DNA of 64,000 bases from Laetmonice hystrix (GCA_965235115.1 OZ249437.1:30194001-30258000); one strand, 5' to 3'; shown: positions 1 to 64,000, numbered from the stretch's first letter. Numbers and translations are program-made. Notes: generated by a model from the sequence alone, not told the origin.

Positions 1-3000
1 ACTGACATCAGCAATTGCCTGCTTTATGTCGACCGTCAACTGTTGGTGGAGTGCTTCACCATATCAGAAGTAATTTAATTTTTCTTCTGTCAGTTCTCCA
101 CGCAGCAAAGTGGAGCTAGAAGGTAGCAGAATCGGCCTCAGTATGCCGTATACAACAGGAAACAGATATAGCTATGTTGTGTACACTAATACAAACCAAT
201 ATGGCAATATAAGGTCATCAAAATAACAAACATACAATGGCTACTGACAGCGGTTCTAATAATGAAAAGCAAGAGAAATTGGAATTGTCCATATATGGAC
301 GTTTAGGCGTCCTTTTAAAATGGCTTGACAGACCTTTGGATTTATTGTTGGTGAGGGTACCTTGACAATGAACAATAGATTTACGTAGAAATGTTTAGTA
401 GTCGATGGTATCATGTTCTGTTGATCACCAATATGTGTTTTTTTTGCAGGGGGGGGGGGGGCATGATTATCCTTTCATTGATAGCTAGAACTAATGGAAA
501 TCCTGACTGGATGGGAGCTGGGTGAGGTGAGTCAGTTAGATGGGACACGATTAGTGTATCTCGTGTGATAGTAGGTCGGGGGAGCGGGTGCACTGACAGC
601 GTACGTTATAGGCAGCCAGACTCGGCACATCACGTCACTTGTCTGTTTACCGCAAAATATAGCACTCCCGGGAAATAAACAAAATTAAAGCAGTAAATTG
701 TGGATATCACAATTATAGTTTGTGAGACGTTTCTATCTTTTTATGAAGTTCATGTTGAGTTTTTGATTTGGATATTGGGTCAGTCTGTATTGGAATGATT
801 GAATCATTGTCAGTGCAAATAAATACAGTAGGTACAATGATGTGCTTTAGGTCTGTATTACATACCCCTACGTATGACTAGTACCGGGGTATACAATCAC
901 CGGCCTTTCTGCAGGTATTTTGGAAGCGCCCCCCCCCCCCCAATCCAGAGTGCTCCAAAAATGTTAACGAGATTGACATATAGTGACGTTTAATCAAAAG
1001 TTATAGAAAAACAAAACTGCACCCAAAGTTGGCAGCGGGCGGGTTGCAAGCGTAGGTTTATGGTAGAGTTCTGTGTGGTGGGTTCTGGAGTACCTAGAAA
1101 TGGGTCGTCGGGTTTCCCAAGGAGTCACTAAGGGGGGAGGGATTACAGAGTTTGAGTCCTGACAGCCCTGTGAGCTGCTGAAGAATGGAACCATACGGTC
1201 TAGGTAATCAAAGTTACACTACCGGTACTTGAAAGGAATTGATGTTGCTATTAAAGAATAAGGGACAGTGACAAGATTATTGCTATGAGAGACTACCAGA
1301 CAGGAAACTTCATGTCAGAAACAGTATCTTTAAATGCATGTGAAGAAGAATTAGACCCAGTCAAAATTATTGTGTTGATTAGGTACAGTGTGCAGAAAAC
1401 AAAGTCCATTTGTAGCATCATTGTATGGGCCGAACGGGAGCAGGGACTAAATGGAGGTTCATAACTTGGCATCTCCCCATCTCGCCACCCACCCCTGCCC
1501 CCACTCGTACCCCCATCCCCCCACCCCTCACCCCCACCCTCACATTGGTCCCATATCAGTCAATTACCCACTTCCTCGCCACATCCATAATGGACTGACT
1601 GGCATCGGTATAGTATAATCCATGGCCCTAGTATTAAAGGGGAAATATTGTAATTAGACTCTGGTGCATCGATCCCGTATTTGCTTATCAGTCATATCCA
1701 GCACTGTTCAGACACCACATGCAAATGTTGAAATTGCATCACTCATTTTAAATGTATCAATTTTCTGTGTGTGCCCAATTATGTGTGTCCAGCCAATGAT
1801 ATGAGTATATGGCATAGTGTTGTGAATACGACCTACACCATTTCAGCCTCCATTGGATGAGGCCTGTGAACAGTGGAGGAAATTGACGATAATTACTTAT
1901 AATGATGGAGCATAAATGTGCACAGTTCTACGGGCACTGCACTCAGGCCTCATTTCAGACGAGCCTTAGCCCAGAGTGGAGAAAAAAGTGCCACCGGCCT
2001 GCTACTGGACCCGGTTTATTTGCCCTGAGGCCGACTTTCTCTCTCACCCCAGTACTAGCTTGCAGTTGGCTTTGAATTCGGGCCATTCAGCACGGAGACA
2101 ACTATTGGTGGCTGGATCATAATGGGAATTGTGTGTGAATTACTTGCCCTATGGCGGACATATTTGTGTAGCAGGCAGGCAGGCAGTGTCGGAGGATGGG
2201 ACGGTAAGTAGGAGCGGCCGAGTTGGTGTTTAACAACGCTGGGAACAAACTGGAGGAGACATTGTGGAGGGAAGGACAAGTGTCGACTTGACAGAGGGCA
2301 CAGACTGTGGATCGCCAGGGGCCGGGTAGCAAACAGCTACCGCTCCTCGCTCCACTACAACAGTTCTCAGACATCACAACATCCTTGGAAATAACTTTAG
2401 TCAGAGCTGTTTGATAGGATGTAACCTCCGATTGATTGACAGTCTTTGCAGGGTTTTACCCCCCACCCCCACCCCCACCCCACCCCCTCCTTACCCCTAA
2501 CGCTCACCCCGCTCCAAATGAGCGGATTAGGGGGGTGTGCATGAATTTGCCATGAGCTGTAATGGAGTGTGTCGGGATGACGCCCCATGAATGAGAATTA
2601 ACTGACATAGTCGGCCGGCTATAGATCAGGCCGTGTTGGGAGTCTAGTGAGAGGAAGGAGGCGGTGGAAGGTCGTGCTGCAGGTCGCCGGAAGGACCGGC
2701 GTTAACCCTGGTGTAGGACAGACATCGGTGCCCTTCCCACTGGCAGGGCGGGTAAGGGCGTCCGGCCCCACCCTCAGGTCCCAGATCCAAGTGTTATCAT
2801 GCGAACAACCATTGATTTTTGGTGGCGCCATTGATGAGCGACCAAACGAGAAGTGACTGCTATCATGTCGGTCGTGTTTCTGGCGGACCGTCCTTCCTCC
2901 CGGCCCGGCACGGCCCTAGACTCTCACTACTGCCACTGATACCATCCTCAACAGACAGCCCTGGATCTCCTCAGACATCTCTACTACCCCATGTGTACCC

Positions 3001-4213
3001 CCACACCGACCCTCACCCCACACTCCCACACCATTCCCCCATGAATTCCTCCTCCGCAATACGTGACTAATATGAAAATCCATAGTCGGCTTCACATGAA
3101 CTGGCTTTCCTTTATAAGCCTTTCAGATAGGAAATTCGTAATTGCACTCAGGTTATTGATACACAACTTTACATTGGTGTGAGAATCCACAGGTACCTTT
3201 CTCGCGTGTCCTCGCAACTCGGAAATCCTGAACCCAGCCGTACAGTAAAGTGGGTCATTTGGTCGCAAATATAGTTGCAGACTTGTTAGTTGTTGGAGTA
3301 TTTTTTCGGCCACCTATTTCCGATCATTGAACATGCCCTGGGGAGATAACATGTCCATACCGACTGCTACATGATTGTGTAATCAAGTGAAAAAGGTCAG
3401 GAACAGTTCACTTCATGATGCTAGACCGAAACACATTACGCTTATCGTTATTAAGTAAAGAGGCCGACAGGCAAACAGTCCAGTGTCACTGACGAGGATG
3501 GTGAAACAGAACATTGGAAAATGGAACAACTTGGAAAATTCGTAATGAAGGAAGCACACAGTTGATTAAGAAAGCACGGGAACCTAGAAATTGAATATAA
3601 AAAGTGCACGATTAATTAAGGAAGCACAACCCAGTAGAGGTTGCTTGGGGGGGCACAAAATTAGCTAAGAAATTTAGGAAACGCTTTCTTGTACAAATTT
3701 CGCACACAGCATAGAAAAGTAAGCACCCTGTTTAGATCACCTGAATAACGAATGACGCAATTATTTAAGGGAAATTGCGAATTTCTCTGGGTTTTGCAAT
3801 GGGAGCAGTGTTGAGAATTACACAATTTAAACTTCATTGTTATTGACAGCCGTGGGAAGACTTTATGAAAGCTTTACTTGGAACATGGAGAGGAGACTAT
3901 TTCCCTCCTGGAACAGGCGATGTTCACATCCTCCGGTGAGGTGGAACCCCTGACCAGTGTGTAGCTATTTACTTGGAATGTTAAATTATTGAGCTGTTAT
4001 TGCCTTGAAATGATGGGTCCACGTTAGATAGATTGTCATAATTAATCTTCCTGCTTTTAGATACTTTTTTGGAACTCATCAGTTGAATGTTAGCCGCATG
4101 TTGCTGCTTTCTTGGCGGGTCTTAATTAACACATGGAAGGGGATGGAACGGTTATCTGTCATTTCTTCAATTGCTATCGACCCGCCATTGAATTTTGCTG
4201 TGTTTATTTCCAG

Positions 4214-4318
4214 CCCCGCCAGAACCTGTTATCGGCAGCAAACCGTATCGGCGAGGCGAGCCACGACATCATGCGCAAAGTTGGCGAGGACGAGGAGGAT
4301 GGCGATAGAGCTTTTGAG
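4214..4318 (+). CDS. TLN: Talin exon (end of R1): PRQNLLSAANRIGEASHDIMRKVGEDEEDGDRAFE
   Basis: tttccag acceptor, GAG|gtcagg donor, 105 nt, phase 0/0; resembles talin EPRQNLLQAAGNVGQAS. Confidence 0.92.
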
Positions 4319-7300
4319 GTCAGGATACACTTCATCTCCTTGCTTCTTTCACTCCTTTCTCCTCCTACTCCGCCTTCTCCCAAGTGGCGAATCCTTTGAG
4401 GGGACGGTGGGACTTCATTTATTTTGTTATAGGGTTGAAACGAAACCAACCAAGTCATGAGATTGCGAATTAGAGCATTCAATAGTTTCAGCTGGATGCT
4501 TTTAATGAAATGGGTCAAAAGGGTCCCGCCGGAGTGGGCCAAGTAATTGGATAACTTGCCTCTAAGAGTTCCTCCTAACTTGATTCGCTTGTGTACATTT
4601 CATGCCCGATCAAAGGCTTTGAATTCAAAGACCTGAAACAAGGAATTGTGTTATTTCGAATGTATCGTAAACATTTTCGTGAAAAGGCTGACTTGAAGGC
4701 ACTTCTGTTCGGCTATCGGCATATATTTCTGGTTGCTCTCTGCATGATGAATCACGTCGGTTCCTTTTGATGTTTGGGCTATGTAATAATTTGAAAGCCG
4801 GCCATAGCGAGTACGGTGGTCAATATTGCACAGCCATTTGAAAGTTGGACCAAGGCTGAGCGTGGGCTTTTAAATCTTTACTGTAATTGGATCTCGGCAT
4901 TAGTCTGAAGCCTGCACCTTAAGTTGGTATTGTAATACTGCAGCCCGCCGCCACATGACTGATGGCGGCATGTCTAGACAAAGGAAAACATTGAGATTGT
5001 TATATTGATCGTGAAGATCAGGAGGCAGGCTGGGGTATACCGTACGTGTTCTTCAACTGACCATGCTTGCGACCAGGAATTTCTCCTGGGATAGGGCGAC
5101 CTTGACCATGGCTGCAAACTGGGGGATTTCTCCTCTAAGCCATGTAACGCCATTCGAAGCCAGGGTAAATGGATAAAGGTTATGGCTGGGAGGAGGGGGG
5201 GGGGGGGGGGGTCATTGAACCACATCTGACGGATATAGCTCAACACGTTATTGGAGAACAAAAATAAGTTTTTCAATCACGCGAAAAGAAAGAATCGTTT
5301 GGAGGGCTTTGTTGTTTTACGTCATACGATGTCAGGAAACGTTGATTATGTCTTTCAGGATACGTTACTTGCCCTGGCGAAGGCGGTGGCCAACGCGACT
5401 GCAGCACTCGTACTGAAGGCGAAAGGTGTGGCGAGCAAATGTGACAATCAGGCCTTACAGAACAAAGTGATCAGCTCGGCCACTCAGTGCGCGCTCGCCA
5501 CCTCACAACTGGTGGCCTGTACCAAGGTCAGTTTCGGGTCAGCTCGACGGTTACCAAGACGGGGGGGGGGGGGGGGGGGGGCTGAGCCGAGGCATTGTGT
5601 TGTTCTTGCCAATCTTGTATTAGATATTGTATTCATATCATGCGGAGATTAAAAGTCGTCCGAAGTTAAAATATAACACTGTGTGAATTAGTTTATTGTA
5701 CATTTGATAAAGGTACACTGATGGAGAATATTATGATAATATGAACTTCACCCTGATGTAGGTGGTGGCGCCAACCATACAAAACCCGGCCTGTCAGGAA
5801 CAACTGGTGGAGGCCGCCAAGACCGTGGCCAAGTCAGTGGAGGGCGTCGTTGACACTTCCCGGGTGAGTCACCTTAGGGAAATTAACTGGACCTGAGGGT
5901 CAGAGAGAAAGAAGGCTTTCTTGGATCAGGTTTGCTTCGGTCAGGCACATTTAAAGAAAATGTATGGGTCTTGTACAAGGTTGGGCCGATGAGTATGATC
6001 ATGCAAGCTCCCACTGAACACAAGAGTTTGGCCTGGCACTAGAAGGTCCTTCCAAATTTGTTGGTCTGTTTCATTGGTCAATCAGTCAATTAACCAATGG
6101 AAACTGTGGTGACAGGGTGTGCAACTAGAGTTGTCACAGCATGATGGTAGCAGTCAGGCGAAAGAAAATGTAGGACTGCCCAAATACGAAACAGTGCAAG
6201 GAACAGTTTGTGGACAAGTTAGTATTGAGATCTATGATACAGTAAAAAGGCACGTTACTGGTGTGACCTAACACAGAATGCAACTAATAATATGTGGACC
6301 TTTTGATATTCAGATATGATACATTCCTTTGGATCAAAGGTCATTGATTAACAGTTCGGACCAGGGGTGGAACAGCAGCTGGGGCAACCGATTATGTTTT
6401 ACATTCTTGAATATTTTGTAATATACATCCTTAATAACAGCATCCTCCTTAATTCAGAGGTGCCATCAGGCCGGGCAGAACAATAGAATTAGGGCACTTA
6501 GAGCAGATATAAGGACGGTTACATTATGCAGAAGGGACATACTTCACTGGCGTAACTTTGCAACGACGCCCAGTGCTTTGGGTATTAATGAAAAAAATAG
6601 TCATCAATCTTTTATAACTACATCTAAAAATGCATAAGTCTGGTAGAGAAAGTGGTAGGAACTCTCCATCGGATGTAAATGAAGGTAGAAATGAATATGG
6701 ATCGCCGGATGCCACTGAGCTCATTATTGGGTGCCAGTATTGAAGTTGAGTAATAAAGAAATGTGTGGCCCTCGTAAATGATATTGATGACATGGTTCTG
6801 GGCTAATGTAGTGGATAGTCCGACAAACGCTTAGTAACCCCGGCAGTGGAGGCAGAATGTATGCAATATTGGCAGGGATCAAGTCAGCAGGGCGCCGTGA
6901 TGGTGGTGGCGGTGGTGGTGGTGGTGGTGGTGGGGGGGGGGGGTGAAGTGGGGGACGAACCGTCAGCCGCAGTCCCGACTCACGATCAGGACATGTCGTC
7001 CAGCCACACCTTGAGTTGCCATTAAATACACATCAGCCGTTAAGAAACATGGCTCGCTCTACGCCTCACCCTCATCACCCATGTACCATTTTCACGTAGA
7101 AAGGTGCCCGGGGACATTAACTGTAAATGACCTCGGCCATATTCATTAGCCTGGCGCTCACCTGGCTATCTGAGTCATTGAAATAACCACCGATACAGGT
7201 CGCCAGCTATCCGTCAATTGTCTCCCAGATTATTTCCCTGGCCCTCATTCCCCCCAATCCCACCTCACCCTGATCCAAGATGATTTCTTGACGTGTTCAC

Positions 7301-8087
7301 CGTTAGCAGTGACTGTTTTTTGACGTGTTCACCGTTAGCAGTGACGGCGTTTGTTGACGTGTTCACCGTTAGCAGTGACGGCGTTTCTTGACGTGTTCAC
7401 CGATAGCAGTGAGGCGTTCTTTGACGTGTTCACTGTTAGCAGTGACTGTGTTCATCAATAGCAATGACCATGTTGTATGTTTTGTACTCCAGTCTGCCAC
7501 CAAGGACGACAAAACGCTACAGGATCTGGGAGGGGCCGCTACATCTGTCACCAAGGCCCTCAACGACCTGCTCCAGCATATCCGGAAGGGCACCGGCGAC
7601 AATCAGGTCAGTGACACTTCTAGTTCTAACGGCTGTTTGTCATTTCATTGCTCTTTGTTCAATGAAATTTGATATTTGTTTTCGAATGTTGAATATAAAT
7701 ATTCTTTCTTGCGATCCTACTTACCTAATGCCGGGTGCTCTTTCCTACTGATTTTTTTTATATTTAAACTATATTTTTGTCATTGGATATTTGAGTTGAC
7801 TGTTGAAACTGTCGACAGGTTTCGATTATATTACATGTGGCAGGCTGGAGACTGTCCGTAAACGGGCAAGGGTTCTGTATAGACGGTGGGCAGTCCGTCT
7901 CATCTACCGAGAACCGTTCAGAGTAATGAGCTCTAATAAGAGAGCAGTAATTGCATTAATGGTGATCCCCCTGTTAGCATCCAGTCTGCCACTGTCAGAC
8001 TCGACAAATTACGGGTGACAAATGGATAACGAGAACGATGACACGGCTCTGTGGTCCGAGCTGGTGTCTGCAGCAGCAGCAGCAACA

Positions 8088-8118
<31 letters not shown>

Positions 8119-11100
8119 GCAGGCAGCAGCAGCAGCAGCAGGCAGCAGCAGCAGCAGGCAGCAGCAGGCAGGCAGCAGCAGCAGGCAGCAGCAGCAGCAG
8201 CAGCAGCAGGCAGCAGCAGCAGCAGCAGCAGCAGCAGGCAGCAGCAGCAGCAGGCAGCAGCAGCAGCAGGCAGCAGCAGGCAGCAGCAGCTGGTAGCAGC
8301 AGCAGGCAGCAGCAGGCAGCAGCAGCAGCAGGCAGCAGGCAGCAGGCAGCAGGCAGCAGGCAGCAGGCAGCAGTAGCAGCAGTGGTAGCATTGTACACCC
8401 TGATATATAAGTAGTTAGATCAGGTGGTCATCTCCCTGGAGGTACCGCCTGAAGCCATGTCTCCGGTGTCTTCCATTGCATTCCCATCTCGCAGTAGTAA
8501 TTACGTTCACTCCGGATGGACAAATGCAAGGATATCCTCCATCTCGCATCCTGCCTGGGAGGCAATTGCTCTCAATGAATATAATGGTGACTTGCTTAAC
8601 TGTGGAGCATTGATACCTGACGATATCAACAAACCAGCTTACAGGGATGTAATTCTGGAAATGGGACCTTGGGGATGTAACCTTCCTTAGTTTTGTACTT
8701 AGACTGGAGCAACAAATTGACTCCGTCATGGAGTGTGACCGCCGCGCTGTCACATGCCGTGATGATCTAATTACGATGTAATGAGAGAGTGTTAATTAAT
8801 GAAGTGGCTGACCGTGGGAATGTTTGTGTTGTTGATGACAGGGTAACGAGGGCCATGTGGACACCATACTGACGGCCACTGATAAACTGTTTGGCAGTAT
8901 GGGAGACACGCCCGAAATGGTGAAACAGGCGCGCATTCTGGCCCAGGTAAGATATGATAACTACAGTTGGACCAAACAGCAGGGTCTGGTAGTAACGGGT
9001 CCTTAACGGTCAGAGGTCAATGTCTTTGGTGCCTAGATGTTTTACACTTTGTAAAGAAGATAGATTGGACACTGACATGCATTCAGAGATGGTAGATTCT
9101 GTATTTTGATATATAGTATCTGGATTATTGTTCTATTCTATCGACTCTGAAAGTATGTGGTTTGTGTAGTGTTTAGTGCTCCAAGTACTGAAGCATTTAG
9201 AAAGATCTATAGAGGTGTCTATTTTGTCCGCCATGTGTGTGCCCGATTTGACGTTACGTCATTACGTCGTGTCGTTGTAGGCCACGTCCCAGCTGGTGAA
9301 CGCCATCAAGTGTCAGGCCGAGATACACCCCGACTCTGAAATCCAGAAGAAACTGTTAGCTGCAGCCAAGATGTTGGCTGACGCCACGGCCAGGATGGTG
9401 GAAGCTGCCAAGGTAGTACCATTATCAATTCACCATTTGACCCTCGGTCCCCAATTATTGGTTGGACAGTCAGAAAGGAGACAAGTGTCTGTTATATTGG
9501 GCACTAAAATGCCTGCTTTATATAAGCGAATACAAGATTATTGCAAAATGGGATTCAGGTTCAATAACCGGGATAGTCCCAAGCTAATTGAACTTGGCTG
9601 TGCTTGAATTGTTAACTACCATCTTTACTTTCTTAATGAGACACCAAGAGCGAAGTGTAACTAAATATAGATTGTTGAAGAATCCAAGGCATCATCAGGG
9701 TAGAAGATTTTAGATTTCAAGTTACACATCCTTTGGATGTATCCATTGTGTTAGTCATTGGAAATATTTACACTAGCACGAGTCCTGCTGTGTATTCTGT
9801 AGCCTGGAAGCAAGGCTGCTCTAATCCCGATGAAATTCTAATTTCAAGTTTAAAATTAGGGCTGGATTAATGATGCCATGTTATATGGGTGAAAAGAAGT
9901 ACCTACCGTCGAAGGAAAGTCTGACGGCCTATCAAAACGGTTGACGTTGACAAAAGCACATGATAAGAGAAATAACACTGCTCGGGAAGTATTGCCCAAC
10001 CTATTAATTACTGAACACGTCAAAGAGGTATTCCATTTAAGTCAAAGACTGATAGCTGAAAGCACAAAGAATGACAAATTTGGAAAATGGAAAATCTGTG
10101 CTGATAGATGCAGGGATGATAGGGATTTTGTGTAATGGATGCCCAGGTCCTAACAAATCATCCGTGTATCGCTCGTCACAGCAGTCACAGTGTAGGCCGG
10201 TGTCTTTACGGTAGCCTATCTGGTTTGGCCTTTTTACGGGTTTAATAAATTGCACTGAAAATAGCAACATGTCGGTGTCAGCTGGTGGGAGTGTGGAGGG
10301 CATATTCTACGCATAGAAGGATATTCTACGGTGAGTCATTCCACCTGGGAATACTGTGTCGTAAAACCTGAATTAAATGGTAATGATAATTCGTTGATCA
10401 TCTCCAGTCTGTGATGGGTAGTAGCGGTAAGGTCGTACTTGATAGGGGCGAGGCCTCAGACAGCTGGCAGATACACTTGCTGATAATGTGATAAATATCA
10501 CGCTATGCTAGATTTGAGTCTGATTCGGTAAATTCAAGTCATATATCAGTATCTTGAAGTTTGTTTTAAACAATAAGATTTAAGTTTACTGCCTCGTAAG
10601 TTTATTATATTTGTAGAAGATGGTTAATTTATTGTCAGATTGGACTTAATATTTTCCCGGAGAGAAAGCACAGAATAAGATAGTAGAGATTTATCCAAGG
10701 GCATCATCTCAGTACTTTCTGACAGGCTAAACTGGATGAACTAAATCAGTTAAGGGCAGTGATTATTAAACTAATGAGCAATTAAAGTGTTCCTGCCCTA
10801 TATTCACAGTTATTTATGCCTGTAGCCCATTATATTTTATGAAATATGTTTATGAACACTGATATATGTGAGACCAGTGTATTGTCGCCTATTTCCTCCA
10901 CCGTCACTATTGGTCCTGTTCTCCATCCCTACAGTCTGAACACCTGTCTCTGTCCCAAGCTTTCACCCAACAACCCAATATTTTAACCAGTCACCACAAT
11001 CCACCTCCCTAGACCCTCACCACACACCTCCATGTAACATTGTCCTGACGGCCAATTAGCACAGATAATAGCACTACATGTGAAAGAATACCTTCAACAT

Positions 11101-14100
11101 GGTGTCAGTTTGGAATTCCTTGATGGGGATAGGATTATTATTATTGTGGATATCGGAATAACTCTAGGGAATTCCATGAGCAGCAAGGTTACAATAGCAC
11201 TACCAGTTATTCATTAGCCTGGGAAAGCAGCCATGAGTTGTCGTCAGGTACCCAAGGACTGGGAACGTTCCCAGTAGACATGGAACCTTTCAATGGCATA
11301 CAGCAGTTTCAATATCAGACATTTACCTTCTTATCGTACACAACGATCTGGTAATGTTCCTATGGTGATGAGTGCCCCCAGGCTGGCTGCAAGAAAATTG
11401 GCAGGTCCGTCCAAGTTCCATTAGTAGCAAATTGTTCTGCTTGACTGTTCATTATTTTTCAATTGATTGTGTTTTCATATGTATTATATCTTGATTTTCT
11501 CTCTCATTGATATGTGTTTCTATCATATTGACCGTTGTGGATTTCCTCGGGGTTCATTTGTGTGGTTATATTTATGTCTTTTTTTGCCAACAGGGATCGG
11601 GACACAAGAACACACTGTGCAAGGCAGCGGAGGAACTGTGCGCTGCCACTGCTTCTTTAACATCTGACATTCTCAAGGTCATAAAACACACCAAGCAGCT
11701 TGTAGCACATCTCTCAGATCGTCATGCTAAACTTAGAAAGTGTTACTGCTCTCTGTTACCTCCAAAAACCCATACACGAAAACCAAAACATCCCAGCTGC
11801 ATAATTATCTCAATTTTCAGTTGTCTTAATTGTTCTCTTCAATTAGCTTTTTGTGCGGTTAAATGACATAAATATGCGTAGATTGTGGCTTTTTATGCGT
11901 ATTTATTGCTAGCGTTTTCAGACCTAATATGCGTATCGAGAGGATAAATAGGTTTGTCAATTACATCTCGCAGATTAAATTAAAGAACTTGCAACTTTGT
12001 GAATTGGTAAGAAATTTTCAGATGTCATTGCTATTTCAAGACAAATGACAATAATAAGGAAATGTCTGATAGAGCGAATGTAGGTCATTGTAATATATTT
12101 TTTGATGATGCTATCAATACAAGAATCAAATTAAGTTCTTCGCCGAGTCGTTGCCCTTTTGAAATAGTCGCCGTGCATATATAGACCAAAGCAAGAGGTA
12201 CTGTCGTGACATTTGAAGGTTTTAATGCAGGATGAAATGAAATGAATAACTTCGCTTAGTCAGTAACTTGTAGATTTCATCTACTCTGTCATGTGTCCGT
12301 TTTACAAAATTCCATTCTTCTTGTTAGCGTGTTTTGCTAATAATGCATGCCGTCATTTGTTCGTTATAGAGAAAGTTTGGGCTGCTTCATTGCTTCATAT
12401 TTTGGTTCGAACAGTTTGTTATGAAAGTTCAAGGATGAGTTCCTCATGTTGGTAATTTCCCATAGCGAGGAGTACATAAATTACCAACACTGGGGATCTT
12501 ACTGTATTAATTATCAGTTATTGCCCAGTTCCCTGCAGAGAAACGTTAACTAGTGTTATGTTGTTGTTGCTGATTAATGTGTATGGAATTTAAAACAATA
12601 GTTTTAATGTCGATGCCCTCAAATATAGCGGTATGTAATAACAGGGCACCGACATTCATTATGCAGCCCCTTTTTCTTTATTTGCCCTCTCAATCAACAT
12701 TAAAACTCAATATTACACTGCAAAAAGATTTGATTACTCTGGAGGACATGCCACCAAAATCTTTTTAAAGGTAGCATGAGGTCTGTGTGTGTGTGGTCAA
12801 CTGTTTTGGTGTGTTGCACTTTTGGTAAAATGGCTGAAATTGTTGACGCTTCCTTGCATTCCAGATTCATCTTTCCCTTGTGTGAACCTTGGTGTGTGCT
12901 TAGTTTTCGTGCATGGCATCCGTCTTTCAAGGCGGACAACATTGAAATAATATGTGAATGAATTAAAGCAGTTTTCTACCCCTTCACTAACCGATCTTGT
13001 TCCCATTGCCTGTTGTTGTTTGTGGTTTGAGTAGAGCTCTCACTTGTACCTCACCCACTCGACCATCCGTTTTACTGGCTATGATTTCTTACAGGACAGG
13101 AAGGTTGAAAAGAGGAGATCGCGCCATGTACGCCATAAGATGAAGAAGGCCGTGGAGGACCTTTGTAACGCCACCAATACATTGACAACTGAAATACTCG
13201 AGGTTCATCTCGCTAAGACTTTCCTTCTTATGCTTTTTTCGATTTCCTCATCAGCTTGCCTATGTCTTTGATGATTTAAATGCTGACGGATGTTTTGACG
13301 TTGTTGACGTGATTGACGTAACGGTGTGTCGTTTCCAGGGTTACCAGAGTGACACTGAAACCATTCACAAGAGATCTTTAAGGAAGGCAGCGGAGAATGT
13401 GTGCACAGTTACCACATTGTTGGCATCCGATATCATAGAGGTTAACCATATTATAACTATTCTTGTTCTTACCAAATGATATTTATCAAAGATATTTACA
13501 AATATAAGTCTTTAGTAAGATGGGCTTTATCTTTATTTTAAGTTCTAGGGCTGGTTGGTGTGTATTTCTTGGTCGAAAACGCAAACAAGGGTTGGTTAGT
13601 GACATCTTGTAAAAGATCCAAGGATGAGGAGATAGATGAGTAGAAAGTGTCTAAGATGATGGAAGGCTTGCCTGGCGTAATGAGTTCTGCTCTGCCATAC
13701 GCTGTAGAATTGCCTCTCTATTACACGGTGTATATTTACTGTCAGCGGGCAGTGGGCACAAGGCGTAGATATCAGGCGTAGGGTGAGAGGCTTAGATACT
13801 CGCATGGTGTAACCATGATTGGTTGACGGCCAGCCATGTTGCAGGGCTACCAAAGCGACACGACCGAATCAAGCGGTACCCTGACCTTGAAGCGGGCAGC
13901 CGAAGATCTCTGCTCAGCAACCAACACCCTCGCAAATGACATCCTTGAGGTGCAATTTCTGTGAAATTTGTTCCGTCCTCCTTTTCGTCCACGAGTATTT
14001 CAATCGATTTCAACTGATAAGAGTGCAATTTGCAAGCCTTATCAGATGTTCAGGCACACATGTAATTCCACAAGCCATCCAAGGATGATTTGTCACCGGC

Positions 14101-17100
14101 GAGCTGTCATGCGAACGTTGATGTTTTGTTTCAGGGTTACACCAGTGATAGCCAAGGTTACACGAGCGAGTGCCAGCCCGCCAAGCCTCGCACCTTACAG
14201 AGGGCTGTTAAGGAGCTGTGGGTTTCATCACATGATCTCACCAAGGACATTGCTGAGGTTTTCTGCGCTTCTCTTTATTTTATACTTCTTATCGCTGTTT
14301 CCTTCAGCCAATTTTCTCCAGATCTGTGATTCCAGAACAGTCAGTTTGAGCGCTGTAAGAGAGTAAAACATCAAGATTTGCCTAATTTATTTGATTGATG
14401 GTATTGAAATGATTGCGAGCCATGTGCTTACGCTGTTGACATTTGACAAGACGCCTATTTGCATGCAGTCCACGTGGCTACATTTTGCAATAACCAACCC
14501 CCTGATGTCTGATTTGCTCATTTCTTATCTTGCCTGCTTGCGAAAATGCAAACTCGGCATCAGTTAATTCAATAAATTAATCTAGATGATACTATTTCAG
14601 ACGTACACCATTGAAGTGAAGCAAACAGAGAGAAAAAGAAAGCTTCGTGATGCTGTGAAAGAGGTTGCCGTGGCAACCAGTACCCTGACTTCAGATATAT
14701 TGGAGGTGTATAATTATTTCATTATCTCCCCCCCCCCATATTTCCCGATCTTAGAATGGCGAGCCCTGCGTGTTGAATAGCCTTGTATTTAGCCAGCCGT
14801 TATAATTGTGGGAATTGTTTGCAGGGTTACACCAGTGAGTCTGGTGTAAGTGACTCGGAGGTGGATGAAAAGAGATCACTTCGTAAGGCTGCGGAAAGAC
14901 TGGGTACCGTGACAAGCACTCTGAAGATTAATCTCGAGGTTAAACAACTTTAAACCCCCTTGTCGCCCTCAAACACAATTCAGTTCATTGTATTCAACAC
15001 TGCATCCTTTAAAACCCAGTAGTGATAAAGGCCAAGGTTGAAAAACCGAAAATAAGTTGGCAAGGACGACCATTCAGTTAACTCATTATTTATGAAAGTT
15101 TATGTACTGCCTTCCTGAACGCAAACAAAATTAGCCACAGCTGCAGTTAGCATTTATTATTACAATGTTAGAGATACTTGGAAATGTAGACTCAGCACGG
15201 TGACAAAAGTATTTTATATCCACCCACATATTTCCGTGATGGACGTTTGTATTTAGCTCCGGGCCTGGGCAGCTGTGGTTCCTGTTAAACTTCATGGCCA
15301 ACATCTGAGACACGATTTGTAACGTATTAAATTCTTCCAGCCGGTTCACATTCTAACCCGACCTACAGCAGTACATTAGCTATTATATAGCCATTTTTCC
15401 AGGGCGACACGCTTTTTGTACAGAAGCGTAGGTTGAGAAATTGAACGAGACTGATATTATTTCAGGACTATCGAGACAAGCGTAAGTCTTGGAGTCGCAG
15501 GGAGAAACTGCAGAGAGCGGCCAAGGACCTGGCCTCTGCCACCAATACTCTGGCATCGGACATTTTAGAGGTTCATGCCTTTGTGGTATCATGTCGAACT
15601 TTTGAAATTTTGATTTTGAAAGTAGTCACCAGGTTCCACCCCACCCCCTCCCAATTAAATCAGAAAACCGACTCAGTCATTTTGAGTTGTAACTTAACTT
15701 CCAGGGGTATTCAACTGATGGTTATACAACGGACGGCAACACAACCGAGGGGTACACTACGGAAGGGTACACTACGGAAGGATACACTACCGATGGGTAC
15801 ACTACTGATGAATGCTTTACAGAGACAGAGGAAGTGACGTTCCGAGAGAAGCGTTACGAGGTGCGGCAACGTGCCGAGGAGAGGAAGAAGTACCGCACCT
15901 CTCTGAAGATCTTTGCCGAGGACCTCTGCCTCGCTACTTCAGACCTTACCAACACAATGCTCGAGGTCGCCACTTCATCTTCACCTTGTACTTTTATCGA
16001 TTTCACTGACATTTTGTGTGCTGGTTGAGATAATACTGATCTATTTTTGGTGTAAGTTGTGATTGTGAGTTTAACGGCCGTCCTTGCAGGGATATGAGAG
16101 TGAGAGGGAACAGTCGTCCACCAGGAAGAACTTGGAGGAAGCAGCCCAGCGGGTTGTTACAGCAACCAGTATCCTGACACTGGACCTTCTGGATGATGGC
16201 ACTGTCAGGCCAAAGGTTGCTTAATGACACTGCTTCATACTCTCATTAACTTCTCTCCATTGGCTCGGTCTTTCAGTTGAGATGGTTTGATTGGTGAAAT
16301 TATTGGTGAGCTTTGCTTCCTTTGAGAGTCCCGCTCATGAATGGTGTTTAATACAGGGCAGGAAAAAGACGGCTGTCGAGGAGGACGACACGGCTCTGAC
16401 GGGTCAGAGAAGGTCAAGGCTGGAGCAGGCTGTCGAACAGGTTGTTACAGCAACCAGTACCCTCTCCAGGGACATCCTTCACAAGGTTATATTATAGGTC
16501 ATTTATTGTGTGTTACACTGATACATATACATGTATACACATACTTTATATATGTATCGGTACCATGTATTGTCCCCCTAATTACTTGGTATATTTGCCT
16601 CGAAGCAGGGGAATAACATTCTAAGATTTCAGGACTTTATTTTATGGAAGGAACTGAGACAATGAAGAAATAAATAAAACAGGCCTACTTCCGATATGCA
16701 GCCCGAATATTCGATCTTCACAGTCATTATGTTATCTTTGGCAATATGCACTCTTCTACACGAGCACCGCTGTTTGTAGTTTTGGGCACATGCATCTTGG
16801 ACAAATTTGTCACCACAATTTGATTCATTTCCATTTTTTGGTGAAGTCTTTAGGATATTTCGTATGGAGTTTTGACTAAGATTTAGTGGAGGTTTTCTGT
16901 AAATTTGTCACAATCTGACCTTAGGAAGGCCCAGCCCCCCCCCCCCCTACCTATCCTATGTTCTATTCATTTTATCCCCTCACTTCCCCTCACCCCTACC
17001 ACCTAATCTCACCCTATCCCACCCAGACTTTTAACCCCTCTTGTGTTTGGTTTCCTGTTTGTCATTCCTGATTGGTTGACATCAACCACCTGTTCCAGAA

Positions 17101-20100
17101 CCACATGTCCAGTTCTTGTTGTCAGTCTGGACGTAACGTGACCGTTTGCTCCGACTGTCACTTGTTTTAACTAAACTTGTTTTAACGCCGTTATTGTTGT
17201 TCCGTCCACCAGGGCTGTGCCAGTAACCCACAGGATACCGACCACCAGCATGGTCTCCGACAGGCCGCTGAGGAACTGCGTTCAGCCACCAACGCCGCCG
17301 CTGCTAACGCCCTCAAGCGGAAGCTCATCAAAAAACTGGAAATGTCGGCTAAAAATGCGGCGGCGGCTGCCACTCAGCTCATCAATGCAGCCCAAGCTGC
17401 CACACCATTCAATAAAAATAACGCTTCACAGACTCAGCTCATGCAGCAGTGCAAGGTAGGCTGTGCTAATATACAAAAAAACTAAAACAAATTAAAATTC
17501 CATTGTCAGAATGGCTTCGCTCGATCATCTAACCGAGAAATCCTCACAGCAAAGGCCTACGTCAACTCCGCCCTTATAAGTTTGTTACCTCGACTATAAT
17601 AAAGGACCTTTCTCAGAAGATAAGTGATGAGGAAGTCTCACTCTATTATGGTATAAGTATACCTTCAAGTTTGCTCACGTTTGTTGAGTGGTTCTGTTCG
17701 TTCACTAACCGTTTGACGTATCCCTCATTGTTCCCGCCTTATTTGTGACAGCTCGTGGCTGACCAGAACATCCCCAAGTTAGTGCAGGGCATTAAGGGTA
17801 CCATGGCTCGCCCAGAGAACGCCACGGCCCAGCTGGTTCTGATCTGTGCCGCCCAGGACATGATCCAGCCAGGCACCCGCCTCGTCACAGGCTCCAAGGC
17901 CGCCGTGCCCACCATCAGCGACCAGCCAACCAGTTCCAGTCTTACAAACGCCGCCAAGAGCCTGGCGGCAGCTCTGGCAGAGCTGAGGACAGCTTCCACC
18001 AAGGCGCAAGAAGCGTGTCGGTCTCTGGAGATAGAGGGCGCTCTTGATCAAGTGCGATCACATGAACGGGAGCTTCTGGAGATAAAGAAAACAGCAGCGT
18101 CAGGAAAACTTGTTCCACTCCCTGGAGAAACGGTAAGTTCATTGCGGTTTTTTTTTCGTTTGTCAGAACCATGTTATTCATGTGTCGACACAAATGTTTT
18201 CAGGTACCGACCATGGCTGCTATACACAGCTGAAGTTATTTTTAGTGGGTTGGGTTATTGAAAGGACGATTGATATGATTAATGTGGCATAGCGTTATGT
18301 TATGAAGAGACTGTTGTAAACATACTTACTGAATGTCGTTATTGGTATCGACAGGCGGAATCGTCGGCTAATCAGTTAGGAACCACATCAAAGACTGTCG
18401 GCTCGTCAATGGCGCAGTTGCTGACAGCTGCAGCACAGGTACCAAGTTCCTTTCAGAATTTATCTGTTTGTGCAGAGAAAAATCAAGTCGGAATGTTAGG
18501 TTACCTAGAACTGCATGATGACAGACGAAATGTGATTTGGCATGTTTAATGACTGCCTGAAAAATAAACCGTGCTCAAAACATTGCATTAAAAGGGGGAC
18601 AAAGGATCTCTGACAAGAAATGAAAGGCACAATCACATTTCTCAACGTAGACTGATTACATCCATAGAATATAACTATGTAACTTAAGGGACTGGTGTCA
18701 GACTTCAGTTGACTACAGCGTTGATAGGAAAAGGGACTTTGTTGAAACTGGTGGTGAAGCTTGGGGTGTTTGTACAAGACTTGCCTTGTCTTCTTGTCAC
18801 GTCCTCTGCTGTCAGTGTGAGCCAGTGGCCGGCCCCTGTGACCGTATTCTGTTTGGTTTGCGTGTGTAGGGCAATGAGAACTACACGGGTATCGCGGCTC
18901 GGGACACAGCCAACGCCCTCAAAGTTCTCATGACGGCCGTTAGGGGCGTGGCAGCCACCACTGACGACCGAGCTCTGCAGGAGAAGATCTGCGACTGCGC
19001 GCTTGACGTCATGGACAAGTCGGCTAACCTGATTGAGGAGGCCAAGAAGGCCGTCAATAACCCCAATAACCCTGACAACCAAGTACGGCTAGCACAGGTG
19101 AGAGGGGGAGTTTTTATGAACCAAACCCGTGTTAGCTTTCAGGGCTGTTAACCGTCTCATGCCGGATGAGTTTAGGGCTCAAGTTGCTGTAATGAAATAC
19201 GACTAAAAGCACAGTTGAAAGCAAAGTTTTGATATAATAGAGAATTTAAACCTTAAAAAAGACGTTAGAAATACAATACTAACATTTTTTCTCGGATTTG
19301 TGTGGGTAATTCGATATTGTTTCATTGGACACAAAGTGAGCCGGATTTCACAGAATCGTGAATCTCCAGAGTAAGGAGTTTTATAAGAATTGAAATCTGA
19401 TTTCTCAAGATAGCGCTTACGATTATTTTAAAGCAGCTGCGGTTATTTCATTTGCGGTATTTTTATTTAATAATTCACTTTGTGTTTAAATACTGCAAAA
19501 CTATAGATAGTTGGAGGAGGCCAAAAAAAGATAGAATTCCACCTGATGCGGCACTGAAAACCATCACAATTGCAATGCATGCAATATTCACGGGATGTGA
19601 ATGAAATGATATTCGCATGTTAATCGGAGTTGACATGTTTCAAGGAAGCTCATATGGCTTATCCTAATGGGATTTGGACATGCAATCCATGTGATCCAAT
19701 TAGTGATAAAACTGTAAATCAAGTATTAATTATGAAATCAAGAAGCTTGGGATTTTAGGGGTTTGTGAGGAGTTCTCCATGGGACAACATAGGTATGAAT
19801 TCTCGGTTGTGATGAACCATCTAGAATGACACAGACCTAAATACCAGTATATGTAAACCCTTGGCCTTAATTCCGTCGTGTCTAAGTCAACTTAAAAAGA
19901 TGAGCTTTTCAATTCTCGATGTTCATGTAGGAAGCTTATTTCCTACACTTATTTCCTGTGTAGATTGCCCCAGATGCGAAATAAAAGAAATTCGGAATGA
20001 ATCGGGTTTGGAATACGGTAATAAGTAATCTCCTGTTCTTAAAGAGAGTGTGGGAAATGGTACTCGATAAGGGATAGCATGAGGAAGTAGAACATATTTT

Positions 20101-23100
20101 TATGGGGCAACCATCAGCCTAGTGTAATAAAAAAAATAATGCACGGTAATCTGAAATAATCCAAGCCTGATTTGATGTCCTTCGTAGGTTGCTAAGGCAG
20201 TGTCACATGCCCTTAACAATTGCGTGAACTGTCTCCCTGGGCTACGGGAAATTGAGCAATCCATTCGGCAGGTGACAACGGCCAGCCAGCGACTGCAAAC
20301 ATTACAGGTAGGTAGCACCTGCAAACCATACTTAGTGATCACATTTAAAATTGAGTGAAGACAGAGGTCAGGGCAGTCGTCGCCAGATGGAGACATGGGG
20401 TTATTGGAGTGGACTCGGATCACGTGACTGATTACGATAAATGTTGACTTGATTAAATTATACAGATGATCAAAAGTTCTAAAGTATTTACAGTTGTTAC
20501 TTCAAGGTCAGATTTCACATCAAGTGTTATTTTTCAAGAATTTAAAGAGTTTCGTGAGAGACACCTATCAGTCACCATTCACGGCTGTTTTTTTTTGGTT
20601 CCAGTTTCCCGAGACTAACCGAAGCTTCCAGGAGGTTCAGGTCCAGTTGAACAATTCGTCGGTGAACTTAAACCAAGCCGCCAGTGAGATCGTCGCCTCA
20701 TCCCGCGGCCCAGCCCAGCAGGTGGCTGAGTCTAGCAGCCGTTTCAGCCGCTCCTACGAACAATTCATGGACAGCGGGCTGGAATTCGCCGGCGCCACCA
20801 AGGACCCGGACAACCGACGCCACATCGTCTCAGGCCTGCGCAGTGTGTCCATGATGTCCAGCAAGTTACTGCTCGCCAGCAAGTCGCTGCAGGCAGACCC
20901 CAACGCGCCCAACGCCAAGAACCTGCTGGCTCAGGCAGCTAGGTCAGTCCTCACCGCCAGCGGCAGTGTTTTATCCGGAAATTGACTCAGTAATATTGGA
21001 TTTAGGGCATCATTAAATTTTCACTCGAACGACCAGATTTTTCTTTTTTCCCTTACGGACCTTAAAAAAAGAATTAAGACCAAACAAAGTGGCTGTCCTT
21101 GCCTGTGGTAGCTTCAAATTAGCCGTGATAAATTGAAGGGTAGGATATTAAAAATAGTTAACTAAATTAAAGGAAGACCTGTCTGTAATGTTGCTTGATG
21201 AGTAATAATTGTGGTGTTTTCATTTCCTGCAGACAAGTGACCGAGAGTATCAACCATCTGATCAACATCTGCACAGTGTCAGCCCCGGGTCAGAAGGAAT
21301 GTGACAATGCCCTGAGACAGATTCAGGTTAGTGGCGCCATCTAGTATTCAGTGTCAGCCCTCACACCGGATGCCGTTTTACAAGCAGAACGCATTCCTGC
21401 CGCGCTTGTATCAGGGGTGTCGTAGAAAATGGATGGCCGATCACAGAATTCATGTCTAGATTATCATCCTATCGTTACGCCGCCATAGAGGGACGGAGGA
21501 TGCTTTCAGAATAGCAGAGATGTTTGTGTAAGGGGTGATGGGGAAGGAAGGCCGTGCCGTTTGGTTTGGTGTGATGACGAGAGAGAGGACACAATGAGGT
21601 ATGGGTTGGCTGTAGGAATGATGGCAGCAGACCCGAGTCGTGTTCACGCGGTGTGGGATTAGGCACACAGTCGACAGGAAGTTGTGAGAGACGGATTTGA
21701 TCCCTGTCACAGGAGGCAGCCTGGGACAGTGGCTCACTTGACGTTATTCAACAAAAGGGCTTTTGGCTTCAAATTAAATTTAGGTCTGACCTGCCAGAGG
21801 TTTCATGGGCGAACTCTGGAAGACGCTTGAGTTCTAAACAATTTCTTGCACTTCTAAACAATTCACTTCTGTCCAAATGAGATGGGTTGATTTATGATCC
21901 TCAGAACACACCTGTGATGCTTTTACAAGTTTTTTTCTGGTTCAGCCTCCGACTGCCAACATTTTTTAATAATTTAAACCCCCAAGGTATTAATTAAAAA
22001 CTGCAGTGATAACAAGGTTTGCAAAATCCTTGCAATGTTTATGTTGTTGAGTTTTTTTCCAAAGAAGAGGAAGGTGAGAATGAAGGTTATTCGCACCAAA
22101 TAAATGAAGCTTTAGAGACAAGAAAAATAGCTACAGGTTAGGTGTGTATAAAACGTGTCAGGCTGAAGTTAAATGCTGCTTGTATCTCTACATTATCAAC
22201 CCTTGAATATTTAAAACCTTCCCCTGGTACCTCAGTGCAATGAATCTCGAACCACCGAGTCATTATAAACCTGAATGCCCATTTACATAATCCTTGTGTA
22301 CACATCATTTCCCCATTCAAACCTTTGAAAAGCTGAGTAGGAAAAAAACCTCGGAATGTTGTTGAAAGTGTGAGATTTAAGGCATGACGTTCAACAAAAG
22401 GTGTTTTGTTCCCTTTATTTAGGAACAAATGGGCCACTGAGGTAATTTGCCAAGAAGAATAATTAGTTGTCGGGATTAGGGCACCTAATCAATCAGCGTG
22501 ATGTATACATCAGTAGGCTTGCATCATCAGAAACTCGTCCATTGGAATCAGAATTTTTCGCCTCAGATCGATACCGTCATTAATTTTCTTAATGTGGTTT
22601 TCCCTTTTTTATTTTTTTAATGGAACGCCAGCTGTATACTTGAGGGTGGGAGTCGAGTTCACTATAGGCAATATTGAAGAGGAAAGAGGAGCCAACATTA
22701 GAAGTCGGGCTGATTCTACGTTGTCCTCTTTCCCACTTGAGAAGGAAACATTGGAGGGAGGGGGACATGATGAGTTATACCTGGTTAATGTTACAACATA
22801 ATCTCATCTGGCAGATAGAAAATGAATGACGTCTGGCGGCTGCACACGAGGAGTCATTTAACACTGCAAGAAATAGGACAGCTATTAAAGGAGATCTACT
22901 TCAGTACTAACAGCTGCACAAGTTTTCATCACATTAGACATCCACACCTACATTGACGTTAATATTTCAGATCCTTGTCACCGATTACACTTTCTGTCAA
23001 CGCTATATGTTACAAGAAGAGAGAAGAAAATGGTAAAACTTGCATTTGCCTTAGGTGCTTTGTTCCTGTAATGCAGACACATTAATCATCGCAATGATAA

Positions 23101-26100
23101 ATCTTTGACCAGAGCTGACGTTTTTTCATCAGTCTCAATCATTTTTCACAGCCATCAATCTGGTGTTGTATATTACTGTTCAGTTCCTCTTCAACTTGGA
23201 AACGCTGTGTTCTGGAAAACCATCGAGTGTTAGGTGATATAAGGGGTGCGTGTTGAACTTCCAAATGATGCAAGCCAAGACAACCGCTGACCTGTGAGGT
23301 CCCCAACAATTGCATCCTAGGATAAGCTCTCAACCACTGCAGACTGACCAAGTTCCCGACCACTACAGCACAGGACAAGCTGCCAACCACTACAGGACAG
23401 GACAAGCTCCCAACCACTGTAGAACAGGACAAGCTCTCAACCACTGCAGAACAGGACAAACTCCCAACCACAACAGGACAGGACAAGCTCTCAACCACTA
23501 CAGAAGAGGACAAGCTGCCAACCACTACAGGACAGGACAAGCTGCCAACCACTGCAGAACAGGACAAGCTCCCAACTACTACAGAACAGGACAATCTCCC
23601 AACCACTACAGAACAGCACAAGCTCCCAACCACTACAGAACAGGACAAGCTCCAAACCACTGCATTACAGAGCAAGCTCCCAAACTTTACTGAATCCCAG
23701 GGTAATATTCCAGTTGTGAGGCCCTAAAACTACAACACAGGATAGGCTGCTGGGCTGCCGAATGCGCTTCCACCAAAGGACATGAGATTAGACTTGCAGT
23801 CAGTCCTGCACAAGTGAATTTGATACGGAGCCGTGTCTTTTTATGAATCCGCCAATAGAAACCCAACCCAAGCCGATCGCTCACTGGGCTGACTCGTCAA
23901 CAAAGAGTGTTGAGCGCGGAGATTAAAAGGAAAATTGATACAAAACGTGTTCATCATAGGAAAGAGTAACATTGTAAAGAAGATGTGTTTGTGCAGGAGG
24001 GCATGTTGGTAAGTAGGATGAGAGGGGAGTGATGTTGGGAGGTATGAGGGAGTGTCGAGGTGAAGGAAGAAAGTCTCATGGTCAGGTGTAATGATAACGA
24101 TTGGGGAAGCGCAAGTCTGTCTAGTAGAACATTTCATCTGTTGTGATTCACAAAAATATCTCCTTGGTTGTAAAGGATTGGTCAATAAATGATTAAATGA
24201 TAACAGAGATGATGGTTTGGAATTACATGGTAGACACCTCGTCTTGACAGGTCTGTGGGAGGCTAGAACTGGCTGTTTTGTCGGGAAAATACCGGAGGAA
24301 ACCGCTGTATTATACGGCCGAAGTTATTCCGGGGTATAAAGCTGGTGTCTTTCTAAGACCGATGGCATTGTGGAGGTGGCCCGTTCTCACGCCGATCACG
24401 ACCGTAGCCAGAGACTTCTTCTGTTTTTCGGCTAAGTCGGTGCTTGATTTGTCAGTCTGATCAAGCTTGACCATTACTGGCCATCCCCTGCTGCACAATG
24501 ACCATCATCTCATCTGCTGACTTCTACCATTCATCCTCGCCTGATATTGGATCTGTGTTGGCATTTAGCTCATGATATGCCGTTGTATGTGTGCATGAGG
24601 CGGCCAGGCGGGTCGGTCGTCGGGAGTTGTCAGAAATCAGTGCAGGATCAGCGTACACCACATCAGGAGCAGTCAGTAGGGCCCCGCCGAGCGCCCTCCA
24701 GTCTGAATACAGATATGAACCGCCCGCCCGCCTCGCCCTCATCCCAGCTATTTGCTATTCGATACTACTAGCGCCCTCTGATAGCGGCCAAGTGATCTAC
24801 GAGATTCTGGGGTCATAGTGACGCCCCTCCAGGGATCGGAAAGGGAGATGAAGGATGAAACAGTGCAGCCTCTGAAGCCATTGCATCCACCTTATACGAA
24901 AAACCTTCCAAGCTATTATGTTGAATCCAATATAAAGACGTTAGGATCCGTTTTTAGGGGGAAGCTGGTTTCTTGTTCATTTTGAAATTAGGGAAAGAAT
25001 TGGAGAAAAGTAGCGATTTCTTATGTTGCAAAGAGGTTTCTGGAAAACGACTCCTATTGTATGCACTCGTTTCCCTGTCGATATGTGGAATTATTTATCT
25101 TAAATTCCCGTATTACTGTTTTGGGCGATATACTTTGGAAGGTAATGTATAAGTTTTAATTTGATGTCCCTGAGTGCCACCGTCTCAAAAGAATCACAAA
25201 CTGAATTCAGTTTCTACGATGCTACAAAACCAGTTTCCCTGAAAACCACTTCTTTCACTACAATAAAACAAGCTGTCTGTAAAGTTTATGAGAAAATTCA
25301 ACATGATGGCGTGCCTATTGCAAATTACAAGTGCTTTCATAATGTTGAAAGCTAAACCCAGCTCCCAATATTTGTTAGGCTGCCAGATAGAAAATATAGA
25401 TGCTACCATCCAGCCCTGAGCGCCGCCGCCGCCGGGATCGGTGTGTGTTTAGTTAGTGTCCTATATCAGCTGGTCGTGTCCCAGGACATGAAGCCACCGT
25501 TGGATCGGACACCGGCCCAAGTTGCACGGCCGTATATCGACGTTGTGGGGAGGGGTGTCACTGTCTGAAGCCATGGTCGAAAATCAGGCCTCCAGCATGA
25601 TTGATCAGGGATGGAGTATATTCGGATCGTGCCGTGGTAAAGGACATGGGCCATTTAGTGGGCATAAAGAATAGCGGTGGGCATGGTGCGTGATGATCAA
25701 CCGGCAGGCCGGCTCATATTGGCATCAGGCCTCCGATTGGGGACCTGCTCAAGGTCGTCTCCAAGATTACTGTCCGTCCCACAGCCGCACTCCTAGCCCA
25801 GATGCCGGGGCCAGCTGGGCCAGCTGGCCACATTTCATTACATAGAGAAATTAACAGAGCGGAGGCCATCAGGAGATGTGTATAGGGGGGTTCCCAGTAG
25901 TCTCCGGGTTAAGATCGCGTTGGGTAAAGAGAGGGGTAAGGAATCGTGGAGTATTCACTGGGGACATGAGAAGTTTGTGGCGTCAAGGTCAATGGTAGGA
26001 GAGTGGGCAGTGCGTGCCGTTTTGTGTGGGTAGCGCCCATATAGAGTATGGCAGGACACGAGGGGTTGGCCCAGGATGTGGCCCCATCCCCCCGCCTGCT

Positions 26101-29100
26101 CCTCTTCCACCACAGCTCCGGTGTTTGCCATGTTTCTGGCTGTGATGAATTGGCCGGCAAATGACAGAGGACCACTCGTGGCCCATCATATCGTAAAACG
26201 ATGGGACGCATGTTTTTGTGCTCCGCCGAACGAACTAAAATGATTGCAAACCGGAGGGGATGTGGTGCACGTGTTAAAGACATTGTGTCTCCTTGCCAGG
26301 GCCACAGGAATGTCAAATGCATCTCCATTGGAAAAGTACCCTCGTTCCTGAGACCAGACTAGTTTTCAAGTTTCGCTTTTGAAATAAGCTTCATTTCCCT
26401 TAATATTAAATGCCGTTTATTTTCGGTGAAATGCGATTTTCTTCCTTGCCGTGTCGCCGAGATTGAAGAGGACCGATTCGTAATGTTTTTATTGATCGTC
26501 CACTTTCGGTTGTTGGGGCGGCCCAGTGATTCGCGCATTTTGACATGGTGAGATTGTCCAGGCGCAAGATGGCTCTGACGCCATAGAGCTCTCGGGCGTG
26601 ACGTATTTGTGGGGTGGGTTGTGGGGTGAGGCTGTGCCAACCCTCGCCACGCCTCTGCCACGGCCTCCCACTGTTTTCATTTGTGGCAGTGGCATTTAGG
26701 GAGACTTAAGTAATTGGATTCACCGTTGGACAAAAAAAATCATCTACACTGGAAACAGTATGGTGGAAAACAGTGGAAGGGATCATTCATTATTTGAGAT
26801 TTGAGAAAAGCAAGGGGGACGGATCATTTCCTGTCGGTCCCAGTGGAGGCAGTGAACAGGGGAGTGCCAGGACAGCCAGGCGGGCCTCCTATCCAAACAA
26901 GCAGCCAAGCGAGCGGAGTGGGGAAATGAAATGTACCGTCCCAACAGCACAATTGGTCAGGCTCGGAGCTCAGGAATCAGATAAGCCTGCGGCGCAATAT
27001 ACACATTATGATGGATGACCATGCCTGCAGATCCGTGAGAGATTTCCTGCTAAAAAATGGCCTCCATTCAAATTTTCCGGATGAAATGCAGAAGAGATTA
27101 GAGTGAGGCTCTTGTTTCCCCAGTGGGCAGGGTTGAAGTGGCTTACAGCAGCAGAAGGATTAGGGACTGACCGGTTTGGGTAATGAGTGATGGTTATCAA
27201 CAGTGAGACTTGGGCGCAGTGTTCTCTGCAAGGATCAACTGCTAACACACCATTGTCTGGTATGTGCCACACCATCACAAGCCGAACGGCCCAACCGTTG
27301 CCACCGAGCCAAGGCGGTACCGCGAGGCCCCGGCTTGCGGGCCCAAACACTGCCACCAGGCCTGAATAACAGCACACACAAATTGCTTTGCACAGACTTA
27401 AGCAGGCAACAGCGTTATTAAATCTCAAGCGCTGTAGACCATTGTAACCAGGTTGGGCAGCCGATCCTGTGGTTCGTACTGATATCGGGACTAACAAAGG
27501 CCGACAGACAAGTGACTGGGCACCAACGAGACTGAAACCATGGCTGTCTGACCCCGACAGCCTAATGGGCAGAACTCGGATGAACTTTGAGCCAGTTCTT
27601 TTTTAGCGCCACTCCATACCAATCGAAACAGCCACAACCATCTCATCAGTGAATACGTCTCCTTTAATGATTGCCTTAAGTTGTTTCCTGGCTGCAAGTC
27701 TGTCAAATTTTATAAGAGGGTCCTGTGGGGTGCCGTAAGGATCTCGGGCCCCATGGCTCATTTGTCAGAGCTTTTCTTTTTCGGAAATGGGCGGGAAAGA
27801 TCAGGATTTAATGGGTTAGTTAGTAATTGGAGGAGAAAAATTGGTGAGGAGCCAACGATCCATCAAGAGGGAGAGTTGGAGCCAGTCTGATGTGACCTCC
27901 CACAATCCGGCAGTGGGTCCCTCGTTGTGGGCAAGGCGGATCATTGCCATTATCGAATCAGTTGAAATGGGATGGATTTGGCTAGTTACGTGTTTGACAA
28001 GATTGTGCCGTTCATGTCTGTGAGGTTTGCCAGTGCGTGTTTTGAGCCCAAGAGAAACAAGTTTAGGGTCCACATTGGGAAGGCCTTGGCGGGGCATCAG
28101 CAGCAGGCCCTAGAACTGCCTGGCCTGCGCTCGGCTAGCTCCCACCGTCAATACCAGGCTGGATTACGGGGTTATGAGGATGGCTTTTTAACAGTGGCCC
28201 TGGCGCCTACTAATGTACCTATGACATACGCAGGAGCTTTTTGCAGTGGCCGGAGAACGGTTGGTGGGATCAGGAGAGCTTAGGCAAGTACGGAGCAGCT
28301 GCTTTTCTAAAGGCCGACTTGCCCGTGACCAGCCAGATTTTGAACACATCTCTCCATTCACTGAACATCACCATCCACTTCTGATATCTCACCCGTCAGT
28401 GTCCAGTCTGGTCCAGTCTGCCGCCACCATCAACTGACCACCCTCCCTGCAGAACTGGCCATCTGTCAGTCTCTCTGCCGAGGGTACCTGCATGCCATGG
28501 ACGGGACGCAGAGCCAAGGATTGCGATCAGCAGACGGAGAAGAGATTTGGCGGGAGCCGGTCGTCAGTTATGGAGCAGCGGCTGGGACTGTCCCAGCTAA
28601 AACTGGAGGCCGAACCGGTACTGTACGGTCCTCGGACGGACTGTCCGCCAGGATGAGGAGGCCAGCCAGTCATCGTCCTCCCGAGGTGAGTCAGTCAGCC
28701 ACATCCTCGGGACGTGGGCGGCGGGCGGGAATATAATCTGTGTCAGCATAGTCACTGACTTGAGTCAGACACACCCGAACCAGTGCTGAATCCTCAAATC
28801 TGATCATGATGGCAACGGGCAACATTCCTGCATGAGTGGCCAGTCGGGGTGGACAAGTGGGCGTCGGCAGTCTGCATGGCTGCAACTTCTGGCCGAGTAA
28901 CCAACGTCATCGCAATCACAGCACTTTCCGCACATATCGGCACCAAGGTCACGGAAGCGGAAGGCGGGCGGGGAAATGCACAGATATTGCGATAAGAAAC
29001 GGCAATGGAAAGATAGCACAGCGAGATAAAAGGCCGCGATATTGAACTCCTGAGAAGGCGAGATTTGGGTGGTGAATTGATGGGCTTTATGGAGGAGGCA

Positions 29101-32100
29101 CGGGGACAAGTGCAGTGGTCCACCAGACAGAGCCTGTTGTCTTGACAAGGGCGGGCGCAGGCGCAGTGGCCAGTCACGTCAGGACGGGCCGGCTGCGGGC
29201 AGACGTGTCTGGTCGATCACACGTCCAACATTTGTCGTGGCAGGAGTGGCCGTATCGGGGCCGGCCTGTCGCGATCGGTCGTGGAGATAAGTAAGACCTC
29301 GTACAGGACATCCTGTCGCCTGGCACCACGGCTGGCGGCTCCACACGTCCGAGCAGCCAGAGTCGGTCAGTCTACAGGAGATGATAGCTACCAGAAACAG
29401 GTGAAATCGACAAACTTCACCGTCTGTGTCATATGGCAGAATTCACCGTTTGTGGGCAAGGACCAAGGATCCCTGTGTGCGTCTTCATCAGATGGCTGTC
29501 GGTGCAAGAACATGTATATTGACTTGAAAGTAATTTGATCATGTCTGAGGGAAGGATGGAGGAGGAAGAAGTTGTGTTTAACGGCAGCTTTATTCGAGTC
29601 TGCATCGTTTTATAGTCTGGTACTGAGAAAAGGACATGACCTTAGGCCTTCCTTTATTGATGATTTACACCTTCTGATGAAGACAATTGAATTTCTCCAC
29701 AGCTCCACCTTGACTGTTGGTGGCGAGCAAGTCGGCCATGTTTGTCGTGTAAACTGCTGAGTCATGGTGGTTCCAAACCAGGCGGCTGGCGGTTGGCGGC
29801 CCCGGGAGGATTCCGACCATCCAAATTAAGTCAGAGAAAGCATGTTAGGCATTTTGGGTTACGGGCTCATACAATGGCCATACTGTGACCTGTATAAAGA
29901 ATGGGCGTTTCAAGCACTTTGTATTGAGATCGAACAGTGTGACTAACGAAGTGACTCTTGCCGAGACCATTATTGTTTCATTCTGACCTCTCATTGACCT
30001 TTACTAATAAAATTGTTGTGGTGACGTCGAGGTGCAGTTATCCCGATTGTCACGAACGTTTGGGTTCATCTTGACATTAGATGGTGGCATGGCCTTTTTT
30101 TGTCACCTGCTTTATTGGGCCGTTATTTTTCTGATACTGAATATGGGCCCAGTTAAGTTCCACACTACATCTCTGTGTAAGTGGAGGTCATGATCAGGTT
30201 CCCCTCCCCTCCATGACAAGTGATTTATGGGCTGCAATAATATGACCAATATGCCATCATGGAATGCTGGATCTCTAGCACATTGCCATTAGTTTCCCCT
30301 TGTTGACCTGGGAATTTCATCAAAACGCCGAATAGGCAAGGCCCAAATTGGCAACCTAGGACCATTTGACGTGGGTGCTTCAGTGTGGGGCAGTCTAAGT
30401 CATAATGGGCATGATGAAGTGGGTGCTTTACGGTGGATCAGTCCAGAAAAAGTGGGTGTTTCACTGTGGGTCAAACCTGGCCATGGTAAAGTGGGTGTTT
30501 TGCTGTGGGTCAAACCTGGCCGTGGTAAAGTGGGTGTTTCACTGTGGGTCAAACCTGGCCGTGGTAAAGTGGGTGTTTCGCTGTGGGTCAAACCTGGCCA
30601 TGGTAAAGTGGGTGTTTCGCTGTGGGTCAAAACTGGCCATGGTAAAGTGGGTGTTTCGCTGTGGGTCAAACCTGGCCATGGTAAAGTGGGTGTTTCACTG
30701 TGGGACAAACCTGGCCGTGATAGAGTGGGTGTTTCGTTGTGGGTCAAACCTGGCTGTGGTAAAGTAAATGTTTCGGTTTGGGACAGACCTGGCGATGAGA
30801 CGGTTGCTCTTTCTCTGTGGAATAGACCCTGTCGTGGCAAAGTGACTGTTTCACTGAGGAACAACGCTGACCATGATACAGTAACTGTTTCACTGTGGGA
30901 CAGGCCTGGCCATGATACAGTAACTGTTTCACTGTGGGACAGGCCTGGCCATGATACAGTGACTGTCACTGTGCTACAGGCCTGGCCATGATACAGTGAC
31001 TGTCACTGTGCTACAGGCCTGGCTATGATAAAGTAACTGTTCCACTCTGGGACAAGGCTGGCTATGATAAAGTAACTGTTTCACTGTGGGACAGGCCTGG
31101 CCATGATACAGTGACTGTCACTGTGGGACAGGCCTGGCCATGATACAGTGACTGTCACTGTGGGACAGGCTTGGCCATGATACAGTGACTGTCACTGTGG
31201 GACAGGCCTGGCCATGATACAGTGACTGTCACTGTGGGACAGGCCTGGCCATGATACAGTGACTGTCACTGTGGGACAGGCTTGGCCATGATACAGTGAC
31301 TGTCACTGTGGGACAGGCCTGGCCATGATACAGTGACTGTCACTGTGGGACAGGCCTGGCCATGATACAGTGACTGTCACTGTGGGACAGGCCTGGCCAT
31401 GATACAGTGACTGTCACTGTGGGACAGGCTTGGCCATGATACAGTGACTGTCACTGTGGGACAGGCCTGGCCATGATAAAGTAACTGTTCCACTGTGGGA
31501 CAAGGCTGGCTATGATAAAGTAACTGTTTCACTGTGGGACAGGCCTGGCCATGATACAGTGACTGTCACTGTGGGACAGGCCTGGCCATGATAAAGTAAC
31601 TGTTCCACTGTGGGACAAGGCTGGCTATGATAAAGTAACTGTTCCACTGTGGGACAAGGCTGGCTATGATACAGTGACTTTCACTGTGGGACAGGCCTGG
31701 CCATGATACAGTGACTGTCACTGTGGGACAGGCTTGGCCATGATACAGTGACTGTGGGACAGGCCTGGTCCTGATACACTGACTTTCACTGTGGGACAGG
31801 CCTGGCCATGATACAGTGACTGTTTCACTGTGGGACAGACTTGGCCATGATACAGTGACTGTCACTGTGGGAAAGGCCTGGTCATGAAACACTGACTTTC
31901 ACTGTGGGACAGGCCTGGTCATGATACACTGACTTTCACTGTGGGACAGGCCTGGTCATGATACACTGACTTTCACTGTGGGACAGACTTGGCCATGATA
32001 CAGTGACTTTCACTGTGGGACAGGCCTGGCCATGATACAGTGACTTTCACTGTGGGACAGGCCTGGCCATGATACAGTGACTGTTTCACTGTGGGACAGG

Positions 32101-35100
32101 CCTGGCCATGATAAAGTAACGGTTTCACTGTGGGACAGGCCTGGCCATGATACAGTGACTGTTTCACTGTGGGACAGGCCTGGCCATGATACAGTGACTG
32201 TCACTGTGGGACAGGCCTGGCCATGATACAGTGACTGTCACTGTGGGACAGGCCTGGCCATGATACAGTGACTGTCACTGTGGGACAGGCTTGGCCATGA
32301 TACAGTGACTGTCACTGTGGGACAGGCCTGGCCATGATACAGTGACTGTCACTGTGGGACAGGCCTGGCCATGATACAGTGACTGTCACTGTGGGACAGG
32401 CCTGGCCATAAAACAGTGACTGCCACTGTGGGACAGGCCAGTCAGCAGAGGCCATGATACAGTGACTGTTTCACTGTGGGACAACGCTGGCCAGACAACA
32501 GTGATGGCGGTCCAAACCGTGCGGCTGTGGCAGCCCCTGTGTGCCGCCAATATTAGATCAAGAAGGAAGGTGTCGCGTCGCTTTGTAATCAGCCTTGGTT
32601 GTGTGCTTGTACGCCCCTCATGGACAGAATCGGCAGGTGTCGTGGCAAGGCTAGACAGTAGGATGTACAGTTTGCCATCCGAGAACATTGGTCATTGAGA
32701 TTTTGAAACAAGTTTTGAGTCAGAGTGGAAAGAGCTTCTTAAAATGTTCGGATAAAGCGTCATATACACGAGTCGGCACGGCCTGCCGATTTTAGCCTTC
32801 GACGGGTATGGTTGGCTGAAGTAGTACAGAAATTAAAAATACGTGCTTCCAGATATTCGAATAAAATAATGACATTCGATATCATATTTGTGTCTACATT
32901 AAACCAACTACTTAGAAGGCAGTTTTACATTTTGTAATATTTTTGAAGTCGGGATGTAAATTGTGAGGAACAAAGACAAACCAGGGTATGCATCATCTGT
33001 GTGTTGTCTGGTCAGGGAAATCGGATTTTGTCTCTCAGTAATATTTGTCAACGTTCTCAGTTGGTTCCGTTAGCAGTGATACTCGAGCGTATTTGCTAAC
33101 CTTTGTCGTGTTTTATGTGTTACAGATGATGAAGAATGTGATAGAGAATCCGTCAGAGCCTATAAGTGATGCTTCCTACTTTGAATGTCTGGATGGAGTC
33201 ATGGACAAATCTAAGGTAGGCAGTGACTTCATCATAGAGTCGAAATCGGCCGGTGGAAGTGATAGAGCAGTAGATCCTTGAAAAGAAAGCTGGTTTTGAG
33301 GATTGACTAAATGAGATAATGCCCGGTTACGTATTATTTGTTTTATTATTTGTAGAGAGAGGACAGTATTGGGAGTAATAGTGAGAGTGTGGCGGTATGA
33401 GTACTGTGTACTCACTGGGTCTGACCAATCGGTGGCCACGCTTCAGACGGCTGGCTTGCCAGGTTTCTATGGTGACACTGCTTACTGAGGCTGTCCCACC
33501 GGACACCCACCCTGACCGTAAAACAATTATGTGAGCTTTGTCACGACAGGCTCATCTCACATGGTGCTTATGTGGCCTGAGTCAACGGAACAAAGGTCAC
33601 TGAGACGTTAGTGTCGCCTCTACAAACATGTTCTAGTGAAACCCAACCCCAGGTAATCAGGCCCGTCCGAGTCTCTGCACTGTTGTACAAAATCGTGTAA
33701 AACGAGATTGAAGTCCCTGTTCTCCTGTGTAGTGTTGTACAGAATCTGGGCACACATCTATTGTGCTAGATGCTGTATAAAAACCGGCCAAAGAGGCCCT
33801 CTCTGTTTCCGGTCAAAGAGGCCCTGTCTGTTCTCCTAGATGCTCTATAAAACCCGGTCACAGAGACCCTCTCTGTTCAGTTGGCTGCTATGCAAAACAG
33901 GGTGAAATCAATGTCGAAGAGGTTATTTACGGCTTTCAAATTATTGAAATGAAACCTGAACTGTTGTGATTTTTTAATGTATTTTATATTTACCACTGGC
34001 TAAGGATTTATATCTATATAATCTAAAACCATAATGAATGATATACCCGATCACTGGAACTGTATTTTGCTGTAGAAAATCGAATCATAATTTTTTTCGG
34101 AGTATTTTGTCAGAGTGCCGTTCTATTGTCTTTCAGCCATGAAAGTTTAAAAGAACCATTCTGTGACTTCGCCTTCTGTATAAAACATGTAGATTGTGAT
34201 AGTAGAGGAGAAAAACCGCAGTATTATAGAGTGAGTGAATATCTTTGTGTGAAAGCTGTTGTCCAGCAACAAAGCACTTGCCTATATTTCATCAGGTAAA
34301 ACCCATCCATTGTGAGGAGATTGAATGATTAATAGCGAGCTACTGGGACGGTGTTAGTGGAATGATTCCTGCTCTGTGACAAACTCTATGGAGTGGACCA
34401 ATGCATAGTTTCTTTGATGTGAACGAGTGAGTGATATCTGTGTGTGTGTGTTTCCTTGCCATCCTTCCTATCTCCTCCTCTTGCTTCTCTCAATCTCTCA
34501 TCAGAGGCTTGGAGACGTGTCACAGCCACTGACATATCAACGTAACGACAGTCCAGGGAGCGGGCCTCATCCCGGGGTGTTGGATTGATGATCCAGCCGT
34601 GATTTGATCCCGGCATTATCATGAATACGAGGCGTACTCCGACTTGGCACAATGTAGTTACACAATCAGCCGTACAAAGAACGGCTCATGAAAGATTAAA
34701 AGACGTTTTGTCTTGTCGCGTGTGGGTAAGGATTGCCTGGGGCTGGCTGGGTGTGCGTGCGTGTTGAACGTCTTAACTACGGTTGTGTGTGCCGAGCGTG
34801 CCACTCTCTCGGCGTCCTCGCCCTCCTTGTACATTTGGCAGATGGCGTCACTGATTTAGACGTAATGACGTGGATGAACGCTATCTTTTATTTACACGTC
34901 ATACTGGGACGTCATTTGGGGTTGGGTGTGTAAAAATCAACACGTTTGGTTGTCCTTGACAAAGATGGTAGTGTTGTGGAGGTGGTTATTCAATATTGGA
35001 ACAGCTATATCTGAGGAGGCATTTTGATAGATAATATTTCATGATTAGTGAAAGGGAATGTTTGGTGTACAAGATGGAAATGATGATTGTATGGCATGTT

Positions 35101-38100
35101 TGTAGAGAGTGTTGTTTTGTTTCCAGTCGCTGGGCCAGTCTATGACAGGGATAAGTAACCACGCCAAACATGGCGAACTGGATCAGTTTTGTGACTCGGT
35201 GGCCAATTTTGCAACTGCAGTTTGTGGACTCACCGAAAATTCAGCACAGGTACGTTTAACAGTATTTATGTGGCTTGAAGGTAAATAATTAATTTGTGTT
35301 GATGTATTAATCACAGCTGCAGTGGGTTTTCTGTCATTATCATTTTCACTTTAAAGAGAAAGTTTAATGTCGCTGACAGAATTTTGTTTATCCGTTTCCC
35401 ACCAGGCGGCGTACCTTGTGGGGATCTCGGACCCGGCCAGTCAACCAGGCCGACCCGGACTGGTTGACCAGTCTCAGTTTGCTCGAGCCAACCAGGCCAT
35501 CCAGATGGCCTGTCAGAACCTCACCAATCCAGCCTCCACCCAACAACAGGTAGGCGTCTATACGTCATACTGCTGTGATAATGTAGTGTGGCGCAGAGCT
35601 ATATATAAAACCTAGATTAATATGGCCTGAGAAAAGTTCGTCATTTCAGTCGTTTGTGTTCTGAATGTTTGTAATAATATTGTAGAGCATGATTGTATAT
35701 TTTCTGCTCAACTTATTTCAGTCAAAGATTATCTGTTGTGGTTATTTCTTTTAAATAATTTCCCTTAATGATTTTGTCCGTTATGGTATCTTATATTCGG
35801 GTAGCTCTAGCCTAAAAAATAGTAGTGTTACTAATTTCTTCAGTTTTGATACCCCTACGTTTGGAATGATGTCTTTTTTTAAATAATTTTGAAGATAACA
35901 ATATCCAGTAAGACAATAGAAAAGTTCCTTTTTGACCAAGTGAAATTGACAGTTTTTTGAGTTATTTGTTCTCAGTCCATCGAGTAATTGCATCGTAGTA
36001 GTAGCAATTCCCTGATTAATATCCAGATTAGAATGTCAGAACCCTACTTAGACAGACAATAACTTTGACATTTTGCCTACCAAGGACTTTAAAGCCATGG
36101 TAAGGAGCCATGTTGACACAATTCAGTTTCATATGTTTGGTTTCCTTACTAATCTCCTGCATGGATTATGAATGTTTCGTTTAGCTTTGTTGCTGGTTGC
36201 CAGTATGCCTCTGTTTCCGTAGATCTATGTGTATTATTTTGGTGTTATCTTGTGTTTTAGTCATTTGTCGTGTTTACCTGGGGACCATTCATTATTTGCA
36301 GTGGATTTATTTTGTACTTGCATCCAGGTTGGCATTCGCATTGGAGATTGCTTGTAGCTCAGAAAACATTGCAAATGTTAAACCAACAGACACTATGCTT
36401 TTGTAAACATTGGCTGCATGTTTTCCTATTAGATCTCTAATGGACATGGTTGGAAATAATGTTGAGAATATCCACAAGAAGAAAGAAATTTCACCCGAGC
36501 GTTGCAATCCTGGAAAATGTGAAAGGTTGTTGGTTTGCAGAAAATATCTCCCTTAATGGTTCCCGCAAGGAAACTATCACTTTACACCGAGTATCACTTG
36601 CTACGTTAACATGCCTTTTGAATCGAACGAATATTGTTAAGTGAGACTTAAAATAATCTATGGTCCTCAGCTGCATGTTTTGCAAGTCCGTGTGTGCTGG
36701 TTATGACTTGCACATTGTTATTACTGTTTTGTGCCAGAACCCCGAGATGCCGCTAGTTCAGCAGTACAGATGGGTAAACTACGATAAATTTTTAGCTTTG
36801 CTGTAGAACCCTTCATTGTATTCCCGTATTGGTCCACTGGTAGTTTGGGAGTATCTCCATTGTGGATTATACGTTGTATAATAGACCTTACCCACGTATG
36901 GTAGCCCCAGTCCGTTCATCCGCCCCCCCCCTCCCTTCCCAGCCCCACCTATCCAACCATCCCTTCTCCTGTCTTACCAATCAGCAAGCTTTGGGTGGTC
37001 TCCCAGTACTTGTATTGTGACCTGCCTATCCAAAGTTTTGGTGTTAACGGGGAACTGATGTTATATGTACGGTGATAATGTGGTTATGAGCCTGTATATT
37101 TAAATGGTGTATCGATAAGATCAGTGATGTTTTGATGGCGTATTTTTATGGCATGAATTGGTGAAGTTGGCATGAAAGATCTGCGAGAACCTTATAGAGA
37201 CAAAGATATGTTTTATTTGATGTCGCAACTTCGAGGTTTCCAATATAGTGTCAACCCCCCCCCCCCCCCCCTCAAAAAGACGCATCTATGTGCGGCCCGC
37301 CCAAACCTAACAGAGCATGGTTGGGTCCTCAGGCAAGGGCAGGGGAAATAATCATTACCCCCAATAGCTTTAAATCAACTTTTACCAATAAGAATCGCGT
37401 ATTTGTATTATTGAGTTCGCACTAGTTAGTTGATTTGACTTTGCTCATGAACGGGCCCATAATGAGACCTACCACCAGGTTTATCCGTTATATCTCTGGG
37501 AGCACATATCTGTGTATAATTAATATACTCGTCATTGAGTCGTAATATTTCCACTTCTGTAAAGGCACATGTACGCCTACACAAAGTGCTAGAGGTAAGC
37601 GAAGCCAGGGTGTGAAGTTTGACTTGAACATGATCGTGGTGTCACTGCTGGCTGGACCAGCTTCTATCTCAAACTAGCGTGAAACTTTCATCTTCTTGTA
37701 CTAATAGACGGTTCATTATACTCTATCGCTGCTACACCTTGCTACAGTATTGGGGTGTTAAAAGTGTTAGAATATTCTTCAGTGAATGAGGTGCTAACTG
37801 AATTTGTAATAGTTTTCATTGCCGAAACAATATGTCAGTTAATTTTATGGATTTTTAAATTTAGCATTTTAAAAAGCTGAGAGATCTGAATCCGTAAGGA
37901 AATCTGCCATACATACATTTCTATAGCCAACTGAGTAAGGTCTGTTGTAGAATTGCCAACTTCACACAATGCCAGTAGATTTAAAAATAAGGAACTTGTA
38001 ACTTTGGTTCCCAATGGTATTAAAGAGGTAGTTTGGGTTAAAATATCGCCACTTAAGAATATGCCCATTTTTTACGAAGGCGGATACGAGTATGTACAGG

Positions 38101-41100
38101 GTAATTTTGATTTTACGTTTCAAACACACACTTTTGTAAGTAGTCGTTAAGTTCGTTAATTTGGTAAGTGATTCCTACTGACGACTGGGAAGGTGTAAGC
38201 CTGTTGAAATATGAACCCTGTTATTTGTTACTATGGTTAATGCGATTTAGGTTAAGCAATAAGTGTGATAACATTCATCACTTATTTTCTAAATCTAGTA
38301 TCAAACTGGCAATTATATTTCTTGCTCAGAGCCCGTTTACCAGAAAGTTTTTTTTCGTTCCCCTTTATTTTCATTGTTTTGTCGTTTGGGTAAAGTAGAA
38401 TAAAACTTATCTCACATTCATATGCGGTGAAGAATTATTTAGTTTCACTGCCACCATAACCGTTTCGAAAGTGAATTTATCAAATTGTTTTAAGTTTTAC
38501 ACCAGCACAAGTTTAAATATTTCTCACGTCAGATGTGAGGTTGATCTTCACACACAAAGTTGGATTAATCATGGCAGGGACATAATAGTCTTTTAACGGC
38601 CGTTAAGATTTCTTCTTTAACATTTAACCAAAGTGTTGTGACAGGAGTATGATCATTTCGGTGTTTTTAAGCCAGGGCAACTACTAATATCTTGGTTGAT
38701 ACGAGAGAGAGAGAGAGAGTCTAGTTATGTGATTCTGACACATTCAGTACTCGCAGGTGGTGTAGCTCCCTCCCACCAATAAATAAATAAGAATAAGAAT
38801 ATGAAGCTGGGCGCCCCTTCAACATGAGGCAGTAGTGCCGACATTGTCGGTGTTGTCAGAAGATGGGTGTGATAAGACCAGTGATGTGTTAGGGGTTCCC
38901 TGATCGCTAGATCTGTCACGTCGATCAACAACTAAGCATGCACAGCGCCGAATGGTTATGGAATTCACGTTACCAGATCATACATAATGCACGGCTCATA
39001 TGAAGTGTTGCACTGCAGTGCACAGGATGTGCAACATGAAGGAGACCTCCGGAAATGCAGGTCCTACGGGAGAAGGATGCAGGTCCAATACCGGATATGT
39101 AGGTCCAACCCGGGAGGTTGAAGTGCACCACTGGGGAAAGGACCGTAAATGAAACATAGAAAGCGAATACTGCTAACATATTTTTTATAATGTCTTTACG
39201 CCTTTGTCCAAGACAGAAGAATAGGTATGATGCGAAAGGAGTGTGAGTCCGGTACAAAAGAAGCTTTTTTTGTTCTCAATTTCCTTTTTTTCCTATCTCG
39301 ATATTTTGGAGAGAGTTCAAACATGGTGAGTGGAGATAGAGTTGAGATTAGGTGGGTTGATGGAGCAAGGAGTTGCTATCACGACCAAACGAACCTAGTC
39401 TAGCAGAGCGACAGACTAAGCCAGCGCAGTGAACCATCAGTTATGGTAGGAACATCCAATTTGTGACGCAGGCTTACTTCCTATCTCTATGAAGCTCTGC
39501 AGACGTTATCTTTTTCACGGCACCCTGTCTGGTTGAAAAGTCTAATTAAGCAGGGGACTTAATGCGCGTGTCCGCCGCGCCCCCTGGAGGGATTCCTCCC
39601 GAGGCAGGCTGAATGCCAAATGCAATTCGTCCTGTCGCGGGGCAAACAATCTTCTGATGTTGGTAGCTTCGCAAAATGTTGCTGGAGCTCCCAGCGTTAA
39701 AAAAACAGCAAGGCAACTGTCCAGGAAGGCTTCAAACCCCCTGGCTCTCTCGAGAAAACGCCCAATGCAAGGGATAAATATTAACCGAACTCCGCGATGG
39801 TCTTGCATTCATTGCTTTGCCGTGGACAGGGGAGAAATCAGCCAGGGCATCAAAATTGCAACAACCTTGTTTTTTTCCATTAATGAATTTTCCTACTGGG
39901 AACAGCTTTGTGGTTTTCTTGCATTTTCTTCATGAATATATTAACAGACGTGTTTCATAGAATAAGTACTTTATTCTGTTTCTATTCAATAACTGTGTAA
40001 CTCTTAAGTGGTATTACCAAAGCGACACGTTTGTCATTCTTTTTTTTATGTCAAATGATATATCATCCTTTTGATGTATAGGGAAATTCGGTTTTCCTTA
40101 GCTAGCTTTACCTAAACGGATTATATATCAAGCCGTTACGTTTTCCCTGTAGTATCAGAAAGCATGTCCTCTGTTGAATACATATTTGAGTGTTTAATCA
40201 GTCCCATAGGAGGAACCCTAGTCATGGAATGCTAAGTGTTACCATCCCTAATGAGTCGTGGTGCTACCAAATGTCATTATCTTGTGGTCTTTTGATCATT
40301 TGTCTTCATATGCAACACACTGGCCTGAGCGATCACAACGGTGCATCTGAATCAGGATGCTAAATTAGATAGAGCGAATTTCTGCACTTTGTTTGTGCGC
40401 TAGACAAAGGTGGTTTAAAGGTTTCCGCGTGTGAACGGCAGGAAGTTGATATTACAGGTTCCACTTTTTAGCCCTTTTGAAAAGACAATACCGAAAGCTA
40501 ATGTATGTTTCCAACCAAGGCACATTTGGAGATAAAATCGGTCGTAATCTGTCAGGCCAGCCGGGGAGTGCCTGTGTTGCTCGGATGTACCAGTAAAACA
40601 GCTAGTGACTGAAATGTCATCAAGAGTTCTTACAATTGACCAGGTGTTGTCTGCAGCGACAATCGTGGCGAAGCACACCTCATCACTTTGTAACACCTGC
40701 CGCCTGGCATCATCCAAGACCAACAACCCAGTTGCCAAGCGACACTTTGTACAATCGGCTAAAGATGTTGCCAACAGCACAGCCAATCTTGTGAAGGCCA
40801 TTAAGGTGGGTTTGGAATTGGTTTAAGATGAATTTCATTCATGACCGTGTAGACTTTAGGTTTCCGCCGTCACTGAAGTTTTCCTGTAAATCAATACGTA
40901 AAGATGGTTGCTCAATGTAGGGTGAACCCCCAAAAGGTCCATAGTCTGCCCTTGATTGTCGAGAATGTGTATTACCATATCGATCTTGATCAGGTTATCT
41001 TGAAAAGAAGGGAAGCAGTTGGCGGTGAAGATTGTAGTTTGGCGGTGAATTGATTGGGACGATGATTGTGTATGCAACAGGTACTGGACAACGACTTCAA

Positions 41101-44100
41101 CGACGACAACCGACGTAAGTGTGCGGAGGCGGCCAAGCCTCTCATCACGGCCGTCGACGAACTCACAACGTTCGCGTCGTCGCCAGAGTTCGCAAGCATC
41201 CCTGCCAAGATCAGTCACGATGTGAGTCACCTCTCCCCTGACAATGTCGGCAGCTAACCTCACTTTCTCTGCCTAATCTCACTCCTTTCTTTAAATTTGT
41301 GTTTTAATTCTTTAATGGATAGGGTGTGGATGTTAGGGTGGGGTAGTTCTAGACTCTATGCTTTATCATTTATCTGGACTGTGCTTAAAATTTGGGGGAA
41401 GGGATGTTTTACCGGCGTCGCCATTATGCATTGTAAGTTTATGCAAACTACAGGAAATTTAATCAATTAAGCATCAGAGTTGCATGTGTAGATTAATCAG
41501 GGGCTTTAATTCCCAGCGTGGTCGCATGAGAATAGAAATTTTTCAATCCAGTAAAACTGAGGTTTACCATCAGAGATCAGGTTATTAGGTTACAGATTGG
41601 AATAAATGCATGTTGCTTTCAAGTTGCCGCCCCCGTTTGAATTTGCCACTGATTGGCGTAGATTACTCATGACGTGTGTGTGTGTGTTTGACATTTTTCC
41701 CGCTCCAGGCACGCAAGGCGCAGGAACCGGTGCGTTCAGCCAGCGTGCAGCTAATTGACGGTGCCTGTCACATGGTGCAGGCCGCCAAACAACTGGCCGT
41801 CAACCCCAAGGACCCACCCACCTACCAACAGTACTCGGCTCACACTAAGAGTGTCTCGGATGCCATTAAAAAGCTGCTCGGTGCCATCAAGGACAGCGCG
41901 CCGGGCCAGCGCGAATGCGACGCGTCGCTTGAGAAGGTGAACGCGGCCATACGCGATCTGGACCAGGCGGCGCTGGCGGCGATCAGTCAGAGTCTGACTC
42001 CACGCGATGAGAACTCGCTACAAGGATACCAGGATCAGATGTTAAACGCAGCGCGTGAAATCCTTGAGAGCATCGAACCAATCCGAAACGCCGCTCAGAA
42101 CGAGGCGGAGAAACTGGGATATCTTGTAAGTGTTGTATGTGTCGTCTGGGGGGGAGGCGGGGGGGGGGGTGAAAATCTTTATAAATTGTATGGATGATCC
42201 ACAGTCCGTGTACAGTATGGGTAGGGAGGCCTGTCAAACTTCCATTACTCTGATGGTTATAAGGTTCCCCTGCATGTTGAAAAAAAGAAATCTATCAGTG
42301 GAGAGACGCTAAAATGTGGTGAAAGATTTTAATTTGGCATATCATGTGGTTTATCCACCAGGTGTCAGCACTGTCCACCTACATGGAACCGTTGGCGCTC
42401 GGTGCGGTGGGTGCCGCATCCAAGACGGTGAATTCCAAACAACAGATGGCCATGCTAGACCTGACCAAGTCAGTGGCCGAGTCGGCCTTACAGCTCACCT
42501 ACGCCGCCAAGGAGGGTGGCGGCAACCCGAAGGCCGTGCACACCCACAATGCCATCGACGAGGCGGCGGACGGAATGCGGGAAACACTACAGGAACTTAT
42601 CTCCACCCTGGAGGAGGCTAACAGTCAGGCCGGAGTGGTCACTGCCATGATTGACAACATCTCTAAGGCTGTCTCGAAGGTCAGTCCGGACAGGTCCACT
42701 GTCACTGGGCAGGGGTGGAAGGGGAGTTAAGGCAAGGGACACGGAGCTGCTTGAAAATAAGTGGATATTGGAAATGGTCTCTGTGGTCTCTTGTTTGCAG
42801 AACAAAAAGCGGGAGAAATGCAGCTCTTAAATTGTTAGAACAGTTTGTCTGAGAATAGTTGACGCATAGGGAAAATAGTCATTGTGTCCTTGACGTTAGA
42901 TAAAAAACAATTTTGAATGTCGGATTTACATAATTTAATAATTTATATTGAAATATACCCATTGGTCTTCATATTATTGGTGAAAGGAGGACTGGGGGTT
43001 GAATAATGGATGAAGTAAAATGAATAGGTTGGTTTCTCAGTGGGTCTAGACTTGTGGGACACCGTGTATGTATAAATTAAACTGTATTCAGCGTACTGAT
43101 ACTTGTGGGAATTGGCCTGGTTGTAGACGGAGGAACGTGCATTGGCTACAGAGAACGTATCTTACGTCGACTACCAAACAAATATGGTACGCTTGGCGAA
43201 ACAGATCGCTCGTGTGGCTCAGGATATGGTGAGTGTCTTCTCTCCATCATTTCCATTTCTCATTTAGTCAGGCAGCAAGTATTTATATCAAATTGTTTCT
43301 GTTAAACAAAGAACACATGTAGAAGAAGTGACTTAAAAATTTTATTGATAACACAGGCCTACGTTTTTGTAGCTTTCTGAGATTTTCTTCACTGTCAGTT
43401 ATTTGTGTGGGTTTGTTATGAGAAATGGTGAATGTCTCTCCACAGGTTGGTAAGTCAGGCACCAACGTTTCTGAACTGGGCGGTTTGGCCAACCTATTGA
43501 CACGGGACTACACAACGCTAGCCAATGACTCCTGTGGTGCCATGGCAACAAGCTCCAGTCCAGACGTAAGTTCTTTGTACGTTATGATATTGGAGGGACA
43601 TGTTTTGTGTAGGATCAGTATCAGGTGTCTTACTCAATACAGTTTCTAATCTTTATGGTACTGAAAGTCAATGCTATTCTGAGCAATCATATTTATGACG
43701 TTTAAGCAGAGGATAGTCTGTGTTCTGTATAGACCTATAGTCGATGTATCAAAAATCATTTCTCATAGTTTATGTCCTATCTCTCGACTTTCTGTGTTAT
43801 ATCGGTGTATTCTTTCCAGCGTTGCTACAATTTCTATGTATGGTTTACAGATTGCTAACCGCATTAAGTCAGCGGTACAGGAGCTGGGAAAAGCTTGTAT
43901 AAATCTGGTTCAGGACGCGGGTAACCTCCAATCTAACCCGACTGACAGTTTCTCCAAGCGGGATCTGGCTGACCACGCCAGACATGTGTCGGAAAAGGTA
44001 CGTTTGTTAACCAAACGAAAACCAGCCACGAAATGAGCAGTTTGAGGTGGACATGTATATACCGGGGGTAATAAAGGTTCCAAGTGAATTGAAGATTTGC

Positions 44101-47100
44101 TATTCGAATCCTTATCAAGCCAAGTTCTGGTTCCAGCCTTTAAATATCTTTCTGCTTGAGATCCTTCGAAACTGGTCTTCAAAAAAGGTAGCAAAGCTTA
44201 CATGGCCATTAAAAACATCAAAGGAAGTGAAAACATTTGTGAACAAACCACAGATTTTAAAACATGGGTTAAGCTTTAAAGAAAATGTGAAGGCATGTCT
44301 GCGACCAACGCTCAGCGTCAAGTCGTTAATCCTAGTCAGGGTTTGGACTGGGATTAGTGTGGGTATCGTAACGTAATCAGAAAATGTCGCCGTAATCTGA
44401 AGAGAACCAAGTATATATGTGGCAGTTTTAACAATACATGACAGATTATCAACTTGTATCACTGCACTCCTTATTCTGTGGTGGAGTTGATTTTTCCTGA
44501 GCTTTTCCTACCTTTAGTGGGAACGAAGTCATTTCAGCCTTTTCTTTATGAACTTCTCAGATTTCTATTTGCATAATTTGCATCTTGATGTTTAGAAATT
44601 GCGTTGTTTGCCAATTAACTGAACAGAACCTGAGAAATTGGAATTTCATCAAAGATTAAATTTACGACCTCGACAAAGCTGAGAGAATGCCGGGGTGATG
44701 GGATCTTTTTCACGTTTCGTAAAAATGCATAATTTAGTTTTGTTGCTGAAACTGATAAAGACGACACTTTCATTATCTTTGGAACTTGTATGAATTATTT
44801 GAGAAGCCGACAATTTACGATGTGTCTCTGTCCTATACGGCAGACCGCCATCTTATTTGCTGCACTCCAGGGAGATCTGAGGGAGGCACGTATAGCGTGG
44901 GAATTTTCCCACGGTAGTCATCAGTCTGAGCCTCATCGCACCGTTTCATACTTATGGCTTTTTCTTACTTGCACCGACTCTAACAAAATTTCGAATATTC
45001 GGGATTATAGATGCACCTGATCACTTACCGGGATTATTGATTCTAAACCTATACTCAAAACGGTCATTTTTATATTGGGTAAAAAATATAGTAAAATCAG
45101 AATATTGCACGAAAAGGAAAACCCCTATCTTATACCACATCTGTCTGTATTGATAAGATAATGAAATTTACGGATTTTAAATGATTCACTCGGACTGGGA
45201 GTTTGTGAAGGGACTCCGGTCCGCCCCCTGGCGGCAGGAAGCTGTGTCATCAAGCGCCCTCTGGTGTAGAGTAGCGTAGTATCCCCCACCATTGGCACCA
45301 TCACCCACAGTCTGTGCACAAAGGATCGGTGGTTTCCCGTCCAATATCCTGAGATCTTCTCGATTTAAGACTGGGAATGTTCTTTCTGTGTACTGCTCTT
45401 TTTCTGTCAATGAAAACCAAAACTTGTTTAATCTTCTCCTTTCAAATTTGCTCTTACCTTCTTTGACTCTTATCTTGAATCCCATTGTTTTTCCCCCTAG
45501 AAAAAGTGGGTATTTTGTATTCAGTTTTTAAATACGTTTGATTGAAATACCATTTGAATATGTGACTTGAATGTCCTATATAAAACAAATATATGATTTA
45601 ATTATCTCCTCACTAATATATCAAAGACGGATTATTAAACTCTGGTTTTCGAATTGGTTGTAATTGAAATGATCTGTTTTATTTCGGCCTGAATATTTAA
45701 CAATAAAATAAATATACTTTTTGAAGGATTCGACGATTTTTGATTTTTGCAAGAGGAAAGAAAGTCTGCCTTTCTCCATGGCCGCTGATGATGACGAGCC
45801 GATGCTTGCTGGCATTGACATGTCCATAATGTAGTTGTTTTATTTGTGTAGGTGTCTAAAGTCCTGGCCGCCCTACAGGCTGGCTCGCGCGGCACTCAGG
45901 CCTGTATCAATGCTGCAAGTACTGTCAGTGGCATCATTGGGGACCTCGACACAACCATCATGTTCGCCTCGGCCGGTACACTCAACACGGAGGGCGAGGA
46001 GGCGTTCTCCGATCACAGGTACAACATGTACTTTGATCATCACAGGTACCAGTACATTACCAACTACGTCATCAGCACTGCACTGCTGCATGCAGGCGGC
46101 CGGGCCGGCCGGGTGTGGGCACGGCGGAGGGCATGTACACTGACTGCAGTATGACCCCCTATTGTGCGTGGTTGGAAACTACGACTGGTGGATTTATCTG
46201 TTGGCTGATACTAACTCACAGTTCCTGCCTGACATACTAACTCACAGTTCCTGCCTGACCCCCACCCTCCACCCATGCAGGTGTTTCCTCTTGGAATGAC
46301 CAACAAAACTGTCAATGCCATGTACTGATACCACCGTTTTCAGCATTGTCCCTCCCTCGTTTTTTTCCATGCTTATTTTCATGTTTGGATGTGTTTGAGG
46401 GTTGAGTGTCGCTGGCCCGTGGATTCCTACTGGCTTGTTTGTTTGCTCTCCACGACGTTTGGTTTGCTCTCTTTTAATTAACGATGTGCAGGAGTGAAGT
46501 TACTAATACATGCACCCTCAGTGATGTCTGTGTTCAAATAGACCCTGAAAATAGTTTCTTCGATCGCGGTTATAGAATTGATGTTTTGACTGGAGATATA
46601 TTGCGTGTTAGAAATGTAAATATGGTAGTTCTCGTCTGCCGTAACCTTAAGACGAGACGTTATCGATTCTACATCTATTTTGATATATCTGAGTTAACAG
46701 ATTGTTGGGATTAGGTTTTATAAAGCGAATCAGTTCTTATAATTGCCCTCAATTCAAGAAGAATCCTCCAGTGCTTTTGGCGTAACTGTTCCTCATCCAT
46801 TGACCTACTTATAATTTATTTTAGATGAACCATCGTCATGTATTAATTAGTTCTAGGTGCTGAGTTTGTTAATGATGATGAGCTATCTTTGATTGTATGA
46901 CAACCATTAATTGGATATTTTCAGGGAGAACATTCTGAAGACTGCCAAGTCCCTTGTTGAGGACACCAAGACACTGGTGGCTGGTGCAGCATCTAACCAG
47001 GAGCAGCTGGCGCAGGCTGCCCAGAGTGCCGTCATGACCATTACCAAACTGTCGGATTGCGTCAAGCATGGCGCCGCGTCGCTCGGCTCCGAGCAGCCGG

Positions 47101-50100
47101 AGGCTCAGGTACGTCTACCTGTCTGTGACACTGACAGGGGGTGTGTTCAGTTTGGTGGTTCTAGTCTGGTTGTTGTACTGGTGGTGGGAGATCTTATCTT
47201 GTCTGAGCGTACAAACCCAAACATGGAAACATGGGATAGGCAAGTCACTAAACACTTGGACCGAGCCTATGTCGGGATCGTAGTTCGGTCTTACATTCAG
47301 AAAAAGTGAAGGGCCCCTTGAAAGAGTACTGCAATGGCAAAACATGAAGGACAAAGAAATATCAGTATTTTATTTTCGAACCACTACGAAAGCTTTGAGG
47401 GTAAAATTTTTGGGTTGCTGGACTATGAACTATTAGTTGTAGAGAGGATTCTTAGTTTTTGTGAGTTTTGTTTGGGATGATAGCGTAGTAAAATGTTGTC
47501 CTTTTGTTGTGTTGTTTATTGTTATTGTGTTGTCTGATGACAAATGTAGACGTAGTACTATATCACTCTTTCCGTGTCAGTTTCTGTCTAAGGACAGGAG
47601 ATAACATTTTCATTTACCCCTGAAGCTAATAGTGAGAGGTCTGGGGTCCGACCTGACAGTTCACTGCCCCCCCCCCCCCCCCCCAGCCCGGATCAGCCCC
47701 TCCTTGAGTTGCTAACTGACACGGGATAGCTGTCTCTCTGTAGTAGTTGATACATTGTGCCCTCCCCCCAGCCCGGATCAGCCCCACCTTGAGTTGCTAA
47801 CTGACACGGGATAGCTGTCTCTCTGTAGTAGTTGATACATTGTGCCCTCCCCCCAGCCCGGATCAGCCCCACCTTGAGTTGCTAACTGACACGGGATAGC
47901 TGTCCCTCTGTAGTAGTTGATACTTTGTGCCCTCCCCCCACCCAGCCCGGATCAGCCCCTCCTTGAGTTGCTAACTGACACGGGATAGCTGTCCCTCTAT
48001 AGTAGTTGATACTTTGTGTCCTCCCCCCACCCAGCCCGGATCAGCCCCTCCTTGAGTTGCTAACTGACACGGGATAGCTGTCCCTCTGTAGTAGTTGATA
48101 CTTTGTGCCCTCCCCTCCCCCCACCCAGCCCGGATCAGCCCCCTCCTTGAGTTGCTAACTGACACGGGATAGCTGTCCCTCTGTAGTAGTTGATACTTTG
48201 TGCCCTCCCCCCAGCCCGGATCAGCCCCTCCTTGAGTTGCTAACTGACACGGGATAGCTGTCCCTCTGTAGTAGTTCATACTTTGTGCCCTCCCCCCAGC
48301 CCGGATCAGCCCCTCCTTGAGTTGCTAACTGACACGGGATAGCTGTCCCTCTGTAGTAGTTGATACATTGTGCCCTCCCCCCACCCAGCCCGGATCAGCC
48401 CCACCTTGAGTTGCTAACTGACACGGGATAGCTGTCCCTCTGTAGTAGTTGATACTTTGTGCCATCCCCCCACCCAGCCCGGATCAGCCCCACCTTGAGT
48501 TGCTAACTGACACGGGATAGCTGTCCCTCTGTAGTAGTTGATACATTGTGCCCTCCCCCCACCCAGCCCGGATCAGCCCCACCTTGAGTTGCTAACTGAC
48601 ACGGGATAGCTGTCCCTCTGTAGTAGTTGATACTTTGTGCCCCCCCCCCCACCCACCCAGCCTGGATCAGCCCCTCCTTGAGTTGCTAACTGACACGGGA
48701 TAGCTGTCCCTCTGTAGTAGTTGATATTTTGACGCACCACGTCCTCTCAGGTATTGCTCATCAATGCCGTGAAGGATGTCGCCGCCGCACTTGGTGACCT
48801 CATCTCGGCGACCAAGAACGCGTCCGGCAAGCCGGCCCAGGACCCGGCCATGTCAACATTGAAGGACTCAGCAAAGGTTGGTGTGCTGACACCATCTGCT
48901 GCTGATGTAGGTGCTCGTTGTCAAGTAGCTGCTGTCGGTAGCTCGGTCTCACAAGCTACCGACCCATTACTGGCAGTATACAGAACCACCTCAGCTTCGT
49001 ATTTGGAATAAGAATGGAAATGTAAAAAAACAAGAAAAATGTATATACTTTTGGACCATCACAACAGAGCTTTAGGCAAAGAAACAAATAAATATTTGTA
49101 TTTAAGCCGACTTAAATGAGAAGAAACAGGAATTCTGTATACTATGTTCACACTGCTTGTATTAACCTGTGACTTGTTAGCTTGCTTGGGAAAATATTGG
49201 CGTTTATTTTCAAATGTGTTCGTTGTATACGTGTGTTAGTTTGGATTTCAACCCTTCAAAATAATTAATTTCAGCCAAGGTACTGTAATATGTCTTATGC
49301 GTATATGTTTTGTATTAAACATTAATTATCATTCTAATTACTTGTTGGTTAACTAACCATTAAGTTGATGCTTACTTAACGTACCGAGTAATCCGTGTTA
49401 TGTTTCTTGTTGCACTAATATGACCCCCATGCTGGAGAAGTTTTCATGGTATGTCCTGCTCTGTGGGATTGTGATATGTTACTTATTTAATATATCCTTA
49501 TTGTACTGTGCTTGTATATTCCCATCATCATCCTACCAAATACCAAATAACAGATAGTGCTATTCAGAGATACCCTTGGCTGACCATTTCCTCAGGATTG
49601 GTTCACTCCCGGCCTTCATATGCACAAACACAAAAGGAAAATACTTTTTGGATATGTACTATATACGAATCATAATATTGAGAATGACATGACAACAATA
49701 TGCTTGAGGTATTTGGGGAAAATTCTTTTCGATAAAGTTCCCTTGATATTTGATTTCACCACGTCTGTATTTCTGTAAGCAGGAGTAGAACAGTACAAAA
49801 GTTACAGTACTGTGCTACATTCATTGAACCATCTCCCCTAGAAGTAAAAGGAATGAACCATTTATTTCTCCCCTTTTTTACCCCTTGATGTTACCACCCC
49901 CACTAATCCCCCACCACCCTTACTTGGCTGCTGGTGCTAGTGCTCCACATCCCCGCCATTGGCGCTGATAGTGCTGTAGACTTGAACACCAGCAAATCAA
50001 GATAAGACTAACCAACCAATAGATTTTGAATGAAGAAAGGCCACCACCATCTGGGTACAAGTTTGCCAGAGAAGAATTCAAAGTTACCTTTGGAACGCTA

Positions 50101-53100
50101 AGCCAACTAGTGCTGCTTTGCCTGAACACGGACAGCATCCCTGCATGGTTTTCATCCCATGAAAGATAAGACAAAGGAACAATATGTCATATGGTACAGA
50201 TTTAGGTTCTGTGTGTTATATTCTTTACTATATCCGTCTACGCACGAAATTTCATGAAAAAAAAGGCCTTTCTTCATTTCTACCAACTGCTTCCGGTCGT
50301 AGACTCTTGGCTGACTGTAACCTTTGAACTCTGGCAGGTCATGGTCACCAACGTGACGTCATTGCTGAAAACCGTGAAGACAGTTGAAGACGAGGCTGCC
50401 CGTGGAACACGGGCCTTGGAGTCAAGTATTGAAGCTATAGGGCAGGAAATCAAAGTAAGTTATACATGGTGGGAAACTTTGTAATCTGCAGGAGAAATTC
50501 CTTCTGGCATTTTGAAGTTAAGTGCGATTGAAGGAAGGTCCGAAATTCGTTGAGAATTTAAGTAACAAACATATTGCATTTGGGAGACACGAATATTAGC
50601 TACTAGGGAAAAACCGAACAATGCCCTGTTTTCGTATAGGCCTAGTCGGTAGAAACTCTCAAAGTCTAACTCACTTTGTACCATTTTCCTTGTAACAGAA
50701 TTATGTGGCATCAGACCGAACTGAAAAGAAAATTACCCCGGAAGAACTTATACGGTCGACACGGCACATCACCACAGCAACGGCCAAGGCGGTGGCTGCA
50801 GGGAATTCTGGGAAACAGGATGACGTCATCGCAGCAGCCAACATGGGACGCCGAGCCATTTCGGACGTCCTGTACGCCACCAAGGGAGCCGCCGCATGCG
50901 CCGAGTCACGCGACGTCAAACAGAGGGCCTTGTCTGCCGGCAAAAATATGGCGAATTCCTACAAAGAACTCCTTGAACAAGTCAACATAGTAAGGAAAGA
51001 TTGAACCCAGAATGCCTGCCCCAGTTAGTCAGTGGTGAATAGGTTGATAAGTTTCATCATTGACAGTTTTTGTGTGCCGTATATTGCGACTCGCCATCAG
51101 TCGTAGTCAGTTGACCAGCACTGTTTGTGGTACTTGTAGGTGATGCAAAAACCAGGGCCTGACCAGAAGCAGCGACTGGCGGTGTTGTCCAAACGGGTGG
51201 CGACCATGGTCACAGAACTCATCCATTCAGCTGAGGCAATCAAAGGTAAGCCCTGACACGTCACATTCCCACAACATATAGATCTATGGATAGGTTCGTG
51301 GCACTTAACTTTAAGTTGTAACTAAACGTTAAGATTAAGATGAGATCCCACTACTCTTGTAATGTCGGTCCCTGAATCAATATTTATAGGTTCTCTGAAT
51401 TGTAATAACACGCTTCAATAAAATGTAATTGGTGCTAGGTAAAGACTTCGTGATGATGTTCAAGAAGTTAGATAACAGTGAATGATATACGTTGGAATTG
51501 GTGCATATTCTTGAATCAGTGTTATTGTTGCACAGTTCCCGTCTCAGTGTTTGTCACTTGTGGACTTTTGATAACTTACAGCACTCGTACACGTAACAAG
51601 TTATTAATATGGGGCTACGTTCTGGCCTTACTCACTCTTGTGAATGCTTTTAGTGGGTTGGTCAGTTGAACTGCACTTTAAAACGGTCGCAGTCATTTCG
51701 CACTAATATGATTGCATCAAAAAAAATGTTGCTGAATATGGGCAAGCTGTCTAGCGCAGTGCACTGAACGGGAGATTCGCCTGTAAGGTATCTGGTTTTG
51801 TTTTTGCTTTTAGTTGGGCGTCGTGACCAGGGTAAGGTTAAGCCACCACGTGGCGTGCCAGTGTGGAGCATGTGAAACTGTAATCATTTTCTCGCAAATA
51901 CCAGAGAATTTCAGGAGCCACCTGCTGCTAGTCCACATACCGGAAACGTGGCTCCGATCGCATTTGCTGCTTTTTTCCAATTTATGGTCCCTTTGACGTT
52001 TTGACGAAGTTTTCATTCCTTATTTCGTTTTATAATGTTACGGACAGTGGTGAACGGCTGCGTGAGAGAGGGTCTAGCACGGTTCATATTCTTAGAAAAA
52101 AAATTAGGTATACCATCCAAATTAAAAGGAAAGAGTGACTATACATGTACTGTTTATAGACTTCTGAAAGTAAAATGATCATGTATATCAGGTTAATGGA
52201 CAACTGTTTAGCCCACTTTTAGAAATAGTCTTCCAGCCGTTAACCTTCCATGTCCGTAACTAATTATGTTATATTTTCTTATGACAATCTTTCATGGAAA
52301 TAGGGAAGACAGTCCAACCCAAGACTTTGCACTAATACGCCGCCAATGAGTTGATTTCTCCCAACAGTTTTACGCCTTGCTAAATAAATGTCAGGAAGCA
52401 ATAATTTTCCAGTCCCCAAACCTTAGGCACTGTTCGTAATTGAGCCTGGTACCAGAATCATTCCATCATTAAGATCCCAGTAAGTCCATCCTACTAATCA
52501 AAACTGCTTCGCTTGTTTCCCTTTGCACTCACCAGAGGTCAACAAGACTTCAGATTCTCCAGAGGTTAAAAGTATATATCATTTGTATATCAAATACTTT
52601 GGTGGTGTACAAATTTTGCTTAGAAAATGTGGTAGAAAATGTGTGGCCTGATGTGTTATGTTAGAATATTATTGTATGACTTCTTAATACTTCAAAACAA
52701 ATCTTTTGGAAGGTGGTTTTTATTTTATAGGAATTTTCGTCGTCTAATTATGTTTTGCTTTATACCTAGGTTGTGTTTTGTAGGAAGTACGCATGTAATG
52801 ATGTCTTAGCATGTTGTGAAATGATTCGTAGATAATGTTGGTGGCTGAAGCAGAGACCAGTCGCGATTATTCAGTTCAATAGAACCTTGTGTTTTCTCAT
52901 GATTCAGTTGTGGAATGATTTGGATGAGTAGTTCAGAACCTGGATGTATCAAAGTGTGTCGGCACCCATGGGGGTTTACTGATAATGTTTGTGATGAGTG
53001 CATGCTCATATCATCTGGAGTAATTAATTGTTGATTCGTAACCGGGAAAGGATCCGTAAATATGGCTTGATGTGTACAGTTGACTATTAATAATCTAACT

Positions 53101-56100
53101 TGATCTTGGATATTTTGTGCCGTTCTGGTAGTTTGACTGTTGTTCATCCAGTACGAAGCGTTGTTACCAGTATTTGGAAAGTTCATTGTTTTCAAGTGCT
53201 ATCCCTTTATTCTTAGAAACCTTTCTGTGTTTGTAATTCGTTATGTTCAGGAATTAATAAATATTAACATTTTTATGATAATGTTACTTTGTACCCGGAA
53301 TGTGGCCGTCCAAGGAAAGATGGCCTGGTTTATTGACAAAGTGTGTTGAAGAGAAGAGCAGGGACACCGGGAAGGTTGGAGTCTCGGGGAGGAGAACCTC
53401 CGTGTAACTCGCATTATCTTCTTTCAGGAAACGACTGGGCCGACCCCGATGACCCCCTGATGATAGCTGAAGCAGAATTACTCGGGGCAGCAAACTCCAT
53501 CGAAGCTGCATCACGAAAACTTGCTCAACTGCAGCCCCGGCGTCAACCTAAGGTAAGGAATCTTTGTGAGAAAGATGGGTTCTTGGAGTCTTTGACTTTT
53601 CAGGCTGCAAGTGGACATGAATACAGTGTTTTCCCCGAAGAGAAGCTGCGGTACATTTCAAACGTTTTATGAAATCTTCCTTGCAAAACCTCTGCACTCG
53701 AGATTGCAATAAATTCTTTCTGTAAGGAGCTTTTTATTGACACAAGAACCGTTGCGGCTTCTCTGCTGGGAAACATGTATTTCATGGGTGTGAATCACCA
53801 GCAAGAACATCAAGGAAATGGAAGAACTGCTTCAAGAATGAGAGCCCAGACCCACAAAGTGAGTGTAGCTTTGAGCTTCAAAGTCCTCTGCGTAGTTTAC
53901 ATAGACAGCGATAAAACTAACCCTACCTGAAATCTAACACAACATTTCCATTTAACAGTTCCCAAGCAAGTTAAGATAAGCAAAAACAAAGGTTGGTGGA
54001 TGGTATGACCTGGTGAAAGGTTATCTCGTTTTAAGACAACTAAAGTGATAGAAATGGTTTTAATAAGATGGCAAGACGACGTGGTAGACACCTGTATCAC
54101 TAACCCCTCTCCAGCGGTGTCTGGCTTACTAAAACTGCTACAGTCCAGAAGGTTCGCACCTTCTGAGAGACATGCTTGCACGGAAAGGAAACAGTAACCC
54201 AACCACCAAATTAGATGAATCCAGGCACGCTTATGTGTTTTCACCATTCCTATTGTATATAAATGTTGAACGAAAGAAGTGCCAGCTTATTAGTCTGTGA
54301 ACCCCAGAATTTTACAGAGATATCAAAAGCTATCTGACTATACCTTTTTGAAGTCCTCAAGCAGAGAAAGTCCTTAACGAGGAGTTTTTTTACATTGATT
54401 TATTGATGATAAAAGTTGTAATGTGAATGAGATCGCGTAGATTCAGATGTAGCATAAAGTCGGCAAACACTCAGCTCTGTGTGGTCTGGGCAAAGCTGGT
54501 CCGCTACGAGATATGTTTGATATATTTGGTGGTTGTGCTTGACCTCACCGGATATCAAACATATTACGCTGCGAACAGCCCTGCCACGCTTCAAAGTTCA
54601 AAGTTCACAGGGTCAAACCCCTCAGTGACTTTTGCCGACCTTGAGACCTCGTCTCATGAACCCGTCACTCATACGCGCACCACCATGACCACTAGACCAG
54701 AAACCCCTAGTGTTGTCATGGAAACCAAGGTAATGTTAATTCAGTCTAAGCATGGTGTTAAAAATCCCTTGCCAATTTAAAACACAAAACATTTAGATGC
54801 ATGTTCCTTTCAAATCCCTCACCTTTTAGATATTGTAACCAAGCCAGTTGCTGTAGACTACCCCTAATAGTTGGCACTACTAAACTGACGCAGAAATATA
54901 GTTCAGTTGCTGTGATTTTAACGATTTATTTGATAAGATTAATATAAAGTGTAGATATATGCCTGTTTACACACATGAAGAAATAATAATGTGGATAGGT
55001 TTCTTTTGTTGGTGTGTGTTAAGTAACTGTTTTTGCCCCCTCCTTGACACTGCTAGATGTTAAGAGACCCGTATTTCTAAGATGTTCTTTCATTAAAAAA
55101 ATCTTACTTTTGATTTGCTCTTCTGTTCATTTGGAAAGTGTGGCTTTCCTTTCGTAGAGAGACGATATAACATAAATCCTCTTCATTGTTGCTGCAGATT
55201 TGGGTAGATGGAATTCTTTAAAAGAAGCATATTCTGGATAAATTTATTTATTAAAGGATATACCAGTACCGGTGACGGGGTTTTTACCGTTAGAAGGGAA
55301 CACTGATCATACTGGGGTCGAGGTTTCATTTTCAAAAGTCTAAGGAACAAAATGTCACGGTATATTTGGCGTCTGTAATATTGTTTTATCATACTTTTCT
55401 TGTTTCCCATCTTTGGACCACAAACTGTCACAATACACACCTCTGTGCTGCACTTCGACCGCTGTGTGGTGTCGTGTTGGCATGAGCTTTCCTCGTCTGG
55501 ATGTTTGTTTTGATATTAATACGTTATTAAGTGGTAACTTTGTGAAACGATTGAATTCTGGTGACATGAAATGATCAGTAACTCGACTGGTGACTATAGA
55601 TGTCATCAATTCTACAGGCTGTTGTTGTTTGACCTCCATACGTCGTATTGTTGTTCAGGAAATGTATTTTACTTATAGTTTGAAACATAGCAGAAATATT
55701 CCTCTTTCAAAAGTCACGATAGAGATTTGTTTATTGCCGTCTTTGATCATAATGATGGGATAATGTGATAGAATACCGTGTACAAAATGTACTCATTGCC
55801 TCTGTGAATGACTTCATTGTATTCACTCCTTGTGTCCGAGTGTAGTTTGTATTCTGGTAGATCTCGAAGCAGAGTTGTTTAGAGTTTGGACAGTGGAGAA
55901 GGATGTGAATTATGTGTGTTCTCTATGTTTTCAGACTGCCGACGAGAGTTTGAACTTTGAAGAACAGATTCTGGCAGCTGCACAGTCGATCGCCAGTGCT
56001 ACAGCAGTTCTCGTCAAGGCGGCCTCGGCGGCACAGAGAGAACTAGTGGACCAAGGGAAGGTAAGTCGATGTCATCACTCTCTCCACGGTCAGTAGATGT

Positions 56101-59100
56101 ACACATGTCATGGGACACAAGGTACAAATGTCATGGTACACAAGGTTACACCAACCAGATTTTGGTTATGTCAGATTTCTAACTTCAATCAGTTGATTCA
56201 GTGGTATAACAATGAGTTCTAGTTATGTGTTTTCACGGTGCTCACAGTTGCATGAAGCTGTGATTGGTTCTTGCCTAAGTTTACTGATGTATTATTGTGC
56301 ATTAAGCCTGGCTGTGATCACTGCCAGAACGGGCTGTGTTTTACACGTCCTGTTTGGGCCTCTCAGGCCGACATACGAAAACCCCTTTCAAATGTTCTCC
56401 TGATTGCTCCTCCTAGATTTACAAAAGGAACCAGCTAGGCACGAATGGAGTCGGGAGAGTGAGTTACTACTTCTGTGTATTCAGTGTCAGCTCTCCTCAA
56501 CATTTTGGTTTTTCCTTTTGCATGAGTCCTAACCAATGACATAAACCCAAACCTTCCATATTTTTATGATTTTGATTTTCTAATTACTGTCCCCTCTGTG
56601 TGCCTTCACTTTGTGTTTTTTCTAGTACAGAGCCGTATTTTTCTGTTGGTAGCAGGCTGATTTTGAATTATGCTTTTGATATTTAGTTGAATCTGTCTTT
56701 GATCAGATTAAACACTGGATGGCGTACTCTGAATTCTGAAATTCGCCATCATGTCTATATTGCTTAACACGAAACATTTCACCCATACACGGGAGAAGAA
56801 CAGAAAAATGGTTCAGGGGCAGTTTATGGGGTACCTTTTATTTTCGTTTTTGTTGTTGTTCAAAAAGGTTAATATTTTATGGTTTAATAATTAATGACTG
56901 TTTATTTTTTTGATTTTCTTCATTCTACTGGGAGGTTCTGTTGGTTCTGTTGGTTAATGTTGCACAATTGAATAAGATTGCACACGGAAGAAATGTTTTT
57001 TATGCAAATAACGGATTGGTATTTTATTAGAGCGACCAGCACCGGTAACTCGTTAATGAGTTCATTATTTTGGTTGTTGAGAATATTTGCATAGGTTCAT
57101 TGATGAGGCATTACCTAATCAAAGTTTCTCGATATCAACAAACATACATGTATTGTGACTGGGAATATAGGAAAACAATTTCCCTAAACATTTTACGATA
57201 GCAGAATATCTCTCAGGATATGTTGTTCTGAATTGTTCTTTGGTTGTTGCAAGATTTCCTCATGTTCACGGCGAACAACAAAAATTGACCTAGAATAGTG
57301 GCTATAAGGTATTTACATGGTGTGTCAGGCAATCACTGGGTTATGCCTCTAAAGGATCCAGGGTAAATGCGCCTGATTACGATGACAAATATCGCGACTT
57401 AGTGGGGTGGGTTTGTGACTTAGTGAGTGTCGGGTCTGTGACTTAGTGAGTGTCGGTGACTTAGTGAGTGTCGTGATGCATGTGTAGGCTGTAGGTAGGT
57501 CGATCAGTGAGGTATGTGAAGGACTGAGATAGGAGTGAAGGCTGTCCAAGGCTGTTTGTTAAATCGAGACGAGATCATGAAGATGTGGGATGACATGCCT
57601 TGGATTCCCTCCACCCGGGTATCACTGTTACCTGCCGCCCGAGTGAACATGTTAGGTTTTATTGATATCCATTTAAACCAAAAGTAATCGTAGAAAATCA
57701 ATACCTTTGGTGGAGGGCACAACGGCAACAGTTGACAGTGATGCATCAGTTACGATACTGTGTCGTGAAAAAAATAGAAGGCTTTGAGAAGAAAAGCGAG
57801 GGGGGGGGGGGGGGGGGGGTTGAAGTGTGCATGACGTTTAGCAGTGAGCCAAGTATGCTAGCTGTAGGGTTTTATCAGATTATGAAGGCTCACCCAGGAG
57901 GGTTCTAACTACTGGCGTGACTGCATGACAAACTCTTTGTCCGGGAAACAACTCATTTCTCCATCAAATAATTTATGTCTCCCATTGGAAATTTTCTATT
58001 TCAAATCCTCAGCTTTGGTTGCAATTGGTGGGGTTCTTTCCTATCATGCTGCCTCATTTATTTCGCTTTCCGTGGTTTGCGCTGGGGAAGTTAGGGGGAG
58101 CTTTCCGTGCTGCCAAAATGTGCTGCCCTCTGGTCCGACCAGTGCTGCCACCTGGTGGGCATGTGTTGGTGTGGACGTCCGAGTCAGCCGAACTGTTTAT
58201 GTTTTATTAGGTGGGAGCGTTTAGTGTAGACCACGACGAGGATAGCCAGTGGTCCGAGGGCCTCATCTCTGCAGCCCGTATGGTTGCCGCGGCAACACAC
58301 AGTCTGTGCGATGCGGCCAATGCGATGGTTCAGGGCCATGCCAGCGAGGAGAAGTTGATCTCGTCTGCCAAACAGGTCGCTTCGTCTACAGCACAGCTGC
58401 TGGTTGCTTGCAAGGTCAAGGCGGACTCCGACTCTGTAGCTATGAAAAGACTTCAGGTGAGTACTTATGTAAGGAAGTCCTTGTGACAATTGAAGGTCTC
58501 CTATGTTTGATCACTTCCCCCTGATTGCATGTGGTGCAGTCATGTTGGTCAAACCCATTTTATAAACCTAATATGTGAAGTTTTATTTATAAGACCTTGT
58601 TTGTCCATACAACGTCATATCATTTCAATATATATATATTAATGATGTCATTCATCTGGAAAATTGGATAGGGTAAAGTGAGTATTGAATATGAGGATTC
58701 TATTTTAAAAAGTAGAATCAAGAGACCGCCTATAGTATCGGTAACGAGCTAAATTCATAGACGCAATAATTCCAATCTTGCAGACTGCTGGAAATGCAGT
58801 AAAGAGAGCGACGGATGCGTTGGTTCGTTCAGCTCAACAAGCTGCTGGTAGCTGGACATATGAGGAGGAAGACTCTGTTAGCATCAACCAGAGAATGGTT
58901 GGTGGACTGGCCCAGGTAAGCAACAGACAACTTCTCCATACACAAAGTTAAGTTCTCCTGATATGAACAGTTACATTCAAAGACCAGATGAAAGTCATTG
59001 GTTGAAAGAGAAAAGCAGAAGTAAGACTCGTTATCCAGTCACTGAACGTTTCTGACATTATTCTTTCCAATTTGAGGGAGATTTAAGGATAGGCCAATAA

Positions 59101-59269
59101 ACGTTGGATTTGATTGAATTGTCCTTTGTTTCAGATCATTATGGCCCAAGAAGAAATCTTGATCAAGGAGCGAGAGCTGGAATCTGCGCGGCGTAAACTG
59201 GAGACGATCCGAAAGGCTAAATACAAGGACCACACATCTGATGATGATTCGTCTGGTTCAGCCTTCTAA
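4214..59269 (+). CDS. TLN: Talin gene, 5'-partial: rod R1 end to R13 (I/LWEQ) and dimerisation helix; 34 constitutive exons, 1910 aa
   Basis: Hand-spliced GT-AG exons give one open frame of 5733 nt with consistent phases. Peptides follow remembered talin-1 order (e.g. ATQCALATSQLVACTKVVAP, QFARANQAIQMACQ, VMVTNVTSLLKTVK, ADESLNFEEQIL, QWSEGLISAARMVAAAT). Length matches human residues ~632-2541. Confidence 0.97.
4492..4542 (+). CDS. Candidate 51-nt cassette exon LDAFNEMGQKGPAGVGQ at the R1/R2 junction
   Basis: agtttcag acceptor, CAA|gtaatt donor, phase 0/0, no stop; no homology support. Confidence 0.3.
5359..5526 (+). CDS. TLN: Talin exon (R2): DTLLALAKAVANATAALVLKAK...LVACTK
   Basis: tttcag acceptor, AAG|gtcagt donor, 168 nt. 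Confidence 0.96.
5762..5863 (+). CDS. TLN: Talin exon (R2): VVAPTIQNPACQEQLVEAAKTVAKSVEGVVDTSR
   Basis: tgtag acceptor, CGG|gtgagt donor, 102 nt. Confidence 0.96.
6901..6943. repeat. (GGT)n run ending in a poly-G tract
   Basis: About 10 GGT units then about 12 G; G-quadruplex-capable. Confidence 0.85.
7284..7454. repeat. Minisatellite, 5 copies of ~33 bp (TTGACGTGTTCACCGTTAGCAGTGAC...)
   Basis: Units start at 7288, 7320, 7354, 7388 and 7421. Confidence 0.92.
7493..7606 (+). CDS. TLN: Talin exon (R2 end): SATKDDKTLQDLGGAATSVTKALNDLLQHIRKGTGDNQ
   Basis: ctccag acceptor, CAG|gtcagt donor, 114 nt. Confidence 0.95.
8070..8382. repeat. Interrupted (CAG)n microsatellite, ~310 bp
   Basis: CAG runs broken by frame-shifting CAGG units; explains the overlapping polyQ/A/S ORFs. 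Confidence 0.96.
8842..8946 (+). CDS. TLN: Talin exon (R3 helices 1-2): GNEGHVDTILTATDKLFGSMGDTPEMVKQARILAQ
   Basis: gacag acceptor, CAG|gtaaga donor, 105 nt. Confidence 0.95.
9281..9412 (+). CDS. TLN: Talin exon (R3 helices 2-3): ATSQLVNAIK...LLAAAKMLADATARMVEAAK
   Basis: ttgtag acceptor, AAG|gtagta donor, 132 nt. Confidence 0.96.
11594..11677 (+). CDS. Array exon A1 (R3 helix-4-like): GSGHKNTLCKAAEELCAATASLTSDILK
   Basis: ttttttgccaacag acceptor, AAG|gtcata donor, 84 nt, phase 0/0; similar to host LRQAAEELRSAT. Confidence 0.78.
13095..13202 (+). CDS. Array exon A2: DRKVEKRRSRHVRHKMKKAVEDLCNATNTLTTEILE
   Basis: tttcttacag acceptor, GAG|gttcat donor, 108 nt, phase 0/0. Confidence 0.8.
13339..13440 (+). 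CDS. Array exon A3: GYQSDTETIHKRSLRKAAENVCTVTTLLASDIIE
   Basis: gtttccag acceptor, GAG|gttaac donor, 102 nt, phase 0/0. Confidence 0.8.
13845..13949 (+). CDS. Array exon A4: GYQSDTTESSGTLTLKRAAEDLCSATNTLANDILE
   Basis: gttgcag acceptor, GAG|gtgcaa donor, 105 nt, phase 0/0. Confidence 0.8.
14135..14257 (+). CDS. Array exon A5: GYTSDSQGYTSECQPAKPRTLQRAVKELWVSSHDLTKDIAE
   Basis: ttttgtttcag acceptor, GAG|gttttc donor, 123 nt, phase 0/0. Confidence 0.78.
14601..14705 (+). CDS. Array exon A6: TYTIEVKQTERKRKLRDAVKEVAVATSTLTSDILE
   Basis: tatttcag acceptor, GAG|gtgtat donor, 105 nt, phase 0/0. Confidence 0.8.
14825..14938 (+). CDS. Array exon A7: GYTSESGVSDSEVDEKRSLRKAAERLGTVTSTLKINLE
   Basis: ttgtttgcag acceptor, GAG|gttaaa donor, 114 nt, phase 0/0. 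Confidence 0.8.
15466..15570 (+). CDS. Array exon A8: DYRDKRKSWSRREKLQRAAKDLASATNTLASDILE
   Basis: ttatttcag acceptor, GAG|gttcat donor, 105 nt, phase 0/0. Confidence 0.8.
15705..15809 (+). repeat. Coding 15-bp tandem repeat, 7 copies (GGNTAYACNACNGAN) inside array exon A9
   Basis: Units GYSTD GYTTD GNTTE GYTTE GYTTE GYTTD GYTTD. Confidence 0.92.
15705..15965 (+). CDS. Array exon A9: seven GYTT[DE]-like pentapeptides, ECFTETEEVTFREKRYEVRQRAEERKKYRTS, then LKIFAEDLCLATSDLTNTMLE
   Basis: acttccag acceptor, GAG|gtcgcc donor, 261 nt open in phase 0. Confidence 0.8.
16090..16215 (+). CDS. Array exon A10: GYESEREQSSTRKNLEEAAQRVVTATSILTLDLLDDGTVRPK
   Basis: tccttgcag acceptor; first in-frame AG|GT after the helix is AAG|gttgct; 126 nt; 3' end less certain. 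Confidence 0.7.
16357..16485 (+). CDS. Array exon A11: GRKKTAVEEDDTALTGQRRSRLEQAVEQVVTATSTLSRDILHK
   Basis: tttaatacag acceptor, AAG|gttata donor, 129 nt, phase 0/0. Confidence 0.78.
17213..17455 (+). CDS. TLN: Talin exon (R3 helix 4 and start of R4): GCASNPQDTDHQHGLRQAAEELRSATNAAAANALKRKL...QQCK
   Basis: ccaccag acceptor, AAG|gtaggc donor, 243 nt. Confidence 0.96.
17752..18132 (+). CDS. TLN: Talin exon (R4/R5): LVADQNIPKLVQG...LVPLPGET
   Basis: gtgacag acceptor, ACG|gtaagt donor, 381 nt. Confidence 0.96.
18355..18438 (+). CDS. TLN: Talin exon (R5): AESSANQLGTTSKTVGSSMAQLLTAAAQ
   Basis: cgacag acceptor, CAG|gtacca donor, 84 nt. Confidence 0.95.
18870..19097 (+). CDS. TLN: Talin exon (R5): GNENYTGIAARDTANALK...QVRLAQ
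   Basis: gtgtag acceptor, CAG|gtgaga donor, 228 nt. Confidence 0.96.
20188..20307 (+). CDS. TLN: Talin exon (R5/R6): VAKAVSHALNNCVNCLPGLREIEQSIRQVTTASQRLQTLQ
   Basis: ttcgtag acceptor, CAG|gtaggt donor, 120 nt. Confidence 0.95.
20605..20942 (+). CDS. TLN: Talin exon (R6): FPETNRSFQEVQ...NLLAQAAR
   Basis: ttccag acceptor, AG|gtcagt donor, 338 nt, phase 0/2. Confidence 0.96.
21233..21326 (+). CDS. TLN: Talin exon (R6/R7): QVTESINHLINICTVSAPGQKECDNALRQIQ
   Basis: tttcctgcag acceptor, CAG|gttagt donor, 94 nt, phase 2/0. Confidence 0.96.
23320..23690. repeat. Minisatellite, ~14 copies of 27 bp (ACAGGACAAGCTCCCAACCACTACAGA)
   Basis: Exact 27-bp period from 23350 to 23674; 9-aa repeats in the ORFs on both strands. 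Confidence 0.95.
28497..28685 (+). CDS. Candidate alternative first coding exon (63 aa) that could splice in frame to 33126
   Basis: GCCATGG Kozak context, GAG|gtgagt donor in phase 0, GC-rich; no recognisable homology. Confidence 0.3.
30371..32505. repeat. Minisatellite, ~55 copies of 39/37 bp (GATACAGTGACTGT[TT]CACTGTGGGACAGGCCTGGCCAT family)
   Basis: 39-bp period at 30.4-30.95 kb, mixed 37/39 bp afterwards. Confidence 0.96.
33126..33215 (+). CDS. TLN: Talin exon (R7): MMKNVIENPSEPISDASYFECLDGVMDKSK
   Basis: gttacag acceptor, AAG|gtaggc donor, 90 nt. Confidence 0.95.
35127..35249 (+). CDS. TLN: Talin exon (R7): SLGQSMTGISNHAK...CGLTENSAQ
   Basis: tttccag acceptor, CAG|gtacgt donor, 123 nt. 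Confidence 0.95.
35406..35549 (+). CDS. TLN: Talin exon (R7/R8): AAYLVGISDP...QFARANQAIQMACQNLTNPASTQQQ
   Basis: ccaccag acceptor, CAG|gtaggc donor, 144 nt. Confidence 0.96.
40644..40805 (+). CDS. TLN: Talin exon (R8): VLSAATIVAKHTSSLCNTCR...ANLVKAIK
   Basis: gaccag acceptor, AAG|gtgggt donor, 162 nt. Confidence 0.96.
41081..41221 (+). CDS. TLN: Talin exon (R8 end): VLDNDFNDDNRRKC...FASSPEFASIPAKISHD
   Basis: caacag acceptor, GAT|gtgagt donor, 141 nt. Confidence 0.96.
41709..42125 (+). CDS. TLN: Talin exon (R7 C-terminal part/R9): ARKAQEPVRSAS...EAEKLGYL
   Basis: ctccag acceptor, CTT|gtaagt donor, 417 nt. Confidence 0.96.
42362..42679 (+). CDS. TLN: Talin exon (R9): VSALSTYMEPL...ISKAVSK
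   Basis: ccaccag acceptor, AAG|gtcagt donor, 318 nt. Confidence 0.96.
43127..43228 (+). CDS. TLN: Talin exon (R9/R10): TEERALATENVSYVDYQTNMVRLAKQIARVAQDM
   Basis: ttgtag acceptor, ATG|gtgagt donor, 102 nt. Confidence 0.94.
43446..43565 (+). CDS. TLN: Talin exon (R10): VGKSGTNVSELGGLANLLTRDY...SSPD
   Basis: ctctccacag acceptor, GAC|gtaagt donor, 120 nt. Confidence 0.95.
43851..43997 (+). CDS. TLN: Talin exon (R10): IANRIKSAVQELG...ARHVSEK
   Basis: tttacag acceptor, AAG|gtacgt donor, 147 nt. Confidence 0.95.
45219..45269 (-). promoter_or_regulatory. Two tandem CTCF-like motifs
   Basis: GTCCGCCCCCTGGCGGCA and AAGCGCCCTCTGGTGTAG match the reverse CTCF consensus TAGCGCCCCCTGGTGG. Confidence 0.5.
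45852..46018 (+). CDS. TLN: Talin exon (R10/R11): VSKVLAALQAGSRGTQACINAAS...FSDHR
   Basis: gtgtag acceptor, AG|gtacaa donor, 167 nt, phase 0/2. Confidence 0.95.
46925..47108 (+). CDS. TLN: Talin exon (R11): ENILKTAKSLVEDTK...SEQPEAQ
   Basis: ttttcag acceptor, CAG|gtacgt donor, 184 nt, phase 2/0. Confidence 0.96.
47667..48726. repeat. Minisatellite, 12 copies of 85-94 bp (CCCAGCCCGGATCAGCCCCTCCTTGAGTTGCTAACTGACACGGGATAGCTGTCCCTCTGTAGTAGTTGATAC...)
   Basis: Unit starts near 47685, 47770, 47855, 47944, 48033, 48127, 48213, 48298, 48387, 48476, 48565 and 48659; length varies in the C tract. Confidence 0.96.
48751..48876 (+). CDS. TLN: Talin exon (R11): VLLINAVKDVAAALGDLISATK...LKDSAK
   Basis: cctctcag acceptor, AAG|gttggt donor, 126 nt. 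Confidence 0.96.
50338..50454 (+). CDS. TLN: Talin exon (R11 end): VMVTNVTSLLKTVKTVEDEAARGTRALESSIEAIGQEIK
   Basis: ggcag acceptor, AAA|gtaagt donor, 117 nt. Confidence 0.96.
50699..50989 (+). CDS. TLN: Talin exon (R12): NYVASDRTEKKITPEELIRSTR...LLEQVNI
   Basis: taacag acceptor, ATA|gtaagg donor, 291 nt. Confidence 0.96.
51140..51245 (+). CDS. TLN: Talin exon (R12): VMQKPGPDQKQRLAVLSKRVATMVTELIHSAEAIK
   Basis: cttgtag acceptor, G|gtaagc donor, 106 nt, phase 0/1. Confidence 0.95.
53428..53552 (+). CDS. TLN: Talin exon (R12 end): GNDWADPDDPLMIAEAELLGAANSIEAASRKLAQLQPRRQPK
   Basis: ctttcag acceptor, AAG|gtaagg donor, 125 nt, phase 1/0. Confidence 0.96.
53802..53858 (+). CDS. Candidate 57-nt cassette exon QEHQGNGRTASRMRAQTHK in the R12-R13 linker
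   Basis: caccag acceptor (weak pyrimidine tract), AAA|gtgagt donor, phase 0/0, no stop. Confidence 0.25.
55935..56060 (+). CDS. TLN: Talin exon (R13, I/LWEQ): TADESLNFEEQILAAAQSIASAT...ELVDQGK
   Basis: ttttcag acceptor, AAG|gtaagt donor, 126 nt. Confidence 0.97.
57396..57473. repeat. Short repeat, 4 copies of GACTTAGTG(AGTGTCG)
   Basis: Visible direct repeats about 18-23 bp apart. Confidence 0.8.
58211..58456 (+). CDS. TLN: Talin exon (R13): VGAFSVDHDEDSQWSEGLISAAR...AMKRLQ
   Basis: ttattag acceptor, CAG|gtgagt donor, 246 nt. Confidence 0.97.
58784..58915 (+). CDS. TLN: Talin exon (R13 end): TAGNAVKRATDALVRSAQQAA...MVGGLAQ
   Basis: cttgcag acceptor, CAG|gtaagc donor, 132 nt. Confidence 0.96.
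59135..59269 (+). CDS. TLN: Talin last coding exon (dimerisation helix): IIMAQEEILIKERELESARRKLETIRKAKYKDHTSDDDSSGSAF*
   Basis: tttgtttcag acceptor, TAA stop at 59267-59269; resembles talin IIAAQEEMLRKERELEEARKKL. Confidence 0.96.
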   Translation: MIMAQEEILIKERELESARRKLETIRKAKYKDHTSDDDSSGSAF

Positions 59270-59364
59270 AACGGAATGAAATGTTGGAGCGCAGTCTCTG
59301 TCAGTTTTAATGGACTCTCCTGGTGCTTCACACAACCACAGTTCTAAATGGCACAGCGGTAGTG

Positions 59365-59483
59365 CTGATTGGTCAACAAAATCTCTTCAAGTTGTCTGAT
59401 TGGCTAGCTCCTTACCGTGGCCAGCCAATCAGGGATGAGTTAGAGGATTTGAGTGCCACAAGGCTACTACTGCCCATTGGACG
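59365..59483. promoter_or_regulatory. Cluster of four CCAAT (NF-Y-like) boxes about 100 bp past the stop codon
   Basis: CTGATTGGTC, CTGATTGGCT, AGCCAATCAG and CCCATTGGAC. Confidence 0.4.
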
Positions 59484-60379
59484 GTGTGTCCGCTATCCTA
59501 GCATGTACTAACTGTTCATCTTGTAACTAGTGATACAACACACTCGTGAAGACTGCGAGAGTTTGCTCCTCCTAGGTGAAGATGATAGAACCTTACTCAT
59601 CTCTTTAACATCCACATGTATGCCATTCTTACCATCCGGGGTTAATGCAAAAGGAACAATTCCCAGGCATGCTTAATACATTGGATTCATGAGCATAATA
59701 ATTGTGGCTCACTGAGGATTATTATCACGATTAAAACCGTAAAGATTACTGAATGAATCGATTCTCACAGAGAGATTAACGTAAGCTTATCTGAAAGAAT
59801 TTCCCACATATTTGCGTTGTTTCTGACGTACGGTGTGGGGCGAGGGTCACACTATCTCGGTCTCGTGTAACCAATGTCTACTTTCTTCGTTCTTCTCTAA
59901 ACTCCTCAAATATTCGGATTTTGTCAGGTGACTCCATATATAAAAGAACCTTTGTGTCGCTATGACGGATGAGGTAGTGGAATCTTGAGGAAATGGTTCT
60001 TAATTAAGCAGAGTCAAAATGAACTGTTTGTAATCAAAAGCTTCGAATGGCGGAAGATCGATATCTGCTGATGGTAGAATCTTACTTAATGGAGAGGGAT
60101 CTGTGTAATACAGATGGGCTACTGTTGCCATAATTTATTGAAGTGTGAAATAGTAATTTGAAGAGGCATAATGAGTATGTATGCCTCATGATAACGTCTT
60201 GTATAGTCTAATGGGAGTGGGACAGTATGTCAGGAGGCACCAAAATGAGGATGTGCCAGACAGGAAAAGGTTAAATGTAGTGACAACTCAGCTGATGCAA
60301 GCATCAAAATTTCATCAATTGACCATAATTGAGGCTTTAGCGAAAAGATGATCCCATAATGTGCAGTTACTGAGGATTT

Positions 60380-60385
60380 AATAAA
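60380..60385 (+). terminator. Candidate polyadenylation signal for talin
   Basis: First AATAAA I saw after the stop; others at about 61830 and 62479, so usage is unknown. Confidence 0.3.
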
Positions 60386-63300
60386 CACTCAGATAATGAA
60401 CAGAAGAGAAACTCTCTCACATCATCACCATTCTAATTATTTAAGTGGTATCCTTATTGAATTACTTTGGTGATGTATTTACACCATAACTAGTGCTTTT
60501 TAAATACAGGGCACGTGATACAGTACTTATTCACTTGAACAGGAACCTGTGTATCTAAATCGTTAGTGTTCTGCTTTCGTGCCAACTCCCGCTTAGCGAT
60601 TCTTCCTAAAGCTGCTGACACTAAGTACGGATGGTAGCAGCAGTATTACTCGTCCAGTCATAACCTAATGATTATATAGTCCAATGTTCATCTGTTATCA
60701 ACATTATTCTTTACAAATTAAGCTTGTAAATGCTATACGCGCGTGGTGGCCATTGACATGATAAATCCCAACGATTTATGATGGAAGTTGAAAGGAATGA
60801 CAGTATTATTCTATGAATGGTTAGGATGCAGCGCCCCCTATACATGTACACAATGTAGTACTGTGTCGTCGTTCAGATGCCCTCTGGGGTCAGTGAGTGC
60901 GGCGCGGCCTCCACATCCGACATGGTGGTCACGTGCTAATCCCTGATTATTGTGATTCTTCACGGGAACCTAGTTTTCCAGCCTTGATTGCCTATATCTC
61001 ATCAATTCTTACATACTTGAAGCCTGGTTCAGTGGTTGTAGTTCTACAACGTCAGGCCAACCCGGTAGGCAAGTCTTCCTCGTATATGCTTCTGTCCATG
61101 TCGGTACAATTTCTTTGCTATTCAGATCCCAGAGGGTAGATTGTGTTAGTTTGTAAACAAATGACTTTATAATATAGTAACAATTCCTTCCTGTCAGCGT
61201 ACTGTGTCAACCAACGAGTATACAGTGAGGTAACCGAAGTAATGTGTAGTACATATTCAAACCGCGAGGTGGCAGTGATGTCACCAGAGCAACATCTCAC
61301 CACAAGAGGTCGCTGTAGTGCTGCATCCATGGGCGGACCACTTGGGCCTACATTAGTGTCGACTGTATCGGTATAAATACGAACTAGTATATTCACCAAT
61401 GATGGACAGATTAAAACGCAATGATTTATAAATATTATTTAATGCAATGAGTAATACAAGTTTGAAAGCATAATACGAACCGCAGATTCTTAAATGAATA
61501 TTTGTGGTCAATTTCAAGATGGTGCTAGGAGTAAGTGTGACATTTTCTAATACATGTACTGTACTGGCCGATAATCGAATGTCAGTAACCTTATGTCAAC
61601 AAAGCTGTTGAATCGCGGCATGTCTACGAATCTACATGCCCGAACTGGAAGCTATGCAGAGAAGGGGCATGAAAGTATTCTTAATATTGTTTCATGATTG
61701 TTTGCAATGCAGACACTTAATTAGTAAATGAAAACAGTTAATGTACGTGCCCGCCTGTGAACACAGCAAGTTATGTGAATGTTTAATTGATCCCAAATGG
61801 TTGGGCCGGTTGGCGATGTAATGCCACCTAATAAAACAATAAGCGATGACAAGGATAAAAGAAGTTATGTTGTCACTCGCTAGATGGCTCTCGCTGGTGG
61901 CTAATTTCAAACAGTGTCTGGTAACAACCTCAAACAATTAAATGGTGACATTTGACTTGACCTATAGGCTTAATGATATGTATGAAACATGAATGTGCCC
62001 CTGTGCACACTGTTTTGTACGAGGCGTATTAAGTGATTCTGGTAATTTACCACCCTTATACATGTGAACTTTTCATCGCACTTAACCTGTTCCTATTCAG
62101 ACCCAGTAGACACCCACCCAGTGATGTCCGTTATAGATTATACAATTTATTTTTGTATCTTCACATGCGCTAGAGGCAGGAAAAGGAATTGTCTGTAATA
62201 TAGAATACACCACGATTAAAGGCGTCTTGGGACATTCTGTATTGAAACATATCAGAACGCCCACGTAATTGTTATATGGTACCAGCGATGATCATGATCA
62301 AACATTTTAATGACTATACATATCATTTAACAATGCTGAACGTGTGCCGAGTGGGCCTACTAGGGTTGGTATTGTTCTCAGTGTAGAGGATTGTGCCTGG
62401 CCAGGTGGGGCATGTATATTCCCACATTGCATCAATATGTTATAGACAGTAGGATTTCTTTTGTATGGACGCCAGTGAAATAAAACTATGTATACATATG
62501 ACCTGACGAGCTGTGTCGGTTCTCCTTTACCGCCCCTCTCTCTCTCTCTCTATCATGGATAAGAAGGGACAGTAGCCTAGGGCTATTTTATTACAAATGG
62601 ATAACTAGAAATAACTAAGGGCCTAACCTTACACCCACCCAGAAAAGGTAGAAAGAGAATTTTATAAAGGACAGCCCAAGTATACGCATTACCACGCCGC
62701 CTTCAATAACATTCCAAGTTGTAGGCTACATAAACGAGATAGAGCTAGGCATATTAGGTCTATAAAACCCTCTTTTCGACCATGGGTGGGACTAGTCACT
62801 TTATGCCCATCATGATCTCGACCTACTGAAGAAAATCTTGGCGCTTGTTTTTTCAACCATGCAGTATGGCATTGCTAAAAGATATGACCATTTCATTGAA
62901 CATTCGGAAATCCCCAGCCGACTTGAAGCATTGCAAGCCCACAGTGCAGCTCCCCGGCCAAGCCAAGCGTCAGTTCCCGAGCACGTGCCTAGAGGGATGC
63001 CATGAAGCGACACCGAGGCTGAGGGGATTCCTGCCCACGTGACCATCTGAAGCCACGACATTGTCAACACTACACGAGTAGGGAGCCGTTAGCAGGGGCA
63101 CCATCCGAGGGAGGAAATCCATGAAAAGAGTTGGTTTACCACCAACCTTCGGGCTGGATACAACCGGCAAACTGTTCTCCAAGATCTACAATGTGTTTTC
63201 TTGTTCAAAGAAGACCCAGGTGAGTGTTAAACAGAATCTTTATAAAGTTGATAGTGCGTGGGAAACGAGCGTTCCAGACCGTTTCAACTTTCACCGTACC

Positions 63301-64000
63301 ATAAGATAAGTGCACCGACTGCGCCAACGCTCACAAAGTGATGCTTGCCTGGCTGACAGTCGAAAGGCCATCTCGACGCGATAACATCCGACAGTTTTTA
63401 GGCCCAATGACCGTTTGCTTTGTTATAATGAGGGTGAACTTGTGTAAGGAGAGAGTGAATGTTTGTGGTAATCATGGTCCTCAGTGGGTCGGTCGGTACG
63501 GCTCGAGGCCGGTGGGACTCGGTTACCACGGCAGGCTGGCCGTGAGGGGTGGTAGATCGCGTGCCAGGCAGGCGCCGGGCCGGGAGCCGAGTCTCAGCTG
63601 ACGCCATCGACAGCCCGGCCCCGGTCACTGCGCCCGGTCCTTGCCCGCAGTCCCTGCCCTTACTCCGGCCCCATGTCCCAGCCAACCTGCCACACGCCGC
63701 GTGCCGTCAAGACGATCATTTGAGTACATATATGTGTGTAATACGAACAGTTGGTTGTCAAAGTAAAGGACTCAAGGAGGCCCTAGTCTAGACGTGTGAA
63801 ACTGCTTCTCGACAGCCATTTATTGAAACCATCTCCCTGGCCTGAGGGAGAGAGAGAGAGAGTTCCAAGTAGGCTATAAATCTAGACCTATAATAGATGG
63901 GCGTAGATCGGCTCCAGATTCTCATATTATGTAATTACCGAGTTGTTACTTTCAGTAGGCTCCTACACGCCTTGAGGCTTGACTCATGTAGCAGAGGTCG

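Follow-up and report, generated by a model that had tools for sequence, protein, structure and literature searches.

Eleven helix-4-like exons inserted between helices 3 and 4 of the talin R3 domain in Laetmonice hystrix

Talin R3 exons and the inserted array

We analyzed a stretch of 64,000 nucleotides from Laetmonice hystrix (GCA_965235115.1 OZ249437.1:30194001-30258000), called the window below, which carries the exons of the talin R3 domain. The genome had only one talin locus. Because this organism, with its single talin gene, is not a vertebrate, the facts established for vertebrate R3 can be transferred to it by homology only. Three constitutive exons in this part of the gene were aligned to talin-1. 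The first corresponded to residues 802-831 (PDB 2l7a, 6r9t; E = 6e-8), the second to residues 837-875 (E = 2e-10) and the third to residues 876-957 (E = 1e-12). In a Pfam search, the third exon matched positions 83-116 of Talin_VBS2 and positions 1-42 of Talin_R4. Threonine was found at all four positions aligned with T809, T833, T867 and T901.

The intron between the helix-3 exon and the helix-4 exon held 11 open segments on the + strand, named A1 to A11 (Table 1). All of them were in phase 0 at both ends, had AG/GT borders and measured 84-261 nt, each length being divisible by three. They sum to 1362 nt, or 454 amino acids, and the probability that 454 codons are open by chance is 9e-13. The introns between neighboring segments are 119-1417 nt. 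The intron 5′ of A1 is the largest (2181 nt), and the one 3′ of A11 measures 727 nt. Any subset of the segments keeps the reading frame. An earlier, sequence-only reading of this DNA had described the same 11 segments and had argued that introns of this size cause no steric exclusion; both the segments and the intron lengths were confirmed by the coordinates. When the 627-Mb genome was searched with a profile of the array, matches occurred at these 11 places only, with E values from 5e-13 to 1e-8.

Table 1. Talin R3 exons and array segments in the window. L011 and L012 are loci of a second and a third species.
Feature	Position	Strand	Remarks
R3 helix 1 and first half of helix 2, constitutive	8842..8946	+	T809 equivalent; 97% identity with L011 orthologue; donor CAG/gtaaga
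Rest of R3 helix 2 and helix 3 (VBS2 helix), constitutive	9281..9412	+	T833 and T867 equivalents; ends ...MVEAAK; acceptor tag/GCC, donor AAG/gtagta
A1, 28 aa	11594..11677	+	Shortest copy; GSGH linker without GY; profile E 3.5e-9; orthologue L011 6800-6883 (amino acid identity 71%, dN/dS 0.13)
A2, 36 aa	13095..13202	+	Strongly basic linker; orthologue L011 8232-8336
A3, 34 aa	13339..13440	+	GYQSD linker; orthologue L011 8469-8570
A4, 35 aa	13845..13949	+	Aligns without gaps to first 35 codons of helix-4 exon; two SNPs, both synonymous
A5, 41 aa	14135..14257	+	Doubled GYTS[DE] head; orthologue L011 9234-9362; one synonymous SNP
A6, 35 aa	14601..14705	+	Orthologues in L011 and L012
A7, 38 aa	14825..14938	+	Divergent helix end ..KINLE; orthologues in L011 and L012 start right after a TAG that acts as acceptor
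A8, 35 aa	15466..15570	+	Top profile match in genome, E 5e-13; orthologues in L011 and L012
A9, 87 aa	15705..15965	+	Seven GY[ST]T[DE] pentapeptide repeats, then one long helix; 15-nt tandem repeat in the DNA, 6.3 copies
A10, 42 aa	16090..16215	+	Ends ..DDGTVRPK; one synonymous SNP
A11, 43 aa	16357..16485	+	Fastest-evolving copy; orthologues with identity 50-51%, dN/dS 0.12-0.15
R3 helix 4 (T901 equivalent) and first helix of R4, constitutive	17213..17455	+	

Each array exon encodes a short loop and an amphipathic helix of about 25 residues that resembles R3 helix 4. The copies have in common the motif L..A[AV]..[LV]..AT..L..DILE, preceded by a charged or GY[ST][ST][DE] linker, and their hydrophobic seam runs through profile positions 16, 19/20, 23/24, 26/27, 30 and 34/35. 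AlphaFold2 predicted residues 1-9 of A4 as coil and residues 10-34 as helix (pLDDT 85-97). For A9, residues 1-38 were predicted to be disordered and residues 40-86 to form a helix.

The similarity to helix 4 can be followed residue by residue. A4 and the helix-4 exon share L15, A18, A19, E20, L22, S24, A25, T26, N27, A30 and L34 at the same positions. The threonine equivalent to T901 is present in 10 of the 11 copies. The exception is A5, the sole copy in Laetmonice hystrix with serine at this position, and its L011 orthologue has threonine. In all three loci compared (see below), the helix-4 exon was the best match of the array profile outside the array. Other searches gave less: the BLASTP match between A4 and the helix-4 exon was marginal (E = 0.024), among solved structures the profile hit talin R3 helix 4 alone, and weakly, and a Pfam search of the array exons returned no domain. 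Because the alignment is colinear without gaps, because the copies lie in the same gene next to their presumed parent, and because the helix-4 exon ranks first in the profile search, sequence comparison identifies the array exons as derivatives of the 5′ part of the helix-4 exon that arose by old tandem duplication. The sequence-only reading had also taken the pattern to be copied from the host helix and had noted the four belt threonines; motif, alignment and profile ranking agree with it on the first point and the talin-1 alignment on the second.

Conservation and selection

We found the array in two further species. Locus L011, from the second species, carries the complete set of 11 exons in unchanged order, and all are open. 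In the third species (L012/L013), the contig covers A6-A11 only, and all six are open. The positional orthology of the array exons was complete (12/12), and over the three loci 1207 array codons are open (P = 9e-33). Differences in exon length between species were also in frame. The clearest case is A9, whose orthologues have eight pentapeptide repeats in L011 and 11 in L012, with the frame always kept and dN/dS of 0.06-0.09. In addition, an open reading frame across A3 was found in a further genome (P0002), and a match to A5 in a fourth species (P0003, ERZ26222911). In an outgroup relative (L014), helix 3 and helix 4 are separated by an intron of 119 nt, which has no array. The array probably occurs in a single lineage only, within a group of non-vertebrate and probably spiralian animals.

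Between species, the array exons could be aligned and the introns could not. For one species pair (445 codons), dN was 0.24 and dS was at least 1.7, which is saturated, so that dN/dS is about 0.15 or less. The remaining two species pairs gave 0.09-0.15, and the constraint was similar over all array exons. The copies were also compared with one another, using the last 22 codons of eight in-register copies and their 66-nt flanks. Identity at codon positions 1, 2 and 3 was 0.56, 0.72 and 0.34, and identity of the flanks was 0.30-0.31, which equals random. Searches of sequencing runs with the whole array, and with the part from A8 to the helix-4 exon, which would also reveal a run containing the helix-4 exon alone, matched no RNA runs; the matches were genomic DNA runs (three, from a single sample), whose contigs are without splice joints. 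Variation within the species was surveyed in these runs. All five SNPs in array exons were synonymous (5/5, P = 1.3e-3), and all nine indels were intronic (9/9).

These observations bear on the possibility that the segments are pseudo-exons, that is, unused and decaying remnants of duplication. The weak donors described below would fit such remnants, and so would the matches to genomic runs only and the lack of the array in any annotated protein that we found. We found no paper or predicted protein that describes the array in the literature, among 5.8 billion proteins or among 1.84 billion representatives. The same protein sets yielded no spliced talin of this kind, with or without the array; their matches were short reading frames from genomic read-through. 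However, decaying remnants should not have stayed open over so many codons, and their replacements should not be constrained when dS and the introns have reached saturation. Polymorphism in the exons was synonymous only, and all exons had kept their AG, their GT and the G that ends the exon (see below). The sequence-only reading had named stops or frameshifts in orthologues, with dN/dS near 1, as the marks of pseudo-exons, and the orthologues had neither. We regard pseudo-exons as extremely improbable. As judged from these comparisons, A1-A11 are real, old coding exons under selection on both peptide and splice sites.

Splice signals and mode of inclusion

In the three species, AG and GT were present in 28/28 array exons, and the last nucleotide before the donor was G in 28/28, the last codon being always AAG or GAG. 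Among internal Glu and Lys codons, 63% end in G, compared with all 28 last codons (P = 3e-6). The donor of A10 lies at 16215, after ..GT[VI]R.K, and is conserved in the three species; an earlier in-frame GT at 16203 is not the conserved one. Beyond these positions, the donors are weak. G at +5 was found in 0/11 array exons, whereas at least 9/12 constitutive donors of this gene carry it (P = 3e-4), and the orthologous array donors were equally weak in all three species. Several array acceptors in L011 are AAG. We infer regulated cassette use from donors that have stayed weak and from the symmetry of all exons, a combination that suggests regulated rather than constitutive splicing.

It is also conceivable that all 11 exons are always included, which would give a permanently enlarged R3 of 15 helices, arranged for example as three five-helix bundles. 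Every exon has kept its own distinct sequence by position over the species, as expected for helices with fixed neighbors, and the strength of constraint varies little between them. The introns of the array revealed neither a regulatory motif nor an RNA pairing system: GCATG (Rbfox-type) motifs were not enriched around it, and the comparison between species revealed no conserved intronic elements. On the other hand, a constitutive insert would not be expected to have donors so much weaker than the constitutive ones of the gene in all three species, nor AAG acceptors. Skipping of symmetric exons is free of cost, and the outgroup relative does without the array. We consider constitutive inclusion rather unlikely.

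Another possibility is that the exons are mutually exclusive, as in Dscam-type clusters, so that one array exon per transcript would make a five-helix R3 with a choice among 11 variant extra helices. Tandem homologous exons whose sequences are individually conserved are what such a cluster would show. However, we found no family of inverted repeats that would join a single docking site to every exon, though diverged pairings could escape detection. The shortest intron (119 nt) would not sterically block the joining of neighbors, double inclusion would carry no frameshift penalty, and the copies are unequal in length. Moreover, the parent exon is irreplaceable. Because its coding sequence runs on into R4 (positions 1-42), the helix-4 exon cannot be skipped; therefore, the copies can only be added ahead of helix 4 and are never swapped for it by splicing. 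This rules out a swap of the last R3 helix by splicing, which the sequence-only reading had considered. Any such swap would have to occur in protein folding. Exclusive choice among the copies seems quite improbable to us.

Finally, the exons might belong to a separate transcript, such as a short talin isoform whose promoter would lie within the 2.2-kb intron preceding A1. Short isoforms and internal promoters are known for talin-2 of vertebrates (PMC2702505), and the largest intron does lie just 5′ of A1. However, the acceptor of A1 is conserved, the exon offers no in-frame ATG start, and the array is in phase with both neighboring talin exons. A separate transcript is very improbable.

The reading we favor, with moderate confidence, is that the tandem-duplicated helix-4 exons are regulated cassettes which add threonine-bearing helices to talin R3.

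Possible consequences for R3 and comparison with known systems

Among the mechanical switches of talin, R3 is regarded as the first and the weakest, and its buried threonines tune it (PMC6032930). With regulated cassettes, each included exon would contribute a loop of about nine residues and, after it, a helix of about 25 residues that retains the hydrophobic seam and the buried threonine of helix 4. The loop often reads GY[ST][ST][DE] and is acidic or could be phosphorylated. Splicing would place the exons in frame after helix 3 and ahead of helix 4 of R3, which is the site of the weakest mechanical switch in the rod. Whether taken up all together or in subsets, they would lengthen talin by as many as 454 residues and 11 threonine-bearing helices. 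The added helices might pack with one another and with helices 1-3 into extra bundles of low stability, or they and helix 4 might be competitors for the core of R3. In either case, length releasable at low force would be added. A four-chain complex prediction of A2, A3, A5 and A4 scored 0.02 and gave no answer on packing either way. We infer both the alternative, rather than constitutive, inclusion and its mechanical consequence from the features described above.

To our knowledge, R3 helix 4 is not among the mapped vinculin-binding helices. The copies were compared with the vinculin-binding-site consensus LxxAAxxVAxxVxxLIxxA (quoted in PMC6001692 and PMC2242828). The column profile of the array was hydrophobic at positions 1, 4, 5, 8, 9 and 15. 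Position 12 was Thr, as in the VBS2 helix of talin itself, and the copies depart from the consensus at positions 16 (T/A) and 19 (I). At the level of sequence pattern, the array helices resemble vinculin-binding sites in part; the hydrophobic likeness had been proposed in the sequence-only reading.

A more extended interpretation is that splicing sets the number of spare fourth helices and turns the first two-state switch of talin into a multi-state force buffer with hidden length. Once force removes helix 4, the spare helix that follows, with its threonine, might re-cap the three-helix core. Alternatively, the 15 helices might form three weak bundles that open one after another. Extension might reach roughly 150 nm at low force, and the GY[ST][ST][DE] linkers might provide control by phosphorylation. 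We offer this interpretation as speculation and consider it unlikely as a whole.

If the array does add up to 11 copies of the last R3 helix at this switch, it would be a natural experiment in a re-engineered mechanosensor. It would supply ready variants for single-molecule unfolding and for studies of vinculin and RIAM binding, and would help to link the length of the rod to the architecture of adhesions. It would, in addition, be a case of exon duplication building new helical-bundle units helix by helix.

The talin rod has long been viewed as a fixed series of 13 bundles. The only known cassette exon in the rod, exon 17b of TLN1, was itself surprising (PMC9997659). It is a previously unannotated, in-frame cassette exon that is reported to alter the mechanosensitivity of talin-1 (Gallego-Paez et al. 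2023, PMC9997659). It comprises a single 51-nt exon between exons 17 and 18 of vertebrate talin-1 and affects R1-R2 (PMC9997659). The array exons are likewise in frame and inside the talin rod. However, exon 17b is single and does not duplicate a neighboring helix, whereas the array consists of 11 duplicated helix exons in the R3 of an invertebrate. With the threonine belt of talin R3 (PMC6032930), the array shares the helix-4 belt threonine in 27 of the 28 copies over three species.

Clusters of tandem-duplicated exons with substitution splicing have been reviewed for human genes (PMC9741552, PMC8373072). The talin array resembles Dscam-type clusters in its tandem exon duplication, in its old and individually conserved copies and in the homology of the encoded segments. 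However, Dscam-type copies replace one another, whereas the talin copies would be additive and the parent exon must stay. The talin copies also vary in length, with neither a detected docking and selector pairing nor a steric or frame barrier between them.

Spring and ruler proteins of muscle, such as titin (PEVK and Ig regions) and nebulin, contain long runs of symmetric duplicated exons, and their variable inclusion sets length and compliance. The talin array differs from them in fold and in protein, its unit being a single helix of a four-helix bundle in an adhesion mechanosensor and its variable inclusion being putative, and it is like them in forming a run of symmetric duplicated exons in a force-bearing protein.

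The R3 exons of the host gene and the content of the array

Talin is encoded on the + strand of the window and has a single locus in the genome. One talin gene is found in invertebrates and simple chordates and two in vertebrates, in which R3 is destabilised by four threonines (PMC6032930). All four of these belt threonines (the equivalents of talin-1 T809, T833, T867 and T901) were kept at the aligned positions of this talin, as the sequence-only reading had stated. The last R3 exon in the table matched two Pfam families, Talin_VBS2 (positions 83-116) and Talin_R4 (positions 1-42).

The intron from 9412 to 17213 spans 7.8 kb and contains 11 open phase-0 segments (A1-A11), each flanked by AG on its 5′ side and by GT on its 3′ side. 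Together they comprise 1362 nt, or 454 amino acids, when A10 is ended at 16215, the donor that is conserved in three species; the earlier count of segments and residues was thus reproduced. Searched with a profile of the 11 peptides, the 627-Mb genome gave matches at exactly the 11 array places, and no further match was found elsewhere in it at E values up to 10.

Every copy has a variable head followed by L..A[AV]..[LV]..AT..L..DILE. The head begins in most copies with GY[ST][ST][DE] and continues with charged residues. In A9 it consists of seven GY[ST]T[DE] pentapeptides; the repeat has 8 copies in L011, the contig of a second species (10403-10530), and 11 in L012, from a third species (859-1040). 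These differences in copy number were always in frame across the three species. AlphaFold2 predicted a disordered repeat for residues 1-38 of A9 and a single long helix for residues 40-86, and for A4 a coil (1-9) followed by a helix (10-34) with pLDDT 85-97. In the 28 copies compared across three species, the seam of hydrophobic residues lies at profile positions 16, 19/20, 23/24, 26/27, 30 and 34/35, and the two best-conserved residues are the belt threonine (27/28) and the next leucine (27/27). Five of the 11 copies (A1-A4 and A9) carry a cysteine on the hydrophobic face at profile position 24 (..EDLC.AT.., e.g. 13911-13913). It is kept in their orthologues, and the parent helix 4 has arginine there.

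Features of the talin locus in the window
Feature	Position	Strand	Remark
(GCA)n microsatellite	8070-8382		About 97 copies, within a talin intron directly before the R3 helix-1 exon; all three + frames give long poly-Q, poly-A or poly-S
R3 exon	8842-8946	+	Aligns to talin-1 residues 802-831
R3 helix 3 exon	9281-9412	+	Ends in MVEAAK; talin-1 residues 837-875, E 2e-10
A9 pentapeptide repeat	15717-15810		7 copies
R3 helix 4 and R4 start exon	17213-17455	+	Talin-1 residues 876-957
27-nt minisatellite	23319-23683		Inside a talin intron; 13.6 copies, 84% matches, without indels; the + strand is open, reading as repeated ..PTTTEQDKL.. nonapeptides

Evidence on the status of the array segments

The array segments are real exons according to four independent kinds of evidence: paralogues, orthologues, splice signals and within-species variation. 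Over the last 22 codons of the eight in-register paralogues, identity was 0.56 at codon position 1, 0.72 at position 2 and 0.34 at position 3, while the 66-nt flanks on each side of these copies were identical only at the random level (0.30-0.31). Therefore, the duplications are old and the peptide alone has been preserved.

Orthologues were reached by searching 1.84 billion representative proteins with a profile; the hits were six short reading frames, called on genomic contigs from other organisms. In L011, a contig of 1.8 Mb, the full set of 11 exons lies between the same flanking talin exons, and its order is unchanged. In the third species (L012/L013), A6-A11 and the helix-4 exon were found, which is the full reach of that contig, and on a contig of a fourth species the interval separating the R3 and R4 exons contains no fewer than two copies, A5 and A9. 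The best cross-species match of each exon was the exon at the same position in 12 of 12 comparisons. Only the exons could be aligned between species; the long introns could not. Over 445 aligned codons, dN was 0.24 and dS at least 1.7 (saturated), giving a dN/dS of no more than about 0.15; in the two remaining species pairs it was 0.09-0.15, and in the helix-4 exon 0.02-0.04. Stops or frameshifts in orthologues and a dN/dS near 1 had been named beforehand as the marks of pseudo-exons; the orthologues are clearly different, being open and constrained. That all codons would stay open by chance has a probability of 9e-13 in the window; with the three loci combined, the figure is 9e-33.

AG and GT bound all 28 exons of the three species. 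Every one of them closes with AAG or GAG, even though A is the third base in 37% of Glu and Lys codons at internal positions (P = 3e-6). Thus, the constraint is on the donor -1 nucleotide and not on the amino acid. Among three DNA runs of Laetmonice hystrix, 33 sites and nine indels differed within 11500-17460. All five SNPs in array exons were synonymous (P = 1.3e-3), as were both of those in the helix-4 exon, and all nine indels were intronic.

Derivation and lineage

At the three loci examined, the helix-4 exon was the top non-array segment against the array profile. A4 aligned without gaps to its first 35 codons, with 11 identical positions including the T901 equivalent. In L015 (361-642), which comes from a relative further removed, helix 4 of R3 has an exon to itself (43 codons, phase 0 at both ends, ending ..RLE/gtaagc). 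Ahead of the first R4 helix, L015 has an additional intron, of about 150 nt, that is lacking in the window, L011, L013 and L014. The array exons could descend from a stand-alone helix-4 exon like that of L015.

L014, another distant relative, shared 68-72% identity in two talin exons, compared with 83-93% among the array-bearing species. In L014, a plain intron of 119 nt, whose donor is strong, lies between helix 3 and helix 4. The array is thus confined to one clade.

Splicing, mechanics and known systems

All of the array exons are symmetric, so any subset preserves the reading frame, as had been proposed. Searches for RNA runs of this species yielded genomic DNA runs only, and no spliced talin protein was found among the large protein collections searched. 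The array donors read RAG/GT and no more, with a pyrimidine at +3 in most. G at +5 is absent from all 11 but occurs in 9 or more of 12 constitutive donors from this gene (P = 3e-4), and the consensus-match score of the array donors was lower than that of the constitutive ones (5.2 versus 6.9, P = 7e-4). The orthologous donors of the two other species are equally weak. Weak yet conserved donors are typical of regulated cassette exons. As the array donors have been conserved yet kept weak, regulated inclusion is favoured, and these sequence features suggest that it is the probable mode, ranked over constitutive inclusion of the exons, which seems rather doubtful. A Dscam-type choice of one among the eleven is unlikely: a family of docking or selector repeats was not found, there is no frame barrier, and the introns are at least 119 nt, which agrees with the earlier view that nothing sterically forces mutual exclusion. 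The suggestion that splicing could swap the last helix of R3 did not hold, since the beginning of R4 lies in the same exon as helix 4.

Near the start of some array exons (13339-13357, 14135-14155, 14825-14845 and 16090-16108), the GY-[ST]-S-[DE] codons read AGTGA or GTGAG. The one in A7 (14825-14845), CCA/GTGAGT, lies 10 nt inside the exon and resembles a consensus 5′ splice site. Such sites are probably by-products of the Ser-Asp/Glu codons, and could act as alternative donors.

The insert would add up to 11 helices, each of which has an R3 helix's hydrophobic seam and buried threonine. It is unlikely that they stay exposed. Together with helices 1-3 they may form additional weak bundles by packing against one another (3 + 11 + 1 = 15 helices); alternatively, they may vie with helix 4 for a place in the core of R3. 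Either arrangement would provide added length releasable at low force. The vinculin-binding-like hydrophobic spacing noticed earlier was recovered at the level of pattern, with the array column profile fitting 6 of 9 consensus positions; position 12 is threonine, as in talin's own VBS2 helix.

Exon 17b of TLN1 is a cassette (PMC9997659), promoters and isoforms have been described for talin-2 (PMC2702505), and Ciona talin has C-terminal variants (PMC1702346). In this literature on talin splicing, we found nothing located in R3. The array is best filed as a tandem-duplicated array of symmetric exons, which is a known type; what is new is its position at the key mechanosensitive bundle of talin.
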